From positions 2,339 through 66,338 of the forward strand of contig NJBK01000011.1 in assembly GCA_005223035.1 (NCBI GenBank): 64,000 bases of DNA, written 5' to 3'. The position numbers and the translations under genes are program-made. Every line of letters starts with the position of its first letter. Within the stretch, counting starts at the first letter, position 1. Shown one piece after another: positions 1 to 64,000 of the stretch. The notes beneath the pieces are model-generated. The model saw nothing but the letters and a program-made list of their open reading frames with translations, made no database searches and had not been told where the DNA came from. This stretch comes from Chloroflexi bacterium B3_Chlor (GTDB lineage: Bacteria; Chloroflexota; Anaerolineae; UBA7937; B3-Chlor).

Positions 1-134
1 GGCTTGACTGGCTCCGAGATGACGCCGGAGGGGAGTTCGGGTAAGCGCCGCTGTGGCAGCGGAGATGGCGGCACTAGGTTCGTCCGAACCCGCGGTCAGG
101 ACGGGTGAATGCTTCGTCATTCTGTTGAACAGGA

Positions 135-163
135 TTGCTCCTGTTTGCAAAAAGTGGTATTAT
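135..163 (+). promoter_or_regulatory. sigma70-type promoter of the DUF3800-like gene
   Basis: TTGCTC-17 bp-TATTAT with extended -10 TG. Confidence 0.5.
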
Positions 164-192
164 TTTCTTCAGAAGTGGCACAATGTACTGCG

Positions 193-1065
193 ATGATGGG
201 CACTACACATGTGGCATATGGCGATGAGTCGCTGTACAACATTGGGCGCTATCGAAGCATTGGCGTGGTGAGCTTGCCGATGTCAGTGGACGCGTGCGTC
301 ACTGACACGCTGCGCACGCTCTTGGTCGAATCGGGTCTCAGGGAGTTCAAGTTCCAGAACCTGCGCCAGGCAAGGGAGCGCTTCGCCGCATTGCGGATGG
401 TGGATCTCACCATCGAACAGGCTCTGTGTGGGGGTCTACGCCTCGACGTTCTTACGTGGGACACCCAGGATAGCCGCCATAGGATCAAGGGGCGCGACGA
501 TATCGGCAACCTTCAGCGCATGTACTACCATCTACTGAAGAACGCACTACAACGATGGAGCGGCAGCACCAGCTGGGCTTTTCGCCCTGATGAGAACTCT
601 GCCATGGACTGGGAGACCGTGCGCGACTATGTGGACGGGGCAGGTCTGTCCGCACAGGTCACGCGCCAGGAGGCTGGGCTCTTCCGCCTCCGCCTGAACC
701 AAGACTTCCGTGTGGTGCACGTCCAAGAGGTAGATTCTCGAGAGTTGCCTGTCTGTCAGCTAGCAGATTTGTTTGCGGGCCTGAGTACATTCTCACGGCA
801 CAAGTTCCGGACGTACTGCTGGTGGGAGCAGTGCCGCTACGGACAAGCCCCACTGTTGCCTGATGCAGAGCCGCCCAGGCTAAGCAATTCCGATCAAGAG
901 CGATGCGCTGTCCTTGGCCATTTCGACCGGGGGTGCAAACAGCACAAGCTTGGGGTCAGTCTCAAGAGCAAACGTGGCTTGTGGACGCCCGACCCAAGCA
1001 ACCCGATCAACTTCTGGTTCTATGAGCCGCAGCACCGCGAAGACAAGGCCCCGACAACGCGATAG
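193..1065 (+). CDS. DUF3800-like (RNase H-like fold) protein
   Basis: N-terminal YGDES and C-terminal QLADLFAG motifs typical of DUF3800; start moved to ATG 193, downstream of the promoter. Confidence 0.7.
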   Translation: MMGTTHVAYGDESLYNIGRYRSIGVVSLPMSVDACVTDTLRTLLVESGLREFKFQNLRQARERFAALRMVDLTIEQALCGGLRLDVLTWDTQDSRHRIKGRDDIGNLQRMYYHLLKNALQRWSGSTSWAFRPDENSAMDWETVRDYVDGAGLSAQVTRQEAGLFRLRLNQDFRVVHVQEVDSRELPVCQLADLFAGLSTFSRHKFRTYCWWEQCRYGQAPLLPDAEPPRLSNSDQERCAVLGHFDRGCKQHKLGVSLKSKRGLWTPDPSNPINFWFYEPQHREDKAPTTR

Positions 1066-1612
1066 GGCTCAATGTGCGAAGCCCAAGTGCAAGTGGCCGG
1101 GCGCTAGCTCTGGTGACGCGGTGAGCAGGTGGATGTGACGGAAGGACGGGCAGGGTGGGCCCCCAAGGACCAGCAACGGGATCCCCTGCGTCATACAGCC
1201 ACGATTTGCGCGCCGGGGTTGTCCGCGCGGGTGCTGTGGCACAAACCGAGATGATGCAATGGACGAAACGGGATCGACAGGGTCAGATTGCCACTGTGCC
1301 TGAGCATTACTCTACAGCCCCCCCGGCGGCACCATGCCGCCGCCGCCGCGCGATACCCGGCCGCGTGCGACACCTTTTCCCAGGATGTGTGTCAGGGCCC
1401 ACCGATGACCGCACGAACTAGAACCGTAAGACGACCAGCCAACATGAGCGCATCCGCCCAGGAGATCTCGAATGATCTGTGGTGAGCAGTGCGCGACGTC
1501 GCGTCGACGTGAGAAGCCCCTGAACGGCTGATGCTGGCCGAAAGCGGCCATCGGTGCCGCTTGACACAGCGTCGGCTGTGTATGAGCAAGGGTAAACGAA
1601 GGGAGGGCGTGG

Positions 1613-2371
1613 ATGGCGCAGGATTCAGACGTTCCAGAACTGCTTGAGAAGCACTTGATGAGATTCTATCCTGAGCGGTTCCTGCCAAACCACGTGCGCA
1701 CAGCCCGCGATCTCTTTGACAATCGGCGGTTCGTGAGGGAGTTTGCCTGCGACGAATTCGCGCTGAAGTACCTCCTGGACGTGATTATTGAGGCCGTCCA
1801 AGACGGCGAGAGGTTCAGGACGCTCGACTGTCTTAGGGTGATCAGAGATATCGTGAAGAGAAGACCGTCGGAATTGCAGCTCGGATGCCGGACCCTTGAC
1901 AGGCTGTTCTTTCTTTACAGGGCCTTCATTTTTCACCGAAACGCGGACGTGAGGTGGTGCGTCAGCTGGTTTGTGAAAGATCAGGTCCTTGATGATGACA
2001 AGATACGCTGGCTAATCTCCAACTACAAGAAGTCCAAGCACGTAGTAGATCGACTGTTGCTGCATCCATGCCGGCATCCTCTGATCACAGATTGGGCGGC
2101 GAAGGTCTGGGAAGCAGGGGAGTTCCGTGACAGGAGGTCCCAAGTGATCGGTCTCCTCATCTCTGACGATATTCCTCCATTTGTTGGCGAAACTGACAAC
2201 ACCGCAATCATCTGGGCGATCTACTATGCTAGAGTCACTGACGAGGTGAAGCGTCAACTCCTGATGAAGCACTTCTCATTCGATGGCATAGATGCACTGC
2301 TGGAGGTCTGTAACAGGCTTGACTATCCATCGGTGCTTGAGTTCGCCCTCGATGCGGCGCACCGACGCTGA
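1613..2371 (+). CDS. hypothetical protein (252 aa, probably alpha-helical)
   Basis: Long ORF with GGAGG RBS and protein-like composition; no recognised motif. Confidence 0.7.
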   Translation: MAQDSDVPELLEKHLMRFYPERFLPNHVRTARDLFDNRRFVREFACDEFALKYLLDVIIEAVQDGERFRTLDCLRVIRDIVKRRPSELQLGCRTLDRLFFLYRAFIFHRNADVRWCVSWFVKDQVLDDDKIRWLISNYKKSKHVVDRLLLHPCRHPLITDWAAKVWEAGEFRDRRSQVIGLLISDDIPPFVGETDNTAIIWAIYYARVTDEVKRQLLMKHFSFDGIDALLEVCNRLDYPSVLEFALDAAHRR

Positions 2372-2600
2372 CGACACAAGCTCGCGCGCAGACAGGGTCG
2401 GGATGTCTGTAGTCGCAACTCCCCACTCACGAACCTCATTCCCCCTGAGGATGGTTGTGAGGGGCGACTGTACCCCGGCGCTGGGAATCAGCCCGAACTA
2501 TCGCGCCCCCTATTACACTGGCGGGGTAGCCTAACACCGTGGGGGACGGAAGGGCGAGACTGACTTCGATTGAAGGCGTCTTGCCGCTCATTCGTGGAGC

Positions 2601-2758
2601 GCTGAGGCCTACTTCGGCGGGGGGTTGCCCACCGTGAACTGAGCAAATACGACCAGGCCATCAGCGACTTCGAGTCCTACTTGCGCCTTTTGTCAGCCGA
2701 TGACGGGTTGAGAATCAAGGCCCACCAGTACATTGACGAGATGCGACACCAACAATAA
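2601..2758 (+). pseudogene. TPR-repeat protein C-terminal remnant
   Basis: AEAYFG, a frameshift in a G run, then VAHRELSKYDQAISDFESYLRL...*; no start codon. Confidence 0.5.
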
Positions 2759-2881
2759 GGATACAACGACTTGAATCATCTCTCGCTCTTCGACAGAGCC
2801 TGCGCTGCGCGCCATTTGGCAGTATAATCTAACCCCATCACCAGTAGGTCAGAGCCTCACAACCAGATTGTTGCTGCGAAC

Positions 2882-3805
2882 ATGTCCGAAGATCTCAGCA
2901 AGGTTCCCCAACTCTCACGGCGCCAGTTCCTCCAACTGGGCTGCGGGGCCCTCCTGGGAGGCGCGGCGGCATGTCTCTTGGGGCCGGCGTACATCACCCA
3001 GGTGGAGCCGAACTGGATAGACGTCACCAAGGTTGACGTCAGCTTGCCGGGCCTGCCGGAGGCGCTGGAGGGCTTCACGATCGCCCAGTTTGGCGACTTC
3101 CACGTGGGACGATACGTCAGTGCGGAAGATGTGCACCGCAGCGTGAAGATTGCCAACGACCTGGGGGCTGAGCTCATCGTCTTGACCGGCGACTTTGTAT
3201 ACGGCTCAGCAAGCTATAGCCGCGTCTGCGCGCGCGAACTCGCCTCGCTTGAAGCGCGGTGCGGGGTCTTCGCTGTCTTGGGAAATCACGACTCCTGGAC
3301 CGAACCTGACCAGGTGGCAGCCAACATTGGGGGCGTAGGCATCAGGGTGCTGCGGGACGAGGCGCGTGCTCTGTATATTGGGAATACCCGCCTCTGGCTG
3401 TTGGGCGTGGAGGACACTGGCTTCACGGCTGGCTTCTTCGGCGGCTCTTTCAGCGACTTTCATGCTGTGTGGCGCGATACGCGAGACAGGCTGTCCACTT
3501 TGCTGGAGGAGATACCCGCTGATGAGCCCCGGGTGCTCCTGGTGCACAACCCTGACTTCACGGAGATGCTTCCGCAAGCGAGGATTGACCTGGCGCTAAG
3601 CGGCCATACGCACGGCGGGCAGGTCAATCTGCCCTTCCTCGGGAGGCCAGTGGTGCCCTCCTGCTTCGGGGAGAAGTACGCCAGCGGACTCGTCCAGGGG
3701 CCGACCACGCTGGTCTATGTCAACCGGGGCATAGGCCTCATCGCCCCTCCGGTGCGCTTCAACTGCCGGCCTGAGCTGACGCTACTGCGCCTGAGAACCG
3801 CATGA
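2882..3805 (+). CDS. metallophosphoesterase (YkuE-like) with Tat signal
   Basis: SRRQFL Tat motif; DFH, GD, GNHD, HNP and GHTHGGQ calcineurin-like motifs. Confidence 0.9.
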   Translation: MSEDLSKVPQLSRRQFLQLGCGALLGGAAACLLGPAYITQVEPNWIDVTKVDVSLPGLPEALEGFTIAQFGDFHVGRYVSAEDVHRSVKIANDLGAELIVLTGDFVYGSASYSRVCARELASLEARCGVFAVLGNHDSWTEPDQVAANIGGVGIRVLRDEARALYIGNTRLWLLGVEDTGFTAGFFGGSFSDFHAVWRDTRDRLSTLLEEIPADEPRVLLVHNPDFTEMLPQARIDLALSGHTHGGQVNLPFLGRPVVPSCFGEKYASGLVQGPTTLVYVNRGIGLIAPPVRFNCRPELTLLRLRTA

Positions 3806-4049
3806 TAGGCAGGGTGGTTTATGAGCCTCCTTTGCTCGCATTCAGGACAATTCCAGAGGCATGTGTATCGGGCGGGATTTCCGGTCGTTCGCCTCTGGAG
3901 AACAGGGCTGATCGAGCAACGAATGGGCCATGTCACTGTCGAACGGAAGTTGTGCGTTTGAGCTTGTTGAGCCATAATCTTGGGTGGAATCGTTCATTAA
4001 TTCCGCCGACAAGTGAGTTTGGCTGACCGACAGCGGAGGCAACGAAGGC

Positions 4050-4418
4050 ATGCATAATGAGAAGGTGATGGATCACTTTCAAAACCCTCGCAATGTGGGA
4101 TCCATCGAGGATGCGAGCGCGGTAGGTGAGGCAGGGAATCCTGCAGATGGCGACACCATCCGCCTCTATTTGACGATCGAAGAGGACACGATTGTCGATG
4201 CCAAGATCAAGGTGTTCGGCTGTCCGACGGCCATAGCCGCCGCCAGCGCGCTCACGGAGCTGATCATGGGGAAGCCGCTTGCCGAAGCACTGGCGGTCAA
4301 GAACGAGGACGTATCCGACGCTTTGGGCGGGCTCCCCGAGGGCAAACTGCATTGCTCCGTGTTGGCTGAGGCGGTTTTGGAGGATGCGATCTCTCAGTAT
4401 CGGGGCACCACTGGTTGA
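4050..4418 (+). CDS. iscU: IscU/NifU-N Fe-S cluster scaffold protein
   Basis: DHFQNPRNVG, GNPADGD, FGCPTAIA, KLHCSVLA. Confidence 0.85.
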   Translation: MHNEKVMDHFQNPRNVGSIEDASAVGEAGNPADGDTIRLYLTIEEDTIVDAKIKVFGCPTAIAAASALTELIMGKPLAEALAVKNEDVSDALGGLPEGKLHCSVLAEAVLEDAISQYRGTTG

Positions 4419-4821
4419 TGCCCGCCAAGCCACCCACATAGGTGTTGCTGGGTGCGGCTGTTTGTGGCATGATGTGAGGGTGCGGCGCGCCGTCATTCCT
4501 AGGCTTAGTGGCGTTCTTTCTCACCGTTGCCGAGAATCTGTCACAGTGGCAGATTCACGGCGGGGCAGGAGTATTCACTACTGGCTATCCGACGCCGTGC
4601 CTCAATTCTCAGCGCTGCTTGCAGGCTTGCCCTAGGCCCCGCGGGTTCGGGTGGGGTGCGAATCCGACCGGCGTGGTGGGTGTTATATACTGTGGTATGA
4701 AAAGATCCGAAATGCTACGGCTCTTCGCGGAAAGGGGGGCGGTACGACGTTCTGGTAGCGCGATGAAAGACGTTTGGGTTCATTCATGCTCATCAGATGT
4801 TCCACCGAAGGAGGTAGAAAC

Positions 4822-5394
4822 ATGTTAATGGATCGTATCATCGGCGCGTTCACGTTCCGCAAGGGAGTCTACGCTGAGGTTGAAAGAGATACCGCATTCT
4901 CTACCACAGCGTGGATCCTTGTGATAGTGGTCGCATTCCTGAGCCAGCTTGGGGCAGCCGCATCCGCAGACCTGACCACATGGCTGACTGGCGCCGTCGT
5001 GGGCACCGTCACTGCCGTCATCGCTTTCGCACTGGCTGCCTTCGTTGTCAGCTTGGTGGGGCGTGCAGCCTTCAACGCCGATGTGACCTTCGACGAAATG
5101 GTTCGGACTCTGGGCCTGGCCTATGTGTGGCAGGTTGTGGGAGTCATCGGCGTAGTGGGTGCTCTGTCACCCGCCCTATCATGCTTGACGGCTCCTGCGG
5201 TCTTTGTTGCCTGGCTATTGGGACTGATCGCGTGGATCGTGGCGGCGAAGGAAGCGCTGGACCTGGAATGGCTTCAGACCATCGTCACCGTGGTCATAGG
5301 TTGGCTGGTGTTCGCTGCGATCATGGTCGCAAGCAGGATAGTGCTGGGCCTTCTGGGCCTCACTGTCACTGGGGTGGCAGGACTCCTCGGCTGA
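4822..5394 (+). CDS. YIP1-family membrane protein
   Basis: About 5 TM helices, VYAEVERD and RTLGLAY motifs; AAGGAGGT RBS before ATG 4822. Confidence 0.75.
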   Translation: MLMDRIIGAFTFRKGVYAEVERDTAFSTTAWILVIVVAFLSQLGAAASADLTTWLTGAVVGTVTAVIAFALAAFVVSLVGRAAFNADVTFDEMVRTLGLAYVWQVVGVIGVVGALSPALSCLTAPAVFVAWLLGLIAWIVAAKEALDLEWLQTIVTVVIGWLVFAAIMVASRIVLGLLGLTVTGVAGLLG

Positions 5395-5992
5395 GCACCC
5401 GCACCGGGAGCCGACATCGTTGAGAGCCGCTCGGATGAGCGTCTCTGCGTTCGTACGGCTTCGTTTCATGAGTACACGAGGCCTGGAAATGCTTCTCGCA
5501 GCGCTTGAGACTGCCCTGGGCCTACTCAAGACACAGTCCACGACATGCGTCAGGATACTCGGTTCAGGGGACTCAGGACGGTGACCCTGTGCACCGCGCC
5601 TCACGTCTCGCCGCTTTCCTCTCCCCTCTCCCAGAGCCCTCTCAGCAGCCCTGCGAGGTGGTTCCGCTGCTGATGACACTCCCTTTCATGGGAATCCAGC
5701 TCATTGGTGTCGTCTCCGGGCCAACACATTGTTTGGCCTTTGTAGATTGTCACTCATAGCACGGGCTGGCGCCACGCCCGTGGCCGTCGCGTTGTGGTTG
5801 TTTTGGAGCTCACAGGCTGACCTTGGCGATGCCTGGCACTGCCACCTCCCGTTTCAGGTTGCGATCTGCGAAGCAATGTGGTTTACTTCTTGACTATCCC
5901 CGTGGTTATGGGATCCTGTGCTCAGCGCAGCGGCAGCAGACTACTCGTATGGCAAGTGACCAATGTGTCACCGGAGGAGAAGGAGGAAGGAC

Positions 5993-7501
5993 ATGAGATG
6001 GTCGCTCATTTGTCGTATCGTGGTGCTCGTGATGGTGCTCGTGCTGGCCGCCTGTGCCGCGCAGGGGCAGGGTCCGATGACCTGGCTGGATCAACCCCTC
6101 GACGGCGCCACGCTTCCCCTAGAGCCGGTGACGGTTCAAGCTCATGCCTCCGATGCCGACGGCGTGGCCAGTATTGAGTTCTTCATTGACGAAACTTCCT
6201 TGACTACAGCCTCCGCCGATGGCGGCCGCCTGGCGGATGCTATGGTGGAATGGAACCCCACGGAACCCGGCCACTACACTGTACGCGCCAGGGCCACCGA
6301 TAGCCAGGGCAACGTCGGCTCCGACGCCACCTCGGTGGTGACGGTCGGCCTGTTGCCAACGCCTTCGGCAACGGCACCCCCTGCGCCAGACGAGAGCGAG
6401 ATGCTCTTCTTCGTGGAACCTGAAGCGATTCCCGTCGGTGGGTGCGCGATGCTGCATTGGCAGGTGTATCCTCCCGTAGACGCGCTCCTTGATGGAGAAG
6501 GGGTCCCATCTGAAGGCGAGAGGGAGGTGTGCCCAGAGACGACCAGAACCTACGAACTGCTTGTTCCCGAGACGGGCCACACGCGGACGGCAACGCTCCA
6601 TGTCAAGCCGGCCCCTGAGATGGAGTTGGCGATCTTCTTCGCAGTAGACCCGGATGTGATCCCCGCTGGCGGATGCGCGATGTTGTTCTGGGAAGTGGGC
6701 GCTCCTGAGGAGTGGCGGGTGCTCATTGATGGCCAGGAGGCCCCGCACCTTGACGAGCGCGAGGAATGCCCTTCGCAGACCACCACCTACGAACTGCTGG
6801 TGGAAACACCTGACGGTCCCCAAGTGAGGACGGTAACGCTCCGCGTCGAGGCGGAGCCAGAGCCAACACCGCCGCCCGGATGTCCAGGCCCGCCGGTGAT
6901 CTCCTCGTTTACCGCCAACCCGAGCACGATCACCGCTGGGCAGTCGAGCACGCTTAGCTGGGGTCGGGTAACGAACGGAAATAGCGACGTGTTGGTGCGC
7001 TCAGTAGTCATGAATCCTGGCCTTGGCGAAGTGGGATCGCCTGGCTCGCGCGTCGTCCAGCCTGCGACCACAACAACGTACACCATGATCGCCACGGGCT
7101 GTGGCGGCACGGCCCAGCAACAAGTGACCGTCACCGTGAGTCAGGCCCCCCCGCCGCCCTCTGGGGCAGACCTGGCTATTACCGACTTGCGTCCGCAAAC
7201 GCCAGTCGGGCCGGTTTTGGGCGACATAACCAACCACGGCCCGGGCACTCTTACCAACGTGACCGTTCAATTATCGTGCCAGTGGGTCGTAAGCGACCCG
7301 ATCGAAGGCACCCAAGTTGACTCAGGCGCAACGGGGTCCATGCCTATCTCCATCTCCAACCTGAGCCCGGGTCAGACGCAGGCGTTCAACACGGACATCT
7401 CGGTTGATCCGAGCTACCGGTACGACGTGACATGCAGCGTACAGGTGGGCTTCAACGATCCCAATCTCGGCAATAACTCCTACTCCGAGTCGTTCCCGTA
7501 G
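5993..7501 (+). CDS. lipoprotein with Ig-like domains and a C-terminal CARDB-like domain
   Basis: LAAC lipobox; Big-type ASDADGVASIEFF...YTVRARATDSQGN; repeated GGCAMLxW modules; ADLAITD...ITNHG. Confidence 0.8.
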   Translation: MRWSLICRIVVLVMVLVLAACAAQGQGPMTWLDQPLDGATLPLEPVTVQAHASDADGVASIEFFIDETSLTTASADGGRLADAMVEWNPTEPGHYTVRARATDSQGNVGSDATSVVTVGLLPTPSATAPPAPDESEMLFFVEPEAIPVGGCAMLHWQVYPPVDALLDGEGVPSEGEREVCPETTRTYELLVPETGHTRTATLHVKPAPEMELAIFFAVDPDVIPAGGCAMLFWEVGAPEEWRVLIDGQEAPHLDEREECPSQTTTYELLVETPDGPQVRTVTLRVEAEPEPTPPPGCPGPPVISSFTANPSTITAGQSSTLSWGRVTNGNSDVLVRSVVMNPGLGEVGSPGSRVVQPATTTTYTMIATGCGGTAQQQVTVTVSQAPPPPSGADLAITDLRPQTPVGPVLGDITNHGPGTLTNVTVQLSCQWVVSDPIEGTQVDSGATGSMPISISNLSPGQTQAFNTDISVDPSYRYDVTCSVQVGFNDPNLGNNSYSESFP

Positions 7502-7570
7502 TGGAATCCGATGGTACGCCTGGAAAACCCTACTCTTGCCACAAGTCATTCCTAACTCCAGTCAGAGAGG

Positions 7571-9919
7571 ATGGCCATGAAGAAGAGAAGAGGCTGCATC
7601 AAGTGGGCGATAGTCGCAGTGGTGTCGCTGGTCGTGTTGGCACTCGTTGTGCTGTGCCCACTGGCGTTCCTATACACACGCCAGTTGGACCAGGCTCGCG
7701 CCGAGTTTGAGGCACCAACGGTCTACATAACCGAGCCGGCCTCGGGCGTTTCGGCACCCACAGGGAGCGGACTGCTCGTCGCTGCCACAGCCGTGGGCCG
7801 CACTCCGATCACGACGGTCGAATTGTGGGTGTCCGATGAACTGGTGGAGACACTGGAGAGCGACCTCCCCGATGGCACTTCGGCCTTCGATGCCAGCTTT
7901 GAGTTGGTCGTGCCCGAAGGCTCCAATTTGCTCTTTGTGCGGGCCGTTAACACGGCGGACATCATCGGCCAGAGCATGCCGTTGGCCATCGTTGGCGAGG
8001 CCCTATCCCCCCCTGGTGAGCCTTTCGTGGAGGTCACTGTGGGAGACGGGGAGACGCTGGAAGACGTCGCCGATTCACACGAGATCGACCCCGGGGCTCT
8101 GCAGGAGTTGAATCCCGATCTGGGTGCTGAGGAGCTTCCACCAGGCACTACCGTGACCGTCCCAGCGTGGCCCGAAACAGAAGAGGGTGAAGAAGCCACA
8201 CCACCTTCCGTTGGCCCTTCGGCTCCTCCCGTGCCGCCCGGTAGCAGTCCGGTGCCTAAGCCAGGCGTCCCCCCCCTTCAGCCCATCGTGCCCTCGCCCA
8301 ACATCACGGGCACCGTTCCGCTGCCTATCATAGTTGATCCCGCGCTGGTCGGGGTCTTGCTCCCTCCGTTCTTCCCGCCTGCTGCGCCCACCGGCCTGCA
8401 AGGCAGCGTGGAAGACTGCATGGTACGCCTGCGCTGGACCGACAACGCCACGAACGAAATCCGCTACGATGTCTGGATGGCCCCCATGGGCGGATCGAAG
8501 CGGCTCATCGCTTCGCTCCAGCCGGCGGGCGGCGGTCCAGCCTGGGTGGAGTTTCCAGCGCCCCAGACCGGCGGCTTGAGTTTCTGGGTGGAGGCGGTTA
8601 GCCTGGGCGGCAAGCAGCCCAGCAACATCGTCTGGGTGGAAGTTGATACATCTTGCCCGACCGCTGCACCTGACCGCTTGCAGGTTGAAGTGCTGGACAT
8701 GACCATGGGGGGAGCTTATGACAGAGCCTATTGCTACGTCTCCTTTGAGAACACGCCCGAAGTACGGATGCCGGCGGACGATTCGGAGTTCGTACAAGTG
8801 AGTGGGGGGCAGGGGAACATCGCTTCCTGGGCAGCCACAAGCCGCAAGTTCGCTCTGCCGATTCCGGGGGATGACTCCTTGGAGATGACCGGTGAGTGCT
8901 GGGGATGGGCGGGACAGAGACTAAGCGACCTCGGCACCTTCAGCGGCGCCTACGCTCGCGAGACCTGGGATGGGACCAGACGGCCGCTGCCTGGTGACGC
9001 TTACGAGATCGGTGTGTCCGTGCAGGCGCTGGGCGGCAGGGAGACCGCGGTGACCTATAGCTATCGGGACTCCACAATGCCGGCGCCCTACAACCTGAGA
9101 GAGGAGAAGGTGGGCTCGGAACCCATTAGATCGCACTATCCGAAGCAATGGGAGCAGTGGTTCATGAACCGGCGGCTTCATTGGGATTGGACAGGATCCC
9201 AGCAACTCACCGGGTTCACGATCTTCCTGAACGGCACCCAATACAAATCAGTTTATGGTGCCAACGTGAGAGAGGCCACTGTGACACTGCCTGCCCTCTA
9301 CGACCAGCGGATTCGATGGCAGGTCGCTGCCGATGCCGGAGAAGCGCAGTCCCCCCTGAGCCAGGAGCTGGCCTACGATCTGCCGAAGTCCCGGGCATAC
9401 GTCCAGGTCAAGTTCGACAGAATCTACTGGCTGTATACCTGTGATGGCTGGTTCTGCGGCGAGTGTTCCACATGCGAGTCCTACGGCCATATCAATCTGT
9501 TTATGGCGGGGCAGCGGTCTACCAAACCATGCGGTCTCCAACGGCATACCCGTGACGTGAAATGCGGCATCTGGTATACGTTTGCGGATATATGTACCTC
9601 GGGGTTCTTAGATGAAGATGTTCCCGACGTGCTAATCCTCCCCTTCGACAAGGGGAGCACGAACTTCACTTTCGATATTACGGTCTATTTGCGTGACTCC
9701 GACGGTATCTGGGATCCCGATGACAAGATCGCCGACTATCGCCTTGATCATACTTTCTCTTCGCTTCAACACGCTCAGTCGGTACTGGGATGCGGGAAGC
9801 AGTTTAGTGAGCGAGATTCATCGGAGGACGGCAGTTCCGCGCTGCATTACACGCTGACGGTCTTTCCAAATTCGTGCGCGCAAGAGCCTACATACCCCGG
9901 AAAGGACTGGGGCTTCTGA
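7571..9919 (+). CDS. membrane-anchored Ig-like/LysM/FN3 domain protein
   Basis: N-terminal TM; LysM-like VTVGDGETLEDVADSHEIDPGALQELNP; FN3-like PAAPTGL...LRWTDNATNE. Confidence 0.75.
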   Translation: MAMKKRRGCIKWAIVAVVSLVVLALVVLCPLAFLYTRQLDQARAEFEAPTVYITEPASGVSAPTGSGLLVAATAVGRTPITTVELWVSDELVETLESDLPDGTSAFDASFELVVPEGSNLLFVRAVNTADIIGQSMPLAIVGEALSPPGEPFVEVTVGDGETLEDVADSHEIDPGALQELNPDLGAEELPPGTTVTVPAWPETEEGEEATPPSVGPSAPPVPPGSSPVPKPGVPPLQPIVPSPNITGTVPLPIIVDPALVGVLLPPFFPPAAPTGLQGSVEDCMVRLRWTDNATNEIRYDVWMAPMGGSKRLIASLQPAGGGPAWVEFPAPQTGGLSFWVEAVSLGGKQPSNIVWVEVDTSCPTAAPDRLQVEVLDMTMGGAYDRAYCYVSFENTPEVRMPADDSEFVQVSGGQGNIASWAATSRKFALPIPGDDSLEMTGECWGWAGQRLSDLGTFSGAYARETWDGTRRPLPGDAYEIGVSVQALGGRETAVTYSYRDSTMPAPYNLREEKVGSEPIRSHYPKQWEQWFMNRRLHWDWTGSQQLTGFTIFLNGTQYKSVYGANVREATVTLPALYDQRIRWQVAADAGEAQSPLSQELAYDLPKSRAYVQVKFDRIYWLYTCDGWFCGECSTCESYGHINLFMAGQRSTKPCGLQRHTRDVKCGIWYTFADICTSGFLDEDVPDVLILPFDKGSTNFTFDITVYLRDSDGIWDPDDKIADYRLDHTFSSLQHAQSVLGCGKQFSERDSSEDGSSALHYTLTVFPNSCAQEPTYPGKDWGF

Positions 9920-10437
9920 GATTGGTGCGACCCTACTCGGGGAGGTGGTAACGACCATCTCTAGCAAGGACATTCTAAGAGGAAGGCCTTCGACTCGTTC
10001 GCCGATACAGGCTGAGAGCATGTTCGAGAACCGGCCTTCAGGCGGTTTGTGGCAGCGTGACGGAGGAGCGCTATGAGAAGTAAAACGCGTTATATAAAGT
10101 GGTTAGTTGTTGCTCTGTCCTTAGTGGCCGTCTTCTTATTGGTCGGAATGTGTGGTTAGGCGTTTCTGTACACACGCCAACTCGACCAAGCTGGCGCGGC
10201 GTACGCTCCATCTTGTGAAGGGTTCCACGGGTTCTTCGGCCGGAGCAGACGCTCCTGGGAAAGGCGCAAGAACGTAGGCCAACTCCCACGTCTGTGGAGC
10301 CAAGCAACGGAGCATCCTGAGTAGGTACGGGCGCAGTAGAGAACCGTATCGAAGGCTGTTACTCAACACGCGGCTCAGGATGCTTCGCACGGTTGGGTTT
10401 GGGAGGCGGCATTGCTCAGTCTGGAAGGGGGAGACCG

Positions 10438-13400
10438 ATGACCCACGCCCGTATACTTCGCGCAGTTCTGCTAGTTGCCATGTTGCTGGTGGTTGCCGCA
10501 CTCGCTGTCCCCGCCTCCGGGCAGGAGACGGTCCTGACAGACACCTTCGACGACCCAGCCCTACCCGATTGGGAGCACTCCCCTGGCGCGCAGGCTGTTG
10601 ACGGAGTACTACGCATCGAGCCCGGCGGTTTCGCCTTCCACGGCGGCTTGTGGGCAGACTTGTCCCTTACTGTCCGTGCTCGGTACAGCGGTGAGGGAGA
10701 GTTGCTGGTTCAGTATCGTTGGAGCGACAGGGGAGAGTATGCCATCCGCCTTGGCGGTGACTTTGTGGCACTGCATCGCGTAGCGGGCGGCGTGCCGAGG
10801 GAATTGGGCGCGGCGCCAACCTCTGTTCCCTCCGGCGAATGGCTGCAGATCGGCGTCACCGTAGCTGGCGAGACGCACCGGGTGGCACTGAACGGCCAGC
10901 CGGTGTTGAGAGCCACCGATCCCGACCCTTTGCCGCCGGGCGGCGTCGGCTTCCGGGTCGAGGGCGAGGCGACGGGCGAGTTCGATGACCTTGTGTTGAC
11001 CGTCGCCGCTGAGGCCCCACCTCCGGTTGAAGCCACTCCTATGCCTGAAGCGACCCCGGCGCCCGAGGCCTCACCCGCGATCGAAGCGTTGCCGACACCG
11101 GGAGTGATTTCACCCGGTGAGTTTACTTGGGTCCGCACGGGCGGTCCGCCCGGAGGCCTAGGCTACGACATCCGGTACAACTTCGACGATCCCAACATCT
11201 GGTACGTCACCGATAACTTTGCCGGCGTGCATGTCAGCACCGACAACGGCCTGACCTGGCAGCCGAGCAACACAGGCATTCCGGGCCAGGCCGGGCCCAC
11301 CGGAGATGCCCTCCCGATCTTCTGCTTGACGGTGGACCCACACAACCCACAGATCGTTTGGGCCGGTACAGATTTGACAGGCCATATTTACAAATCGACC
11401 GATGGAGGGCGCACGTGGGTGGAGAAGGACGAGGGTGTGACCATCGAGTACGACGGCCTCACGTTCCGTGGTTTCACCATTGATCCGCGAACCTCAGACA
11501 TCGTTTATGCGATGGCTGAGACCACCAAGTTTGGCTGGGGTGATCAAGTCTTCGATCCTCGGGGCGGCGTTGTCCACAAGACGACGAACGGCGGCGAATC
11601 CTGGGAGGTGATCTGGGACGGTGGAATGCCCTCCAGCCTCGCCCGCTACCTGTGGATAGACCCACGGGACCCAGATGTGCTCTACGTCTCCACAGGTATC
11701 TTTGACCGTGGCGCGGTGGGTCAGGAGGACTTGGAGACCGATCCGTTCGGCGGGTTGGGGCTCCTAAAGTCCACCGATGGAGGGCAGACGTGGAGGATCC
11801 TCAACGAAGAGAATGGCCTCGGGATGCTTTACATCGGTAGCTTGTTCATGCACCCGGAAAACCCTGACATCCTGCTGGCTGCAGCCGGCCACGTCGTCCC
11901 TGAGGTTCACTACGAACGTCTCTTCGCGGAGGGAAGAATCTCAGCAGGCATCTATCGCACGACAGATGGAGGTGAGCATTGGACCCAGGTCTTGGCCTCG
12001 CCACCAGACCTTCTCCTTCAGGCCTATAGCTCTGTCGAGCTGTGCCCCTCCGATCCCAACATCGCCTACGCGGGAAGCGAGATGGCTGTTTATCGCAGCG
12101 GGGATGCTGGCCAGACGTGGGAATTGGTTGCCGGAGGTGAGGGTGGTTGGGGGCCACCGGGTGTGCGTGCTGGTTGGCCGATCGACATGCAATGTGATCC
12201 GCGTGATGCCAACCGTGTCTTCGCCAACAACTACAGCGGCGGGAACTTCCTGAGCGAGGATGGGGGCCGGACCTGGCGAAACGCCAGCCAAGGCTACACG
12301 GGTGCACAGGTCATCCATGTTGGAGTAGATCCCTTCGATCCCGCGAAGGTCTACGCGGCCGGCCGCAGTGGCGGCTGGTACAGCGATGACGGGGGAACCT
12401 CCTGGCACGGCCTTCGTAACCCTGGGGAAGACAAAGCTGTGGCACCGGGAGAATGGCTGGCAGTCGCTCTCGACGCTTCTCGAGTCAACCACGTGTTGGT
12501 CGGCGGAGATGGTATTCTTGAATGGACCGAGGAGGAATCAAGATGGCAGACTCGAATTGTGCCGCCTCCCTTCGGTCCGACGGTGAGCGCGCTCGTGTTC
12601 GCACCTTCGGATCCAACCACTGTTTACGCGGGAGCGGGACATCATCTGACCATGATAAGTCCAGCGGTTGGGGAGATATTTGCCGCTGGCGGAGGATTGG
12701 CCGCTTCCCATGATGGAGGAACAACCTGGGAGAACATCACGCCGGAAGAACTCACAGACGCGATCATTTTCGACCTGGCAGTAGATCCCACCGATCCTCA
12801 GATCGTGTATGCTGCCAGCCGGATTGGGTTGCTCAAAGCGACCGATGGAGGGCTGCATTGGACGAGGGTGGCGCGTCTGCCCGAGCAGCAGCCAGTTCGT
12901 AGTGTAGCCGTGAGCCCGGCTGACTCGCGTTTTGTATTGGCAGGTGTCGAGGCGCAGGGGCTCCATCTAAGCACCGATGCTGGTGGGACATGGCAACACG
13001 TAGCTGCCGGGCTGGAGCCCAATGCTACAGTCTATGACATCGTCTTTGATCCCACGAATCCAGATGTGGTTTATGCCAGCGACCTGACCAGCGGAATGTA
13101 TCGCTCTGTTGACGCCGGACTGACCTGGATCCAGATCAACACCGGTCTGACCACTCGCGCCGTGATGGGACTGTCAATATCCTCGGATGGCCAACACCTA
13201 TACGTCGCCAGCAACGGCGCGGGCGTCTTCCGCCTGGATCTGGACGCCCAGCCGTCGCAGCCAGCATTGGAGGCGTCGCCAACCGTGCGCGTTGGTCCCG
13301 TTCTACCCGTCGGCACCCCATCGGAGGCCCAACCGACCGCGCCGCCCGAGGTGGTTCCCGTTCTCTGTGGAGGAGGTGGCATCTGCCCTGGGGCGGCCGC

Positions 13401-13452
13401 TCTGCCCGTGGCGCTGCTGGGCTTAGTCTGGGTCTCGCGTCGCAGGAAATGA
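10438..13452 (+). CDS. secreted BNR/Asp-box (VPS10/sortilin-like) beta-propeller protein with C-terminal membrane anchor
   Basis: Signal peptide; many SxDGGxTW Asp-boxes; C-terminal GGGICPG-TM-RRRK. Confidence 0.85.
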   Translation: MTHARILRAVLLVAMLLVVAALAVPASGQETVLTDTFDDPALPDWEHSPGAQAVDGVLRIEPGGFAFHGGLWADLSLTVRARYSGEGELLVQYRWSDRGEYAIRLGGDFVALHRVAGGVPRELGAAPTSVPSGEWLQIGVTVAGETHRVALNGQPVLRATDPDPLPPGGVGFRVEGEATGEFDDLVLTVAAEAPPPVEATPMPEATPAPEASPAIEALPTPGVISPGEFTWVRTGGPPGGLGYDIRYNFDDPNIWYVTDNFAGVHVSTDNGLTWQPSNTGIPGQAGPTGDALPIFCLTVDPHNPQIVWAGTDLTGHIYKSTDGGRTWVEKDEGVTIEYDGLTFRGFTIDPRTSDIVYAMAETTKFGWGDQVFDPRGGVVHKTTNGGESWEVIWDGGMPSSLARYLWIDPRDPDVLYVSTGIFDRGAVGQEDLETDPFGGLGLLKSTDGGQTWRILNEENGLGMLYIGSLFMHPENPDILLAAAGHVVPEVHYERLFAEGRISAGIYRTTDGGEHWTQVLASPPDLLLQAYSSVELCPSDPNIAYAGSEMAVYRSGDAGQTWELVAGGEGGWGPPGVRAGWPIDMQCDPRDANRVFANNYSGGNFLSEDGGRTWRNASQGYTGAQVIHVGVDPFDPAKVYAAGRSGGWYSDDGGTSWHGLRNPGEDKAVAPGEWLAVALDASRVNHVLVGGDGILEWTEEESRWQTRIVPPPFGPTVSALVFAPSDPTTVYAGAGHHLTMISPAVGEIFAAGGGLAASHDGGTTWENITPEELTDAIIFDLAVDPTDPQIVYAASRIGLLKATDGGLHWTRVARLPEQQPVRSVAVSPADSRFVLAGVEAQGLHLSTDAGGTWQHVAAGLEPNATVYDIVFDPTNPDVVYASDLTSGMYRSVDAGLTWIQINTGLTTRAVMGLSISSDGQHLYVASNGAGVFRLDLDAQPSQPALEASPTVRVGPVLPVGTPSEAQPTAPPEVVPVLCGGGGICPGAAALPVALLGLVWVSRRRK

Positions 13453-13456
13453 GCCT

Positions 13457-15172
13457 GTGAAGATCAAGAGGCTGGTTGCTCGATCGGCGCTGGTCTGTTT
13501 GGGCATGCTGACTTGGGCTGCTTGTAGCACTCCTGTGCCCAGCCCCGCAGCCTTCCCACCGGCCGTTCAGTCTCCTCTGCCTTCGGACACGGTGTCGGGC
13601 GTGGTGCTCGACGATGACGGCCCGGTGGCTGGCGCTACCGTGCGCTTGCAAGCTACAGAAAACAGTACAAAGACCGCCGCTGACGGTACCTTCACCTTGG
13701 CGGGTTTGAGCGAAGGCATCGCCGTGACCATCAGCGCCTGGAAGCACACCTACTACTGCGCCAAAGTCCAGGGGGTGGTACCTCCCGCCAGTGACATCGC
13801 TCTGACTCTGCGTCACTATCAGACCAACGACAACCCCGACTACATGTGGATACCCCCGACTGGCGACGACTCGTGCGCTAGTTGCAAGCCAGGGGTGACC
13901 GAAATCTGGCTGGAGAACGCCCACGCCGGATCTGCCAACAACCCTCGCTTCCTGACCATGTACAATGGCACCGACATGGCTGGCAATCAGAGCCCGCCTA
14001 CTCGCCGCGGCTACAGCCGCGACTATGGCTCCTTTCCTTTGCGGCCGGACCCCGACCAACCGTACTACGGCCCTGGCTACAAGCTGGACTTTCCTGACAC
14101 GGCAGGCAACTGTGCGGCGTGCCATACGCCGGGGGCCGCTGTTGATGCCGCCTATGGCACCGACCCGACTGCGGTCGCCGGTGCGGATACCTTTGGCGTG
14201 CACTGCGACTTCTGCCACAAGGTGGCCGATGTCCACGTGAACCCGGATACTGGGATGCCCTTCCCGAACATGCCCGGCGTCCTGTCAATGTATGTCCGAC
14301 GGCCTTTTCCCGAAGATCCGGATCGCTACCAACTCTTCTTCGGCACGTTCGACGACGACAACGTGCCCGAGGAAGACACCTATCTCCCTCTGCTCAGGAC
14401 TAGCCAGTTCTGCGCGCCGTGCCACATTGGGGTGTTCTGGGACACTGTAATCTACAATTCGTTCGGTGAGTGGGTGGAAAGTCCCTACAGCGACCCCGAC
14501 ACCGGCCAGACCTGCCAGAACTGTCACATGCCCTCACCGGCTGTTCTGGACGGGGAGCCGATGACCAACGTGGCGCCGCACGCCGGCGGTATCGAGCGCG
14601 ACCCGCTGACCATCCACGGTCACACCCAGCCAGGCGCAATGGACGAGAAGTTGCTGCAAAACGCGGTCACCATGACCGCCACCGCCCAGCTTGAGGGCGA
14701 TACCGTTGTCGTGGAGGTGGAGATCACCAACGACCAGACCGGTCACCACGTCCCCACGGATAGCCCCCTGCGACACCTCATCCTGCTGGTACAGGCCACC
14801 GATGCCGGTGGCAACCAGTTGACGCAACTCGAAGGGCCGAGGGTGCCCGAGTGGGGCGGGACCGGCGATCCAAACGAAGGATACTACGCTGGGCTGCCCG
14901 GCAAAGCCTTCGCCAAGGTGCTGGAGGAGCTGTGGACTGAGATCTCGCCGTCAGCGGCATACTGGAACCCGACGCGCGTGCTGAGCGACAATCGCTTGGC
15001 CGCCTTGGCCACCGACACCAGCACCTACACCTTCGCCGCGCCGCGTGAGGGTGGTGCCATGGTGGAGGTCACACTTCTGTTCCGCCGAGCTTTCATCGAG
15101 TTGATGGATCAGAAGGGGTGGGATGTCCCGGACATCTTGATGGAGCAGCAGACGGTGCATCTGCGCCGCTAG
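13457..15172 (+). CDS. multiheme c-type cytochrome lipoprotein with carboxypeptidase-regulatory-like domain
   Basis: WAAC lipobox; CASCK, CAACH, CDFCH, CAPCH, CQNCH; GHHVPTDSPLRHLIL. Confidence 0.85.
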   Translation: MKIKRLVARSALVCLGMLTWAACSTPVPSPAAFPPAVQSPLPSDTVSGVVLDDDGPVAGATVRLQATENSTKTAADGTFTLAGLSEGIAVTISAWKHTYYCAKVQGVVPPASDIALTLRHYQTNDNPDYMWIPPTGDDSCASCKPGVTEIWLENAHAGSANNPRFLTMYNGTDMAGNQSPPTRRGYSRDYGSFPLRPDPDQPYYGPGYKLDFPDTAGNCAACHTPGAAVDAAYGTDPTAVAGADTFGVHCDFCHKVADVHVNPDTGMPFPNMPGVLSMYVRRPFPEDPDRYQLFFGTFDDDNVPEEDTYLPLLRTSQFCAPCHIGVFWDTVIYNSFGEWVESPYSDPDTGQTCQNCHMPSPAVLDGEPMTNVAPHAGGIERDPLTIHGHTQPGAMDEKLLQNAVTMTATAQLEGDTVVVEVEITNDQTGHHVPTDSPLRHLILLVQATDAGGNQLTQLEGPRVPEWGGTGDPNEGYYAGLPGKAFAKVLEELWTEISPSAAYWNPTRVLSDNRLAALATDTSTYTFAAPREGGAMVEVTLLFRRAFIELMDQKGWDVPDILMEQQTVHLRR

Positions 15173-15412
15173 GACTGGCTCGGACGAGAAGGTCCCTTCA
15201 TTGCCCTGAGAACCCGCGGGCCACTGTCAGAGGATCCTCGGGGCAGGGCCCATTCGATTCCCTAGTGGCGGCTCAGCTCAAGCCAGTTTGACGGTCCATG
15301 GATCGGCCCTGACCCACCTTGCACCCGCTGCGTACGGACACCAAGCCGTCGGTCATTTCGCCCTGAGGGGCTATGCTCCAGCTCTAGAATGCATGCCGAG
15401 GGCGGCTCGGCC

Positions 15413-15441
15413 TTGACACACGAGAAATCATCGGGTATAAT
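15413..15441 (+). promoter_or_regulatory. consensus sigma70 promoter of the recombinase
   Basis: Perfect TTGACA-17 bp-TATAAT. Confidence 0.8.
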
Positions 15442-15475
15442 TATTACGTATAAGGTGGCATTATCTGTCATAATT
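15439..15475. other. putative tyrosine-recombinase recombination/binding site (lox/dif-like)
   Basis: AATTATTACGTATAA-GGTGGCA-TTATCTGTCATAATT: 15-bp imperfect inverted arms (12/15) around a 7-bp spacer. Confidence 0.6.
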
Positions 15476-15514
15476 GGCCTCTCAATGCAAGGATAGTAGC
15501 GTCGAGGAAGCGGC

Positions 15515-16423
15515 ATGTCGACGAGTGAAACCGAGTTGCAGGACACTCTAGCGGCATATGAGAAGTACTTGGTGGACTCGGGCTTGTCGCAAGTGACTAT
15601 CACGGGCTATCTCGGTGATATCAAGCAGTTTGCCTCCTGGCTCGCCGGAGAGGGAAGGACCTCCCTGCTGGCAGGCACAAGTCAGGAGATTCGCCGCTAC
15701 TGCCTGCAGCTTGTGATAGCGAAAGCCCATACTCCCGCCACTGTAAATCGGCGCCTGCAAGCTATTCGGAAGTTCTTCAGATTTGCCGTGCACACGGGGT
15801 TGGTGGATGAAGATGCCTCCTTGGGGATCAAGTTGCTGCCACAGCCGCCGTCGGAAGGGCCACGAGGGCTTGATAGGTCGGAGGTAGAGCGCCTTCTCGA
15901 TGCTGTGCGACGAGGGGCTCCTCGTCTCATGAAGAGAGACTATGCGATAGTGCAGCTCATGCTCCAGACAGGGATCCGCGTGGGGGAGCTGACCAAGCTC
16001 AAGCTGTGTGATATCTCGCTGTTCGAGGACAAGCGTGTTCTGAGGGTCCGTGGGCAAGAGGCTTCTCAAGGTCGGGAGATCCCCCTTAACAGCTCGGCTC
16101 GCAAAGCCTTGGGCGCCTACTTGGACGAGCGCGTTGGGTCAACCAACGATCACCTCTTTCTCAGCAGGAAGGGGGAGCCCCTATCCGTGCGCTCAGTGCA
16201 GAGATTGGTCAATACCTATGCTCAGGCGGCAGGTTTGGAGGACGTGTCCACGTACACCTTGCGGCAGACTTACGGTCAGCAGATGCTGAGGGACACTGGT
16301 GACCTATCCCTGGTGGCTAGGCTCATGGGCCACAAACGGCTGGAGACAGCCATCAAGTACATTCTGCCGGGGCAGGAGGATTTGACGGAGATAGCCGAGA
16401 GGAGCTCCCTCAACGTCTACTAG
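15515..16423 (+). CDS. XerC/D-like tyrosine recombinase
   Basis: N-terminal TVNRRLQAIRKFF; TGIRVGEL, YTLRQTY (HxxR variant), LMGHKRLETAIKY. Confidence 0.9.
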   Translation: MSTSETELQDTLAAYEKYLVDSGLSQVTITGYLGDIKQFASWLAGEGRTSLLAGTSQEIRRYCLQLVIAKAHTPATVNRRLQAIRKFFRFAVHTGLVDEDASLGIKLLPQPPSEGPRGLDRSEVERLLDAVRRGAPRLMKRDYAIVQLMLQTGIRVGELTKLKLCDISLFEDKRVLRVRGQEASQGREIPLNSSARKALGAYLDERVGSTNDHLFLSRKGEPLSVRSVQRLVNTYAQAAGLEDVSTYTLRQTYGQQMLRDTGDLSLVARLMGHKRLETAIKYILPGQEDLTEIAERSSLNVY

Positions 16424-16552
16424 CTTTGACGGGGGACCACAAGTACCGACCCTGGTTCATTGGTGTTGTAAGCCCACCCTTGAGCCTGGAGGCCATTGCT
16501 GACTCGGCTACCCCGCCTGGTAGGCGCTGACGGCGGAGAGGACGCCGAGTAT
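16316..16552 (+). repeat. duplicated unit, copy 1 (recombinase 3' end + structured element)
   Basis: Colinear with 17540-17773; shared GGCAGGAGGATTTGAC, CAAGTAC and GACTCGGCTACCCCGCC. Confidence 0.8.
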
Positions 16553-16555
16553 TTG
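16401..16555 (+). ncRNA. candidate structured RNA, copy 1
   Basis: Hairpin TCCCTCAA..TTGACGGGGGA followed by helix ACTCGGC...GCCGAGT; same architecture as copy 2. Confidence 0.5.
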
Positions 16556-16962
16556 CATTATTTCTAGAGATGTTTATGGTAGGGGCAGCTGTGGCGGACC
16601 CTGGGGCAGAGAGCTGCGACGCCAGGCATAGATCCGAGTTGTCTAAGAGGAACTGCAGAGGGTTTTCTTGGATGAGTGAGGGCAGTGACACCGTCAAGAG
16701 TGGTCGCGAGAGCGGATGGTCGGCATCCCGGAGCGTGCAGCCTTGTGACGAGGGGAATACGGCGATCACTACAGGCAAGGACGGAGAGGACGACCGGGTG
16801 TCCACAGGCTTGCAGGACGGCGGTGGTCGAAAGGGACACGAAGACAATCCCGTGCGGTCGGAACTCAGATCTTGCAGCGTAGGTAGTGGGAGTGTCAGGG
16901 AGGTGGAGGATCCTCGCCGAGCGATTCGATAGTGAGGTCATTGACTAGAAAGGCAAGGAAAG

Positions 16963-17478
16963 ATGACACAACTCAAGATTGGCGATAAGGTCTTGCACCC
17001 TGTGTACGGGGCGGGTACGTTGATCTCCATCGAAAACCGAGGGACAGATGGCACGACCGCGAAATACTATGTCATAGAATTGGTGAAGGGGAAGGGGCGT
17101 CTCTTGACTCCAGTGGAGAAATCAGAGGAATTGGGATTGCGAAAGCCCGTCGAAAAGCGGGGTCGTCGCGAGTTGTCGCAGGTTTTCTCAGGGCGTCCCA
17201 GAAGGCTGGCCGAGGACTATCGAAAGAGACGGGGCATCATCGACCAGCGGTTGAGGGAAGGCAGCTATGTGGAGGTTGGTCGGGTGGTTCGGGACCTGTC
17301 ATGGGTCGAGAGGCAAGGTCGAGCCACCACAGGGGATCGTCGGTTGCTCCAGAGAGCGAAGGAGTCGCTGGCAAAGGAACTGGCCGCTTCCGATGCAATA
17401 TCGGAGGAAGAGGCTATGGAGCGGATAGAGGCGGCGCTAGCAGGAAGGCTGTCGGGCAAAGGGGACAAGGGAGGGTGA
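16963..17478 (+). CDS. carD: CarD-family transcriptional regulator
   Basis: IGDKVLHPVYGAG, YYVIEL, LGLR, VGRVVRDL, AKELA. Confidence 0.9.
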   Translation: MTQLKIGDKVLHPVYGAGTLISIENRGTDGTTAKYYVIELVKGKGRLLTPVEKSEELGLRKPVEKRGRRELSQVFSGRPRRLAEDYRKRRGIIDQRLREGSYVEVGRVVRDLSWVERQGRATTGDRRLLQRAKESLAKELAASDAISEEEAMERIEAALAGRLSGKGDKGG

Positions 17479-17539
17479 GCGAGGCCCACGGACCATTCGT
17501 TTGTCAGTGAGGTTGTTGCCGTGGGCGCCGTGCAAGGAG

Positions 17540-17645
17540 GCGCGGCTAATGGGCCAGAAAAGGCCATAGATGTCCACCACGCGTATCGAGCCAAGGCAGG
17601 AGGATTTGACAGGGGCGGGTGAGAAGGGTTCCCTCAGTCTGCACC
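17540..17645 (+). pseudogene. decayed remnant of a tyrosine recombinase C-terminus
   Basis: Translates ARLMGQKRP*MSTTRIEPRQEDLTGAGEKGSLSLH, colinear with the intact ARLMGHKRLETAIKYILPGQEDLTEIAERSSLNVY. Confidence 0.75.
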
Positions 17646-17778
17646 GGGTTGAAAGGGAACCGCAAGTACAGGTTGTGCACCCATCGACAGTGAACATGGT
17701 TTGACGCTGAGGTGTGTTGTCGACTCGGCTACCCCGCCCGGCAAGACCGCGAGGTGGAAGATGGGCCGAGTCTTTCTG
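17626..17778 (+). ncRNA. candidate structured RNA, copy 2 (rpsU leader)
   Basis: Hairpin GGTTCCCT...AGGGAACC, CAAGTAC, helix GACTCGGC...GCCGAGTC, T-rich tail. Confidence 0.5.
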
Positions 17779-17842
17779 TTGTTGAGACGGAGGTTTACGC
17801 AAAGATGAGATGTCACAAAGACAGGAGGATTGGTTTTTGTGA

Positions 17843-18031
17843 GTGACATTGAGACCAGGGGAGTCGCAGGAAGAGCTGCTGAGGCGTTGGCGCAAGGCGG
17901 TGACCAAGAGTGGCGTACTCAAGGCCGTTCGCAAGAGAAGGTGGTTCATATCCAAAAGCGAGCGGCGGCGTCTGGCAAAGGCCAGAGTTGTCCACAGGGC
18001 GAGAGGAAAGGCCGCCCGCAGACGGTGGTAG
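17843..18031 (+). CDS. rpsU: 30S ribosomal protein bS21
   Basis: GESQEELLRRWRKAVTKSGVLKAVRKRRWFISKSERRR; exact start uncertain (GTG). Confidence 0.85.
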   Translation: MTLRPGESQEELLRRWRKAVTKSGVLKAVRKRRWFISKSERRRLAKARVVHRARGKAARRRW

Positions 18032-18274
18032 ACCGAGAGGTCAGGGAGCAACTGACGTTGGGGAGGCTGGCAATTGAGCCTGGGTCCTTGACTACGGGGG
18101 GTTGAGAAGGCATCCGTGCGAAGAGCGGAGCCCGAGACTGGTTGGCCTAGCTCATGACCGAATGACCGTGGGGGGCCGGCGAGACGGGATCAGGGCGAAA
18201 CTGAGGAGTAGGAGAGGATCACGGTGGAATCAGTAGTTCTGGCAGCAGATATCCGTCACTGGATGTAGAATGGG

Positions 18275-19492
18275 ATGGTGATGCCTGGGAAACTGGTCCA
18301 GATTGAAGACTACGAACAGTTCGTCGGAGCGGAAACTGTCGAACGGGTAAGGGAGAAGGCGAAGCCGCTCAAGGAGCTTCACGTGGCTCACGTGAATTCC
18401 ACCTACTACGGTGGGGGCGTGGCTGAGCTGTTGTCATCGTTGACGCTGTTGATGAACGGTCTGGGGATCACGACGGAATGGCGCGTGATTCAGGGGGCTC
18501 CCGACTTCTTCAGTGTGACCAAGAAGATGCACAATGCTCTGCAGGGTGGGCGGATCAACTTGAGCGAGCTGAAGCAGGAGATCTACGAGGGAGTCGTGTG
18601 GGAGAACTCGGTGAGGAATCATCTGGATCACGACAGGGTGATCATCCATGATCCTCAACCTCTTCCGATGATCAGTCACTATCAGAAGAAGGGGCCTTGG
18701 ATATGGCGTTGCCATGTGGACTTAACCGAGCCGAACAGAGAGCTCTGGGAATATCTCACTCCCTTCGTCGAGAAGTATGATGCGGTGATTCTCACCCTCG
18801 AGGAATACAGGCAGGAACTTGTCACGCCGCAAGTGTTCTTCATGCCCGCCATCGATCCGTTCTCCATCAAGAACAGGCACCTGAGCGAGGAGGAGAGACA
18901 AGCACGCCTGGACTACTACGACATACCAACGGATCTCCCCTTGGTGGTGCAGATTTCCCGCTTTGACCGCTGGAAGGATCCGGAAGGCGTTATCGAGGCG
19001 TTCAAACTGGCCAGAGGAGAGGTTGACGCCACGCTGGTCCTGCTAGGGAACATTGCGACAGACGATCCAGAGGGCGAGGAAGTGTATCAATCGCTGCTGG
19101 GCTGTCAGGACGAACGGATCATCATCCTGGCCCGACAGGATACGGCGCTGGTGAACGCCTTGCAGAGCCGAGCCGCCGTAGTCCTACAGAAGTCTATTCG
19201 GGAGGGCTTCGGACTTACCGTCACAGAGGCGATGTGGAAAGGCACGCCGGTCATCGGCGGGAATGTGGGAGGAATCCGATACCAGATCGAGGACGGAGTG
19301 AACGGGTTCCTTGTATCGTCCGTGGAAGAAGCCGCCCAGCGCATGGTTCAGTTGATAGCGGATGAGGAGCTGCGAGAACGGATCGGGCAGAGGGCGAAGG
19401 AGACGGTGAGGGAGCGATTCCTAATGATTCGCCTGCTTGAGCAATACGTGGATTTGCTCGACTCTTTTGAGACGATCTATAGGCTGGCATAG
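18275..19492 (+). CDS. treT: TreT-like trehalose glycosyltransferring synthase (GT4)
   Basis: VNSTYYGGGVAELL, KKMHNALQG, IHDPQP, WRCHVD, SRFDRWKDP, REGFGLTVTEAMWK. Confidence 0.85.
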   Translation: MVMPGKLVQIEDYEQFVGAETVERVREKAKPLKELHVAHVNSTYYGGGVAELLSSLTLLMNGLGITTEWRVIQGAPDFFSVTKKMHNALQGGRINLSELKQEIYEGVVWENSVRNHLDHDRVIIHDPQPLPMISHYQKKGPWIWRCHVDLTEPNRELWEYLTPFVEKYDAVILTLEEYRQELVTPQVFFMPAIDPFSIKNRHLSEEERQARLDYYDIPTDLPLVVQISRFDRWKDPEGVIEAFKLARGEVDATLVLLGNIATDDPEGEEVYQSLLGCQDERIIILARQDTALVNALQSRAAVVLQKSIREGFGLTVTEAMWKGTPVIGGNVGGIRYQIEDGVNGFLVSSVEEAAQRMVQLIADEELRERIGQRAKETVRERFLMIRLLEQYVDLLDSFETIYRLA

Positions 19493-19686
19493 GCGAGGTG
19501 GCTTCGTTTGGCCCGTGCCTGTTTGTGCCATGTCCAGGGGCTGGGAGACCGTAGAGGGTGGTGCCAAGCGCAAAGGGATGATGTCGTCCGAGGGCGCCCG
19601 CGGAGAACGTGGCCGGGATCATGAGACAAAGCTGTAGTGCTATTCTACCGGACCGGTAGCCACCAGTTGAGAAGGAGGTACAGGAC

Positions 19687-19905
19687 TTGAGACGATCCAG
19701 TAAAGGAGGGCCGATAACGGCCGCGCAATTGGGGCTCAGAGACCTGCCCAAAGGCTGGAGAGGTGCCCCATTGGATCAGGTTGTGGCCAGTGCCAAGAGA
19801 ATCGTCGAACAAAGCGAGGCAACGGGTGGTTCCGGGGATCCCCGCTTGAGGGCGGCTCTGAAGGTGCTGAAGTTTGAGGAGCGCTTGAAGGCACGAGAGA
19901 AGTAG
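19687..19905 (+). CDS. small hypothetical protein
   Basis: Strong AAGGAGGT RBS before TTG; helical, charged sequence. Confidence 0.5.
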   Translation: MRRSSKGGPITAAQLGLRDLPKGWRGAPLDQVVASAKRIVEQSEATGGSGDPRLRAALKVLKFEERLKAREK

Positions 19906-19983
19906 GACGGAACCAGGCCGATCCGCTCTACTTCGGGGACCGGGATACTGAGGCCGCGGCTGTTCACCCGGCGACGATTCCAT

Positions 19984-20910
19984 TCATTCCCCGATCGAGA
20001 TAAGGGTCAGCAGTCCCACGTGGTCTGATGCCCACTGCCAACCGTCTGTGCTGTGGAACGGCTGATCTAGCACTCGTTCGCAACTCGCCAGATCAGCGCG
20101 ATGCTGTTTCCCCGGAAAGAGGAAAACGTAGTCGATGCGCTCGTCTGGCGGGTCGGGGAAGGCTGAGGATAGGTCGTCGATGCAGCAAGTGAAACCTGGG
20201 TCCTCGGGGTGCATGGCTCGGTAGGTGTCCACCGCCTGGGTGCTGATGGCCTTGATTCCGGGTGAATCCTCCATAGCGTTGAAGTCACCTGCAACGATGG
20301 CTGGTTCCTCACCTCTCCTGGCCACGAAAGCCATCAGCGACTTTGCCTGACTGCGATTGATTAGCGGGTCGCCGGTGGTGAGGTGGGTGACGAAGACGAG
20401 CAGTTCTCCCCAAGGGGTGATCGCCGTCGCCGCCAGCACCACCCGGTGTTCGAAAAACCCGGCTCGGGGCTGCAGTTCTTCGAAGGTCACGTCGCGGAGC
20501 GGATACCGGCTGAGGATAGCCTCACCCTCTTCGAAGAGGATGGTCCAGCGGTTGCCGTTGGCCCGGAAGTAGACGTGATTCAAGCCTGTTCGCGCTGCGA
20601 GATACTGGGCAGCGCTGCCGATATGTGGAGCCCAAGGCACCTCCTGGAGGCAGACAATGTCAGCATCCTGGCGGTGAACCTCCTCCGCGATCAGGTCCAA
20701 CCGCTTGCGTAGGCGGTCGAAGCGGGGAAAGCCGTGGAGGATGTTCAGTGAGATCACCCTGAGGGAGCCGTCACGCCGCTCGCCCGCCACGGCGCACCCC
20801 TCGGGACAGCCCTCCACCCGGTCCCCCACGCGACTCGCATTGAGCGCCCAGACGGTCAGTGCCGCGGCAACCAGCACTGGCCATCCGTAGCGGCGCATTC
20901 TACGACCCAC
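19984..20910 (-). CDS. endonuclease/exonuclease/phosphatase family protein, secreted or membrane-anchored
   Basis: SLNIL, LQEV, THL, GDFN, RIDYV, SDH motifs; N-terminal hydrophobic segment. Confidence 0.9.
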   Translation of the reverse strand: MGRRMRRYGWPVLVAAALTVWALNASRVGDRVEGCPEGCAVAGERRDGSLRVISLNILHGFPRFDRLRKRLDLIAEEVHRQDADIVCLQEVPWAPHIGSAAQYLAARTGLNHVYFRANGNRWTILFEEGEAILSRYPLRDVTFEELQPRAGFFEHRVVLAATAITPWGELLVFVTHLTTGDPLINRSQAKSLMAFVARRGEEPAIVAGDFNAMEDSPGIKAISTQAVDTYRAMHPEDPGFTCCIDDLSSAFPDPPDERIDYVFLFPGKQHRADLASCERVLDQPFHSTDGWQWASDHVGLLTLISIGE

Positions 20911-20934
20911 ACGACACCCCCGTTTGCGGCTCCG

Positions 20935-22116
20935 TCACGGAGCGTGGTTGCAGAACTCGATGGCCGTGCGGGCCAGGATTCGGGCGCAGGCTACTACGCT
21001 ATTGGTCTCCACGTATTCGACCATGGCGTGCTTGCCTTCGCCACTAGGGCCCACGATCACAGTGGGAATGCCAGCTTCCTGCATCAGCGCCGCATCGGTC
21101 CACATCAGGCCGGTGGCACGGGCAGGTGCAGCGCCTAGTTCCACAGTACAGGCTGCCTCCAGCACTGCCAGCAATGGACCTTCGATGGCCTGCCATGGTG
21201 GCCGGGCCATGGTCACGCGCCAGTGGGCCTTGAACTCAGGATCCTCCGATGCCAGCTGTGACAGGATGTCGTTGAGTTCGGCTTCGACATCTTCTGGGGT
21301 TTCGGTGGGGATCATGCGACGCTCGAGGCGAAGCAGGCAACGGTCAGGATAGCTACTCCACTCGCGACCGCCCTCGATCAGGGAGGCGTGGAGGGAAGGA
21401 TGCAAGGTCTCCTTGGCCAGGGGGGAATAGAAGGCTCTGTCTCGACAGATCCGTTGCCGCAGCTTCTCCAGGTCCGTCAGGACGCGTCCCATCTGCGCAA
21501 TGGCGTCCACGCCCTGGTCGGGTAGGCTTCCATGAGCAGTCACGCCTTCGGTCTCGACTTCTGCCCAGGCGAAGCCCCCGTGGGCCACCCATACCGTGAG
21601 ACCTGACGGCTCGAGGATAACGCACCCGTCGGCCTGGAGGTCTCTCAGCAGGACCTGGGTGCCAAGACTGGCATACTCTTCATCTGCTGCGCCCACCACG
21701 ATCAGGTCTCCAGCCAGGGAGAGCGGCGCCTCGTGAATGGCCAGGAGAGCGGATAGACCAGCCGCCAATCCACCCTTGGTGTCCCACGCGCCTCGGCCCA
21801 AGAGCTTGCCATCTTCGATGCGGCCCGAGAACGGGTCTTCCATGCCTTCCACCGTGACGGTGTCCAGGTGGGCGTTGAGGACGAGAGTCCCACCATCTCC
21901 GCTGCCTGCCAGCCGGCCGATCACGTTCGGTCGCCCCGGAGCTACCTCTTGCAGTCTCGTCTCGATGCCCGCGTCCTCCAGCAGCGTGGCCACGAACGCG
22001 GCAATCTCTCCCTCTCCCTGGCTACCAGGCGAGAGTGTAGGGTTGACCGAGTCGATCTGAACCAGCTGGCACAAGAGATCGATGGTGCGTTGCGGATCTA
22101 TGGTTACTGCCACCAT
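20935..22116 (-). CDS. M20 ArgE/DapE-family deacylase
   Basis: NAHLDTV, GRGAWDTKG, DEE, AHGS, H near the C-terminus. Confidence 0.9.
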   Translation of the reverse strand: MVAVTIDPQRTIDLLCQLVQIDSVNPTLSPGSQGEGEIAAFVATLLEDAGIETRLQEVAPGRPNVIGRLAGSGDGGTLVLNAHLDTVTVEGMEDPFSGRIEDGKLLGRGAWDTKGGLAAGLSALLAIHEAPLSLAGDLIVVGAADEEYASLGTQVLLRDLQADGCVILEPSGLTVWVAHGGFAWAEVETEGVTAHGSLPDQGVDAIAQMGRVLTDLEKLRQRICRDRAFYSPLAKETLHPSLHASLIEGGREWSSYPDRCLLRLERRMIPTETPEDVEAELNDILSQLASEDPEFKAHWRVTMARPPWQAIEGPLLAVLEAACTVELGAAPARATGLMWTDAALMQEAGIPTVIVGPSGEGKHAMVEYVETNSVVACARILARTAIEFCNHAP

Positions 22117-22141
22117 GTCCCCCCCCCTCACCCAGTGACTC

Positions 22142-23536
22142 TCACTGCTTGTCGGCCACATTCAGCAGATCGCTGACTCTATGTATCTCTATCAGATTAC
22201 TCTCGTGCGGGATCTCCGTTCTGACTCCAGCCGTGAAAAGAACGTAGTCGTCGTCTTCGAGGAGTCTTCTTTCCACGAGGATCTCACACGCGTTCAGGAT
22301 AATGTCGTCGGCCTCGTGGTAGCGCGCATACACCGGTGTGACTCCGTAGACGAGTTCCAATTGTCTCTTCACCATTCTATCACTTGCTACAGCGATGATC
22401 GGTTGTTTGGGCCTGAACCTGGCGATCATCCTCGCGGTGTAGCCGGATCTGGTCAAGGTCACAATCTTGTCCAGGGGCATGGAGCGCGCTATCATCTCTA
22501 TGGACCTACTCACTGTTTCGGAGATGTTGTAGAAGCCGTTCACGGCTACCTGTCCCCTCAACACACGCTCGGCTTCCAGGGCGATCTTGGTCATCATCTC
22601 CACGGACTTCACGGGATACTTTCCGATAGCGGTCTCTTCGGAGAGCATGACGGCGTCACTACCATCGAGGATGGCATTGGCCACGTCGCTCGTCTCGGCT
22701 CTGGTCGGACTGGGCTTGTCTACCATAGATTCCAGCATCTGAGTGGCTATGATGACGACCTTGCCACGTTGATTGCATCTCCTGATTAGCTCCTTCTGAA
22801 TGAGGGGAACCTTGTGGTATTCGATCTCCACACCCAGGTCCCCTCTCGCGACCATGAGGGCATCTGCCTCTTCGAGTATCTCAGCCACATTCCGTACACC
22901 CTCTTCGTTCTCAATCTTGGCAATGATCGCCTGCTTGCCTGAACCCATCCTCTTCCTCAGGTTGGCGACATCATCTGCGTCTCTGCTGAACGACAGGGCG
23001 AGGAACTCTACATCCTTTTCCCTTGAATAGTCTACCGCCTTGAGGTCCTTTTGGGATAGCCGGGGGATGTTGAGTCGCTTGCCGGGGATGTTGACCCCCT
23101 TGTTCCGCTGGATTACACCCTCATCAAGCAGACGCAGGTACAACTTGCCGTCCTTCTTCCTTTCCACCTTAGCGTTTATGGCCCCGTCGTCAATGGCAAT
23201 TCTGTCTCCCACGCTGATCTCGTCATAGAAGTCATATGAGAAGGTGAGTTCCTCGTCGTCAAAGCCGGTCTTGATTACATCCCCGGCCTCCACCTGGCGG
23301 GGACTCTGGGTCCTGACTCTGACTTCAGGCCCCTTCAGATCCAGAATGACGGGTATCTCCCCCACGGCTCTGGTCATCTGGATAATCTGGTCATACTGGT
23401 CGAAATCGCCGTGGGCGGTGTTGATTCGCACGGCATCCATCCCGGCAACGTACATTCGCTCGATCGTTTCTGGGTTCATGCTGCCAGGACCGATGGTGCA
23501 GACTATCTTGGTTTTCTTCCGTCGTTTCCTGCTCAT
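22142..23536 (-). CDS. pyk: pyruvate kinase
   Basis: KTKIVCTIGP, DLKGPEVR, MVARGDLGVE, ATQMLESM, PTRAETSDVANA. Confidence 0.97.
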   Translation of the reverse strand: MSRKRRKKTKIVCTIGPGSMNPETIERMYVAGMDAVRINTAHGDFDQYDQIIQMTRAVGEIPVILDLKGPEVRVRTQSPRQVEAGDVIKTGFDDEELTFSYDFYDEISVGDRIAIDDGAINAKVERKKDGKLYLRLLDEGVIQRNKGVNIPGKRLNIPRLSQKDLKAVDYSREKDVEFLALSFSRDADDVANLRKRMGSGKQAIIAKIENEEGVRNVAEILEEADALMVARGDLGVEIEYHKVPLIQKELIRRCNQRGKVVIIATQMLESMVDKPSPTRAETSDVANAILDGSDAVMLSEETAIGKYPVKSVEMMTKIALEAERVLRGQVAVNGFYNISETVSRSIEMIARSMPLDKIVTLTRSGYTARMIARFRPKQPIIAVASDRMVKRQLELVYGVTPVYARYHEADDIILNACEILVERRLLEDDDYVLFTAGVRTEIPHESNLIEIHRVSDLLNVADKQ

Positions 23537-23833
23537 ACTGTCTATCCTCGCGGGGCTCTCCATCAGTTGAGCTGTTCCAGAGCGTGACACTGTTGCGCGA
23601 TCCAAGCAGGGCAGGATTCCAGCATCATGCGGATTGTACCACGGTGGAGCCCTATCTGGCAATGCCTTCTTGATGGTCTGGCCTGCCGACTTCGAGGGCG
23701 CGAGTTCGTCTGTGGAGCTAGGTGGCGAGCTACGGTTGACAGCACCTTCGCTTCGAGGTATACTGGCTGAGAGGTCTGGCGGCCGCATAGTATTGGGGTC
23801 GTTCGCTTCAGTCTGCTGTCAGGAGGTGCTAGT

Positions 23834-24934
23834 ATGGACGTCTTGCCGCGGCCTCTTTCGGAGGAGGTCTTCCGACAACTGGCCACAGCCGGAATCATCG
23901 TCATCCTTGTGGCTGTAGTTGCCAGGGTGGTGTTGGTCTTCGTTGACCGCATCGTGCCACGGTTGACAGGTAGGACCAAGACAGCGCTGGACGACTTGAT
24001 CATCAATGCCGTTCGTACTCCACTATTCGTATTCATTGTCCTCCTGGCGGTGCGTGGCGCTCTCACCCAGCTCACCTTTCTGGATGAGACCTGGCGACAG
24101 GTTTTGGAAGGGCTCGTCTTTGTTGGTTTCGTCTTGGTGGGCTATGTCTTCGTATATCGCTTGATCGGCAACCTCTTGTCCTGGTATGGGAGGAGCCTGG
24201 CTACAAAGACCGAGACCACCGTTGACGAGCAATTGGTGCCCTTCTTGCGGAGGGTCATCCAACTGGTGGTGGCGGCTATCGCCTTGATCATGATCATGGA
24301 TCATTTCGGTTTCGATATCAGCGCGCTGGTGGCGACGCTGGGGGTCAGTTCTCTGGCCTTCGCGTTGGCGGCACAGGCCTTCCTGGCTGACACCATCGCT
24401 GGCTTCCTGATCATGACCGATCGTCCCTTCAGCGTGGGCGATCGCATCCAGTTGCCCCAGGGGGTCATGGGAGAGTATGGGGACTGGGGGGATGTGGCGG
24501 AGATAGGAGTACGCAGTACCCGGATTCGCTCCACGGATGGCGTGCTACTGACCGTCCCCAACTCCAAGCTCACCAACGAGGTAGTGATCAACTTCAGCCA
24601 CAGTGAAAGCCCCAACCTGCGCGTCCGGCTGCGAGTGGCGGTAGCCCCGGACTCAGAGATCGTAGAGAGAGCTCTGGCCGAGATAGAGAGGATAGCTTTG
24701 CAGGACCCCGACATCGTCCATGAGCCGAGAGCACCAGAGGTGGTTGTCCGTGAGATCGAGGCCTACGATGTGCTGCTTGAACTCCGCTTCTACGTGGATG
24801 ATGCGCGCAAGATGAGGCGCACCAAATCGAGGGTGACGGAGGAGATCCTGCGCGCCTTTGAGGAGAAGGGGATCGAGATTGCCACTCCGATGCAAGTGGT
24901 TCACGTGGTGCAGGAGGAAAGCGCTGGGCGGTGA
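23834..24934 (+). CDS. MscS-family mechanosensitive channel
   Basis: TM helices, LGVSSLAFALAAQ, DRPFSVGDRI, IGVRSTRIRS, VPNS. Confidence 0.92.
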   Translation: MDVLPRPLSEEVFRQLATAGIIVILVAVVARVVLVFVDRIVPRLTGRTKTALDDLIINAVRTPLFVFIVLLAVRGALTQLTFLDETWRQVLEGLVFVGFVLVGYVFVYRLIGNLLSWYGRSLATKTETTVDEQLVPFLRRVIQLVVAAIALIMIMDHFGFDISALVATLGVSSLAFALAAQAFLADTIAGFLIMTDRPFSVGDRIQLPQGVMGEYGDWGDVAEIGVRSTRIRSTDGVLLTVPNSKLTNEVVINFSHSESPNLRVRLRVAVAPDSEIVERALAEIERIALQDPDIVHEPRAPEVVVREIEAYDVLLELRFYVDDARKMRRTKSRVTEEILRAFEEKGIEIATPMQVVHVVQEESAGR

Positions 24935-25003
24935 CCACGGCGTCTGCGGGCTACCCCCGTCCTGTGTAGCCCGGGCCCCTGTTAGATCCTCATTGAGGGT
25001 GGT

Positions 25004-25942
25004 ATGGATTTGCTCTGTGTTGGCGAGCTGCTGGTAGATAGAATCGCCATCGGTCCGGCGTATCGGCGTTTCTTCGGTGGTGCGCCGGCCAACGTCGCCG
25101 TCAATTACAGTCAGTTGGGAGGCAAGGCGGCCATCGTCGCGAAGGTGGGCGCCGATTCTTCTGGTCGCTTCCTGATCGATGAGCTGCGCTCTCACGGGGT
25201 CCTTTCTGACGGGGTGGTCGTGGATCCCCGGCATCGGACGAGCGAGGTTTACGTCGGCTCAGGGGAGATGCCCTGTTGCCCCACCCGCGATGCGGACTTC
25301 CACCTGCGGCCCAACGAGATCGACGTCGGCCTGGTGGGTGAATGTCGAATCCTTCACACCTCGGTTTTCTCCTTGTCCCGGGAGCCCGCCCGTTTCGCGG
25401 TTCTGGACGCCGTCAAGCTGGCGAAGGAGAAGGGAAAACTGGTTTCGCTGGAACTCAACTATCGCCCTGAAGTGTGGCCGGATCGCCAGGAGGCTCTTCA
25501 CATCGTAGAAGGACTGCTCCCCTCAGTGGATGCGGTCAAGCCTTCCCTAGAGGACGCTCGCTCCCTATACGGTGAGCTGGCGCCAGAGGAATACCTTCAC
25601 CGATTTGCCGGGTTGGGTCCGCCCTTGGTGGTACTGACCATGGGCGCCCAAGGATGCCTACTTCGCCACGAGGGCCGGGTAACCAAGGTGCCTGGTTATG
25701 CGGCCAAGGCGGTGGACACGATCGGTGCAGGAGATGCCTTTTGGGCAGGTTTTCTTTTGAGATGGTTGGGTGGCCGCACACCCGTTGAGGCAGCCGGGTT
25801 TGGCAACGCAGTGGCTGCCCTGAAGGTAGCGACGGTGGGCGCTATCGCCCCTCTGCCACCTGCAGACATGGTGGATGCCGAGTTACAGAGTCGCCTCCGA
25901 GAGAAGGAAGGTGTGCTGGATGGTGCGGATGCAGACGAGTGA
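25004..25942 (+). CDS. PfkB-family carbohydrate kinase (fructokinase-like)
   Basis: GGAPANVA, NYRPEVW, VDTIGAGDAF. Confidence 0.92.
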   Translation: MDLLCVGELLVDRIAIGPAYRRFFGGAPANVAVNYSQLGGKAAIVAKVGADSSGRFLIDELRSHGVLSDGVVVDPRHRTSEVYVGSGEMPCCPTRDADFHLRPNEIDVGLVGECRILHTSVFSLSREPARFAVLDAVKLAKEKGKLVSLELNYRPEVWPDRQEALHIVEGLLPSVDAVKPSLEDARSLYGELAPEEYLHRFAGLGPPLVVLTMGAQGCLLRHEGRVTKVPGYAAKAVDTIGAGDAFWAGFLLRWLGGRTPVEAAGFGNAVAALKVATVGAIAPLPPADMVDAELQSRLREKEGVLDGADADE

Positions 25943-27554
25943 GGCTGGGTTCTGCCATAGGTCCGATGAACAGCGCGGGGTTTTGGCACGCTGGTTCGAG
26001 TGGGTTGTCGGTGGATGCCAGGGGCGAGAACCGTCTCCGCCCTTGCGAGAGGCCGCGCGGCTGGAGAGACTGGAAGGGGAAGAAGCGGCGCTGCCCTCTC
26101 TCCGTACTCCCAGCGAGCCGGAAATCGCTGATATGCTCAGGGAGCACTACCCGTCTGGTCTGACTTTCGTGGTGGTCAGTTACCACACCAACCCCCTCTA
26201 CGCCATCAAGGAGCGGGTTCGGGCCGAGGAAGGCGTGGACATCGACCCCTTCGACCAGGGGGGACAGGGCACCTATCAGGAGAGGCTGGCCTTCGAGCTA
26301 GCTGAGACGTTCGGCCTCCGTGTGTTGACCTTCACCCTTGCTCGCACTTTTCTTCCCAAGGAGCAATACCTGAACATCCACCCTCAAGCTCCCGTTGTCC
26401 CCGTCCCCCATTCTGAACGCCACGTAGAAGATGAGAGCGGGCTGGTGAGGAAGGAGAACATCTACTTTGTCATTGATGAGTTGGTGGATAACACCGTTGA
26501 CTACCTGGCCAGAAACGCGGTTCAGGTAGACTTTTTCTCGGGGCACTATGCCACGGGCATGGCGGCCGCTCGCAGGTTGTCGCAGAGGTATGGCAAGACG
26601 GTGAGGCGGATGGTCCCCTATTCGACCACGACTCACTCTCTGGGTTGGGATCGATTCCTGGCTACCTATGAGGGCTATACTTGGGAGCAACTGAAGAGAT
26701 TCAATTTCGATCATAGGCTAAGAGAAGAGAGACGTGCCATGCAAGAGGCCGACCTGGTCATTAGTGTCGCCCCTAGCGAGATCGGGACGGTCACCCATCC
26801 TGGGCTGTACAATGTATCTAATGAGAAGGTGGTTTCCATCCCTGGCGGTGTGGACACACAGGTTTTCTGTCTCTACGACCCGGCTGAGCATAGAGACGCT
26901 GTGGCCGCACTGCGCCACCAACATGGGATCGCAGAGGATGATCGCTTGATTCTGGTCATTGGTCGGCTGTGGGATTATCGCAGAAAGGGCGTGGATATTG
27001 CGCTGCGGGCCTTCGCTCGAGCGCGGGAGGACATGGGGGAACGGACCGACTCGCTGCTGCTGGCGCTGGTGGGTGTCCCGCCCGTTGACGACCCCACTGG
27101 CAAGTGGAGCAGGCTACGAGAGGAAGTGGAGGAGCTGGTCCATGACAGCGGGGTGCAGGATAGCACTCTACTGATCGAGATGGTGCCGCACGAGGCTGTT
27201 CCCTCCTGGCTCCATCTGACAGCGCTTTCGAGGGGAGTGGTCCTGGCGCTACCCAGAGTGGAGCCTTGGGGGCTGATGAACCTGGAGGCGATGGCCACCG
27301 GGAACGTCGTGGTGACCATAGACCAGGGCGGGCCACCTAACTACATTCAGACTGGCCATAATGGCTTACTTGTGAACAGGGACGATGTCGAGCATACAGT
27401 TCAGATACTAACGGAGGTTCTCAGCAACGAAGAGCTAGCCGAGCGGATCGGACAGAATGCCCATTCTACTGTCTCAGCCGAGCACTCCTGGGGACGCGTG
27501 GCTCGGAGATTCCTGTGGGCTCATCTGCAGGCCATGAACCCAGCGGCGGTCTAG
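25920..27554 (+). CDS. GT4 glycosyltransferase, sucrose-phosphate/mannosylfructose-phosphate synthase-like
   Basis: GGQGTY, SGHY, THSLG, RLREE...ADLVI, EPWGLMNLEAMATG; start uncertain. Confidence 0.75.
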   Translation: MVRMQTSEAGFCHRSDEQRGVLARWFEWVVGGCQGREPSPPLREAARLERLEGEEAALPSLRTPSEPEIADMLREHYPSGLTFVVVSYHTNPLYAIKERVRAEEGVDIDPFDQGGQGTYQERLAFELAETFGLRVLTFTLARTFLPKEQYLNIHPQAPVVPVPHSERHVEDESGLVRKENIYFVIDELVDNTVDYLARNAVQVDFFSGHYATGMAAARRLSQRYGKTVRRMVPYSTTTHSLGWDRFLATYEGYTWEQLKRFNFDHRLREERRAMQEADLVISVAPSEIGTVTHPGLYNVSNEKVVSIPGGVDTQVFCLYDPAEHRDAVAALRHQHGIAEDDRLILVIGRLWDYRRKGVDIALRAFARAREDMGERTDSLLLALVGVPPVDDPTGKWSRLREEVEELVHDSGVQDSTLLIEMVPHEAVPSWLHLTALSRGVVLALPRVEPWGLMNLEAMATGNVVVTIDQGGPPNYIQTGHNGLLVNRDDVEHTVQILTEVLSNEELAERIGQNAHSTVSAEHSWGRVARRFLWAHLQAMNPAAV

Positions 27555-27678
27555 GGGCCGAGGCGGACCGAGAGGACGCACCCTGCGATACTCTGCGTCG
27601 CTGCGCTCCCCCGCTAGTCAGGATGCCATTCTGCGGCCCGCTGCCCCATTGCGAGTTCAGGCCTGAGGAAGTGGCACA

Positions 27679-28998
27679 TTGAAGATCGCTCTAGTGTCTC
27701 TGCAGTTCGAGGCTACCACCACCGGCGGGGGCGGTGTTCATGTCGAGAAACTGACCGAACAGCTTCTCCACAGTGGACATGAGGTCACCATCCTGTCTAT
27801 CCACACGGACCCAACGTTGGCTGGGGCCACCTTGGTGGAGGGACCTGTGCCCTACAGCAGGGAGGCCAGCGGTGGGTTGTCGGTGGTCAGGTTCTTCGTT
27901 GAGCCAGGGCTCAGCCAACCCTACGACGGGGCAAGGGAAGCAGAGTTGTCTCGCATCAAGAAGTTCTGTGACGCTGTCACTTCGTGGTTGGACGAGCGAG
28001 TTGGGGATTTCGAGATCGTACATCTGCATGGACATCATCTCATCCCGGGTTACCTCGCCCAACGACTCAGGGGGAAAGGGTTCAAGGTGGTGTCCACCAT
28101 CCACTTTCTGGAATCCACCCTGCTGACAGTTGACCCACAGGCGGTGGAGCACTTCCGCGTGACCGAGCAAACACTAACCCAGATAAGGCTCTGGGAGGCC
28201 ATGACTCGCCATGCGGACGTGATTGTGCCTGTGAGCCCGCAGGGCAAGGACGATCTGCTCAGCTTGATGGGGGAGTTCAAGGTGGAGCTGGAGGAGATAG
28301 GACCCAAGATGCATGTCATCTCCAGTGGAGTGGACAAAGAGGTCGTGTTGTCACCCAAGGGAGTGGAGGGGAAGCTGGCGCAGGTTCCTGATGTGGTCGA
28401 AATGGTGGTTTTCTGCCGGCTGGACCCGAGTAAGGGGGTGCACTACGCGATTCGTGCCGCTGCGGAAGCGGCTACAAACAGTGACCGACAGCTGACGCTG
28501 AGTGTGGCTGGCATCCCGGCGTCGGAGGCCTACCTGCGTGTCCTCGTTGAGGAGGTTCGCCAAGTACGCGACACTCTCTCTGCGGAGATCAAGACCTTCG
28601 ACAGGATCTTCACTCCGCTGGAGAGAAATGCACTTCTGGACAGATTTCATATCTATGTCCTCCCCACTTTGAATGAGCCTTTTGGTATGACGTTGATTGA
28701 GGCGGGAGCGAGGGGCAACCGCCTCATTGCCACCGATACGGCCGGGCCTCTGTACATCCTCGACGGTGAGCAGATGGAGGACAGAGGATGGGGGTACATC
28801 ACCCGTTGCGGGGTATGTGCCAAGAGGACTGAGGACCCAGAGGTCAACTTGGCGCCAAACGTGGCGAAGGCGATTGGCTGGACTCTCGACCATTGGAACG
28901 CGAGTGCAGACCAGGCCATTCGATTCCTGACCAAGATAGGGGATCGCTTCACCTGGGGGAAAGTAGCCGAGGATTACCTTGAGGTCTACCGAGGCTGA
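27679..28998 (+). CDS. GT4 glycosyltransferase
   Basis: GGGGVHV, HLHGH, STIH, RLDPSKG, EPFGMTLIEAG. Confidence 0.88.
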   Translation: MKIALVSLQFEATTTGGGGVHVEKLTEQLLHSGHEVTILSIHTDPTLAGATLVEGPVPYSREASGGLSVVRFFVEPGLSQPYDGAREAELSRIKKFCDAVTSWLDERVGDFEIVHLHGHHLIPGYLAQRLRGKGFKVVSTIHFLESTLLTVDPQAVEHFRVTEQTLTQIRLWEAMTRHADVIVPVSPQGKDDLLSLMGEFKVELEEIGPKMHVISSGVDKEVVLSPKGVEGKLAQVPDVVEMVVFCRLDPSKGVHYAIRAAAEAATNSDRQLTLSVAGIPASEAYLRVLVEEVRQVRDTLSAEIKTFDRIFTPLERNALLDRFHIYVLPTLNEPFGMTLIEAGARGNRLIATDTAGPLYILDGEQMEDRGWGYITRCGVCAKRTEDPEVNLAPNVAKAIGWTLDHWNASADQAIRFLTKIGDRFTWGKVAEDYLEVYRG

Positions 28999-29154
28999 CA
29001 AGCCATGAGGGCGGAGTTTTCCTAGGCTCGTGGAGGGGTCCGTTCGACTATCCGCTTCTGGCACTCTTCTTCAGTACCGTGCTGCGCTTCCAGGAACGCC
29101 CCTGACAGCAGAGGCGCCGCGGTGTCCATCCCTCTGGTCTTCGGACGATGGCGA

Positions 29155-30393
29155 TCATCGTTCGGGCAGCAGACGCGCCAGAGGTGAACCCAACAGCAAG
29201 ATTATCGCGCTGATGGTGAAGGCCACACGCAGTCCGAACAGATCTCCCAGGGCACCCATGACCACCGCCGCGCCTGACTCCGAGGTGAAGGTGAGAGCCA
29301 AGTAGAGTCCAGTGGCCAGCGCTCGGTTGTCGGGACAGTTCTCCTGCACCATGGCCATGAGGACTGTTCGGACTGAAGGCCCCATGATGCCCATAACCAG
29401 CAGGATGGGGAGTCGACTCCAACCGCTGACGGCCAGGAAGAGCAGCATCAGCACCGACGCAGAAAGCATGGAGATGAAGAGGACCACCCGGCGCCCCACC
29501 CGATCGCTCATTGATCCGCCCAGTAGCGCTCCTAACCATCCCGCGCCTGTCAGCACCGTAAGCGAGAAGCCCGCAAACCAGAGGGTGGAGCCTTCCTGGA
29601 TCAGGAAAGTGGGCAGGAAGGTGATCTGCGCTGACACCATCAACGCCCTCACCATGACTATGCCCACTAGCGGGGCCAGGAGCGGCCTGAGAGCTTGGAG
29701 CGCGTCGCGCCAGGAGCCCGCCTGACGGGCTGGCGGGGATAGCTGAGGGAGGTCTCTGAGTCGTACATACAGAATGGCGGAGGCGATCCAGCCCCCAATC
29801 ATCAGCCACGGCGTACCCTCCAGGGTGAAGAAGTTGACGGCGCTGACGACGAGAATGGGCCCCAAAGCAAAGCCGATGCTGCCCCCTACCATCCAGACGC
29901 CCATGCCTCTCCCCAGGCTGCGGCCTGACAGACGGCCGGCCATCGCTGGTGCCACGGCGTGCAGGGCGGCCGAACCGAGGCCCGCCACCAAGACAAGCAA
30001 CACCAGCACAGTGTAGCGAGGTGCCACACCCAGCAGGCTCATCATCGTGGCCGTCAGTGCCGGAGCCAGGATGACGAAGTAGCGCAGACTGACCCGGTCA
30101 GCCACGTGGCCGATGACAGGTTGAAGGAGCGAAGGGGCTGCCCGCAGGAAGTCCAGAAGTCCAGCCTGGGTCATGGATAGGGAGAGTTTGGCGATCAGGG
30201 ATGGCAAGAGGGGCGCCAGAAAGGAGCCGTAGGTGTCGTGCACCGCGTGAGCGAGGCTGAGAGTGAGCACGCGGCTCGCTTGGAAGCCTTCCGTGCTCCT
30301 CGGCTGAGGCTGTTCGACTGCAGCGGGATCACCTGCAACCGTGATCTCGCCCTCCGGGAGGTGTGTCGTGTGATCGCTGGCAGATGGCAGCAC
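29155..30393 (-). CDS. MFS transporter, Fsr-like (paralog 4)
   Basis: AHAVHDTY, LLQPVIGHVADR, GSMSDRVGRR. Confidence 0.9.
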   Translation of the reverse strand: MLPSASDHTTHLPEGEITVAGDPAAVEQPQPRSTEGFQASRVLTLSLAHAVHDTYGSFLAPLLPSLIAKLSLSMTQAGLLDFLRAAPSLLQPVIGHVADRVSLRYFVILAPALTATMMSLLGVAPRYTVLVLLVLVAGLGSAALHAVAPAMAGRLSGRSLGRGMGVWMVGGSIGFALGPILVVSAVNFFTLEGTPWLMIGGWIASAILYVRLRDLPQLSPPARQAGSWRDALQALRPLLAPLVGIVMVRALMVSAQITFLPTFLIQEGSTLWFAGFSLTVLTGAGWLGALLGGSMSDRVGRRVVLFISMLSASVLMLLFLAVSGWSRLPILLVMGIMGPSVRTVLMAMVQENCPDNRALATGLYLALTFTSESGAAVVMGALGDLFGLRVAFTISAIILLLGSPLARLLPER

Positions 30394-31676
30394 TATCTCA
30401 TCACTTCGGCGGGATGCTCGTCTTCTGCAGATTCCCCAGGCTCAGCCTTGTTGGGCAATACCGACCCTCCTGTTGGCAGCAGAAACACAAGGGGCAGACT
30501 CAATAGCAGGACAACTGCACTGGTGGTGAAGGCCAGGGACAGGCCGAAGAGGTCCCCCAAGGCCCCCAGGATCACTGCGCCCCCGGACTCTGTGAGGAAG
30601 GCCAGGGATAGGTAGAGTCCGTTGGCCAGCGCTCGTTGATCGGGGCAACTCTCCTGCACCACTGCCATCAGGATGACCTGGGTAGGGACGATCGTGAGGC
30701 CCAGAGCGACCAGGACGGGGACCATAGCCCAGCCACTGACCATCAGCAGCACGAACAGCAGCAGCGGCGGCGCAAGCATGAAGACGAACAGCACCCGTCG
30801 CCGACCCCAGCGGTCGCTCAAGGAGCCTCCGAGCAGGGAGCCGACCATGCCGGGTCCCGCTACAATGGAGACCGACAAGCCGGCAAACCACAGACTGGCG
30901 CCTCGCTCGGTGAGATAAGTTGGCAAGAAGATGAATAGCGCCGCAACCATCAAGCCACGCATCACGGTGATACCCACCAGCGGCACGAGAAGCGGTCTCA
31001 AGGCTCCCAACCCTGCGCGGAACAAGCCCCTGTCTCCGATGGTAGTTGGGGGTGCCGGCACTCGCCTGAGCCGCACGAAGAGGATAGCAGAAGCGATCCA
31101 GCCGCCCACCATCAGCCATGGAATACCCTCGAGGGTTAGGAGATTCACCGCGCTAACGACGATGATCGGGCCCAACGTGTATCCCAAGGTGCCCCCGACC
31201 ATCCACACGCCCAGGCCGCGCCCCAATCTCGTGCCGGAAAGGCGGCCCGCGATGGCCGGCGCTACAGCATGCAAGCTGGCCGAACTGAGGCCCGCTAGTA
31301 TTACCAACAGAGCCACTACCGCATAGCGGGGCGCCACACCCAGTAAGCTCATCATCGTCGCAACGACTGCAGGAGAGAGAATGACGAAGTACCGCAAGCT
31401 GACCCTATCTGCCAGATAACCGATAACTGGCTGGAGCAGCGAGGGAGAGGATTGGAGAAAAGCCAGCAGCCCCGCCTGGGTCTTGGACATTGCCAGCTTG
31501 GTGATTAGCGCCGGCAAGAGCGGTGCCAGGAACGACGTGTATGTGTCGTTCGTCGCATGGGCGAAGCTGACGCTGAGTACTCCGCCCGCTTGGTAGTCTT
31601 GGCCTTCGGCTATCTGAGTGGCCGTGGCGACTTCGCTTTCCCTCTGGCGGGCAGTATAGTTGGTCGTGGGTCGCAT
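30393..31676 (-). CDS. MFS transporter, Fsr-like (paralog 3)
   Basis: AHATNDTY, LLQPVIGYLADR, GSLSDRWGRR. Confidence 0.9.
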   Translation of the reverse strand: MRPTTNYTARQRESEVATATQIAEGQDYQAGGVLSVSFAHATNDTYTSFLAPLLPALITKLAMSKTQAGLLAFLQSSPSLLQPVIGYLADRVSLRYFVILSPAVVATMMSLLGVAPRYAVVALLVILAGLSSASLHAVAPAIAGRLSGTRLGRGLGVWMVGGTLGYTLGPIIVVSAVNLLTLEGIPWLMVGGWIASAILFVRLRRVPAPPTTIGDRGLFRAGLGALRPLLVPLVGITVMRGLMVAALFIFLPTYLTERGASLWFAGLSVSIVAGPGMVGSLLGGSLSDRWGRRRVLFVFMLAPPLLLFVLLMVSGWAMVPVLVALGLTIVPTQVILMAVVQESCPDQRALANGLYLSLAFLTESGGAVILGALGDLFGLSLAFTTSAVVLLLSLPLVFLLPTGGSVLPNKAEPGESAEDEHPAEVMR

Positions 31677-31706
31677 GACTATCTCATCATTCCGTCGCGA
31701 TTCTCA

Positions 31707-32020
31707 TCAGGACGCCGCCATCTTGAACGACTCGGATCCCTCTTTGGGCAGCAGAAGCACAAGGGGGAGGCCGGCCAATATGATCACTGCACCGGTGGCC
31801 AAAGCCAGCCGCAGGCTGAAGAGGTCTCCCAGAACACCCAATACCACCGCACCCACGGACTGAGAGATGAAGGTGAGAGACGAATAGACACCGTTCGCCA
31901 GTGCCCCGTTTGGAACCCTTCGATGGCACTGACGACAGGCCCGGCGCCTTCAGCCCGCTCAACAGTGGGCGTGAGTTCGTCTTCTGAGAGACTTGCAGTG
32001 TTGGTGCTTTTGCCTGGCAT
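31707..32020 (-). pseudogene. internally deleted Fsr-like MFS transporter (paralog 2)
   Basis: N-terminus MPGK...EGFQTG joined out of frame to the last TMs ALANGVYSSLTFISQSVGAVVLGVLGDLF...*. Confidence 0.8.
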
Positions 32021-32077
32021 GATCAACTCACTGGTATCTTGCTCCAGTGACTGTTTCGACAGGGATGTCCGTTTGGG

Positions 32078-33298
32078 CTACGCCGGTTGCCTGCCTGGTA
32101 GCATGAGAAGCAGGGGCAGGCCTAGCAGTGGGATGACCGCGCTGATGGTGAAGGCAAGCCGCAGTCCAAAGAGATCCCCAACCGCACCCAGCACGATCAC
32201 GGCGCCTGATCGGATGACGAAGGCCAAGGCCATGTAGACGCCGTTGGCCAAAGCTCGATTCTCAGGGAAGCTCTCCTGCACCAAAGCCATGATCACCGGC
32301 GCGACCGACAGTGACGTGAAGCCCAGCAGCAGCAGGAGGGGGAAGCGGATCCAACCGCTGGTCGCCAAGAAGATGAACATGAAGAGAGGCGTCGCCAGCA
32401 TGGCTACGAGAAGCACAAGGCGCCGCCCCATCCGGTCGCTCAGCGAGCCCCCTGTCAGCGCGCCCACCACACCTGCTGCCTCCAGCACTGTAAGGGAGAC
32501 CCCGGCGACCCAGAAACTGGCTCCCTCCTCGGTGAGGAAGATGGGTAGGTAGGTGGTCAGTGCAGCCAGCATGAAGACACGCGCCGTTATGATACCCACC
32601 AGAGGGACGAGAAGCGGCCTCATCCCCTGCAATCCCTGGCGAAAGGAGATTCCTTGGCTGGGCTCTGGTGGCCTGCGGGGGACATCCTTCAGCAATAAGT
32701 ATAGGAGGAGCGAGGCCAACAGCCCTCCGCTCATCAGCCAAGGCGTGCCCTCGAGGGTGAGGAAGTTCACGGCGGTGACGATGATGATGGGCCCCAGTGT
32801 ACGTCCCAACTCACCGCCGACCATCCAGAAGCCCATACCCCGGCCCAGGCTGCTCCCCGACAGACGGCCCGCTATCACCGGAACTACGGCGTGAAAGGCA
32901 GCTGAGCTGAGGCCCACCACTGTCAACAAGAAAGCGAGCACCGCGTAGCGGGGTGCGATACCCAGCAGGCTCATCATGGTTGCCGTCAGTGCAGGAGCGA
33001 GGATGACAAGGTAGCGCAGGCTGACGCGATCGGCCAGGTAGCCGATGTATGGCTGGAGGACTGAGGGTCCCTGCATGAAGACGGTGAGGGCGCCGGCCTC
33101 TGTCTTGGAGAGGGATAGCTTGGCGATGAAGGCTGGCAACAGCGGCGCCAGGAAGGCCGTGTAAGTATCGTGTACTAGGTGGGCCGCGGTGATCGTGACT
33201 ACCCGGCCGGTTTGAAATACTCCGGTGTCAACCCCCGCACCGTCGGGCGCAGCTTTGAATTGGGTACCGTCCTTGATGGAATCGCTTGTCGTGCGAAT
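32078..33298 (-). CDS. MFS transporter, Fsr-like (paralog 1; apparent ATT start)
   Basis: Frame extends upstream through FQTGRVVTITAAHLVHDTY to ATT after GAGGT; no ATG/GTG/TTG before an in-frame TGA. Confidence 0.8.
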   Translation of the reverse strand: MRTTSDSIKDGTQFKAAPDGAGVDTGVFQTGRVVTITAAHLVHDTYTAFLAPLLPAFIAKLSLSKTEAGALTVFMQGPSVLQPYIGYLADRVSLRYLVILAPALTATMMSLLGIAPRYAVLAFLLTVVGLSSAAFHAVVPVIAGRLSGSSLGRGMGFWMVGGELGRTLGPIIIVTAVNFLTLEGTPWLMSGGLLASLLLYLLLKDVPRRPPEPSQGISFRQGLQGMRPLLVPLVGIITARVFMLAALTTYLPIFLTEEGASFWVAGVSLTVLEAAGVVGALTGGSLSDRMGRRLVLLVAMLATPLFMFIFLATSGWIRFPLLLLLGFTSLSVAPVIMALVQESFPENRALANGVYMALAFVIRSGAVIVLGAVGDLFGLRLAFTISAVIPLLGLPLLLMLPGRQPA

Positions 33299-33378
33299 GA
33301 TGACCTCATCTATGATGGAGCCTCACGAGCTCGAGATACTGGCAGAAGCCAGCGGCCTGTGGGCTGGCATGACAAAGA

Positions 33379-33407
33379 AGTATAGCATACGCGCTTGAGA
33401 TCGGCAA
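33379..33407 (-). promoter_or_regulatory. promoter of the MFS array
   Basis: TTGCCG-17 bp-TATACT with extended TG. Confidence 0.6.
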
Positions 33408-33451
33408 TACTCGCTCAGTTACCATCCGGTAGTACAAAGGCTCTACTCATT

Positions 33452-33716
33452 CCCCTCCCTCGATGAGAGGCCTGCCCTGAGCGCTGTCCTGAGCTTGTCG
33501 AAGGGTCCATCGAAGGGGGCTAGGGGAGGGTGAGCTGATCTCATCTCATAGTCTTATTGGCCAAGCGTGCTCGAAGAGGCTCTTCAGGTCTGCTAGCATC
33601 AACGCTCCGGCGAGAGCTCGTGTCCTTCTCACCCCCCCCTCAAGGGGGAGGGGACCTCTCCTGATCGCTGAGATTTCTGTTCCCCTCCGTTGATGGGAGC
33701 GGTTAGGGGAGGGTGA
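33452..33716. repeat. cluster of REP-like palindromes (nested)
   Basis: CCCCTCC(C/G)..GATG.GAG...TAGGGGAGGGTGA twice, CCCCCCTCAAGGGGGAGGGG, and an embedded TGTCCTGAGCTTGTCGAAGG. Confidence 0.6.
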
Positions 33717-34125
33717 TTTCACAACGTGTAGCAGCATTTGCGATCTGGCCATCTGCTGGAATGGCCCAAGGCCATGTCGAAGGTGCGGAGGGGCACCACT
33801 CAGGGATCGTGCATCAGCCAGCAGGGGACGTCCCTTGACCCCTTACCTTAGACGCTATGGATGACGAGGGCGCCCAGAGGGACTTGGTGGATAGTGCAGC
33901 AGGGGTGGCAGTTGGCTTGAAGGAGGTACGAAACCTCGCTTCGCAGGGTTGGCTCCTCGGTCAGAGTGTGGAAGTTGCCTCCACCCTATGAGATCGCCAG
34001 GTCTGCTAACTGCATCACTTTCGACCAAGAGTGAGGCGGTGATAAGTCGATTGTCCCGTGCTGTCAACTCACCGGCGGTAGTTCCGACGTTGCAGACGGG
34101 CTGTGGCCTGAGGAGAGAGCAGGGA

Positions 34126-34158
34126 ATAAACAGGGGACGGCCCTAGGGCCGTCCCCTG
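34126..34158 (-). terminator. intrinsic terminator after the DUF11 gene
   Basis: Perfect hairpin CAGGGGACGGCCCTAGGGCCGTCCCCTG followed by TTTAT on the minus strand. Confidence 0.7.
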
Positions 34159-34204
34159 AGTGTGTGCGTGGCGCTTGCCTGATCGTCGGCGCCGCTCCGC
34201 TCCC

Positions 34205-37200
34205 CTAAGGTGTAGAATCGGGGCTAGGATACTCCTTCAGCGCCAGCGGTACGTAGTTGCAGATGGGATCACTTTCCGTGTAGGCGTCGTTGTTGTCATC
34301 GCAGGGGTCGATGTCGTCTTCGTAGACCAGGCTCGGGGGAGCGATCACCTCCACCGTGTTGGTGATCATCTCACACGGCACCCACTCGGGGGTGGCACTC
34401 AATGTGTAGATCACCCACCCGTCGGCTGGGATATCGGCCTGGGCGATGAAATCGACCTCCGGCCAAGGGCAATCGCCCGCAGGGCAAGTTGGCACCTCAC
34501 ACGGCACGTCGCAGTCACCGCCGTCCGAGGCACAGCACTCCACGGTGACGTTGGTGGGGGTGAAGGGCATCGTGTCGGACACGATGACCCCATGAGCGTC
34601 GCTGGGCCCCAGGTTGGTGACGGTGATGGTATATGTCACCTCTAACGAAGGCAGGGTTGTCTCAGGCTCCTGGGTCTTCTCCACCTCCAGGTCCGCCCAG
34701 GTGCTGACGATGGTGTGGTTGGAGACGATACTGTTGCCGGTGTCATCGTCGAACATGTCACTGTAGACGAGGGCGTCGTTGACCAGCAGAGTTCCGTCAG
34801 GCACCCACGACGGCACCGTAGCGGTGAAGTCGACCGTGGCAGTCAGGTCGGGGCCCAGGGTGCCCAGGTTGCAGGTCAGCAAGTAGTCTGCCGCGCCGAT
34901 GTTGGCCGTGAGGCAGTTCCCCTCGCTGGGCTTGATGCTTTGCAGGTCGATTTCGAGCAGCGACGGCAGCGGCTGGTCCCGGACCACCACGTTCTCCGCC
35001 GTGGAGGGCCCAGCGTTGGTGACCGTCAAGGTGTAGGTCAGCGTTCCGCCGGCCGCGACCTCATTCGGCCACAGCTCTGTTTCGCCGTAGCAGTCCACCA
35101 GCACCTCGCCCCAAGCCGTCTTGCTGATCTCCAGGTCCGCCACGGCGGTGATGTCGTGCTCGGCGATGGCCTGGTTGTTGGAGAGATCGGGGTCGAAGTC
35201 GCTAAGGACGACGTGGGCCACGTTGTTGATGCTCTGCGGCTCAGCGGCCTCGACGACGACGGTCACGATCCAGCGGCCCGATTCGCCGGGGGTCATGACG
35301 TCCAAGGTGCCGGTCAGGGCGCAGGTGAGCTGCAATTCGTTGGTGAACGGCCCCGATGTCGGGTCGCAATCCGCAACTGGGTCGGAGGTCACCGAGAGCA
35401 GGTCGAACTCTCCGTTGGACTTGAGGATGTCCCTCAGCTGCACATCGTGGGCATAGCCTGGTCCCAGGTTGTCCACGATGACGGTGTAGATCAGTTCCTC
35501 GTCCGCTCGAACCTCCCCGTCGGGCTTGCCGAACTTGGTGACTTTGAGGTCGGCCTTGCCCTGGATCAGGGTAGGCGCGGTGTTCCAGTCGTTGTAGTCT
35601 ATCGGGTCGTACGTTGACTCGCTGTACACGTCAGCACGGTTGCTAACCGTGCCTGGGTCCGCACCCGGCTCCACACGCGCGAAGATGGAGAAGTTGCGGG
35701 TCTCACCCGGTGGGATCGTCCCCAGCGTGCAGGTGTAGGTGTTTGTCTCACCTACCTGGAGACAGTCGTCGGTGTCGATCTCATATGTCACGGAGATGGG
35801 TAACGTGTCGGTGACCATCACGTTGAAGGCGCTCCCCGGGCCGTTGTTGGTCACCTCGATGTCGTACCGGACCTGCTCGCCGGCGTATACCTTCCACGGG
35901 TCGGCCTCCTTCCAGACGGAGAGGTCGGCCTCGTTGCTAATCTGCACCCCTACGTCGTCCCAGGCGCCGCCAGGATCAGTTGTCTCGGTGATCAGGTCAG
36001 CCTTGTTCCAGATCCAGGTCCCGTCAGGCACGTCCGGCTTGACGTACACGTCGACCAGCACCACCACAGGCCCTGGCGGGTCCGTCGGCGGGATGTCGCC
36101 CAGCGGGCAGATGAGCACGTTGGCGGCGCTCACATTGCAGGGAAGCGGTATCCCACCTTCAGATCCTTCCTTGAAGGCATAGGCACTCACGAACTCGACC
36201 TCGTCCGGCAAGAAGTCGCGCAGCCTTACGTCACGCGACACCGAAGGTCCGTAGTTGTTGATGTTGTAACGGTACGTGCGGATCTCCCCAGCACGCCATG
36301 GGAACGGCGGAGGAGCGTCTTTGTCGATATCCAAATCCGCCCGTGTTCCAACCTCGACGATCACGGACGCGCGGTCGTTGCCGTTGTTCGGATCGAAGAT
36401 ATCGCTGTACACCACTGCGTCGTTCTCCAGGCTGCCCTCGTAGTCAGGGTCGATGGCGACGCGCACGAAGACCGTGGCAGTAGCATCACGATCCAAGCGG
36501 CCCAGGCCGCAGACAATCGGCGTGGATCCGGGAGTACCTGTCGTGCAGCTGCCCTGGGAGGGACTGACTCCGAGCACCGACACCCCGAGTGGCAGCATGT
36601 CCTCAAGCACCACATTCTCGGCCGCCCCCGGGCCGTAATTGGTCACGTCCAATTGGAACCGAGCATTGTTACCAGCATAGTACGGCGGACCCGGTGGTGG
36701 CGTGACGGTACCCTTGGTGAGCCCCAAGTCCGCCGCGTTGGGCGGCAGTATCAGGTTCGTGGCCGTGTCCGTGTTGTTAGCTAGATCAGGATCCAAAACG
36801 AGGTCGGTCGTCATCGACACCTGAGCGGTGTTGGTGATTTCGACCGTATCCGTAACCATGTAGTCCGGTGCGACGAGCGCGTGGATGTCGAATTGGACGC
36901 TGTCGCCGGCCGGGATCGTCCCCAGGTCACACTCCAGCACCTCGGGGGGACCCGCGCTGACGAGATCGCAGTTGTCGGTGTCGATCTCGTAGTGCAGTTC
37001 GATCGGTAGCGTATCTGTGACCATCACTTCTGGCGCATCGGCCGGGCCGTCGTTGGTCACCTCGATGTGATAGACCTTCTGCTCGCCGGGATAGATCTTG
37101 GGCGGCTCGCTCGTCTTCTCGATGGACAGGTCGGCCTCAAGCGTCAACCCCTCGGGACACCAGCCGAAGTACTCGAGAGTGTCTGAGTATATTGGCGACC

Positions 37201-38536
37201 ATTCGAAGGGGATGTCGATACGCGAGTCGGCGAACCACCCTACCTGTGGGAAGTCGAAGGGGTCGTCGACGCCAAAGCTGTCTCCGCCGCCAGAGGGGTC
37301 ATCGTCGGGGATGATGTTGCACACGTCATAGAAGCCTGCATCCCAGTCAACGTCGGAGTTGACAAGCACCTGGAGATGGACCATGTTGATGCCGTTGGGC
37401 GGAATCTCATCCAGATAGCAGTGCACGCCGCGGAAATCCTGCCACCAGGGCCAAGGCAGGGAATCGTGGTAGGTGCAACTGCCGGTGCCCTGCTCGATCC
37501 AGTAGTCCAGGAAGGTCACGCCGTCGGGCAGCAGGTCCACGAAGTGGAGCATGTCCACGGTGGACGGCCCGGCGTTCCTGACCCGGATCTCATACTCCAT
37601 CTCCGCACCAGGCACAACTACGTCGGGGAAGCCCCACTTGGTGATGGCTAACTCGGAGAAGGTGTAGACTTCGAGAATGAGGGAGGCGCGGTTGTTGTCA
37701 TTATCTGGGTCGAAGATGTCGCTGTTGACCCAGGCGTCGTTCTCCAGCTCACGGTAATCGAACGGCAGTTCCGCATCGACATAGTCAGGGTCGATCTTGA
37801 CTGTTACCTGGACGCTTTCGCTAGCATCCCAGGCCATCTCCCCCAGGTTGCACGTCAAAGGTGCCAAGGGGTCGCCCGGTATCCCCGTGGTGCAGGAACC
37901 CGACGACGCCGAGACACTCTCCACCGTCACCCCCGCGGGCAGCAGATCCTCGACCACCACGTTAGTAGCCGGCAAGGGGCCGGTGTTGGTGACCCTCACG
38001 GTGAACTGAACGGTCTGGCCGGCATAAGGCGCATAGTCATTGGCGATCTTGGTGATCTCCAGGTCCGCTGCGATCGGCTCGAGCACCAGGTTTGTGGCCG
38101 TGTCCGTTACCACACCGTTTGCGGTCGCGGTGTTGGTGATGGTGCCTGGCGGTGTGTCCGGCAGGACCAGGACCCAGATGTCGAAGCTGCGACTGTCGCT
38201 AGGCGGGATGGGCCCCAGATCGCACTCCAGTACCTCGGGGGGACCGGTGCTGACCAGATCGCAGTTGGCGTTGTCGATCTCGTACTCCACCTCGACCGGG
38301 AGGGTATCCGTTACCAACACCTGCGGAGCATCAGACGGGCCGTTGTTGGTCACCTCGATGTGATAGACCTTCTGCTCACCGGGGTAGACCTTCATGGGCT
38401 CGCTGGTCTTCTCGATAACGAGTTCCGCCTCCTGCAAGAGTGGGGCCGCTGACACCAGCGCGGCACTCAGGGCTATGAGTGCTGTGAGAAGAATTGCCGT
38501 GCCGACCAGTACTGTGAGCTTAGCTCGTGAATTCAT
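34205..38536 (-). CDS. large secreted DUF11-repeat surface protein (1443 aa)
   Basis: Signal peptide; about 9 ADLxIxK...VTNxGPxxAxxVxVxDxLP...LG...N.A.V repeats; C-terminal YVPLALK. Confidence 0.92.
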   Translation of the reverse strand: MNSRAKLTVLVGTAILLTALIALSAALVSAAPLLQEAELVIEKTSEPMKVYPGEQKVYHIEVTNNGPSDAPQVLVTDTLPVEVEYEIDNANCDLVSTGPPEVLECDLGPIPPSDSRSFDIWVLVLPDTPPGTITNTATANGVVTDTATNLVLEPIAADLEITKIANDYAPYAGQTVQFTVRVTNTGPLPATNVVVEDLLPAGVTVESVSASSGSCTTGIPGDPLAPLTCNLGEMAWDASESVQVTVKIDPDYVDAELPFDYRELENDAWVNSDIFDPDNDNNRASLILEVYTFSELAITKWGFPDVVVPGAEMEYEIRVRNAGPSTVDMLHFVDLLPDGVTFLDYWIEQGTGSCTYHDSLPWPWWQDFRGVHCYLDEIPPNGINMVHLQVLVNSDVDWDAGFYDVCNIIPDDDPSGGGDSFGVDDPFDFPQVGWFADSRIDIPFEWSPIYSDTLEYFGWCPEGLTLEADLSIEKTSEPPKIYPGEQKVYHIEVTNDGPADAPEVMVTDTLPIELHYEIDTDNCDLVSAGPPEVLECDLGTIPAGDSVQFDIHALVAPDYMVTDTVEITNTAQVSMTTDLVLDPDLANNTDTATNLILPPNAADLGLTKGTVTPPPGPPYYAGNNARFQLDVTNYGPGAAENVVLEDMLPLGVSVLGVSPSQGSCTTGTPGSTPIVCGLGRLDRDATATVFVRVAIDPDYEGSLENDAVVYSDIFDPNNGNDRASVIVEVGTRADLDIDKDAPPPFPWRAGEIRTYRYNINNYGPSVSRDVRLRDFLPDEVEFVSAYAFKEGSEGGIPLPCNVSAANVLICPLGDIPPTDPPGPVVVLVDVYVKPDVPDGTWIWNKADLITETTDPGGAWDDVGVQISNEADLSVWKEADPWKVYAGEQVRYDIEVTNNGPGSAFNVMVTDTLPISVTYEIDTDDCLQVGETNTYTCTLGTIPPGETRNFSIFARVEPGADPGTVSNRADVYSESTYDPIDYNDWNTAPTLIQGKADLKVTKFGKPDGEVRADEELIYTVIVDNLGPGYAHDVQLRDILKSNGEFDLLSVTSDPVADCDPTSGPFTNELQLTCALTGTLDVMTPGESGRWIVTVVVEAAEPQSINNVAHVVLSDFDPDLSNNQAIAEHDITAVADLEISKTAWGEVLVDCYGETELWPNEVAAGGTLTYTLTVTNAGPSTAENVVVRDQPLPSLLEIDLQSIKPSEGNCLTANIGAADYLLTCNLGTLGPDLTATVDFTATVPSWVPDGTLLVNDALVYSDMFDDDTGNSIVSNHTIVSTWADLEVEKTQEPETTLPSLEVTYTITVTNLGPSDAHGVIVSDTMPFTPTNVTVECCASDGGDCDVPCEVPTCPAGDCPWPEVDFIAQADIPADGWVIYTLSATPEWVPCEMITNTVEVIAPPSLVYEDDIDPCDDNNDAYTESDPICNYVPLALKEYPSPDSTP

Positions 38537-38890
38537 TTCTTCCTCCTTGTTGCATGTTGCATGGGACTTCGATTGTGCTTGGTTGTGAGGTGTACTGCTG
38601 AGTGAACAACACGATCACCTGGCCTCCGCTCAGGTCCAGGCCAATCGGCGCCCCGCGATGAAGCTCCCTGGTAGGGGACATGGCCGATTGTGAACGAGCG
38701 GAAGCTAGGCAGAAAGATTTCGGGGCGAAAAGGGGTAAGGGGTTGTTCCGTGTGGGCACGCAGGAAGCGTGAAGCCACACTCGCGGCTGACCGTAGAGAT
38801 CGGGGTGACATCTTCGCTCCAGTGAGAGACACTGTAGTCTTCCTACCATCAATGGTCAAGCCCAGACATCACGTGGTCGGGCCAGAAACT

Positions 38891-38937
38891 AAGTAGTACT
38901 ATGGTACTACTTTACCACAAAATCGAAAACTTGTCAA
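38891..38937 (-). promoter_or_regulatory. promoter of the DUF11 gene with overlapping palindromic operator
   Basis: TTGACA-17 bp-TAAAGT; AAGTAGTAC-TATG-GTACTACTT overlaps the -10 and start region. Confidence 0.7.
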
Positions 38938-39576
38938 GTTGGCGAATGCAACGAACCTTGGCTTGCTTTCCAGTCTGTATAGCGTAGAACATGTGAAAAA
39001 GGTACGGGCTCGTGGCGATACCGTATGGCGCCAACACCTGTAGTGTCGAATGTTGTTCCCTTGGAAAACACGCACCAATCCCTCACGAAAGCAACAGTGT
39101 CCCACATTGGGTTGTGTGTGCATCACACTGAGCTCGGTTGCCGTCTAAATGAAGTCTGGATTGCTCAAAGGCAGGGTCCCGTGCCGGGGCAGTGGTGGGG
39201 CCCGGCGACATTTGGGTGCAGCCTCACAGTGAGGCCAGGCAACACACCCTGCCCTCAAGGAGAACGATGTATGCATCGTCTCCAAGGGTATTGGAACCAA
39301 GGACAGCAGTGGTCGGCGAGGGTTGTACCACGAGAGGCAAGAGGGAGATTCGGACCGCCAAGATGATCGCGCCTGCGTTCGCCCCCTCTCCCCGCCTCTC
39401 ATCAATGAGGACTTCGTTCTTCGACACTCTCAGGATGCTTGGTTCGGTGGGGCCTCGGTCCTTCCCCGGCCTACACGTGGTGCTTCCTCGATACGCTTTT
39501 CGGCTTGCCTTGTGGGAAGCACTGAGGATGCCTACAGTGGCGCCCGTGAGCCCAGTGGGAGCTAGTAACCTGGGCT

Positions 39577-42500
39577 CTACTCGATAGGCGCGAACTTCAT
39601 GATGCGGTGGTTGTTGGAGTCGGAGATGTAGACGTTCCCCTCCTGATCCACGGCGATGCCCGTGGGCAAGTCGAAGGATGTTTCGTCCGTGCCGTACTTG
39701 CCGAAGATGGCCAGAAGGTTGCCTTCGCTGTCAAAAACCAAGACCCGGTAGCGCTCAGGATCGGTGGTGTAGATGCGCCCTTCGCCATCCACCGCCAGGT
39801 AGGGCTTGTTGACGACAGAGTCGCCCGACCATGCGTCGACCCGCCACTGGGTGCGGAACTGGAAGTCCGCATCGAAGATCTGGACACGTTGGTTCCAGGT
39901 GTCGGCCACGTAGATGTTGCCGTCCTGATCGATGGCGATGCCCACTGGCTCCTGGAACTGTCCGGGTAGGGAGCCGCCGCCGCCCCACTGGCCGAGGGGG
40001 TTGCCTTCCGAGTCGAACTTCTGGATGCGCTTGTTCCCGGTGTCGGTGACAAACAGGTTCCCTTCCAGATCAACGGCGATGCCTCTCGGTCCCCAGAACA
40101 TCCCCTGCGGCTCCAGAAGCTGACCGTCGGTGTTCTGGTGCGCGCCCCAGTAGGTGATGAACTCGCCGTCGGCGGTGAACTTCTGGATGCGATGGTTCCA
40201 CGTGTCGGCCACATAGACGTTGTCCTCGCTGTCCACGGCGATTCCCCACGGTTCGGTCAACTGTCCCGGTTCCTGACCCACCGAACCCCACGCGGTGATG
40301 AAGGTTCCTTCGCTGTCGAACTTCTGGATGCGATGGTTCTGGCTGTCTGCCACGTAGACATTGCCCTGTGAATCTATCGCCAAGTCCTTGGGGAAGCCGA
40401 ACTGCCCTTGCAGCGCTCCCGGCTCGCCCCAAGTCGTGATGCTGCTCACTTCACGGTGGGCCTCGGCGTATTCGGCAGAGGCTTCCACCTGGAGAGCGAT
40501 AGGCACGGCGCTGGATTCCCAGATCTGGGCAGCCACGTCCTCGCGCAGATAAAAGGCGAAGTCGGAAGAGCCAAGGGGCTGGTCCAGGTCTCGGTAGAGG
40601 AGGAAATCGATGGCGCTTTGCCGCGCCTCTGGGTTCCGGAGGTTGTCGATGATTGTGCACTGCACGATGTTTGGATCGCCGACTTCCCGTCGGAGCAGAT
40701 AGTCGATAGCGGCCTGTCGGGTATCCGGGTTCCGCAGTGCCTTGATGACTCCGCAGTTGGCAAGCTGGCGATAGTCCTCTGGGAACCACCAGCGGAGCCT
40801 GTATTGCCGCCTGACGTAGTTGGTGAGATAGGGCCTGACTGCACTCTCGTTGTCGAGTCCCACCAAGACCACAGGGGCATCCAGGGGCCCCATGGGCTCT
40901 TTGCCGAAGAAGATCTTGTTGGGATAGTCGCGCAGGTACCACCAGAATGGCCAGCTCGTGAACTCGTCGAAGGCGACCCTCATCTCCTTGCCCCCCACGA
41001 GCCTTTCCGACAGTCGCTCGATCTCCTCCATCACCATGGTGACGTCGGGGGTCGTTTGGGTGTAGACGAGCATATCCTCGGCTATGTCCCCATGAATGTA
41101 GTTGGCTATCCAAGCGTACCGGATGGTGAACACGGTCAGAACGAGAACCGCAGCAAACAGGAGCATTCTGGCGATAGAAGTAACGCGCAGCCGCCTGGCG
41201 ATGAGGAAAGTAAGGTAGATGAACACCCCGGAGAGGAGTAGGGTGACCAGCCACCGCACAAGAGTGTTCAATTCCCCGAGGTTGAAGCCCGCCGCGGGCA
41301 AGCCACGGGAGAGGATACCCGACAGGCCAAGGGAAGCGGACAGGAAGCCCAACACCACTAGCCCGGCTGTAGGCACCAGGACCAGCAGGTAATGGGCGCG
41401 ACGTTGACGAAGCTCCTGCCAGTTGGCTCGCTCCAGCACATCCCCTATGAACCGCGCGGCAAGGAGGATGATGGGCAGGGTCAAGTGCACAACCAACCAG
41501 GGCATTTTCTCCCCCGCCCAGCTGTAGATGACGAAGGCCACCAAGAACCAGTAGGAGAGGAAGACCCACAAGATGTTCTTCGGCCAGACGGCCTTCCTCG
41601 GCTCTTCCTCTCTTTTCCTCCTGGCGGTTGTGAAGGACAGATAGCCCATGCCCATCAAGCCCAGAAGGAAAGGCAGGAACTCATACACCGGAATGAGGAT
41701 CAGATAGTAGAACCAGGGTTGTCCCCCCCGCTTCACGCCCTGTTGCGCCAGCCAGTAGCCCAGGGAGCCGATGGGCCCCGTGAGGAGGCCCCCCATGCTG
41801 GTGAGCAAGGTGGTATGGAGGAGAACGTAGATGGCCCAGAAGATGCCAGCCGCGGTTACCCAGCGGCGCCAGTTCCACCACAGGCCGAGGGCGGCGAAGA
41901 CCCCGGTCACGAGCAGGAGCACCAGGAGATCATGCTGCCCGTAGTTCGTGTAGTCCAGGGGGTCCCACAGCCCTATCGCCTTGATGACAAGCGTAGTGAA
42001 ATACAGTGGCGCGCAGAGACTGCCGATGAGTATCACCAGGTCGAAGGACGCCAGGTCCGGCGGGAACTTCCGGTCGCGGAGCCATTCCCAGACGAGGACG
42101 ATCACCAGGAAAGTGCCGAAGATGAAGGTGGTGATATAGGAGATCTCTTTGGTGGAGAAAGCGAGGGACAGAGCGGCCGCCAGAAGATAGAGGTAGAGGT
42201 CCTTTCGTTCATCAAGGTATTTGATGATGGCGATGAACATCAGAATCTCGAAGCCGGCGGCGAAGATGTCCATGCGGATGAATCGGGAGAAGTAGAGGAA
42301 GCCGGGTGAGATGGCGAACATGGCGGCGGCCGCGAGGGCGCCGTATCTTCCCAGCCATTTTCGGAGGAAGTAGGGTGCGATGACGATGCCGAAACCGAAG
42401 AGGGCTGGGGCGACCCGGGACGTATAGTCACTGGCGCCGAAGAGGAAATAGATCACAGCGTTGGCGTGGTAGAGAAACGGGCCGTGAAGGAGAGGGTTGT

Positions 42501-42699
42501 GGATAAACCCTCTACCGCGGAACAATTCCCAGGAGTAGAAGGAATGCATGCTCTCGTCATGGTGCTGGGCGCGACTACCCAGGTCCCAGAAGCGGGTGGC
42601 AAGGGTCACCAGGATGATGGTCAGCCAGCAGATCAACTCCCAATTGAGGGTGATCTTGGCCAGCAAAGGCCTATCCAGAATGGAGAACCTCTTTTGCAT
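39577..42699 (-). CDS. GT-C (PMT_2 / TIGR03663, Agl23-like) membrane glycosyltransferase with C-terminal NHL repeats
   Basis: HHDESMH, PLLHGPFLYH, SRFIRMD, GEKMPWL, YTQT; repeated P.GIAVD..GNVYVADT.NHRIQKF. Confidence 0.88.
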   Translation of the reverse strand: MQKRFSILDRPLLAKITLNWELICWLTIILVTLATRFWDLGSRAQHHDESMHSFYSWELFRGRGFIHNPLLHGPFLYHANAVIYFLFGASDYTSRVAPALFGFGIVIAPYFLRKWLGRYGALAAAAMFAISPGFLYFSRFIRMDIFAAGFEILMFIAIIKYLDERKDLYLYLLAAALSLAFSTKEISYITTFIFGTFLVIVLVWEWLRDRKFPPDLASFDLVILIGSLCAPLYFTTLVIKAIGLWDPLDYTNYGQHDLLVLLLVTGVFAALGLWWNWRRWVTAAGIFWAIYVLLHTTLLTSMGGLLTGPIGSLGYWLAQQGVKRGGQPWFYYLILIPVYEFLPFLLGLMGMGYLSFTTARRKREEEPRKAVWPKNILWVFLSYWFLVAFVIYSWAGEKMPWLVVHLTLPIILLAARFIGDVLERANWQELRQRRAHYLLVLVPTAGLVVLGFLSASLGLSGILSRGLPAAGFNLGELNTLVRWLVTLLLSGVFIYLTFLIARRLRVTSIARMLLFAAVLVLTVFTIRYAWIANYIHGDIAEDMLVYTQTTPDVTMVMEEIERLSERLVGGKEMRVAFDEFTSWPFWWYLRDYPNKIFFGKEPMGPLDAPVVLVGLDNESAVRPYLTNYVRRQYRLRWWFPEDYRQLANCGVIKALRNPDTRQAAIDYLLRREVGDPNIVQCTIIDNLRNPEARQSAIDFLLYRDLDQPLGSSDFAFYLREDVAAQIWESSAVPIALQVEASAEYAEAHREVSSITTWGEPGALQGQFGFPKDLAIDSQGNVYVADSQNHRIQKFDSEGTFITAWGSVGQEPGQLTEPWGIAVDSEDNVYVADTWNHRIQKFTADGEFITYWGAHQNTDGQLLEPQGMFWGPRGIAVDLEGNLFVTDTGNKRIQKFDSEGNPLGQWGGGGSLPGQFQEPVGIAIDQDGNIYVADTWNQRVQIFDADFQFRTQWRVDAWSGDSVVNKPYLAVDGEGRIYTTDPERYRVLVFDSEGNLLAIFGKYGTDETSFDLPTGIAVDQEGNVYISDSNNHRIMKFAPIE

Positions 42700-42714
42700 G
42701 TCGCTGTTACCTCG

Positions 42715-44490
42715 TCACTCTTCAGGCTCTACTGCGACCCACATGACGACCTCACGGTGCGTCGGCGGAGCGAGAGCCTCTCGAAAGAGGAACCAACTCG
42801 CCAGGTCGTGCCCCGGCATGTCCTCAGGCTGCCAGGAACTCTGTATTCGGAACCGCGCGCCCCTGTACCCAGGCAGGGCCAGCGGTTCTCCAATCGGTGT
42901 GATCACCACCGGCGTGAGGGACGATGGGGACCCAGGAGCGAAGGCTAAATCTGTGAAATCCCGTAGATACCAGGCCAAGAGGGGATCCTCCTGGCCCTGG
43001 ACGGTGATGTTCACGCTGTGGCGGTCTCTCTCCTGCTGATTGGAGAAGTCCTCTATCGCCCTGACCAGGTTGCGCACATCGGGCGAAGTGGGCCTCTCGA
43101 CAAATAGCTCGAGGGGGTTGCCGGGCCGATAGTGGCTGAGCCTCCACGTGGCCTGCACCATCAAGCCTCCCAGGAACAAGAGGGTCACCAGCCCCCCAGT
43201 GCGGAGTGCACCCCTCCAGTCCATGGCCAGGGCGCCGGTGATGAGGATCACGCAGAGAAGGAAGAAGAGGGACAAGAAGACCAGGATCAGATGGCTGGGC
43301 TCGCCGGGATCCTGGGGGTCGGAGAACGCTGACAACTGCAGGATGGTATGGAATATGGTCGGGATGGCGATCAACAGCGCCAGCCTGTCCCAGAGCCACC
43401 TCTCTCCCTGGCCCACCTTGCCGAGCAACTCGCCCATGGTCTTGCCTGCGAGTAAGGTGAGGGGCACCAGAATCTGAAGCAGACCCGAGGGCGGCTTGGT
43501 GCCCATCAGCGAGTACAGGAGCAGACTCACCCCAAACCAGCAGACCAGCAGGGCGGAAAACAGGTCTCGCCGGGCCAGGTAAAAGGCGCCCGCCAGGCCG
43601 AAGATGAGCACTAACGATTCGTAGGTCAGAAGGAGCGAGAGATAGTAGTGCCAGGGTTGCGAGTCTGGCAGAGGCTGGAACTGGCTCAACCAGGCGGGAA
43701 GCAGGTCCAGCGTGGCCTGCAAACCATGCAGGTTGACAAAAAGCCCTGTGGAGAGCAAGAGAATCAGGGCTGCGAAGACGCCCGCTGCAAAGAGCCAAGC
43801 CTGTCGGGACCGGCGGGTTTCAAACCCGCCCGCAAGAAGGGTCTGTCGTGTAGGGGCAGGTTTCAAACCTGCCCGTACACAGAGGGCCAGGAAGAAGCCG
43901 CCCAGTGCCAGTAGCGTGACATAGCTGGCCTCTCCCGCCATAAGGGCGACAGCAAGCGCTGCAGCCAGCAGGTAGAGGTAGGAGTCCTTCGCCCTTCCCG
44001 TGTAGCCGAGAATGCCGGCCAGCAGAGCCAGTGCACAGCCCGAGACGATGATATCGCCTCCAAGCTGGCGGGAGAAGAAGATGAATGACGGGGAGAAAGC
44101 CAGGATAGCTGCGCTGATGAGAGCTCCGCTCCGGCCTAGATAGGGGCGTAGCAGGTATGGAAGTCCTATCAGGACGGTGCCGGCAAGGGCGGGCAGCACA
44201 CGGGCCACGAAATCATTGGCGCCGAAGAGGAGGCAGAGGAGAGCGTTGCCGTGGAAGAGCAGAGGGCTGTGCCCTCTGATGCTCGCCGCGCCTCCCATGC
44301 AGAAGCGCCAGACATCCAGGGCCAGCTGAGCTTCCTTCTCTTGGAGGGGTTGCCTCCCCAGGGCGTAGAAGCGCAAGAGCGCCCCTAGCAGAACAAGTAG
44401 CAGGTAGAGGCCGGTCTCGACGGTCAGCCAGGGAGGACCGAATTCCTGCACCTCTGCTGGTGATCTTTCCTTGTCCGTTTTTTCCATCAT
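42715..44490 (-). CDS. GT-C/PMT_2-like membrane protein, divergent paralog of the neighbour
   Basis: LRFYALG..PL..KEA, SPLLFH, DFVARVLPA, SPSFIFFSR, AWYLRDF. Confidence 0.8.
   Translation of the reverse strand: MMEKTDKERSPAEVQEFGPPWLTVETGLYLLLVLLGALLRFYALGRQPLQEKEAQLALDVWRFCMGGAASIRGHSPLLFHGNALLCLLFGANDFVARVLPALAGTVLIGLPYLLRPYLGRSGALISAAILAFSPSFIFFSRQLGGDIIVSGCALALLAGILGYTGRAKDSYLYLLAAALAVALMAGEASYVTLLALGGFFLALCVRAGLKPAPTRQTLLAGGFETRRSRQAWLFAAGVFAALILLLSTGLFVNLHGLQATLDLLPAWLSQFQPLPDSQPWHYYLSLLLTYESLVLIFGLAGAFYLARRDLFSALLVCWFGVSLLLYSLMGTKPPSGLLQILVPLTLLAGKTMGELLGKVGQGERWLWDRLALLIAIPTIFHTILQLSAFSDPQDPGEPSHLILVFLSLFFLLCVILITGALAMDWRGALRTGGLVTLLFLGGLMVQATWRLSHYRPGNPLELFVERPTSPDVRNLVRAIEDFSNQQERDRHSVNITVQGQEDPLLAWYLRDFTDLAFAPGSPSSLTPVVITPIGEPLALPGYRGARFRIQSSWQPEDMPGHDLASWFLFREALAPPTHREVVMWVAVEPEE
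43812..43878. repeat. GTAG-type REP doublet inside a CDS
   Basis: GGCGGGTTTCAAACCCGCC and GTAGGGGCAGGTTTCAAACCTGCCCGTAC. Confidence 0.7.
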
Positions 44491-44855
44491 AACAGCGGCC
44501 AGGCAACTAGGGAACACCTCCCTGCACGAGCTGAGACGGGAGGTACGTCGCTGTTTGGGGCACTCAGAGCAGGCACAATTATAGCATGCCGTGGGGTAAA
44601 GGCAAACTAGGCGAGGATGGATTGGGGGGTGCTACGGCCTCCCCCAGGCTTCCCAAGCGTGCGCGGAGGTTCGACCACGTCGATACCACGTAGCATGCTG
44701 CTAAAGTATTGTGAAGTGCAGGAACAACGCACTTAGCGCATTATGAGTAATTGGCAGCAACCTAGCTCTGGAGACATGAAGTGGATTCTCTGAGCGTTAT
44801 CTACTCTCTCTGCGGCGGCTTGCAGAGAGTTGAGCTTCAGGTGCGTCGTATACCC

Positions 44856-44884
44856 TTGCATTTTGCACAGGGCTATCTTATACT
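44856..44884 (+). promoter_or_regulatory. promoter of rel
   Basis: TTGCAT-17 bp-TATACT. Confidence 0.6.
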
Positions 44885-44923
44885 AAGAGGTGAGGCAGGT
44901 TACAAATCAGAAGGTGCGTTCCC

Positions 44924-47080
44924 ATGGATGACCCCCCGACCACGCTGGAAGGTCTGCTGGAGCGGGCGGGGGATTCTATCCCCGCCCGAGAATTGACCCT
45001 CATCAAGCGTGCCTATCAGACGGCGGCGGAAGCCCACGATGGACAAGTGCGGGCGTCGGGGGAACCTTTCATCCAGCACTCCCTTGCCACCGCCGCGACC
45101 CTTGTAGATCTGCGACTTGACCCCGCCACCATCGCTGCCGGACTTCTTCACGATGTTCCCGAGGACACTGCCGTTACCGTAGGGAAGATCCGGAAGGTTT
45201 TCGGTGACGAGATTGCCAGCCTGGTCGACGGGGTGACCAAGCTGAGGAAGATAAGCTGGACGAGCCTCGAAGAGGAGCAGGCGGAGAGCCTGCGCAAGAT
45301 CTTCCTGGCGATGGTGGATGACATCCGCGTCATCCTGATCAGGCTGGCTGACCGTCTGCACAACATGCACACTCTGGCAGCCCTCCCGGAGGACAGAAGG
45401 ACGAAGATTGCCAGGGAGACGCTGGATATCTTCGCGCCCTTGGCTCACAGGCTGGGCATGTGGCAGATCAAGGAGGAGCTGGAGGACCTCGCTCTGCGGT
45501 ATCTGGAGCCGGAAAAGTACCGTGAAGTCGTGGAACTGATGAGCGAACGACGCACCGTCCGAGAGCGATACGTGGAGGAAGTGGTTGGGACGGTGAGGAG
45601 GAGCCTGGCCGAGGCGGGGATAAAGGCCGAGGTCACCGGTCGCCGCAAGCACATCTACAGCATCTATCAGAAGATGCAGAAGAATGGAAGAGATTTCGAT
45701 CACATCTACGATGTGCATGGAGCGCGCATCATCGTGGATGACGTCAACGATTGCTATGCCGCCCTGGGGATAGTGCATTCCGTGTGGCGTCCCATAGCGG
45801 GCGAATTCGACGACTACATCGCCATGCCCAAGGACAACATGTATCAGTCCTTGCACACCGCAGTTGTGGGCCCGCAAGGTCGCCCTCTGGAGGTTCAGAT
45901 CCGCACCTGGGATATGCATGGGATGGCGGAGTATGGTGTCGCTGCGCATTGGCGCTACAAGGAGCAGGTGGAGCGGGACGCGGTTCTGGAATCCAAGATG
46001 GCCTGGTTGCGACAGTTGATGGAGTGGCGCAAGGAACTGGTTGACCCTCAGGAATTCGTTGATTCCTTGAAGACGGACCTTTTCCCGGAAGAGGTGTACG
46101 TCTTCACTCCCAAGGGGGACGTCATTGAACTGCCGAGGGGAGCGACCCCCGTCGATTTCGCTTATCACGTTCACACCGAGATTGGCCAACTCTGCCAGGG
46201 AGCCAAGGTGAACGGCAGGATCGTCCCCTTGAACTATCAACTGGAAGACGGCGATCAGGTCCTGATCCTGACTGCCAAGAGAGGAGGCCCTAGTCGAGAC
46301 TGGCTGAACCCCCATCTAGGGTACGTCCGCACAAGTCGTGCCAAGCAGAAGATCCGGCAGTGGTTCCGCCGACAGCGGCGAGCGGAGAATATCGCGAGAG
46401 GCCGGACCCTGTTGGAGAAAGAACTGAAGCGTCTAGGTATCGAGCGCGAAAGCTATGAGGACATCGCCAAGCTGTTCCGCTTCAAGAAGGTCGACGACTT
46501 CCTGGTCGCCGTCGGGTATGGAGACATCAACGTTCATCAGGTCTCCACCAGAGTCCTGGAAGTTGAGAAGGGGAAAGAAGAAGAACTGGAGGAGTTGCCA
46601 CCAGTGGCGGCACCGCCAACCGAAGCCCCTGGAGTCAAGGTGACTGGCGTGGGAGACCTGCTGACCCACCTTGGAGGCTGCTGCAACCCTCTGCCTGGCG
46701 ACGAGATCATAGGCTATATCACTCGCGGGCGGGGGGTGACGATCCATCGGCAGGACTGCGCCAATGTTCTTCGAGTGTTGAGGGATGGCGACCGGGAACG
46801 TCTGATAGAGGTTGACTGGGGCGGGGATCTGGGCACTGCGTACCCGGTGCTGGTGGAGGTCACGGCCTATGACCGCAAGGGGCTGCTGAAAGACATCGCG
46901 GCCGTCCTCGACACAGAGGATGTGAACATGACGTCGGCCACTATTAACACCATAAGGAAGGACCAGATAGCCACCATCGTCGCCACCTTGGAGATCACCG
47001 GCATGGATCAGTTGAGCCGCGTACTGACCAAGATTGAGAGCCTTACCAACGTCCTGGAGGCCCGGCGGCAGACCGGCTGA
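44924..47080 (+). CDS. rel: bifunctional (p)ppGpp synthetase/hydrolase (long RSH)
   Basis: RASGEPFIQH, LLHDVPED, ADRLHNM, KHIYSIYQKM, YQSLHT, EVQIRT, TGS domain, CC, ACT domain. Confidence 0.97.
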   Translation: MDDPPTTLEGLLERAGDSIPARELTLIKRAYQTAAEAHDGQVRASGEPFIQHSLATAATLVDLRLDPATIAAGLLHDVPEDTAVTVGKIRKVFGDEIASLVDGVTKLRKISWTSLEEEQAESLRKIFLAMVDDIRVILIRLADRLHNMHTLAALPEDRRTKIARETLDIFAPLAHRLGMWQIKEELEDLALRYLEPEKYREVVELMSERRTVRERYVEEVVGTVRRSLAEAGIKAEVTGRRKHIYSIYQKMQKNGRDFDHIYDVHGARIIVDDVNDCYAALGIVHSVWRPIAGEFDDYIAMPKDNMYQSLHTAVVGPQGRPLEVQIRTWDMHGMAEYGVAAHWRYKEQVERDAVLESKMAWLRQLMEWRKELVDPQEFVDSLKTDLFPEEVYVFTPKGDVIELPRGATPVDFAYHVHTEIGQLCQGAKVNGRIVPLNYQLEDGDQVLILTAKRGGPSRDWLNPHLGYVRTSRAKQKIRQWFRRQRRAENIARGRTLLEKELKRLGIERESYEDIAKLFRFKKVDDFLVAVGYGDINVHQVSTRVLEVEKGKEEELEELPPVAAPPTEAPGVKVTGVGDLLTHLGGCCNPLPGDEIIGYITRGRGVTIHRQDCANVLRVLRDGDRERLIEVDWGGDLGTAYPVLVEVTAYDRKGLLKDIAAVLDTEDVNMTSATINTIRKDQIATIVATLEITGMDQLSRVLTKIESLTNVLEARRQTG

Positions 47081-47146
47081 GCTGGGGCTGGACTCCCAGA
47101 CCCTTTGCCGCATGGTTCCAAGACCCCAGAAGGACAAGCACAATCC

Positions 47147-47172
47147 GTAGCCGCACGGCATGCCGTGCGGCT
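47147..47172. repeat. GTAG-type REP-like palindrome
   Basis: GTAGCCGCACGGCATGCCGTGCGGCT perfect hairpin. Confidence 0.55.
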
Positions 47173-47335
47173 GTGTAGTCAAACAAGAAAGGGCCACCGT
47201 GTCAATCCACGATAGCCCTTCGCGTGGCTACCATCCTGCAATGTCTCCGCTTCTCTACTCAAATGGCCCTGCACTCGGGCGCGTATCGAGTGTCCTCAAG
47301 TGATCTCCCCGATCCGATTGTGCCCCTCTATCCAT

Positions 47336-47974
47336 CTATGAGCCCCTCGCCTCTTGGCGGCGGTAATCCTTGGGCATATACTTCTCCCGCCGCCTCATGT
47401 GCGCAGCCAGGGACTCCTTTCTGAAGTGCCAGCGTCCAGCAGCCTTGCGTGCCTCCAGTTTCCCCTCGAGGGCCAGCTTGGAGAGCCGTGCCCGGGTCAA
47501 GCGGGTTATCTTCCGCGCTTCGGCGGTGGTCGCCCAACCGTCCGGTGCCTTCTTGGTGAAATTGATCAACTGCCTGGGCTCTAAGAACCAGCAGTTGGAC
47601 CGACGCTCTGCCTTCACCAGTCCCTCTCGACACCACCGACCGATAGCGTCCTTCCCCCAACCGGTCACCTCGACCGCTTCGCGCATCGTCAGCCATTCCT
47701 TTGGGATGTCCCGCGGCCACACCCGCATCTGCAACCCGCGCCTCTTTGCCCCTTCCTTCCGTGCGTTGTAGTAATCCAACAGCCCTTGCTTGGAGATTGC
47801 CCATTTCATCTTGGTTCCCCCGCCCATGGGTTCCTTGTATGCATACACCAGGCCCTTCTGGCATAGCCGGTGAATCGTGGAGCGGGAACACTCGAAAATG
47901 GCCGTGGCCTCATTGATGTCCAAGAACTGCTTGTCCCTAACACGGTTCAAAGCTTCCTGGTTAATAGTTTCCAT
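47336..47974 (-). CDS. DNA-binding protein with three tandem excisionase-like (HTH_17) domains
   Basis: FLDINEATAIFECSRSTIHRLCQKG; WLTMREAVEVTGWGKDAIGRWCREG; WATTAEARKITRLTRARLSKLALEG. Confidence 0.8.
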   Translation of the reverse strand: METINQEALNRVRDKQFLDINEATAIFECSRSTIHRLCQKGLVYAYKEPMGGGTKMKWAISKQGLLDYYNARKEGAKRRGLQMRVWPRDIPKEWLTMREAVEVTGWGKDAIGRWCREGLVKAERRSNCWFLEPRQLINFTKKAPDGWATTAEARKITRLTRARLSKLALEGKLEARKAAGRWHFRKESLAAHMRRREKYMPKDYRRQEARGS

Positions 47975-48004
47975 ATTGAACTCCTTTCAACTCGCCCAAG
48001 CTAG

Positions 48005-48033
48005 ATTATACCATAAGTCATATGACTAGTCAA
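48005..48033 (-). promoter_or_regulatory. promoter with internal palindromic operator
   Basis: TTGACT-17 bp-TATAAT with extended TG; AGTCATATGACT palindrome in the spacer. Confidence 0.75.
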
Positions 48034-48419
48034 CAGAGCGTCGCCGGTAGGACGAACTCTGCTGAATTGGCGACAACAGGCTTCTCTCCTAATATTATCG
48101 AAGTCCACGTGCTATGTCAAGCGGGCGCGGAGGTCGCTCTTCATCCGTTCTCAGGTCGCCAGGGAACGCCAGGCCAGTGGCAATCAAACGAAAAGCCCTC
48201 TCTCTGAAGCGCCATTGCTCAACCCGCGCTCCACGTCGCTCCGGGGCAGTGGGGACTCTGGAATGAAGTCCTCGATGCTCTCGTAAGGGCTGGGAGTGCC
48301 CTTCAACGGAGGGGCACTAGCAGAAAGCGCGCCGCTCCTGAGTCGGGTCTCCCATCTTTCGGCGAGGGCCAGTGCGGGGGCAACAACACCCAACGGGCCC
48401 AGAAACCTCGGAAGCTCCG

Positions 48420-48464
48420 TAGTACCTTTTTCCTATTGAGAGAATCCCGAGAGTTCGGTATACT
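48420..48464 (+). promoter_or_regulatory. promoter of the peptidase leader, with upstream TAGTAC box
   Basis: TAGTACCTTTTTCCTA then TTGAGA-17 bp-TATACT. Confidence 0.6.
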
Positions 48465-48499
48465 AGGAGTGTCTCTGCAAGTCCTACCTTGACAATCAG

Positions 48500-48588
48500 A
48501 CGGTGAGAAAGGCAAACCCATCGAAAGATGGGGACGCAAAGCCACGGGCCTGACGCTAAGAGCGTAGTATGGTAGCCGGGTTGCCTCC
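48500..48588 (+). promoter_or_regulatory. c-di-GMP-I (GEMM) riboswitch
   Basis: AAAGGCAAACCCATC-GAAA-GATGGGGACGCAAAGCCACGGGCCT...ATGGTAGCCGGGTTGCC. Confidence 0.92.
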
Positions 48589-48738
48589 GCACAATAGCTT
48601 GTTGACTAACGCGCGCTTCGAACCGGAGACCAGCTGGTGGAGGGCGCGTTTTCTTGTTCCTGACAGGATCCGAAGACCCAGTGGCAGCGGGCGCGCTTTC
48701 TGGTGCCTTGAGATTCTTGGCGTAGACAAGGGTCTGGC

Positions 48739-49989
48739 ATGAAAACTAAGTTGGGTGTAGGCTCCGCGCTGTGCTTGTTGATGCTGGTGCTGTCCAGCAC
48801 TAGGCTTGAGCTTCCCGTGCTCGCTAGCCTGCAAGGTGAAGGGCGCCAGGGGCGGGGCCAAGATGTCCTTGGGGTATCGATCCTTCCTGCGCCTACCCCC
48901 TTGGTCGGCCCGGAGCCTGAGGGCTGGACGGCCGCTCAGACCTCGGTCTCCGTGCTCAGCCAGGAGGACAGGAGCGGGTTGTGCGGCGTACCACTGGCGG
49001 TCATCGAATGGGAGGAAGAACAGGCCAGCCAGCAACCACCCATGCTCTCCGCCAGCTACACCTATCCCCCCGCCCTGGATTGGCGCAACTATGGAGGCAT
49101 GAATTGGACGACGCCGATCCGCCATCAGGGCAGCTGCGCTTCGTGCCCAGCCTTTGCCACGGTCGCGGCCATCGAATCCAGGCTGGAAATAGCCGAAGGC
49201 GACCCAGGCCTGAACCCCAACCTCTCGGAAGCTCACCTGTTCTATTGTGGGTGCGGAGCGTGCTGCGGCAGCGGCGCGGGCCCGATCTCGTTGATGGAGT
49301 TCGCTCGCGACACGGGGATCGCTGATGAAGGCTGCTTCCCCTATACGGCTCTGAACCAAGCGTGCAGTCCATGTCAGGGCTGGCAGAATCGGGTCACGAA
49401 GATCTCCGACTGGGCTGGCGTGACCGGCGTGGAAAACATGAAACAGACCCTGGCCGACGCCGGCCCCTTCGAGGCGAGCATGATCGTGTACAGTGACTTC
49501 TATGACTACTCAGGCGGGGTCTACAGGCACACCTATGGCAGCCTTGAGGGCGGCCATGCGGTGACAATTGTGGGCTACAACGACTACGGCGGGTACTGGA
49601 TCGTCAAGAACAGCTGGGGCACAGGGTGGGGCGAGAACGGCTGGTTCAGGATAGCTTACGGGCAATGCTCCATCGACAATTATGCTTATGTACCCCTTGT
49701 GGCTGAGCCATCGTACCATGTGAGTGCCAGCGCCAGCCCCCACGAGGGTGGAGTGATAGCCGCCGAGCCGCCCGATTGTGTCAGCGATACCTGTGACCCA
49801 GAGACGGTAGTCGAGCTAGCCGCGGTGCCAAGCAATGGCTACGAATTCAGCGGCTGGAGCGGTGACGCCTCAGGATCCGAAAACCCCACCAGCATCGTGG
49901 TCGATACGAACAAGGACGTGACCGCTCACTTCATCTTTCGTTGCGACGAGTGCACGCCGCAGGCTTTCCTTCCTATCGTTATCCGATAG
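48739..49989 (+). CDS. secreted papain-family (C1A) cysteine peptidase with C-terminal B-repeat-like domain
   Basis: LDWR, HQGSCASCPAFA, LSEAHL, GGHAV, KNSWGTGWGENG; GYEFSGWSGD...VTAHF; C-terminal FLPIVIR. Confidence 0.9.
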   Translation: MKTKLGVGSALCLLMLVLSSTRLELPVLASLQGEGRQGRGQDVLGVSILPAPTPLVGPEPEGWTAAQTSVSVLSQEDRSGLCGVPLAVIEWEEEQASQQPPMLSASYTYPPALDWRNYGGMNWTTPIRHQGSCASCPAFATVAAIESRLEIAEGDPGLNPNLSEAHLFYCGCGACCGSGAGPISLMEFARDTGIADEGCFPYTALNQACSPCQGWQNRVTKISDWAGVTGVENMKQTLADAGPFEASMIVYSDFYDYSGGVYRHTYGSLEGGHAVTIVGYNDYGGYWIVKNSWGTGWGENGWFRIAYGQCSIDNYAYVPLVAEPSYHVSASASPHEGGVIAAEPPDCVSDTCDPETVVELAAVPSNGYEFSGWSGDASGSENPTSIVVDTNKDVTAHFIFRCDECTPQAFLPIVIR

Positions 49990-50103
49990 AGCCTGGTTGG
50001 GGGAGTGTGCAACACCCGGCCCGGTGCATGCAACAGGGGACACAGTTGCGGTATCCTCAAGAGCCGACGAGAGTCGGCTCGCCTCCGGCCGCGCCAGACA
50101 AGG

Positions 50104-50139
50104 AGAAAGGGCCATCCCCTCAGAGGAGATGGCCCTTTC
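50104..50139. terminator. hairpin terminator between convergent genes
   Basis: GAAAGGGCCATC...GATGGCCCTTTC. Confidence 0.7.
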
Positions 50140-50161
50140 GTGTAGTGCCGGGACCTGTTGA

Positions 50162-53100
50162 CTACCGCTTCCGCAAGCGCATGCGGGCGTATGCAGCCAG
50201 CGGCGCAAAGCCGCTCGCCAGAAGCAGGATGGAGTCCCACTCAGGCACGAAGCCATTTCCTCCTGGTGGCTGTCCCAACGGCAGCTCGTCGTAGTCTGCG
50301 TCGGTAACCGTGCCCTCGCAGTCGTCGTCACCAGTGGCGGTGGCTTTGTTGATTATGTCGTCACCATCAGCCTTACTGGTGGTGTGGACGTACGAGAAGC
50401 CGCGGTTGGCTCCGGGGGCCAGGTAACCGATAGACCAACTCTTGCGCGTACCGCTGTGAGGAAACTCCCACTTGTCAACCACCGTCACGTTGTTCAGCGG
50501 GGTGTCTGCGGAGCAGTTGGTCACCTGGATGAGATAGGTGATGCTGTCGCCCCAGAAGAACTTCCCGCCCGCGCGTTTCGATGGCAGGTGCGTCTTGGTC
50601 ACGTCGATGCACGGGTGCAGTATCTCGACCACGTGCCCGTCGTCGTCATCCACCGTTCTGCCCAGTACATCAGTTCCTTCAACGGTAGCGGTGTTTGGCA
50701 TTCTGTCCCCGCTGAAGACGCTGGGCACTGTGAACGGCTTATCGAAGCTGTACTCCTCGTCCACAGCCAGGTCGCCCACCGTGTGCACCAGGTCTGGATC
50801 CCACAGCGGGTCCGTCACCGTCACGTCCTTGAGAGCGAAGTCGCTGCAGTTGCGCACCCAGAAGTGATAGGTGATTTCCTCACCTGGGTGGGCGCAGGAG
50901 TCTCCGGTCTTCTCGATCTCGATGCAGACGGGGGTCGCGGTGTTGACGAATGTGCAAGTCACCGTCTCGCCAGGTTCCACGTCGATGTTGTTCACAGGGC
51001 TGCCATCGTCGCAGCTGGCGCTGGTCAGGTTCCACCCCGCCGGGGTGGTCGTCTCCGCCACACTGTACCCAGACCCAGGCAAGAGGAGGCCGAAGCTTTG
51101 TGAGTCGCCGTCCTTCAGCGAGAAGCCAATCGAGCCCAACCCTCCCCCCGGTGTGAAGCCGAACAAGGTGTACGAGAGATCGGGACTGGGGTCGGTCACC
51201 TTGCGGACGATGATGGAGCCTCGCTTGGTGTTGGTGAAGGTGCACTTCACTGTCTCCCCAGGCTCGACGTTGAAGGTGGCGGTCGCGGTCTGTGTGTTTC
51301 CAGAGCTGTTGGCGTCGTCGCAGACGATGCTGGTCAGATCCCAGCCAGCGGGCACGGACTCGGTCGATGAATACTGACCCGGGTCTACCTGAGCGCTGGC
51401 GGTATCACCGTCACCCAACGTGTCTGACACGTCACCTGTGAAGCTGAAGGTCGCAGGATCGCCATCGGGCAGAGTCTGCTTCTCCACGATGATGGTGCCG
51501 AGCTTGGTGTCGGTGAAGGTGCACTTCACCGTCTCCCCAGGCTCGACGTTGAAGGTGGCGCTCCCGGTCTGTGTGTTTCCAGAGCTGTTGGCGTCGTCGC
51601 AGAGGATGCTGGTCAGATCCCAACCCGTCGGCACGGACTCGGTCGATGAATACTGACCCGGGTCTACCTGAGCGCTGGCCGTATCACCGTCACCCAACGT
51701 GTCTGACACGTCACCTGTGAAGCTGAAGGTCGCAGGATCACCATCGGGCAGAGTCTGCTTCTCCACGATGATGGAGCCTCGCTTGGTGTCGGTGAAGGTG
51801 CACTTCACCGTCTCCGCAGGCTCGACGTTGAAGGTGGCGGTCGCGGTCTGTGTGTTTCCAGAGCTGTTGGCGTCGTCGCAGACGATGCTGGTCAGATCCC
51901 AGCCAGCGGGCACGGTCTCGGTCGACGTGTAGATCCCGGATGCCAGATTCGAGAGCACGACTTGCCCGCCGTCGGAGATAGTACCCGCGGCATCACCGGC
52001 GAAAGTGAAGGTCGCAGGATCGCCATCGGGCAGAGTCTGCTTCTCCACGATGATGGAGCCTCGCTTGGTGTCGGTGAAGGTGCACTTCACCGTCTCCCCA
52101 GGCTCGACGTTGAAGGTGGCGGTCGCGGTCTGTGTGTTTCCAGAGCTGTTGGCGTCGTCGCAGACGATGCTGGTCAGATCCCAGCCAGCGGGCACGGTCT
52201 CGGTCGACGCGTAGGTCCCGGATGCCAGATTCGAGACCACGATTTGGCCGCCGTCGGAGATTGTACCCGCGGCATCACCGGCGAAAGTGAAGGTCGCCGG
52301 ATCACCACCCGGATTGGTCACCTTCTCGACGATGATGGTGCCGAGCTTGGTGTTGGTGATGGTGCAGACGATGTCGTCGCCGTTGTTCACCGTGACGTCG
52401 AGGGGACCAGCACCCGTCGTGCTCGCCACCTCGTTCTGCTGCGCGTCCACACAGGAGATGTCGATCTTGTAGTCATTGAGGTCCGTCCCGGTGTAGGCGC
52501 TCTCGCCCACCGTGTGGATGCCGGTGTATACTACCTTCTCCCCGGTGGTCCCGCCATCACCCACCATCGCAGCCTCTACAGTGCCATCGATCAGCAGATT
52601 GAACAACCCCAGATCATTATCCGGCACTAGGTCCTTCACCACCTCCAACTTGCCCGTCGTGCGTATGTCATAGAACGTGCAGGTTACGTGCTGACCCTCG
52701 GCCAGGTCGATAGACGCCGTAGGTGGCGTCTGGCTGCTCTGGTCGTCGCACACGACGCTGTCGAGAGTCCAGCCCGTAGGGACCACCAACTCGGTCACAC
52801 TGTATGTGCCAAAGTCTGTCAGGTCCACGAAGCTGATGGTGTTGGCAGAGGTCCCGTCATCGATGAGGGTGAAGTCGGTAGTAGTCTGCTGGTCGGGCCA
52901 CGTGAGGCTGAAGGGGAACTCGGTCAGGCCCTGTGGATCCGCTTCCTTCACAATGGTGATAGAGCCCGGGACGATGACGGCCCCAGCCTGCATCTGATTG
53001 TCCCGTTGTCCGATTGAGGCACCGTCGAACTCGATGAGTTTCATGTGGTAGGGAGCACCCGAGATCGAAACGGCCGAGTTGCCTGTGCCCCAATCAAGCT

Positions 53101-53725
53101 GGCTAGCAATGTGCGAGCCCCAGATCACAAGGACTTCGGACTCTCCGGCACCGACTGTGAAGGTGATCTGGATACTGGTGTTGCTGTCGCCTGTGTACGG
53201 CCCCAGGAGAGTATAGCCAGACACGCCCGTGATGTCACCGTTGTACATGGTGAAGTATTGGTCATTGGGCTGTATGCCCCCAGGAATGTTGGCGTCTGGC
53301 GGGATCAGGTGATAATCTGCCGTCCAGCCCGTGCACCCGGAGATACCGGAGCAGAAGTCGGCGAGGGTGATCCAGTCCTCAGACCAGTCCCAGCTGGTCA
53401 GGTAGTCGAAGGCGTGCTTTCCTGCCTTCGTGGTTTGCCACTCCACCGTGATGGTGTGAGTACCCGGGTCCAGACCATCGAGGTGGAGCCGATGGACTAC
53501 CGCATCACCTTCAGTGTATGTGGAGTTGTTAGGCTGGATCGCCCCATTTGTCCAATTACAGGTGCCCGTGGGACCACCTTCTCCGTCGTCGTTCGCGCAC
53601 TGGTTGTAGATGTTGACGTCGCCGGCAAACACCACCTGCAAGCCGACCATCAGCAACAAGAACAGCAACCCTGCAGCGATCAGTGGCGGAAGCCCAATGG
53701 GCAGAAGTCTTCTCGTCGGTCTCAT
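50162..53725 (-). CDS. large surface protein with prealbumin-like/SpaA-type repeats and PEP-CTERM-like anchor
   Basis: Signal peptide; repeated GSIIVEKQT.PDG...GWDLTSIVCDD...PGETVKCTFT; C-terminal FVPEWDSILLLASGFAPLAAYARMRLRKR. Confidence 0.9.
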   Translation of the reverse strand: MRPTRRLLPIGLPPLIAAGLLFLLLMVGLQVVFAGDVNIYNQCANDDGEGGPTGTCNWTNGAIQPNNSTYTEGDAVVHRLHLDGLDPGTHTITVEWQTTKAGKHAFDYLTSWDWSEDWITLADFCSGISGCTGWTADYHLIPPDANIPGGIQPNDQYFTMYNGDITGVSGYTLLGPYTGDSNTSIQITFTVGAGESEVLVIWGSHIASQLDWGTGNSAVSISGAPYHMKLIEFDGASIGQRDNQMQAGAVIVPGSITIVKEADPQGLTEFPFSLTWPDQQTTTDFTLIDDGTSANTISFVDLTDFGTYSVTELVVPTGWTLDSVVCDDQSSQTPPTASIDLAEGQHVTCTFYDIRTTGKLEVVKDLVPDNDLGLFNLLIDGTVEAAMVGDGGTTGEKVVYTGIHTVGESAYTGTDLNDYKIDISCVDAQQNEVASTTGAGPLDVTVNNGDDIVCTITNTKLGTIIVEKVTNPGGDPATFTFAGDAAGTISDGGQIVVSNLASGTYASTETVPAGWDLTSIVCDDANSSGNTQTATATFNVEPGETVKCTFTDTKRGSIIVEKQTLPDGDPATFTFAGDAAGTISDGGQVVLSNLASGIYTSTETVPAGWDLTSIVCDDANSSGNTQTATATFNVEPAETVKCTFTDTKRGSIIVEKQTLPDGDPATFSFTGDVSDTLGDGDTASAQVDPGQYSSTESVPTGWDLTSILCDDANSSGNTQTGSATFNVEPGETVKCTFTDTKLGTIIVEKQTLPDGDPATFSFTGDVSDTLGDGDTASAQVDPGQYSSTESVPAGWDLTSIVCDDANSSGNTQTATATFNVEPGETVKCTFTNTKRGSIIVRKVTDPSPDLSYTLFGFTPGGGLGSIGFSLKDGDSQSFGLLLPGSGYSVAETTTPAGWNLTSASCDDGSPVNNIDVEPGETVTCTFVNTATPVCIEIEKTGDSCAHPGEEITYHFWVRNCSDFALKDVTVTDPLWDPDLVHTVGDLAVDEEYSFDKPFTVPSVFSGDRMPNTATVEGTDVLGRTVDDDDGHVVEILHPCIDVTKTHLPSKRAGGKFFWGDSITYLIQVTNCSADTPLNNVTVVDKWEFPHSGTRKSWSIGYLAPGANRGFSYVHTTSKADGDDIINKATATGDDDCEGTVTDADYDELPLGQPPGGNGFVPEWDSILLLASGFAPLAAYARMRLRKR
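51210..52340 (-). repeat. four near-identical ~280-bp intragenic tandem repeats
   Basis: TGTGTGTTTCCAGAGCTGTTGGCGTCGTCGCAGA recurs near 51291, 51570, 51849 and 52131. Confidence 0.9.
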
Positions 53726-53928
53726 ATTCTTGTCTCCTTTGTGATGTTGTGTTGCCCTCGCCTACACGGCAGCGAGAGCCAATCTTCTAATACGGAATTG
53801 TGCATTGAGTCCACCTCCCTACCATAAGGTATCGTTTTTTTAGCGACCCTTTGCCGCTGTTTCTGTCGGTCTGCGCCCAGTGCGGAGTAGAATGAACCGA
53901 GATCCACAGCAGGCCGTCGCACAGACAC

Positions 53929-54050
53929 AAAAAGCCGGGCTACCGAAATCCTTCGGCAGCCCGGCTATCCTGATACGGCAACAACCCGTACGTCGGACCC
54001 TCAAGCTTTGCGCCCATCCTCACCATTGAGGGAAGGTTGCCATTGTCGGG
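53929..54050 (-). promoter_or_regulatory. c-di-GMP-I riboswitch with overlapping terminator
   Basis: Minus strand: ACAATGGCAACC...GGGCGCAAAGC...GGGTC...GATAGCCGGGCTGCCGAAG; hairpin AGCCGGGCTGCCGAA..TTCGGTAGCCCGGCT-TTTT. Confidence 0.85.
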
Positions 54051-54116
54051 ATTTCCTGCTATGGAATGCCGGTGAGTGTCTGGACGGATACCTTCTAGAC
54101 AGATCACCAGCCGAAA

Positions 54117-54212
54117 CGAAAAAACCGGCCACTGCTCGTAGCCGGTTGCACCACTGGCTCCTCGCCGCTCAGGTGCCCAATCTTGAGCGACGCCTCATCG
54201 CCTCCACTGCGC
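54117..54212 (-). promoter_or_regulatory. c-di-GMP-II riboswitch with overlapping terminator
   Basis: Minus strand: GGAGGCGATGAGG-CGTCGCTCAAGATTGGGCACCTGAGCGGCG-AGGAGCCAGTGGTGCAACCGGC; terminator AACCGGCTAC...GTGGCCGGTTTTTT. Confidence 0.88.
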
Positions 54213-54479
54213 CATAAGAAAGCAAGTTATCAAGTTGTCAATGGGGACGCCGTTTCCTCATCTCTCCACAAATACGACGTCGGGCTTCAACGCTTTAGTG
54301 CTCTCCATGGCTCGGGCTTCATAAGGTCTCGATGCCTACCACCTCTACACCTTCCCGGTCATCGAGCAGAGTTCTTAGTTCCTGAGCGCAAAGGAGATGC
54401 CTACAAAGCACAAACGTCCGACGCTTTTCCGAATTGCGTCCCTCCCCTACCGGGTTAGCTGGCGAGAAGAGTGATTTCC

Positions 54480-54565
54480 ATTATACACAGCTGGCTATGC
54501 TGCTGTCTATGGCCCATAGTGCCCTTTTTCACAAAGCAAAGGTACTATCCTACGATAGTACCTTT
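54480..54565 (-). promoter_or_regulatory. promoter of the tandem-riboswitch leader with upstream palindrome
   Basis: TAGACA-18 bp-TATAAT with extended TG; perfect AAAGGTACTATC-CTAC-GATAGTACCTTT at 54538-54565. Confidence 0.65.
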
Positions 54566-54640
54566 GGAGCCGCCTCCCCCTTTTCCCAGTCAGTTGGCCT
54601 AGACAGGATGGCCTATTCGGACATGGCATAAGGACTAGTA

Positions 54641-55083
54641 CTATGTCGCGGCGTCATCCACCAGCCCCTCCCGCACGGTATACGCGGCAGCCTGCGCACG
54701 GTTCTTGAGATGGAGCTTCGCCAGGATGTTCCGCACGTGCTTCTTCACTGTGCTCTCCGCTAGAGAGAGCGCATCGGCTATCTGCCTATTAGTCCGCCGT
54801 TTTGCTATCAGTTCCAGCACCTCTATCTCCCAGAGGGTCAGTTTTCCAGCCGGACCCACAGGCTCAGATCGCGAATCGGCCAGAGAGCTGAACTCTCTCA
54901 GAATCTTGGCTGCCATGAGAGGAGACAACGGGGTCTCCCCTCGGCAGACACCTCGGCACAGGCGATAAGGCTCCTCTGGCCCCAGGTCCTTCAAGAGGTA
55001 GCCGTCGGCCCCGCTCCTTCGAGGACCTGGACCATGCTAGCCGCCACTTCCTTGTCCGAATCCAATACCAGGATCCTGATCAA
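54641..55083 (-). pseudogene. NarL/LuxR response regulator, N-terminally deleted and frameshifted
   Basis: MIRILVLDSDKEVAASMVQVLEGAG joined out of frame to GADGYLLKD...TNRQIADALSLAESTVKKHVRNILAKL. Confidence 0.75.
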
Positions 55084-55249
55084 CCGATAACCTCCCTTCG
55101 AACCTATTGATCGATCAGCCAGCCGGTGGCACAGTCAACCAATCGGTATTGTGGGCCTCGCTCCCTGACGAGGTGGGGAACAAAGAGGTGAGTACGGGGA
55201 AAGGTGTACTACGTGGATGTGTCGATCCCGGCGCAGGCGCGGACTGATG

Positions 55250-55636
55250 CTACGCTGCACATGTAGCCCGGGTCAAGCCGACGCGCCGGAGCAGGGCCCA
55301 TAGCTGGGCCGTGAAGACTCCCCTTGTGAAAGGCTGCAGGATATGCGCATCCGCCCCGGCAGCCAGCGCGCGCTCCACGGCAGAGTCATGCTCCCTTTTT
55401 CCCACGGCGAGCAAGGGAACAAGGGTGCGCTCGCACACGTCCCTGCACAGTTCTTCACCCCAGTTGCCTGTCGGGCCCACAGCCAGGACGACAGCGTGTG
55501 GAGGGTCATTGTGAAGCTGACGCAAAGCGTCCTCCCTGTTCCAAACGACGGAGGCTGCCATCTTCTCCGCCTCCAGCGCCCTGGTGACACTGTCGGCCAT
55601 CTGCTTGTCGGGATCTATCACCAGTATTCTAATCAC
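55250..55636 (-). CDS. stand-alone atypical receiver-domain protein
   Basis: IRILVIDPD...PHAVVLAV...ALAAGADAHILQPF; phospho-acceptor Asp and conserved Lys are absent. Confidence 0.75.
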   Translation of the reverse strand: MIRILVIDPDKQMADSVTRALEAEKMAASVVWNREDALRQLHNDPPHAVVLAVGPTGNWGEELCRDVCERTLVPLLAVGKREHDSAVERALAAGADAHILQPFTRGVFTAQLWALLRRVGLTRATCAA

Positions 55637-55766
55637 TGAATCATCTCCCTCTCGTCCTCGGAAGTGGATTTCCCTGGTGCCTCCGCCTCCAGCTTTGCGG
55701 CTTGCAGCGCCCCTCGATTCGCTCCCTCGGCGTCGATCGAAGCCTCCTACGGAAAGGCGGTCGTCG

Positions 55767-56933
55767 CTAACCCTGTTTGATAACGAGCGGACAGAAATTC
55801 CGATATCCTTCAGGTTCGCCAGGTTCCTTGAAGCCGAAGTCCGCCGTGCTGGCATGCGGTCCGTCAGCGTTCAGCAGGAACCCATACTCGAGTTCCGTTA
55901 GCGGAGAGTTGCAGGCTCCCAGGTCTTCGTCCGAGCTATCCACCGCGACCACATAGCACAACTCAGTCGTGGATCCCGGTGGCCCGGTGTTCAGGTCTGT
56001 GAAAAAGTACTCGCCGTCGCCGAACGTCTGCGTTGTCGCCAAGAGGACATCCTCCTGGTCGTCGCAGTTGGGATCATCGTACAGCCAGACGGTGATATTT
56101 GCCATCCCCTCCCCGGGGTCATAAGCGTCGTTGCCATCGAAGTCGCACCAGACTCGGTCGCCGATGGAGCCGTCCACGTACAATCCCATGTCCTCGTCGT
56201 AATCATCGGCGCCCAGGATGATGCTCTCGATGCGAGCCGTGTCCTGCGCAGCGTCCGAGTCTACGGTGTCGTCGCCACCCTGGTTCTGCAGGGTGATCTC
56301 CCTGCTGATAGGGATACTGTGGAACTCCATGCAGTAGTCGCCGGGATCCAGGCCGGTGAAGACATAGGTCCCGGTTATGTCAGTAGTGTAGCTGTAGAGC
56401 AGTGTGCCCGTGCAGGTGGGGGTCGCATACAACTGTACTTCTATGGCCTCGACCCCAGGCTCACCCGCGTCCTGAATGCCGTCCTGATCGGTGTCATACC
56501 ACACCAAGTCGCCCAGTTCATACGATGGGCAGAACCATCCGTTTAGAGTGTGCTCTTCAACGGACAGGATGTGGGCTCCGTTTCTGTTCACCCATTGACC
56601 GTCTTCGAAGAACTGCTTCTTCCAGGTTCCTTCCACAGCGGTGGTGATGGCTGTGGTTGGGTCAAAGCCACCAACCTCTTCGTTTGCCTCGAGATATCCA
56701 AAATCGATGACTTCTTCCCCCAGGTGGAGTTTAAGCCGCCAGTCTCCGGCCACGTCGCCGTTTGTGGCTCTGAGCCTGAAGGTGCTAGTCCCCTGCACAA
56801 GACACGATTCCACCGTGAGCCTGGGATTGACTTTGGCCATCCCGCTCGAGTGAGTCGGCGTAACCCAGACCGCTACGGCCAGTAGAGTTAGCACAGCCAG
56901 TGAAAAAGCTAGAGTCCAGACTCGTCGATCCAC
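55767..56933 (-). CDS. secreted SdrD-B-like domain protein
   Basis: Signal peptide; two GDxVWxDxDxxxxxDxGE modules; C-terminal FCPLVIKQG. Confidence 0.85.
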   Translation of the reverse strand: MDRRVWTLAFSLAVLTLLAVAVWVTPTHSSGMAKVNPRLTVESCLVQGTSTFRLRATNGDVAGDWRLKLHLGEEVIDFGYLEANEEVGGFDPTTAITTAVEGTWKKQFFEDGQWVNRNGAHILSVEEHTLNGWFCPSYELGDLVWYDTDQDGIQDAGEPGVEAIEVQLYATPTCTGTLLYSYTTDITGTYVFTGLDPGDYCMEFHSIPISREITLQNQGGDDTVDSDAAQDTARIESIILGADDYDEDMGLYVDGSIGDRVWCDFDGNDAYDPGEGMANITVWLYDDPNCDDQEDVLLATTQTFGDGEYFFTDLNTGPPGSTTELCYVVAVDSSDEDLGACNSPLTELEYGFLLNADGPHASTADFGFKEPGEPEGYRNFCPLVIKQG

Positions 56934-57193
56934 ATTATCTCCTGTCTTGTGAGCTAGTCTCTCAACATATACTACCTTGTCCATATTAAACGCTCATAAA
57001 GGTCGTGTTAAAACCCTATTAAAGACGGAGCGCTACGTTCCTTGCCACAACCCTTCGATACTGCCGAGAGATATTGAGCCCCGCATTTGTTCTGTGATCT
57101 GACAATAGGGGTTGTGTGCGGAGCGATCTTCTCCACCATCTCCAGTCTGCTCTCTAGCAACTCGGTCGGCCGATATGATATAATCTCTCTGCC

Positions 57194-57857
57194 GTGTCGA
57201 GGAGCGTCATCTTGCCATTGCTTTTCATCCTTGCGCTGGCAGTGATAGGTCTTGTGGGCTGGCGCCTCCTGCGGACAAGTCAGCGGGATGAAGCTATTCT
57301 GTTTCCAGAGGCGGGGTCTTTCAACGTGAGACAGGGGGGAGCGTCCTCTCACTGTCACCACGACAGGTGGCGAAGGTCGGCGAAGGGGCTGCGATTGAAA
57401 CGGGGACCAGCTCTGGCTGGGCTTCTGCCATTCCGCGGTTATTGGCCGCTCGGTTTCTGTTCGTGTCCGGGACGAGGACGGTCGGGAGGTCCAGCGGACC
57501 CATGACGGAGCCGAGAACCTCTCCCCGGTCTGGTCGCCAGATGGCATCAAGATCGCCTTCGAGACTCAGCGCGACGGGAATAGCGAGATCTATGTCATGA
57601 ACACCAACGGCACTGACCAGATCAGGTTGACCTTCGCTCCCAGTCTGAGCTTTGCGTCTCTGCGGTCCGCTGGGGATTCTGGGCTTGTCTTCAGCAGGAT
57701 AGAAGGGGACTCCAACGGCGATGGGTTGATAGAAGTGCGGGGCATGGCCACTTTCTTCTGCCTGGACCCCGAGAGGAGTGCTGCGCAATCGTGTTGGCGC
57801 AGGAGGACAATCTTCGACCAAATGGTGTTCCGTTGGGGGCGTCGGATGGCGGGCTGA
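57194..57857 (+). pseudogene. frameshifted TolB/PD40-repeat protein
   Basis: N-terminal TM in one frame; PVWSPDGIKIAFETQRDGNSEIYVMNTNGTDQIRLT in another. Confidence 0.65.
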
Positions 57858-57953
57858 GGGGCGCTGGAGCAAATGGCTTTTGCAGGATCAGCATAACATT
57901 TGTCGGTGGAAACCGTGCCCTTACTGCCTGGATGTCCATGGAGGTAACGGAGG

Positions 57954-58925
57954 ATGACAGAAAATGAGCAGCGAGAGCTGCTGCGGAGCAAGATCGTGGA
58001 GCGCCTCGACTCTTGCGATGAAGGATCCCTCGTCAAGATCGGGGAGGTGCTGAATTCCATGGAGGACGCGAGAGGTGAGAAGCGGATCCTCTTCAGCGAG
58101 GGCATTACCCGGCGACAGTTCGTGGTGGGCGTCGCGGCTGGTGGGGCCACTCTGGTCTCCACCAACCTGGCAACGGGTCTGGTGGCTGGCTCCCTGGGTG
58201 CCAAGACGGGACAAGCTGTGGCCGAACTGGAGGGCGAAGTTGAGCTGATCAAGCTGCGGGGCCTCCTCGCCCTATATGAGAACCTAGAGCGGGTGGGCAT
58301 AGATGCTATCCTGAGCACAGGCGTCGCTGCTCTCCGCATCTCTCTAGAGGGTGTGGAGAAGGGGATAACGGCGCTTGAAAACGGTGTGGGCTTGATGGAT
58401 GCGGGGGTGACAGCGTTGGAGGAGTCTTTCCCCACCATCCGTAGAGGGTTGAGGGTCGTCGAAAACCTGTTCACCAGCATGGAGAACCGCGTGGCGCGAC
58501 TCCAGGACTTGATGAGCGAGATCCAGGAGGTCGTTAGTCCCCTCAGCGACGCTGTGGGCAGCTTCCTTAGCTCCCTCGTCGAACGCGTCCCCGGCGTTGG
58601 GCCGGCGATACTGGATGCGCTGGACAGGATATCCGAGCTGGTGGGCACTCTGCCGGACGCCATAGGTGAGATCAGGAGCAAGCTCGTGGAGCCGTTGCGG
58701 GAGGATTGGTTCACCGACGACGAAGAATCGGGCCTTAAGGGCAGGCTCTTCAACCCGCTCCAGGAGAACCTGCTGGAGCCACTGGAGGAGTTCCTTGACA
58801 ATCTTGCCAACGCCATAGACGACTGGCAGGAGCAACTCGTCAACCCCATCGAGCAGGCCCTCACCGAGCGAGAGGTCATTAGGGAGCAGATCACGGAGTA
58901 CAAGGAGCGAGAAGGCATAGCGTGA
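57954..58925 (+). CDS. hypothetical helical/coiled-coil protein with an internal Tat-like motif
   Basis: ITRRQFVVG plus a hydrophobic stretch, then amphipathic helices; stop overlaps the PBP start. Confidence 0.75.
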   Translation: MTENEQRELLRSKIVERLDSCDEGSLVKIGEVLNSMEDARGEKRILFSEGITRRQFVVGVAAGGATLVSTNLATGLVAGSLGAKTGQAVAELEGEVELIKLRGLLALYENLERVGIDAILSTGVAALRISLEGVEKGITALENGVGLMDAGVTALEESFPTIRRGLRVVENLFTSMENRVARLQDLMSEIQEVVSPLSDAVGSFLSSLVERVPGVGPAILDALDRISELVGTLPDAIGEIRSKLVEPLREDWFTDDEESGLKGRLFNPLQENLLEPLEEFLDNLANAIDDWQEQLVNPIEQALTEREVIREQITEYKEREGIA

Positions 58926-61051
58926 GAGCGTTCAACCTCATCCTGGCCCTGGCAGTGCTCTTCCTACCGATGGCGGGGTGTGAGGGACCATTGGCGCCCC
59001 GGGACCCTCCCACGCCCGAGACCTCACTCCTTCCCGCCCTGCCGACTGCGCAGGCCTATGTGGACGCGTGGCAAGGGGAGGACTACGAGGCCATGTACGC
59101 GTTGCTGTCCTCGTCGGCTCAGGAGGGCATCACGGAGGAGGAGTTCATCTGGGTCCACGAATCCGTCATGAAGGAGGCGACTGTCCTCGCTCATCACCTG
59201 GAGATCGGTGAGCTCGTGGAGGGGGAAGCAACGGCCCAGGCTGCTTTCACCCTCACCCTGGATACAATCTTACTGGGCACCCCGCAAGTAGATAACGAGT
59301 TGCGCCTCATCTGGGAAGACGTCGGCTGGAGGGTGGATTGGTCTCCGGAGGTGATTCTTCCTTCGCTGAGCAGCGACAATCTGGTGTACCTCCACCGCCT
59401 TACTTCTACCAGGGCGAACGTCTACGATCGCAACGGCAAACCGTTGGCCGTAGAGGGATCCATGGTCACGGTGGGGGTGGTGCCCCAGGACATCGAGGAC
59501 GAATCCAACCTTCTAGCCGAGCTGAGCCGAATCCTCAACATGAGCTGGCACGACATACAATCCCTCTATGCGGCTCCCGGCGTTCAACCCCACTGGTTTG
59601 TGCCCATCGCCGACCTTTCCTTCGAGGACAGCCTTGTCCACGCGGAAGTGCTGAACTCACTGCCTGGAGTGATGCTGAGGGAGACACCAATCCGCACCTA
59701 TCCGCAAGGGGACCTGGCTGCTCACATTGTGGGGTATATGGGAGAGATAAGTCAGCAGGAATTGGCTACCCTGGAAGCGCAGGGGTATGTGGAGGGCGAT
59801 GCCATAGGCAAGGCTGGACTGGAGCGATGGGGGGAGACCTATCTGGCTGGGCGCGCAGGAGGCTTGCTGACCATTGTCACGCCGGAGGGGAAGTTGGTGG
59901 ACACAACAGCCGAGTATCCAGCCACCCAGAGCAGAAGCATCTATTCGACGATTGATCTGGAACTGCAAAGGATCGCCGAGGAGGCTCTGGGAGATCATCG
60001 AGGAGCGGTTGTAGCACTGAACCCCAGCAATGGCGAAGTCCTTGCCATGGCCACCAATCCCCGTTTCGATCCCAATGAGTTGACCTGGGGGCGCTTCGAA
60101 GAGACCCGCTGGGAGGCTCTGGTATCAGATCCGGCTAGTCCGCTGGTTAACCGGGCCACACAGGGCACGTACCCCAGCGGTTCCGTGTTCAAGGTGGTGA
60201 CCGCCGCCGCTGGCATGGAGGGTGCGGGATACTCTCCCCAGACCACTATCAACTGCACGGGCTCCTGGGCAGGACTGGGTCCGGGATGGACAAAGTACGA
60301 TTGGCTCCGTACAGGTCACGGTGCCATGGATTTCCGCTCTGCGATCGTTCGCTCCTGTGACGTCTTCTTCTGGGAGATGGGCCTTCGTTTGAACAGCATC
60401 GACGCCGACCTTCTGCCCTCTTTTAGTCACGGTTTCGGCTTTGGTGAACCAACAGGCGTAGATGCCATAGACGAGAGCGCTGGTCTCGTGCCCGACCCGG
60501 AGTGGAAGGAAGAGTTCTTCACAGGCGAGGGGAACCCTTTCTGGGTGCCGGGGGACGCGGTGAACCTGGCGGTGGGCCAAGGAGACTTGCTGGCGACTCC
60601 CCTGCAGGTCGCCAACATGATGGCCGCCATCGCCAACGGGGGCATCCTCTACCAGCCTCACCTCGTGATGCGCATCTCGGGCACGCCCCAGGAGGAAGAG
60701 CAGATCTTCACCTCCTCGGAGAGGGGGCGACTGCCGATCTCCGAGGCGAACTTGCAGATTGTCCGTGAGGGGCTGGACGGAGTGACCACCGACGCCGGGG
60801 GGACAGCTTACTACGCCTTCGATGGAGCGGCATTCACCTCCGCCGGCAAGACCGGCACCGCCGAGACTCCAGACGAGAAACCTCACGCGTGGTTCGCCGG
60901 CTACGCCCCTGTGGAGGACCCGCAGATCGCGGTGGCTGTGGTGGTGGAGAATAGCGGCGAGGGGTCGGTCTTTGCCGCGCCCATCTGCCGCCAAGTGATG
61001 GAAGCGTACCTCTTTGGCCCTCCTCCGGCTGAACCATCCGAGGAGACATAG
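58922..61051 (+). CDS. mrdA: class B penicillin-binding protein (PBP2/MrdA-like) with NTF2-like N-domain
   Basis: RANVYDRNG, RTYP, GKAGLE, GSVFK, SCD, KTG motifs; possible lipobox MAGC. Confidence 0.88.
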   Translation: MRAFNLILALAVLFLPMAGCEGPLAPRDPPTPETSLLPALPTAQAYVDAWQGEDYEAMYALLSSSAQEGITEEEFIWVHESVMKEATVLAHHLEIGELVEGEATAQAAFTLTLDTILLGTPQVDNELRLIWEDVGWRVDWSPEVILPSLSSDNLVYLHRLTSTRANVYDRNGKPLAVEGSMVTVGVVPQDIEDESNLLAELSRILNMSWHDIQSLYAAPGVQPHWFVPIADLSFEDSLVHAEVLNSLPGVMLRETPIRTYPQGDLAAHIVGYMGEISQQELATLEAQGYVEGDAIGKAGLERWGETYLAGRAGGLLTIVTPEGKLVDTTAEYPATQSRSIYSTIDLELQRIAEEALGDHRGAVVALNPSNGEVLAMATNPRFDPNELTWGRFEETRWEALVSDPASPLVNRATQGTYPSGSVFKVVTAAAGMEGAGYSPQTTINCTGSWAGLGPGWTKYDWLRTGHGAMDFRSAIVRSCDVFFWEMGLRLNSIDADLLPSFSHGFGFGEPTGVDAIDESAGLVPDPEWKEEFFTGEGNPFWVPGDAVNLAVGQGDLLATPLQVANMMAAIANGGILYQPHLVMRISGTPQEEEQIFTSSERGRLPISEANLQIVREGLDGVTTDAGGTAYYAFDGAAFTSAGKTGTAETPDEKPHAWFAGYAPVEDPQIAVAVVVENSGEGSVFAAPICRQVMEAYLFGPPPAEPSEET

Positions 61052-61339
61052 AGCCTGCAAGGGCAGAAGGTGTCGCTCCAAGACTGCCCTAGGGGAGGAG
61101 TAGGCCAGAGCCCGGGCTCACGTGGCGGCGCACCGTCCGTGGCCTGCAGCTACACCCACGATGGCAGTGCGACGCTGACGCAGCTGACCAATCACCCAGC
61201 GATACGACGTTCCAGGAAGGAGACATCGCGCTGACGGTCACCACCTTCGAGGACGAGTTGACGGAGGTTCACTTCGAAAGCCTACGCGTCTAGGCTCCGT
61301 GAGAAGAAGAGCCCAATCCGGGCCTACAGAGTCACGACG

Positions 61340-61370
61340 AGGCGTGTCAAAAAGGCACGCCTTTTGCTTT
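61340..61370 (+). terminator. intrinsic terminator
   Basis: AGGCGTG-loop-CACGCCT followed by TTTGCTTTT. Confidence 0.5.
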
Positions 61371-61464
61371 TGGGTCTAGTGTAGAGATGTGGTATACTTG
61401 TCAACAGTAGAGGACCTGCCAAGGAATAGCACCTATGCTTTCCAGCAGCAGGGGTATTCGGAAG

Positions 61465-62562
61465 ATGAGCTTGCAGATCGGCATCGTCGGCTTGCCTAAC
61501 GTGGGCAAGTCAACCCTATTCAATTCTCTGACCGGGGCCGGAGCGCAGGTGGCTTCCTATCCGTTCACCACTATCGAACCCAACGTGGGCGTGGTGGACG
61601 TGCCCGATGAGCGACTGCTGAAGATCGCCGCCCTGGTGAACCCAGAGAAGGTCACCCCCACGACGATCAGGTTCCTCGATATCGCAGGCCTGGTCAAGGG
61701 GGCCAGCCATGGGGAGGGACTGGGTAACCAGTTTCTGGGACATATCCGAAACGTGGACGCCATCGCCATGGTGGTGCGTTGCTTCCGGGCACCTGATATC
61801 CCTCACGTGGCTGAGGCCCTCGACCCCCGCTCCGACATCGAAGTCATCAACTTGGAGCTGGCTCTGGCCGACTTGGCGACCGTGGAGAAACGCTTGGAGA
61901 AGGTCAGGAAGGCGGCCAAGGGCGAGCCCAAAGAGTGCGAGGTCGAGTTGCACCTGCTGGAGCGCCTTCATGAGGCGTTGAGCCGAGGGGGAAGAGCGGA
62001 GGGGGCGGCCTTGGATGACGAGGAGAAGAGGATTCTGAGGGGCCTTGGCCTGTTCACGGCCAAGCCTCAGCTATATGTGGCTAACGTTGAGGAAGAGGCC
62101 CTCCTGGACGGCGATGAGTTGGCCGAGGGGGTGGAGGAGGCGGGGGTGGATGCCGGGGTCGAAGTGGTGAAGATATGTGCGCAACTGGAGGCTGATCTGG
62201 CCGACTGGCCTCCGGCTGAGGCCGCAGCGTATCGCACCGAGCTGGGGCTGGCGGAATCTGGGCTGCAACAGGTCATTTCGGCGGGCTATCGCCTTCTAAA
62301 CCTGGTTACCTTCTTCACTGCCACAGGTGGCCGAGAGGTTCGCGCCTGGACACTGGTAAGGGGCGGGTCGGCTCTGGAGGCAGCGAGTAAGATACACACA
62401 GACATGCAGAAGGGGTTCATCCGTGCCGAGGTTATCCCCTGCGAGGAACTGATAGCCGCCGGATCCTTCGTCGCAGCGCGGGAGAAGGGAATGATGCGCT
62501 TGGAGGGCCGTGACTACGTGATTCGGGAAGGGGACGTGGTGCACTTCCGCTTCAACGTCTGA
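61465..62562 (+). CDS. ychF: YchF/Ola1 ATPase
   Basis: GIVGLPNVGKSTLFN, DIAGLVKGASHGEGLGNQFL, IHTDMQKGFIRAEV, EGRDY...GDVVHFRFNV. Confidence 0.97.
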   Translation: MSLQIGIVGLPNVGKSTLFNSLTGAGAQVASYPFTTIEPNVGVVDVPDERLLKIAALVNPEKVTPTTIRFLDIAGLVKGASHGEGLGNQFLGHIRNVDAIAMVVRCFRAPDIPHVAEALDPRSDIEVINLELALADLATVEKRLEKVRKAAKGEPKECEVELHLLERLHEALSRGGRAEGAALDDEEKRILRGLGLFTAKPQLYVANVEEEALLDGDELAEGVEEAGVDAGVEVVKICAQLEADLADWPPAEAAAYRTELGLAESGLQQVISAGYRLLNLVTFFTATGGREVRAWTLVRGGSALEAASKIHTDMQKGFIRAEVIPCEELIAAGSFVAAREKGMMRLEGRDYVIREGDVVHFRFNV

Positions 62563-62715
62563 TGTCGCCTGAGGTGTCGCTTACCAGGAGGGGCTGTGAA
62601 GAGGGGAGCAAGTGACTCGATGGCGGAGAAGGGCCTTTGGCGCTGAAGTGCGGCATTCAGTGCCTCGGACTGATGCCTCAAGGATGCGGCAGGCGGAGCG
62701 AAGTGAGGTGGGGCA

Positions 62716-62985
62716 GTGGCTCTGGTGAAGAGGATTCAGGTATCGTTGACGGAGGAACAGTACACGAGGTTGAAGAGCTTGGCTGAAAAGCGCGATGCCT
62801 CCGTGAGCGATCTTGTGCGCCAGGCCATCGAACAGGTGTACATGAGCGATCTGGAGCAAGACCTCGGGGCGCGGGAGGTCCAGCGACTGGGCCAAACGCC
62901 GCTCCTCATCGCCGAGGAGGAGGAAGAGATCGGCATTCGTGGGCCAGAGGTCCTCGCCGAGGGTGAAGGGGGCATTGCAGACTAG
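62716..62985 (+). CDS. CopG/ribbon-helix-helix protein (antitoxin-like)
   Basis: KRIQVSLTEEQYTRLKSLAEKRDASVSDLVRQAIE. Confidence 0.75.
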   Translation: MALVKRIQVSLTEEQYTRLKSLAEKRDASVSDLVRQAIEQVYMSDLEQDLGAREVQRLGQTPLLIAEEEEEIGIRGPEVLAEGEGGIAD

Positions 62986-63241
62986 TAGGGATTTCGCGAG
63001 AGCAGGTACTCTGACCGGTGTCCTTGCTTGAGCACCGTCGCATACAGGGCACGTATGGGCGAGGTCGCCCCATCCTGGGGGTGTGGTGCGATCTCGTTGA
63101 ATTCGAAACAGGACATCTCTTAGGCCCGGGGGCATTCTCCCTGTCCAACTGGTAGCTCGGCCAGGCAGGGCCAGGATTCGGAGTCAATTGTGCAGATGAT
63201 AGAGGGCAGCTGGGGATAGCACAGTCAAGAGGAGGGTGGAG

Positions 63242-64000
63242 ATGAGAGTATTACTGGTACAACCCCCTGAGGGTGGAGGTGTCATCGGATTCAACAAGTT
63301 CGGGCGTCCTGAGCCTCTGGCTTTGGAGATTCTGGCAGCAAGTCTTCCTGATCACGACGTGGAGATTCTTGACATGCGTATTGACGCCGGTTTAGAGCGC
63401 TCCATACAAGCCTTTGGCCCAGATATCGTGGGGGTCACCGGGTACACCCCTGACGTGCCCCACATGCTGGCTGTCTGCAAAGAGGTGAATGCGCTGCACG
63501 CTGAGATCACCACCGTGGTGGGTGGGTATCATGCCACCCTCTGCCCAGAGGACTTCGACGTGCCGTATGTGGACGCGATCGTGGTGGGAGAAGGTGAACA
63601 GACCCTTGCCGAGCTGGTTGCTGCCTTGGGGGAGGATAGGGACCTGGGCGAAGTCTCGGGTCTCGCATACCGCAAGGATGGACGGCAAGTATTCACCGCG
63701 CCCAGGCAGCTTCTGCCAGACCTAGACGAGAGCCCTTTTCCGGCGAGACACTTGACGGATTCCTACAGAGACGATTACTTCTTTCAGTTCTGGTCTTCGC
63801 CGGCCCCAGTCGAGACAGCACGGGGCTGTCCCCACAAGTGCAAGTTCTGCTCAGTATGGGTCTTTCATCGCAGTCGTTGCCGCTTCAAGTCGCCCGAGCG
63901 GGTTGTCAGGGAATTGAAGAGAATAGAGAGTGACATCGCCTACTTCGTGGATGACAACTTTCTGCAGAACCTGCGTCGAGCGGAGAAGGTATGCCATCTA
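63242..64000 (+). CDS. B12-binding radical SAM enzyme (partial, runs off the window)
   Basis: MRVLLVQPP...PEPLALEILA, GGYHAT, GEGE, RGCPHKCKFC, FVDDNF; absent from the ORF track because it has no stop in the window. Confidence 0.9.
   Translation, partial: MRVLLVQPPEGGGVIGFNKFGRPEPLALEILAASLPDHDVEILDMRIDAGLERSIQAFGPDIVGVTGYTPDVPHMLAVCKEVNALHAEITTVVGGYHATLCPEDFDVPYVDAIVVGEGEQTLAELVAALGEDRDLGEVSGLAYRKDGRQVFTAPRQLLPDLDESPFPARHLTDSYRDDYFFQFWSSPAPVETARGCPHKCKFCSVWVFHRSRCRFKSPERVVRELKRIESDIAYFVDDNFLQNLRRAEKVCHL

Follow-up and report, generated by a model that had tools for sequence, protein, structure and literature searches.

Upstream of rpsU, the gene for ribosomal protein bS21, certain Anaerolineae carry an element of ~190 nt that we read, with a probability of roughly 0.6, as a cis-acting leader RNA serving as a transcription attenuator of this gene. 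In the window, i.e. the 64,000-nt stretch of the Chloroflexi bacterium B3_Chlor genome analyzed here, the element is present in two copies, the first of which overlaps the 3' end of a gene for a Xer-like tyrosine recombinase, ~410 nt upstream of carD, and the second of which lies before rpsU (Table 1). Each unit closes with a long hairpin that has a conserved base and is followed by a U-rich tail. According to the proposed mechanism, this hairpin together with its tail would act as an intrinsic terminator, the hairpin ending 70-72 nt ahead of the rpsU start codon. Block A, a conserved stretch of 10 nt close to the 5' end of the leader, would be able to pair instead with the 5' arm of the hairpin, thereby enclosing two further helices, P1 and P3, and excluding the terminator, and the winning pairing would decide the entry of RNA polymerase into rpsU.

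Table 1. Features of the recombinase-carD-rpsU region, in positions of the window
Feature	Position	Strand	Basis or remark
Promoter, consensus sigma-70-type	15413..15441	+	TTGACA, 17 nt, TATAAT; upstream of the recombinase gene
AT-rich element (TTACGTATAAGG..ATTATCYGCC)	15442..15480	+	directly after the -10 box; conserved in the 24-locus alignment
Xer-like tyrosine recombinase gene, 302 aa	15515..16423	+	Pfam PF00589 (Phage_integrase) and PF02899 (N-terminal SAM-like)
Leader copy 1 ('R' copy)	16316..16563	+	alignment to copy 2; model match 16373-16562
Block A of copy 1 (GAUAGCCGAG)	16390..16399	+	in the recombinase reading frame; candidate antiterminator strand
Terminator-like hairpin, copy 1 (GACUCGGC...GCCGAGU)	16501..16550	+	sequence, pattern match, fold
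'orfX'	16570..16932	+	open frame; ahead of carD
carD	16963..17478	+	Pfam CarD_TRCF_RID and CarD_C
Leader copy 2 ('U' copy)	17540..17784	+	upstream of rpsU; model match 17597-17783; alignments A5, A7
Block A of copy 2 (GGCGGGUGAG)	17614..17623	+	columns 18-27 of alignment A7; candidate antiterminator strand
Hairpin P1 of copy 2 (GGUUCCCU ... AGGGAACC)	17627..17661	+	helix 1 of the model
Terminator-like hairpin, copy 2 (GACUCGGCU...GGCCGAGUC)	17722..17772	+	fold; outer stem
rpsU (bS21)	17843..18031	+	Pfam Ribosomal_S21 and NCBIfam S21

An earlier note on this region, drawn from its sequence, had described a ~235-bp colinear repeat whose coding part is decayed in the second copy, and both observations hold. 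Over the span given there (16316-16552 and 17540-17773) the copies are colinear, with 61% identity (143 of 233 aligned positions). The window contains exactly two occurrences of the 17-mer GACTCGGCTACCCCGCC, where 0.01 would be expected, and the sole other match to copy 1 within the 2.8-Mb assembly is copy 2 (E 1.9e-4). Our covariance model of the element, R1, which was trained on rpsU-upstream copies only, scores copy 2 at 172.5 bits and copy 1, which was outside the training set, at 91.4 bits (E about 1e-20). Copy 1 covers the last ~35 codons of the recombinase and extends to a U-rich tail, AUUUGCAUUAUUU, at 16551-16563, directly 3' of its hairpin. In copy 2 the segment 17540-17596 resembles recombinase codons 268-286, and its 5' part matches residues 268-302 at 48.6% identity (tblastn, E 7e-4); this coding remnant has an in-frame TAG, a His to Gln change and CGT in place of the catalytic Tyr codon. 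The copy 2 hairpin is directly followed by UUUCUGUUGUUG at 17773-17784, and rpsU starts 72 nt past the end of the hairpin pattern match (17771).

The position of the element relative to rpsU is fixed. Among the 26 rpsU genes present in 40 recombinase-bearing stretches, a pattern scan places the hairpin end 70-72 nt before the start codon in 24; of the remaining two, one has a copy recovered by the model only and the other a shortened version recognized by eye. Genomes with two rpsU paralogs have a copy before each, and the spacer of 70 nt and the ribosome-binding region are conserved along with the element. At the 3' end of homologous recombinase genes, model R1 finds matches in 32 of the 34 loci searched (21-183 bits); the repeat is a conserved structured element of other genomes too and not a one-off local duplication. 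The best-conserved copies go with rpsU rather than with the recombinase: those on the rpsU side score 135-183 bits, whereas those on the recombinase side, and a third, partial copy found before treT in genera other than that of the window, are degenerate (21-70 bits). Because related sequences and several near-duplicate loci are included, all these counts overstate independence.

Both the element and the recombinase are present in 13 of the 16 genomes of the family that we term f1, and the remaining three yielded neither the element nor a close ortholog of the recombinase. Four genomes of a sister family, f3, have full-length matches before rpsU, which are weak (32-39 bits, with a per-genome E of 3e-7 to 2e-5) and were obtained with a model trained on f1 sequences only. 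Their layout is rpoD, tRNA-Asn, element, rpsU, (L35), carD and IF-1, and tblastn detected no recombinase in these loci. Across the class, 3 of 151 sampled genomes had a match, all of them in f1 or f3. Judging from these matches, the element is conserved in two families of one Anaerolineae order. Within f1 it appears to have been duplicated, with one copy overlapping the tail of the vertically inherited Xer-like gene, now before carD (copy 1 of the window), and the other before rpsU (copy 2), which is also where a terminator of carD would be expected.

This distribution bears on the idea that the element is an independent trans-acting small RNA, ~190-250 nt long and closed by a terminator of its own. 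Such an RNA would account for the terminator-like hairpin at the end, for nucleotide-level constraint that sets in ~105 nt before the recombinase stop codon and for the presence of 2-4 copies per genome. It would not account for the placement of the element directly before rpsU at a fixed distance, with spacer and ribosome-binding region conserved too. Furthermore, the + strand showed no promoter-like site from 15442 to 18400, and copies away from the rpsU locus were not found, the matches being confined to contigs of that locus in the 13 f1 genomes. We therefore regard a small RNA of this kind as very unlikely.

Support for a folded RNA comes from comparison of the rpsU-upstream copies. Across 20 distinct copies, which are the top matches of model R1, include the 17 training sequences and stand in an alignment fitted to the tested structure, 85.1% of the model cells are paired as against 32-53% when the partners are slid. 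In the same copies 25 cells are changed on both sides compared to 13.7 +/- 3.2 in shuffles, with none of 500 shuffles reaching 25, and 9 of 27 pairs show such changes. The earlier note had called for a covariation check, and three helices, P1, P3 and the terminator-like hairpin, indeed covary; this support is moderate because the sequences are related. In P1, 4 of 8 pairs are changed on both sides, and the outer stem of the terminator-like hairpin is 92.8% paired. The base of this hairpin is conserved over 8-9 bp (GACUCGGC/GCCGAGUC), and 7-10 of the 12 nt that follow it in rpsU-upstream copies are T. The terminator model has 74 G.U against 24 A.C pairs and the antiterminator 42 against 4, an excess of G.U that fits an RNA transcribed from the gene strand. 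Single-sequence folds of the two window copies are not more stable than shuffles (z +0.14 and +0.15), and a consensus terminator scan with a loop rule of 3-8 nt called neither hairpin. The U tracts are interrupted. A search against Rfam 15, likewise suggested by the note, gave no match at E up to 1 on either strand of 14000-20000. Among the sequencing runs listed as holding the stretch, none is an RNA run.

Of about 107 windows compared upstream, block A, which reads GGUAGCUGAG in most copies, is the best duplex partner of the 5' arm of the hairpin in all 20 copies. The predicted duplexes have energies of -12.9 to -20.1 kcal/mol, similar to those of the terminator arms; the duplex of block A with the 5' arm has -16.0 kcal/mol in copy 1 and -15.3 kcal/mol in copy 2 of the window. 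In the antiterminator pairing 95% of the cells are paired against 22-50% when slid. Its covariation is not above the shuffle control because the columns are nearly invariant, and it is complementarity and conservation that make block A a candidate antiterminator strand. Two of three f3 sequences likewise have the best partner for the 5' arm at the 5' end of the leader, shifted by ~10 nt, and the third shows a near tie.

One alternative is that the hairpins do no more than terminate transcription at gene ends, as ordinary intrinsic terminators, and that the repeats are diverging remnants of duplication, without any switching or sensing. Every copy does lie at the 3' end of a gene, be it the recombinase, carD or the small ORF, and both the degeneracy of the recombinase- and treT-side copies (in contrast to the rpsU-side ones) and the absence of antiterminator covariation beyond shuffles would be expected under it. 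Simple terminators, however, rarely show a conserved sequence at the hairpin base, and here this sequence is conserved even in f3. Moreover, block A, P1 and P3 are kept in a non-coding context across genera whose flanks cannot be aligned, the distance to the rpsU start is fixed and no upstream window pairs better with the 5' arm than block A in any of the 20 copies compared. Plain terminators thus appear unlikely to us, and we favor the attenuator.

The architecture is reminiscent of the attenuation leaders of ribosomal protein genes, such as the L10, L13, L19, L20 and L21 leaders of Bacillota in Rfam. Like these, the element lies directly before a ribosomal protein gene as a conserved, structured 5' leader, ends in a terminator-like hairpin and has a competing upstream pairing available; unlike these, it is present in multiple copies in one locus, with one copy lying over an upstream ORF, and lacks an Rfam match. 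Classical trp-type attenuators, too, rely on overlapping alternative helices, and the rpsU element shares with them the arrangement of three segments, the middle one of which (the 5' arm of the terminator) pairs with either neighbor. It differs from them in having no conserved leader peptide, block A being translated only in the copies at recombinase 3' ends. The phrases 'S21 leader' and 'rpsU leader' were not found in the literature searched by phrase, and a term search of the main text of Eckert and Weinberg 2020 (PMC7247131) gave no mention of S21 or rpsU. As the effector our leading guess, to which we assign somewhat less than half of the weight of the attenuator reading, is bS21 itself or 30S subunits lacking it, i.e. 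autogenous control. bS21 is reported to be autoregulated in Flavobacterium johnsoniae via its own mRNA leader, by a mechanism involving the rpsU Shine-Dalgarno sequence (PMC9976891), and in Francisella tularensis via the 5' UTR of rpsU2 (PMC13374519). These systems resemble ours in having a regulatory leader on the bS21 mRNA, and block A contains a GGAGGU core resembling a Shine-Dalgarno sequence. Both reportedly act on translation or on mRNA abundance and stability (PMC9976891, PMC13374519), whereas the architecture described here suggests termination versus antitermination.

Where copy 1 overlaps the recombinase gene, the last ~35 codons show reduced synonymous change, indicating constraint at the nucleotide level: third-codon-position identity among orthologs reaches 0.61-0.65 over residues 268-302, compared with 0.444 in the rest of the gene. 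The eight highest-ranking windows of 13 codons all start at residues 269-290 and so fall within residues 269-302. In one ortholog a stop codon falls inside block A, and the nucleotides of block A are kept nonetheless. Attenuation could be coupled to translation of the recombinase tail, with terminating ribosomes melting P1, shifting the choice between terminator and antiterminator and thereby setting the output of carD or rpsU. Besides the reduced synonymous change, such coupling would fit copy 1 of the window and eight stretches with a direct recombinase-element-rpsU arrangement, in all of which the recombinase frame runs through block A and the 5' strand of P1 and reaches its stop codon within the P1 loop. 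Yet the non-coding rpsU-side and f3 copies share the architecture without a conserved ORF over block A. Further, block A lies ~23-32 nt upstream of the stop codon, which by an estimate from known ribosome footprints places it outside the reach of a terminating ribosome. We consider such coupling quite unlikely. Recombinase-side copies in most other genera lack the U tract (1-6 T of 12), which makes control of carD by the element doubtful outside the genus of the window.

The 5' end of the locus matches the earlier description in part. The perfect promoter reported there is confirmed at all 12 hexamer positions, and TTGACA and a TAnAAT-like -10 box are kept across 24 aligned orthologous loci. 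The lox/dif-like site said to overlap it corresponds to an AT-rich element of ~35 nt, conserved in the same 24 loci, for which the inverted-repeat layout of 11-6-11 typical of Xer sites could not be demonstrated; an operator and the beginning of the 5' UTR are possible identities of this element. The calls of a Xer-like recombinase, CarD and bS21 are upheld by Pfam. The open frame 'orfX' has no Pfam or NCBIfam match, shows 0.125, 0.133 and 0.103 substitutions at the three codon positions and differs by a 1-nt indel between close relatives; it is probably not a gene but a genus-specific spacer of ~400 nt or a long 5' UTR before carD.

From the association with the recombinase, the earlier note had conceived of a recombinase-ncRNA or cassette-capture system, or else a recombinase-linked stress/cold-shock-type locus. 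The conserved, Rfam-unmatched structured element at recombinase 3' ends stands, while a functional system of this kind is not supported, a related element being present before rpsU in the recombinase-free loci of f3; no cold-shock gene occurs among the ORFs scanned. In such a system the hairpins would be sites or guide RNAs for the recombinase, as parts of an integron- or pdif-like cassette array (carD, treT-small ORF, rpsU) or of a recombinase-ncRNA unit. Several features are in line with this: hairpins with a conserved base and variable top between gene units, an order of units that differs between genera, a recombinase at one end behind a consensus promoter, and the co-occurrence of element and recombinase in f1. 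Imperfect hairpins of this form beside a tyrosine recombinase gene also recall the attC sites of integrons; the attC core motifs are absent from them. However, the element occurs without the recombinase in f3, and the cargo consists of the same three or four housekeeping units (carD, treT, small ORF, rpsU) in all layouts, and carD and rpsU each give a single match, with no second copy found, in the 85% complete assembly. Both the U-rich tails and the surplus of G.U relative to A.C pairs fit an RNA on the sense strand. None of 29 other Chloroflexota rpsU loci has a recombinase homolog within 1.5 kb. In line with the note, no transposase or phage families were found among the flanking ORFs scanned. 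The rearrangements it had proposed to look for did not appear either, as the contigs of four DNA runs, which span both copies and can miss rare variants, list no joint between the repeats. An integron with mobile cargo is thus not what we observe, and a role of the hairpins as sites or guide RNAs for the recombinase is extremely unlikely.

The protein itself is conserved and syntenic throughout f1, with orthologs 62-91% identical, and retains R155, R250, H273 and Y282. Aligned to XerA, XerD and a XerC-like chain, and with catalytic roles assigned as in XerD, it has Gln in place of the catalytic Lys and Tyr in place of the first His (His-I), i.e. an incomplete R-K-H-R-H-Y set; among 10 orthologs the β-hairpin Lys position is variable and Y247 invariant. 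It falls below the equivalog cut-offs for XerD (165.6 vs 329.6 bits) and XerC (164 vs 335) and far below those for integron integrases (TIGR02249, 48.4 vs 265; PRK15417, 17.9 vs 435), and the genome holds three other Xer-like matches. A bridge-RNA system of the IS110 type, defined by an IS110-family recombinase in a mobile element carrying an ncRNA, does not fit: the protein belongs to the tyrosine recombinase family, and the locus, which is syntenic and present once, showed no element ends. More speculatively, gene and leader might form one unit, in which the final ~35 codons of a vertically inherited, Lys-less recombinase-like protein double as the 5' half of the rpsU/carD attenuator. The output of bS21 and CarD would then be governed by translation of the tail or by the protein itself, bound to its own 3' RNA or hairpin, and the protein would be a domesticated nucleic-acid-binding regulator rather than a dimer resolvase; we give this very little credence. 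A possible parallel is the 401-aa 'RaiA' chain of Porphyromonas gingivalis, of which 34 residues are modeled on the ribosome (PDB 9i5v, PMC12123416), and whose residues 4-287 align to the recombinase-like protein (E 1.6e-19).

In our best reading the rpsU element is thus a new candidate cis-regulatory leader, an attenuator, that was duplicated ahead of carD. The case carries a lesson for genome scanning, in that a repeat adjacent to a recombinase may have nothing to do with recombination. The overlap with the recombinase gene end offers a clear example of dual coding and RNA constraint, and of the duplication of a leader within one locus. bS21 tunes Shine-Dalgarno recognition. Its dosage is regulated in Flavobacterium and Francisella, as work on these bacteria shows (PMC9976891, PMC13374519), and a switch at the level of transcription would represent a third mechanism of bS21 control. 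If the attenuator reading is correct, this would be the first structured attenuator-type leader found described for a bS21 gene, going by Rfam and our phrase and term searches of the literature. It would also add a new RNA motif to the poorly studied Anaerolineae and provide a compact terminator/antiterminator element with which to look for whatever senses bS21 or free 30S subunits.

The two colinear copies of the element recognized in the window are borne out by alignment, which shows identity at 143 of the 233 positions aligned, and the 17-mer GACTCGGCTACCCCGCC occurs exactly twice in the window as against 0.01 occurrences expected. In a BLAST comparison of copy 1, on the recombinase side, with its own genome (a 2.8-Mb, 85%-complete assembly from an uncultured Chloroflexota bacterium), the sole other match was copy 2, on the rpsU side; no second copy of rpsU or carD was found in this assembly either. 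Searches of this genome and of the family with the pattern GACTCGG-N25-45-CCGAGT gave counts close to those of a reversed-pattern control, except for the matches at this locus, indicating that the element is not a dispersed repeat. The features of the locus are collected in the table.

Features of the recombinase-carD-rpsU locus, in window positions
Feature	Position	Remarks
Sigma-70 consensus promoter	15413-15441	12/12 match
AT-rich element, ~35 nt (TTACGTATAAGG....ATTATCYGCC)	15442-15480	directly 3' of the -10 box; kept with the promoter in 24 orthologous loci
Tyrosine recombinase, 302 aa	15515-16423	Pfam: Phage_integrase and N-terminal SAM-like domain
Element, copy 1	16316-16563	recombinase side
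CarD	16963-17478	Pfam
Element, copy 2	17540-17784	rpsU side
bS21	17843-18031	Pfam

Orthologs of the recombinase (62-89% identity) were recovered from 12 of the 15 further species genomes in the window's family (f1) and from a single genome classed under a sister family, while a metagenome scan added 26 further stretches, yielding a set of 40 recombinase-bearing stretches that includes the window and several near-duplicates. Eight of these have the recombinase followed by the element and directly by rpsU. A second layout (26 stretches, some of them cut short) runs recombinase, degenerate element, carD, partial element, (treT), small ORF, element, rpsU, and the layout of the window's genus (four stretches) runs recombinase, element, orfX, carD, element, rpsU, treT, small ORF; the remaining two are uninformative. 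The small ORF (19687-19905 in the window, 72 aa) is 60-89% identical across the family, where it lies 3' of treT or carD and 5' of the rpsU leader, and has no match in Pfam or NCBIfam. Throughout the set the terminal hairpin of the element stands 70-72 nt 5' of the start codon in 24 of 26 rpsU genes, and one more of the 26 upstream copies was detected by the covariance model only. In locus L073 (1380-1545) the leader is shortened to ~100 nt, comprising only a segment resembling the 5' block A together with the U-tailed hairpin, and gives no match to the model. Four loci (L034 of genome G015, L053, L054 and L060) encode two rpsU paralogs, the paralogous products being 56-68% identical to the window protein, and each of the two genes is preceded by its own copy of the leader.

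A covariance model of the element (R1), built exclusively from 17 rpsU-upstream copies of f1, found matches in 13 of the 16 f1 genomes, all on contigs of this locus; in the three genomes with no match, one of them 92% complete, no close recombinase ortholog was found either. Across the order, weak but full-length matches (32-39 bits; E-values of 3e-7 to 2e-5 per genome) were obtained in four genomes of f3, a sister family in the same order. There the gene order is rpoD-like gene, tRNA-Asn, element, rpsU, carD, IF-1 (L096, L097 and L099; in L098, rpsU and carD are separated by L35), the names rpoD, L35 and IF-1 being taken from a reading of the ORFs instead of a family scan. The f3 leader begins ~75 nt after the tRNA, and tblastn found no recombinase in these loci. 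A class-wide sample gave R1 matches in 3 of 151 genomes, all of f1 or f3; absence elsewhere in the class thus means not found with an f1-derived model in the genomes searched. A wider linkage of recombinase and rpsU in Chloroflexota was rejected, as none of 29 other Chloroflexota rpsU loci has a recombinase or carD homolog within 1.5 kb. The element hence goes with rpsU rather than with the recombinase. In genome G024, filed under f3, an f1-like recombinase-element-rpsU contig and an f3-type locus are both present (contigs C165 and C34); its contamination is estimated at 6%, and the f1-like contig may be mis-binned or transferred. As a separate observation, this query found rpsU itself in only 44 of the 151 Chloroflexota genomes sampled, and in 31 of the 121 of high quality; many lineages of the phylum may lack bS21 or have a highly diverged form of it.

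An alignment of 20 distinct rpsU-upstream copies (A7), which are related and partly redundant sequences, reveals a common anatomy. It opens with the conserved 10-nt block A, GGAGGUAGCUGAGAGG in most copies and GGGGCGGGUGAGAAGG in the window, which is followed by a hairpin P1, a conserved RAGRURC block, a hairpin P3 and a long terminal hairpin, conserved at its base (GACUCGGC/GCCGAGUC) and variable, with covariation, at its top; of the 12 nt that come after it, 7-10 are T. Inspection of another alignment by eye hints at a further hairpin, P0, located ~25-45 nt 5' of block A. Taking P1, P3 and the terminal hairpin together, 85.1% of the cells are paired, as against 32-53% when the partners are slid, and two-sided changes are seen in 9 of 27 pairs, amounting to 25 cells versus 13.7 +/- 3.2 in shuffles, with none of 500 shuffles as high; these counts lean towards the R1 structure, because the 20 rows include its 17 source sequences in an alignment fitted to it. 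An independent MAFFT alignment of the 17 copies gives the same picture. Initial RNAalifold runs on mixed copies recovered little past the base of the hairpin, and the two window copies, when folded singly, did no better than shuffled sequences.

Block A is also complementary to the 5' arm of the terminal hairpin: 95% of the cells pair, compared with 22-50% with slid partners, and in all 20 copies it is the best duplex partner of the arm among ~107 upstream windows, with energies (-12.9 to -20.1 kcal/mol) comparable to those of the hairpin's own two arms. Covariation between block A and the arm does not rise above the shuffle control, since these columns hardly vary, and the alternative helix is accordingly put forward as a candidate antiterminator on the grounds of complementarity and conservation. 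In f3 the homologous block is no longer complementary. There the altered arm pairs instead with a segment ~10 nt 5' of the block, which is its best partner in two of three sequences and nearly ties for best in the third. The terminator model has 74 G.U against 24 A.C pairs, and the antiterminator 42 against 4, an excess of G.U that fits transcription from the gene strand.

The element overlaps the 3' end of the recombinase gene, the R1 match starting 47 nt before the stop codon in all orthologs. The expectation that the motif would accompany homologous recombinases in other genomes was confirmed, with an R1 match at 32 of the 34 recombinase loci searched (21-183 bits). Among 26 distinct orthologs, third codon positions have a pairwise identity of 0.61-0.65 over residues 268-302 as against 0.444 over residues 1-267, and the top eight 13-codon windows all start at 269-290, thus within residues 269-302. 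In L055 (1481-1535) the recombinase ortholog stops early, with a TAG inside block A, and the nucleotides of the block are kept. In copy 2 the part upstream of the common non-coding segment resembles the same residues 268-302 (48.6% identity, E-value 7e-4). This part had been described as decayed coding sequence, and its frame is indeed interrupted by a stop, with the His and Tyr codons gone. It matches the very stretch of the recombinase gene on which additional nucleotide constraint acts. We read it, from these sequence comparisons, as belonging to the RNA element, or at least to the duplicated unit, and not just as a dying pseudogene.

The earlier note had proposed a possibly undescribed recombinase-ncRNA system, with either a recombinase-linked stress/cold-shock-type locus or a recombinase that uses or captures RNA-leader cassettes; in a reading of this kind the element would serve as the site or the RNA of the adjacent recombinase, perhaps in an integron-like array. 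An integron-like model does explain one feature well, namely the shuffled order of units between genera, but recombination between paralogous leader copies could produce the same result. The element occurs without the recombinase in the f3 loci, the same few cargo genes are found everywhere, with rpsU and carD being the only copies found in the assembly, and outside this locus the genomes contain no copy of the element. In four DNA runs the contigs, which drop rare variants, bridge both copies in the window order across 15300-18400, and the sole joint listed (18208 to 18286, in one run) lies outside the repeats. Among RNA runs, none was listed as covering the stretch. We regard the recombination readings as very improbable. 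As to the protein itself, it scores about half of the XerC/XerD cut-offs and far under those of integron integrases. When it is aligned with XerA, with XerD and with a XerC-like structure, R155, R250, H273 and Y282 are kept, the first-His position is an invariant Tyr and the beta-hairpin Lys position is variable (Gln in the window), the catalytic roles being those of XerD. This Xer-like protein may, to judge from these residues, be catalytically atypical or inactive. In Bacteroidota rpsU presumably adjoins a Xer-like gene and hpf; a literature search for such a cluster gave nothing relevant, and control genomes show presence only. In PDB 9i5v, chain 14 (Porphyromonas gingivalis, 401 aa, deposited as RaiA) has 34 residues modelled on the ribosome, and its residues 4-287 form a Xer-like domain that aligns to the window protein (15515-16420) with an E-value of 1.6e-19.

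The perfect promoter reported ahead of the recombinase stands. Of the lox/dif-like site said to overlap it, a conserved AT-rich element remains, for which a likeness to Xer sites could not be demonstrated; possibly it is an operator, or else part of the 5' UTR of the recombinase operon. No promoter was called by the scan, and none was convincing by eye, between the terminator and rpsU or within the 3' end of the recombinase gene. The open frame orfX (16570-16932, 120 codons) was rejected as a gene: substitutions by codon position are 0.125/0.133/0.103, hence not raised at the third, and close relatives differ by a 1-nt indel. Probably it belongs to a non-coding spacer of ~400 nt ahead of carD, conserved within and specific to this genus. 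Likewise rejected was a conserved upstream ORF before rpsU (ATGAGATG...), which in the alignment, as seen by eye, ends after two codons in genus g2. Copy 1 has the full architecture with its U-rich tail (8 T of 12) and lies ~410 nt upstream of carD. In most other genera the recombinase-side copy has lost this tail (1-6 T of 12), making control of carD by it uncertain. Copy 2 adjoins the 3' end of carD, and would serve as the rpsU leader at the position expected for a carD terminator.

The predicted layout of the leader is that of a classical attenuator, and it would most likely work by attenuation. RNA started at the recombinase promoter, and perhaps also at undetected ones, would enter the leader; pairing of block A with the 5' arm would block the terminator and let the polymerase reach rpsU, and failing this pairing the hairpin and U tract would halt it 70-72 nt before the gene. 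As effector we favour bS21, or 30S subunits lacking it, since the best-kept copies are always 5' of rpsU and leaders of ribosomal-protein genes usually act autogenously. A third reason is the control of its own mRNA reported for bS21 in two other phyla (PMC9976891; PMC13374519). Block A holds a GGAGGU core which, speculatively, could interact with the anti-Shine-Dalgarno sequence.

Scanning 14000-20000 by E-value against Rfam 15, a check proposed in the earlier note, returned no match. The phrases 'S21 leader' and 'rpsU leader' were not found in the literature searched, and a 2020 survey of ribosomal leader candidates (PMC7247131) names, in its main text, neither S21 nor rpsU nor Chloroflexi. 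The element, which is new to Rfam 15, is thus a candidate bS21 leader that is narrowly distributed, is duplicated locally and, unusually, overlaps an upstream ORF.

Follow-up and report, generated by a model that had tools for sequence, protein, structure and literature searches.

Attenuating leaders of ribosomal-protein genes are represented by the L20 and L10 leaders of Bacillus and by the S10 leader of E. coli with L4, and in trp-type systems attenuation is mediated by the ribosome on a leader ORF. bS21, the ribosomal protein encoded by rpsU, governs the use of the anti-Shine-Dalgarno. The general principle of attenuation by ribosomal-protein leaders is treated in PMC7247131. According to PMC10931766, the control of the bS21 level is known only in part: it relies on Shine-Dalgarno pairing in Flavobacteria and on a leader in Francisella, with the E. 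coli mechanism still unknown. Autoregulation of flavobacterial rpsU via an extended Shine-Dalgarno sequence is described in PMC9976891, PMC13000453, PMC7797042 and PMC10931766. For Francisella tularensis, the available part of PMC13374519 reports that the rpsU2 leader suffices to make transcript abundance subject to bS21-dependent repression, acting at least partly through mRNA stability and with stem-loops that have no influence on regulation. In the literature searched, no leader of the attenuator kind has been reported for bS21.

The locus described here belongs to Chloroflexi bacterium B3_Chlor and lies in a window of 64 kb (the whole stretch of DNA that was analysed). It carries an element that is probably a cis-acting terminator/antiterminator attenuator of ~180 nt and serves as a leader for bS21, as judged from predicted pairings and gene association. 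Like the L20, L10 and S10 leaders, it would place structure in the 5' leader of a ribosomal-protein gene and make a Rho-independent terminator conditional on alternative pairing; unlike them, the element has no Rfam match, lies partly inside the upstream coding region in some copies and has paralogues before non-ribosomal genes. With the flavobacterial system it shares the regulated gene and a Shine-Dalgarno-like GGAGGU, here the most conserved feature, although flavobacterial control is translational and exerted via ribosomes without bS21, whereas that proposed for the element acts on transcription. The F. tularensis rpsU2 leader also belongs to a bS21 mRNA, in an unrelated organism. As in trp-type systems, translation of the last 13 codons of xerC would unwind the antiterminator strand in those copies that overlap this gene, although the ORF is then a full-length recombinase gene, and rpsU-linked copies without xerC show no conserved upstream ORF. 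If this reading is true, rpsU would be preceded by a conserved, structured leader equipped with a terminator switch. Such a leader would constitute a new class of ribosomal leader, make bS21 homeostasis in Chloroflexota accessible to tests and exemplify a regulatory RNA that extends into the end of the gene before it and has been multiplied within one gene cluster. As a computational prediction for one order of uncultured sediment Anaerolineae-type bacteria, its reach is limited.

A family of paralogous elements

The two repeats in the window are confirmed as genuine paralogous copies of the ~180-nt RNA element, both on the + strand. Copy 1 (type A, 16383..16563) and copy 2 (type C, rpsU-linked, 17607..17784) score 70.3 and 107.2 bits, respectively, with covariance model R2, which was trained on 21 sequences from other genomes and metagenomes, both window copies being excluded. 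A search of the 64-kb window with R2 (E ≤ 1) returns only copies 2 and 1, at 107 and 70 bits (E 2.9e-35 and 9.3e-23), which bears out the two-copy structured RNA proposed in the earlier note. Taken pairwise, the case for more than chance is weak, with copy 2 recovered just as two fragments (E 0.02 and 0.08) in a BLAST comparison of copy 1 with its own genome, whereas the family-level case is decisive. Folded singly, the two copies do no better than their shuffles (z +0.21 and -0.91). No third copy was found in the host genome (2.8 Mb, 85% complete).

The span originally assigned to this RNA (16401-17778) does hold both repeats, but it also includes the whole carD gene, and the similarity between the copies begins earlier, at ~16371 and ~17595 or before, so that copy 1 starts inside the xerC-like ORF (end 16423). 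On the copy 2 side, the corresponding sequence is a non-coding xerC-tail relic.

Covariance-model searches combined with a tally of downstream genes, as the earlier note had suggested, yield further homologues, mostly upstream of rpsU. Within the host's order, model R1 detects the element in 16 of 27 genomes (11/15 in f1, 4/8 in f3 and 0/3 in f2), related genomes in these counts being non-independent samples, and it is found in 0 of 150 other genomes sampled across the phylum. A weak match of 21.4 bits, confined to the T part described below, occurs in G033, from another family. Metagenome loci were fetched by a pattern scan that requires the exact P0 5' strand and T start motifs; R1 matches 20 of 80 such loci among the matches listed, and 18 of these 20 lie directly upstream of rpsU. 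The other 60 were discarded as chance matches, having neither a model match nor a match to any cluster protein. As known so far, the element is narrowly distributed, in a single order of Anaerolineae-type bacteria that are uncultured and come from sediments.

The claim that the RNA belongs to no known family has held: a strong Rfam match, named beforehand as the result that would overturn it, did not occur. Rfam 15 gives no match for 16300-18300 at the gathering threshold, and at E ≤ 10 the only match, to PVT1_6 on the minus strand, is a chance one (17.6 bits, the threshold being 45). Seven related loci, with 55,162 bases in total, give 0 Rfam matches.

Anatomy and alternative pairings

The element can adopt two mutually exclusive pairings. 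In the first, a near-invariant 5' strand, CGGAGGUAGCUGAG, pairs with CUCGGCUGCCCCG to form P0, which encloses hairpins P1 to P3. In the second, the 3' strand of P0 contributes instead to a helix between GACUCGGC and GCCGAGUC, followed by a U-rich run (T). In copy 1, the P0 strands occupy 16386-16399 and 16503-16515, P1 occupies 16401-16438, and the T helix pairs 16501-16508 with 16544-16551 (7 pairs), its U-rich tail covering 16551-16563. In copy 2, the 5' strand of P0 is degenerate (17610-17623, with 10 of 13 pairs possible to 17724-17736), P1 lies at 17627-17661, and the T helix pairs 17722-17729 with 17765-17772 (8 pairs), ahead of a U-rich tail at 17773-17784 with 7 U in its first 10 bases.

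The motifs first noticed in the two repeats find their place in this scheme. The 5' hairpin TCCCTCA...TTGA..GGGRACC corresponds to P1, the TTGA..CTG.AGG block to the 3' side of P3, and the CAAGTAC linker is present in the sequence; the identical 17-mer, GACTCGGCTACCCCGCC, lies at 16501-16517 and 17722-17738. The ACTCGGC/GCCGAGT helix with its diverged interior is T (16501-16550; 17722-17772), a description now refined by the U-rich run that follows it and by the competition with the long-range helix P0.

Changes on both sides of pairs are concentrated in the internal hairpins. Applied to a plain MAFFT alignment of 8 sequences, RNAalifold predicts P0 with P1, P2 and P3 (36 pairs, 10 changed on both sides). 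With 21 sequences, from which both copies in the window were excluded, it recovers P0, P1, part of P3 and a short stem of 3 pairs (32 pairs, 10 changed on both sides) but misses the longer P2. In the model-fitted alignment, 82.0% of cells pair, as against 33-48% with slid partners, and 28 of 36 pairs are changed on both sides. All alignments were used without hand editing, and they draw on related sequences sampled with bias. Across 25 sequences, P0 is paired in 95.7% and T in 95.0% of cells, compared with 18-46% when slid, about half of these sequences having been fetched with a pattern requiring the P0 5' strand and the T start, so that invariance there is partly by construction. The earlier note had named the lack of further homologues with compensatory changes as a refutation; homologues with changes on both sides of pairs are available for the internal hairpins but not for P0 and T: in these 25 sequences no both-side changes were found in the two helices, shuffles do as well, and variation is confined to G-C/G-U or U-G/U-A swaps. 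Conservation and wobble-compatible changes, and these only, argue for P0 and T, the two most conserved helices. P0 contains U-G pairs at two positions (in 19 and 21 of the 25 sequences) where the other strand would have A-C mismatches, which points to the + strand as the one read into RNA.

Energetically, the forced-P0 and forced-T folds lie a few kcal/mol apart in many members and are equal in copy 1 (-60.9 for both), while copy 2 strongly favours T (-65.0 kcal/mol, versus -47.4 with P0 forced). The junction interior has a mean z of -1.41, with 16 of 25 sequences below -1 and the window copies at -0.3 and -0.2. Thermodynamic support for the structure is modest.

Some of these results would suit unregulated terminators, that is, a T that serves the upstream gene as intrinsic terminator and was duplicated along with the xerC tail as part of a promoter-xerC-rpsU unit, and a P0 without function. 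P0 lacks compensatory changes, copy 2 prefers T, and in the broad MAFFT alignment of 38 sequences RNAalifold retains T alone; the last result arises because the middle of that alignment is misaligned. Against unregulated terminators, P1 to P3 show changes on both sides of pairs.

The multi-stem junction with a terminator as expression platform also recalls a riboswitch, an option of the earlier note, or a leader for a factor other than bS21, in which the P0-P1-P2-P3 junction would bind a small molecule or another protein (e.g. a growth-rate signal) and co-regulate carD, treT and rpsU. The presence of copies before three different genes of one cluster would suit such a signal. In known aptamers, the cores are conserved, whereas here the invariant columns lie in the switching helices P0 and T, and the junction strands and hairpins are variable, leaving no conserved ligand-binding core in junctions or loops. 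Given also the narrow distribution, in one order, this explanation is quite improbable.

Gene neighbourhood and overlap with xerC

The cluster starts with the gene for a XerC/XerD-like tyrosine recombinase (302 aa; 15515..16423, + strand; 164-166 bits with XerC/XerD models, which score best). In copy 1, the last 13 codons of this gene supply the 5' strands of both P0 and P1, and its stop codon falls in the P1 loop. Copy 1 is followed by a spacer without a Pfam-supported ORF (16564..16962, +), of 399 nt as against 91-212 nt in relatives, and by a carD/cdnL-like gene with CarD_TRCF_RID and CarD_C domains (16963..17478, +), which separates the two copies. Copy 2 ends 59 nt before the start of rpsU (17843..18031, +), which begins with GTG, encodes 62 aa and is the sole S21 gene detected in the host genome. 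The Shine-Dalgarno AGGAGG of this gene (17823..17828, +) lies ~40 nt beyond the element and T is a stable hairpin, so a thermometer, also considered in the earlier note, has little support. The rpsU genes of the family have strong Shine-Dalgarno sequences, e.g. GGGAGGUG.

Among the 38 distinct aligned sequences, 25 (copy 2 and 24 relatives) lie directly upstream of rpsU, so that a conserved element does stand in the 5' leader of a ribosomal-protein gene; of the four options raised in the earlier note, the ribosomal-protein leader fits best. Model end and rpsU start codon are 57-59 nt apart in almost all cases, with one of 67 nt and with 22-23 nt in G017, G021 and G025 of f3. In G015, which has two S21 genes, each is preceded by its own copy. 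Other paralogous copies precede carD, and treT or a small ORF, and the genes between copies differ by genus (none, carD, or carD with treT and the small ORF). The carD and treT/small-ORF paralogues are unexplained by a purely bS21-specific leader.

Five distinct xerC-rpsU copies overlap xerC, and elsewhere the element follows a tRNA gene. In rpsU-linked copies without an upstream xerC, the 14-nt P0 5' strand is retained where it is non-coding, amid neighbouring sequence that has diverged, and no conserved upstream ORF was found over it in rpsU-linked copies, in which stops and missing starts differ even within a genus. In xerC itself, codons at 4- and 6-fold sites are identical with a frequency of 0.74 over the last 13 codons, as against 0.43 upstream. 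By these comparisons, the constraint on the 5' strand is not protein coding. Both the retained strand and the constrained synonymous sites of the xerC tail count against unregulated terminators. In favour of that explanation, the rpsU-linked copies carry an xerC-tail relic and promoters that resemble the xerC promoter region, so that the duplication is evident.

Every copy lies in a cluster that begins with a tyrosine recombinase gene, and the genes between copies differ among genera, which could alternatively point to a site that acts as DNA. The inverted repeat GACTCGGC-N34-GCCGAGTC would then be a recombination site, folded like an integron attC site, for the neighbouring Xer-like recombinase, or a homologous-recombination substrate that reshuffles the cluster. 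However, the pairing is strand-specific and includes G-U pairs, the U-run and the fixed spacing to rpsU call for another explanation, and the intervening genes have housekeeping functions and keep their order. With arms of 8 bp set 34 bp apart, the repeat also differs from dif-type sites, whose arms of ~11 bp flank a spacer of 6-8 bp. A DNA-level role is extremely improbable. An integron was also considered and dropped: the recombinase, XerC/XerD-like at 164-166 bits, reaches 48 bits on the integron integrase model, whose cut-off is 265.

Terminator features and promoters

The T hairpin has a stability of -17 to -31 kcal/mol, and at least 6 U occur in the next 10 bases in 25/25 rpsU-linked copies, the G+C content of the element being 46-67%. 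With -23.8 kcal/mol and 6 U in 10 in copy 1, and -26.6 kcal/mol and 7 U in 10 in copy 2, both window copies have the stable G+C-rich hairpin and immediate U-run of an intrinsic (Rho-independent) terminator. Both were missed by a simple terminator scanner because its loops were limited to 3-8 nt. Since T shares a strand with P0, all 25 rpsU-linked copies also have the predicted layout of a terminator governed by alternative pairing. Among type-A copies, the U-rich tail is present in just 6 of 13.

Upstream of the xerC-like gene lies a sigma-70-type consensus promoter (TTGACA-17-TATAAT, 12/12; 15413..15441, +), the only promoter-like site in a scan of the + strand from 15300 to 19700. It is followed by a promoter-proximal box, ACGTATAAGGTGGCATTATCTGTCAT (15446..15471, +; BLAST identities of 81-92% over 25-38 nt), and a similar box comes after the -10 of promoters preceding rpsU-linked copies in other genomes. 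Near-consensus promoters occur 163-216 nt upstream of 14 of the 18 rpsU-linked copies with enough flank, and in G024, where xerC directly precedes rpsU, the gene strand has a single promoter-like site, located before xerC. No promoter above the scan threshold was found between T and rpsU. With the promoters upstream of the element, transcription must pass T. A TTGAnA...TGAGAT pattern seen by eye in some copies was rejected as a promoter, because its spacing varies over 15-18 nt and its -10 lacks the A at position 2.

An efficient constitutive T would silence rpsU both in the xerC-rpsU arrangement and behind dedicated promoters, and, with the both-side changes in P1 to P3 and the constraint given above, this makes unregulated terminators unlikely. 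The same strong promoters, together with the terminator features of T, could instead delimit a separate non-coding RNA of 340-400 nt, a trans-acting RNA gene with rpsU merely downstream. The fixed spacing of 57-59 nt to the rpsU start argues against this, as do the overlap with xerC or the position behind a tRNA gene elsewhere, and between promoter and element conservation across genera is limited to the 26-nt box; nor is there a known target. The trans-acting RNA of the earlier note thus retains little support, and a separate gene of this kind is very improbable. Copy 2 has no promoter of its own that could be found, and with its weakened P0 (10/13) rpsU would be hard to express under the attenuator model.

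A putative attenuator for bS21

In the preferred reading, the element would work as an attenuator on the nascent RNA. CGGAGGUAGCUGAG would pair with CUCGGCUGCCCCG into a 13-bp helix, P0, that closes a junction of three variable hairpins, P1 to P3, and as long as P0 stands, GACUCGGC would not be available. With the 5' strand occupied, or with P0 not formed, GACUCGGC would pair with GCCGAGUC, and T with its U-rich run would act as an intrinsic terminator. We infer from this layout that T terminates transcription and that P0 prevents termination. The best-conserved form, 57-59 nt upstream of rpsU and represented here by copy 2, is read as the bS21 leader; copy 1 would be a paralogue lying across the 3' end of the xerC-like gene, ahead of carD. 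The likeliest effector would be bS21 itself or ribosomes. The input may consist of 30S subunits that bind the Shine-Dalgarno-like GGAGGU in the 5' strand or, where this strand is coding, of ribosomes that translate the end of xerC, and an input from bS21 or ribosomes would establish negative feedback.

A more specific, rather unlikely proposal is that the element senses ribosome composition rather than the free protein. Here, 30S subunits bearing bS21 would bind GGAGGU as a decoy in the antiterminator strand, so that P0 would not form, T would form and rpsU transcription would stop, whereas bS21-less ribosomes would fail to bind and rpsU would be transcribed; ancestrally, ribosomes engaged in translation of the xerC end would have kept P0 from forming. 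If true, sensing of ribosome composition would mirror the flavobacterial bS21 circuit at the level of transcription: a full-length recombinase gene would act as leader ORF, and paralogues would tie carD and treT to the same signal. In the available portions of the literature searched, no contact of bS21 with 16S rRNA helix 45 is described. Over 6-8 nt, and possibly by chance, the P0 core GGUAGCUG/CGGCUG looks like the lower stem that helix 45 has in the organism's own 16S rRNA (GGUAGCCG.../...CGGCUGG).

Homology and genomic setting of the two copies

The two copies in the window belong to a real and conserved RNA element of about 180 nt, a cis-regulatory candidate not filed before. Its most likely role is that of a bS21 leader predicted to work by attenuation. 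The earlier note had described a two-copy candidate structured RNA at 16401-17778; the motifs that it listed are all found in the sequence and the span does hold the repeats, but it also encloses the whole carD gene. The similarity extends about 30 nt farther upstream than was described there, so that copy 1 starts within the recombinase ORF, and the stop codon of this ORF falls in the 5' hairpin loop of the copy. Pairwise likeness is weak, as BLAST recovers copy 2 in two pieces only (E 0.02 and 0.08), and the folds of the single copies are no more stable than those of shuffled controls (z +0.21 and -0.91). Homology is settled by the family-level search: covariance model R2, for which 21 sequences from other genomes and metagenomes were used and the two window copies excluded, matches exactly two sites in the 64 kb at E<=1, copy 2 at 17607-17784 (107.2 bits) and copy 1 at 16383-16563 (70.3 bits). 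Rfam gave no match here or in seven related loci.

Both copies lie in a cluster on the + strand. A consensus promoter (12/12; 15413-15441), the only + strand promoter-like site found in 15300-19700, precedes a XerC/XerD-like tyrosine recombinase gene (15515-16423), which is followed by copy 1, a 399-nt spacer without a family-supported ORF (16564-16962; 91-212 nt in relatives), a carD-like gene (16963-17478), copy 2, rpsU encoding bS21 (17843-18031), a treT-like glycosyltransferase gene (18275-19492) and a small conserved ORF (19687-19905). The latter (~72-80 aa; also L027:4493-4735) is kept across genera and has no Pfam or NCBIfam family. The genome has a single S21 gene, related recombinases are found in MAGs of Chloroflexota or uncultured Anaerolineales, and sediment metagenomes contain DNA almost identical to the stretch with the cluster. 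In element-linked loci, the start codon of rpsU is almost always GTG or TTG and is preceded by a strong Shine-Dalgarno sequence, which is often extended (GGGAGGUG). At window 17823-17845, the TTG aligned with the rpsU start of relatives runs directly into TGA, and the start is therefore placed two codons downstream, at GTG 17843.

Distribution and gene context

More homologues do exist, as BLAST and covariance-model searches make clear. BLAST with copy 2 detects relatives in 7 of 41 genomes, its own included, and within the order, model R1, built from eight sequences, detects the element in 16 of 27 genomes (11/15 in family f1, 4/8 in f3 and 0/3 in f2), a single genome having as many as four matches. 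In samples that include many incomplete genomes, matches occur in 4 of 151 genomes across the class, three from the same order and one a weak 21-bit match, and R2 matches none of 150 other genomes across the phylum. Pattern scanning of metagenome contigs yielded at least 123 stretches, of which 80 were examined; 20 of these have model matches, and no cluster genes were found in the other 60.

According to their neighbouring genes, the elements can be grouped into three paralogous types. Type A overlaps the end of the recombinase gene, with carD next downstream; type B is located between carD and treT or the small ORF; and type C is the immediate upstream neighbour of rpsU. Five distinct type C sequences form type XC, in which the recombinase gene leads directly into the element and rpsU comes next. 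By these positions copy 1 is type A and copy 2 type C. The rpsU-linked class makes up 25 of 38 distinct aligned sequences, and nearly all of its copies have 57-59 nt between the model end and the rpsU start codon; in one copy the distance is 67 nt, and in three genomes of f3 (G017, G021, G025) it is 22-23 nt. On contig C74 of G015 (L035, L045), two S21 genes about 1.6 kb apart each have their own element at 57-58 nt.

Predicted structure

RNAalifold was run on MAFFT alignments fitted to no model, of 8 and 21 sequences. Both runs predict the hairpin P1 and the long-range helix P0, formed by CGGAGGUAGCUGAG with CUCGGCUGCCCCG (13 pairs and a bulged A with 8 sequences, 12 pairs with 21). From 8 sequences, P0 encloses the hairpins P1, P2 and P3 (36 pairs, both-side changes in 10); from 21 sequences without the window copies, P0, P1, a 3-pair stem and part of P3 are predicted (32 pairs, 10 changed on both sides), and the longer P2 is not. 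The pairing of P1 is kept despite sequence differences among subgroups (UUCCCU/AGGGAA, CGCUCCCU/AGGGAGCG and UUCUUC/GGAGGAA, or GCCCAU/AUGGGC versus ACCCAU/AUGGGU). In a model-fitted alignment of 35 matches, which favours the structure, 82.0% of cells pair versus 33-48% with slid partners, and 28 of 36 pairs show both-side changes, with none of 500 shuffles as good.

The segment GACUCGGC overlaps the 3' strand of P0 and has an alternative partner, GCCGAGUC, 34 nt downstream, with which it can form the terminator-like hairpin T. This is the ACTCGGC/GCCGAGT helix seen in the earlier note, and the sole helix recovered from a broad alignment of 38 sequences. Folded alone, the T module reaches -17 to -31 kcal/mol in rpsU-linked copies, all 25 of which have at least 6 U in 10 bases after T; among the 13 type-A copies, just 6 have at least 5 U in 10 bases. 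When folding is forced into P0 or T, the two energies lie only a few kcal/mol apart in many members, and in copy 1 both are -60.9 kcal/mol; in copy 2, 3 of 13 P0 pairs are lost and T is strongly preferred (-65.0 versus -47.4 kcal/mol). In a plain alignment of 25 sequences, about half of them picked by a pattern requiring the P0/T motifs, P0 pairs in 95.7% and T in 95.0% of cells (slid controls 18-46%), with no both-side changes in either helix and shuffles scoring equally well, so that the putative P0 and T rest on sequence conservation and wobble-compatible swaps. The motifs do vary in sequences found by BLAST or model (copy 2, G010, G015b and the three f3 genomes). Compared with shuffles, the junction interior has a moderate folding advantage (mean z -1.41; below -1 in 16 of 25 sequences), which the two window copies lack.

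Evidence for constraint at the RNA level

Two positions of P0 are U-G pairs in 19 and 21 of 25 sequences, which would be mismatches if the other strand were transcribed. The 5' strand is retained in rpsU-linked copies even where the recombinase gene is missing upstream and the adjacent sequence has diverged, and no conserved upstream ORF was found in these copies. Among 16 recombinase sequences, the fraction of identical codons among same-residue pairs is, at 4-/6-fold sites, 0.425 for codons -90 to -32, 0.649 for -31 to -14 and 0.737 for -13 to -2, and rises at 2-/3-fold sites from 0.659 to 1.000 toward the gene end. Synonymous-site identity is already raised from about codon -31, ahead of the modelled element (window 16331-16384), which hints at a further overlapping constraint on codons -31 to -14.

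Transcription and proposed mechanism

Among 18 rpsU-linked copies with 450 nt of flank, a near-consensus promoter (at least 10/12) ends 163-216 nt upstream in 14; copy 2, two G015 copies and one metagenome copy have none. G024 has the recombinase gene immediately before rpsU, and there the sole promoter-like site on the gene strand (12/12) lies upstream of the recombinase gene. Given these positions, and barring undetected promoters, rpsU transcripts must read through T. In three f3 genomes a tRNA-Asn gene lies between promoter and element (L039:1338-1412, L040:1329-1403, L041:1333-1407), so that the element would be co-transcribed with the tRNA.

Both partner strands of P0 would be transcribed ahead of the 3' strand of T, and co-transcriptional folding should therefore lead by default to P0 and read-through, whereas occupation of the near-invariant 5' strand would free GACUCGGC and permit termination. 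GGAGGU within the 5' strand is the complement of the anti-Shine-Dalgarno CACCUCC in the organism's own 16S rRNA, and the strand is also translated in types A and XC, which makes bS21, 30S subunits or ribosomes ending the recombinase ORF candidate inputs; each would mean negative feedback on rpsU. There is also a likeness of 6-8 nt, perhaps due to chance, between the P0 core and the lower stem of 16S helix 45. A simple account is argued against by copy 2, with its weakened P0, its preference for T and no promoter of its own, and by the paralogues that precede carD and treT. Attenuation ahead of rpsU would place the element beside terminator-type ribosomal-protein leaders, with the same mode of action.

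No structured bS21 leader was found in the literature outside subscription journals that deals with rpsU/S21 leaders, autoregulation and Chloroflexi. The main text of a 2020 survey of 20 ribosomal leader candidates (PMC7247131) does not name S21, bS21 or rpsU; a 2024 review (PMC10931766), where it treats rpsU, gives the regulation of the E. coli gene as unknown and describes a flavobacterial Shine-Dalgarno mechanism. Leader-dependent control is described for one Francisella bS21 paralogue in a 2026 paper (PMC13374519).

Proposed origin of the cluster and further observations

In the rpsU-linked copies, a remnant of the recombinase tail persists as non-coding sequence, and their transcript start resembles the recombinase promoter region through a common 26-nt box. 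These two features fit an ancestral promoter-recombinase-element-rpsU unit that may have been duplicated, one copy then losing most of the recombinase gene; such a unit is present in G024 and four metagenome contigs, and gene order between copies varies among genera. The box itself, ACGTATAAGGTGGCATTATCTGTCAT, lies just past the -10 of the recombinase promoter (window 15446-15471) and past the -10 of rpsU-leader promoters in L036, L067, L068, L090 and L122; it could be a duplication relic, an operator or a 5' hairpin.

Elsewhere in the window, a c-di-GMP-I-GGC aptamer (48502-48589, + strand, 70.9 bits) is followed downstream by a 416-aa ORF (48739-49989). On the - strand, c-di-GMP-II (54132-54214, 60.5 bits) and c-di-GMP-I (53952-54051, 36.3 bits) aptamers precede a 1187-aa ORF (53725..50162), and two aptamer classes in tandem ahead of one gene (53952-54214) are an unusual arrangement.
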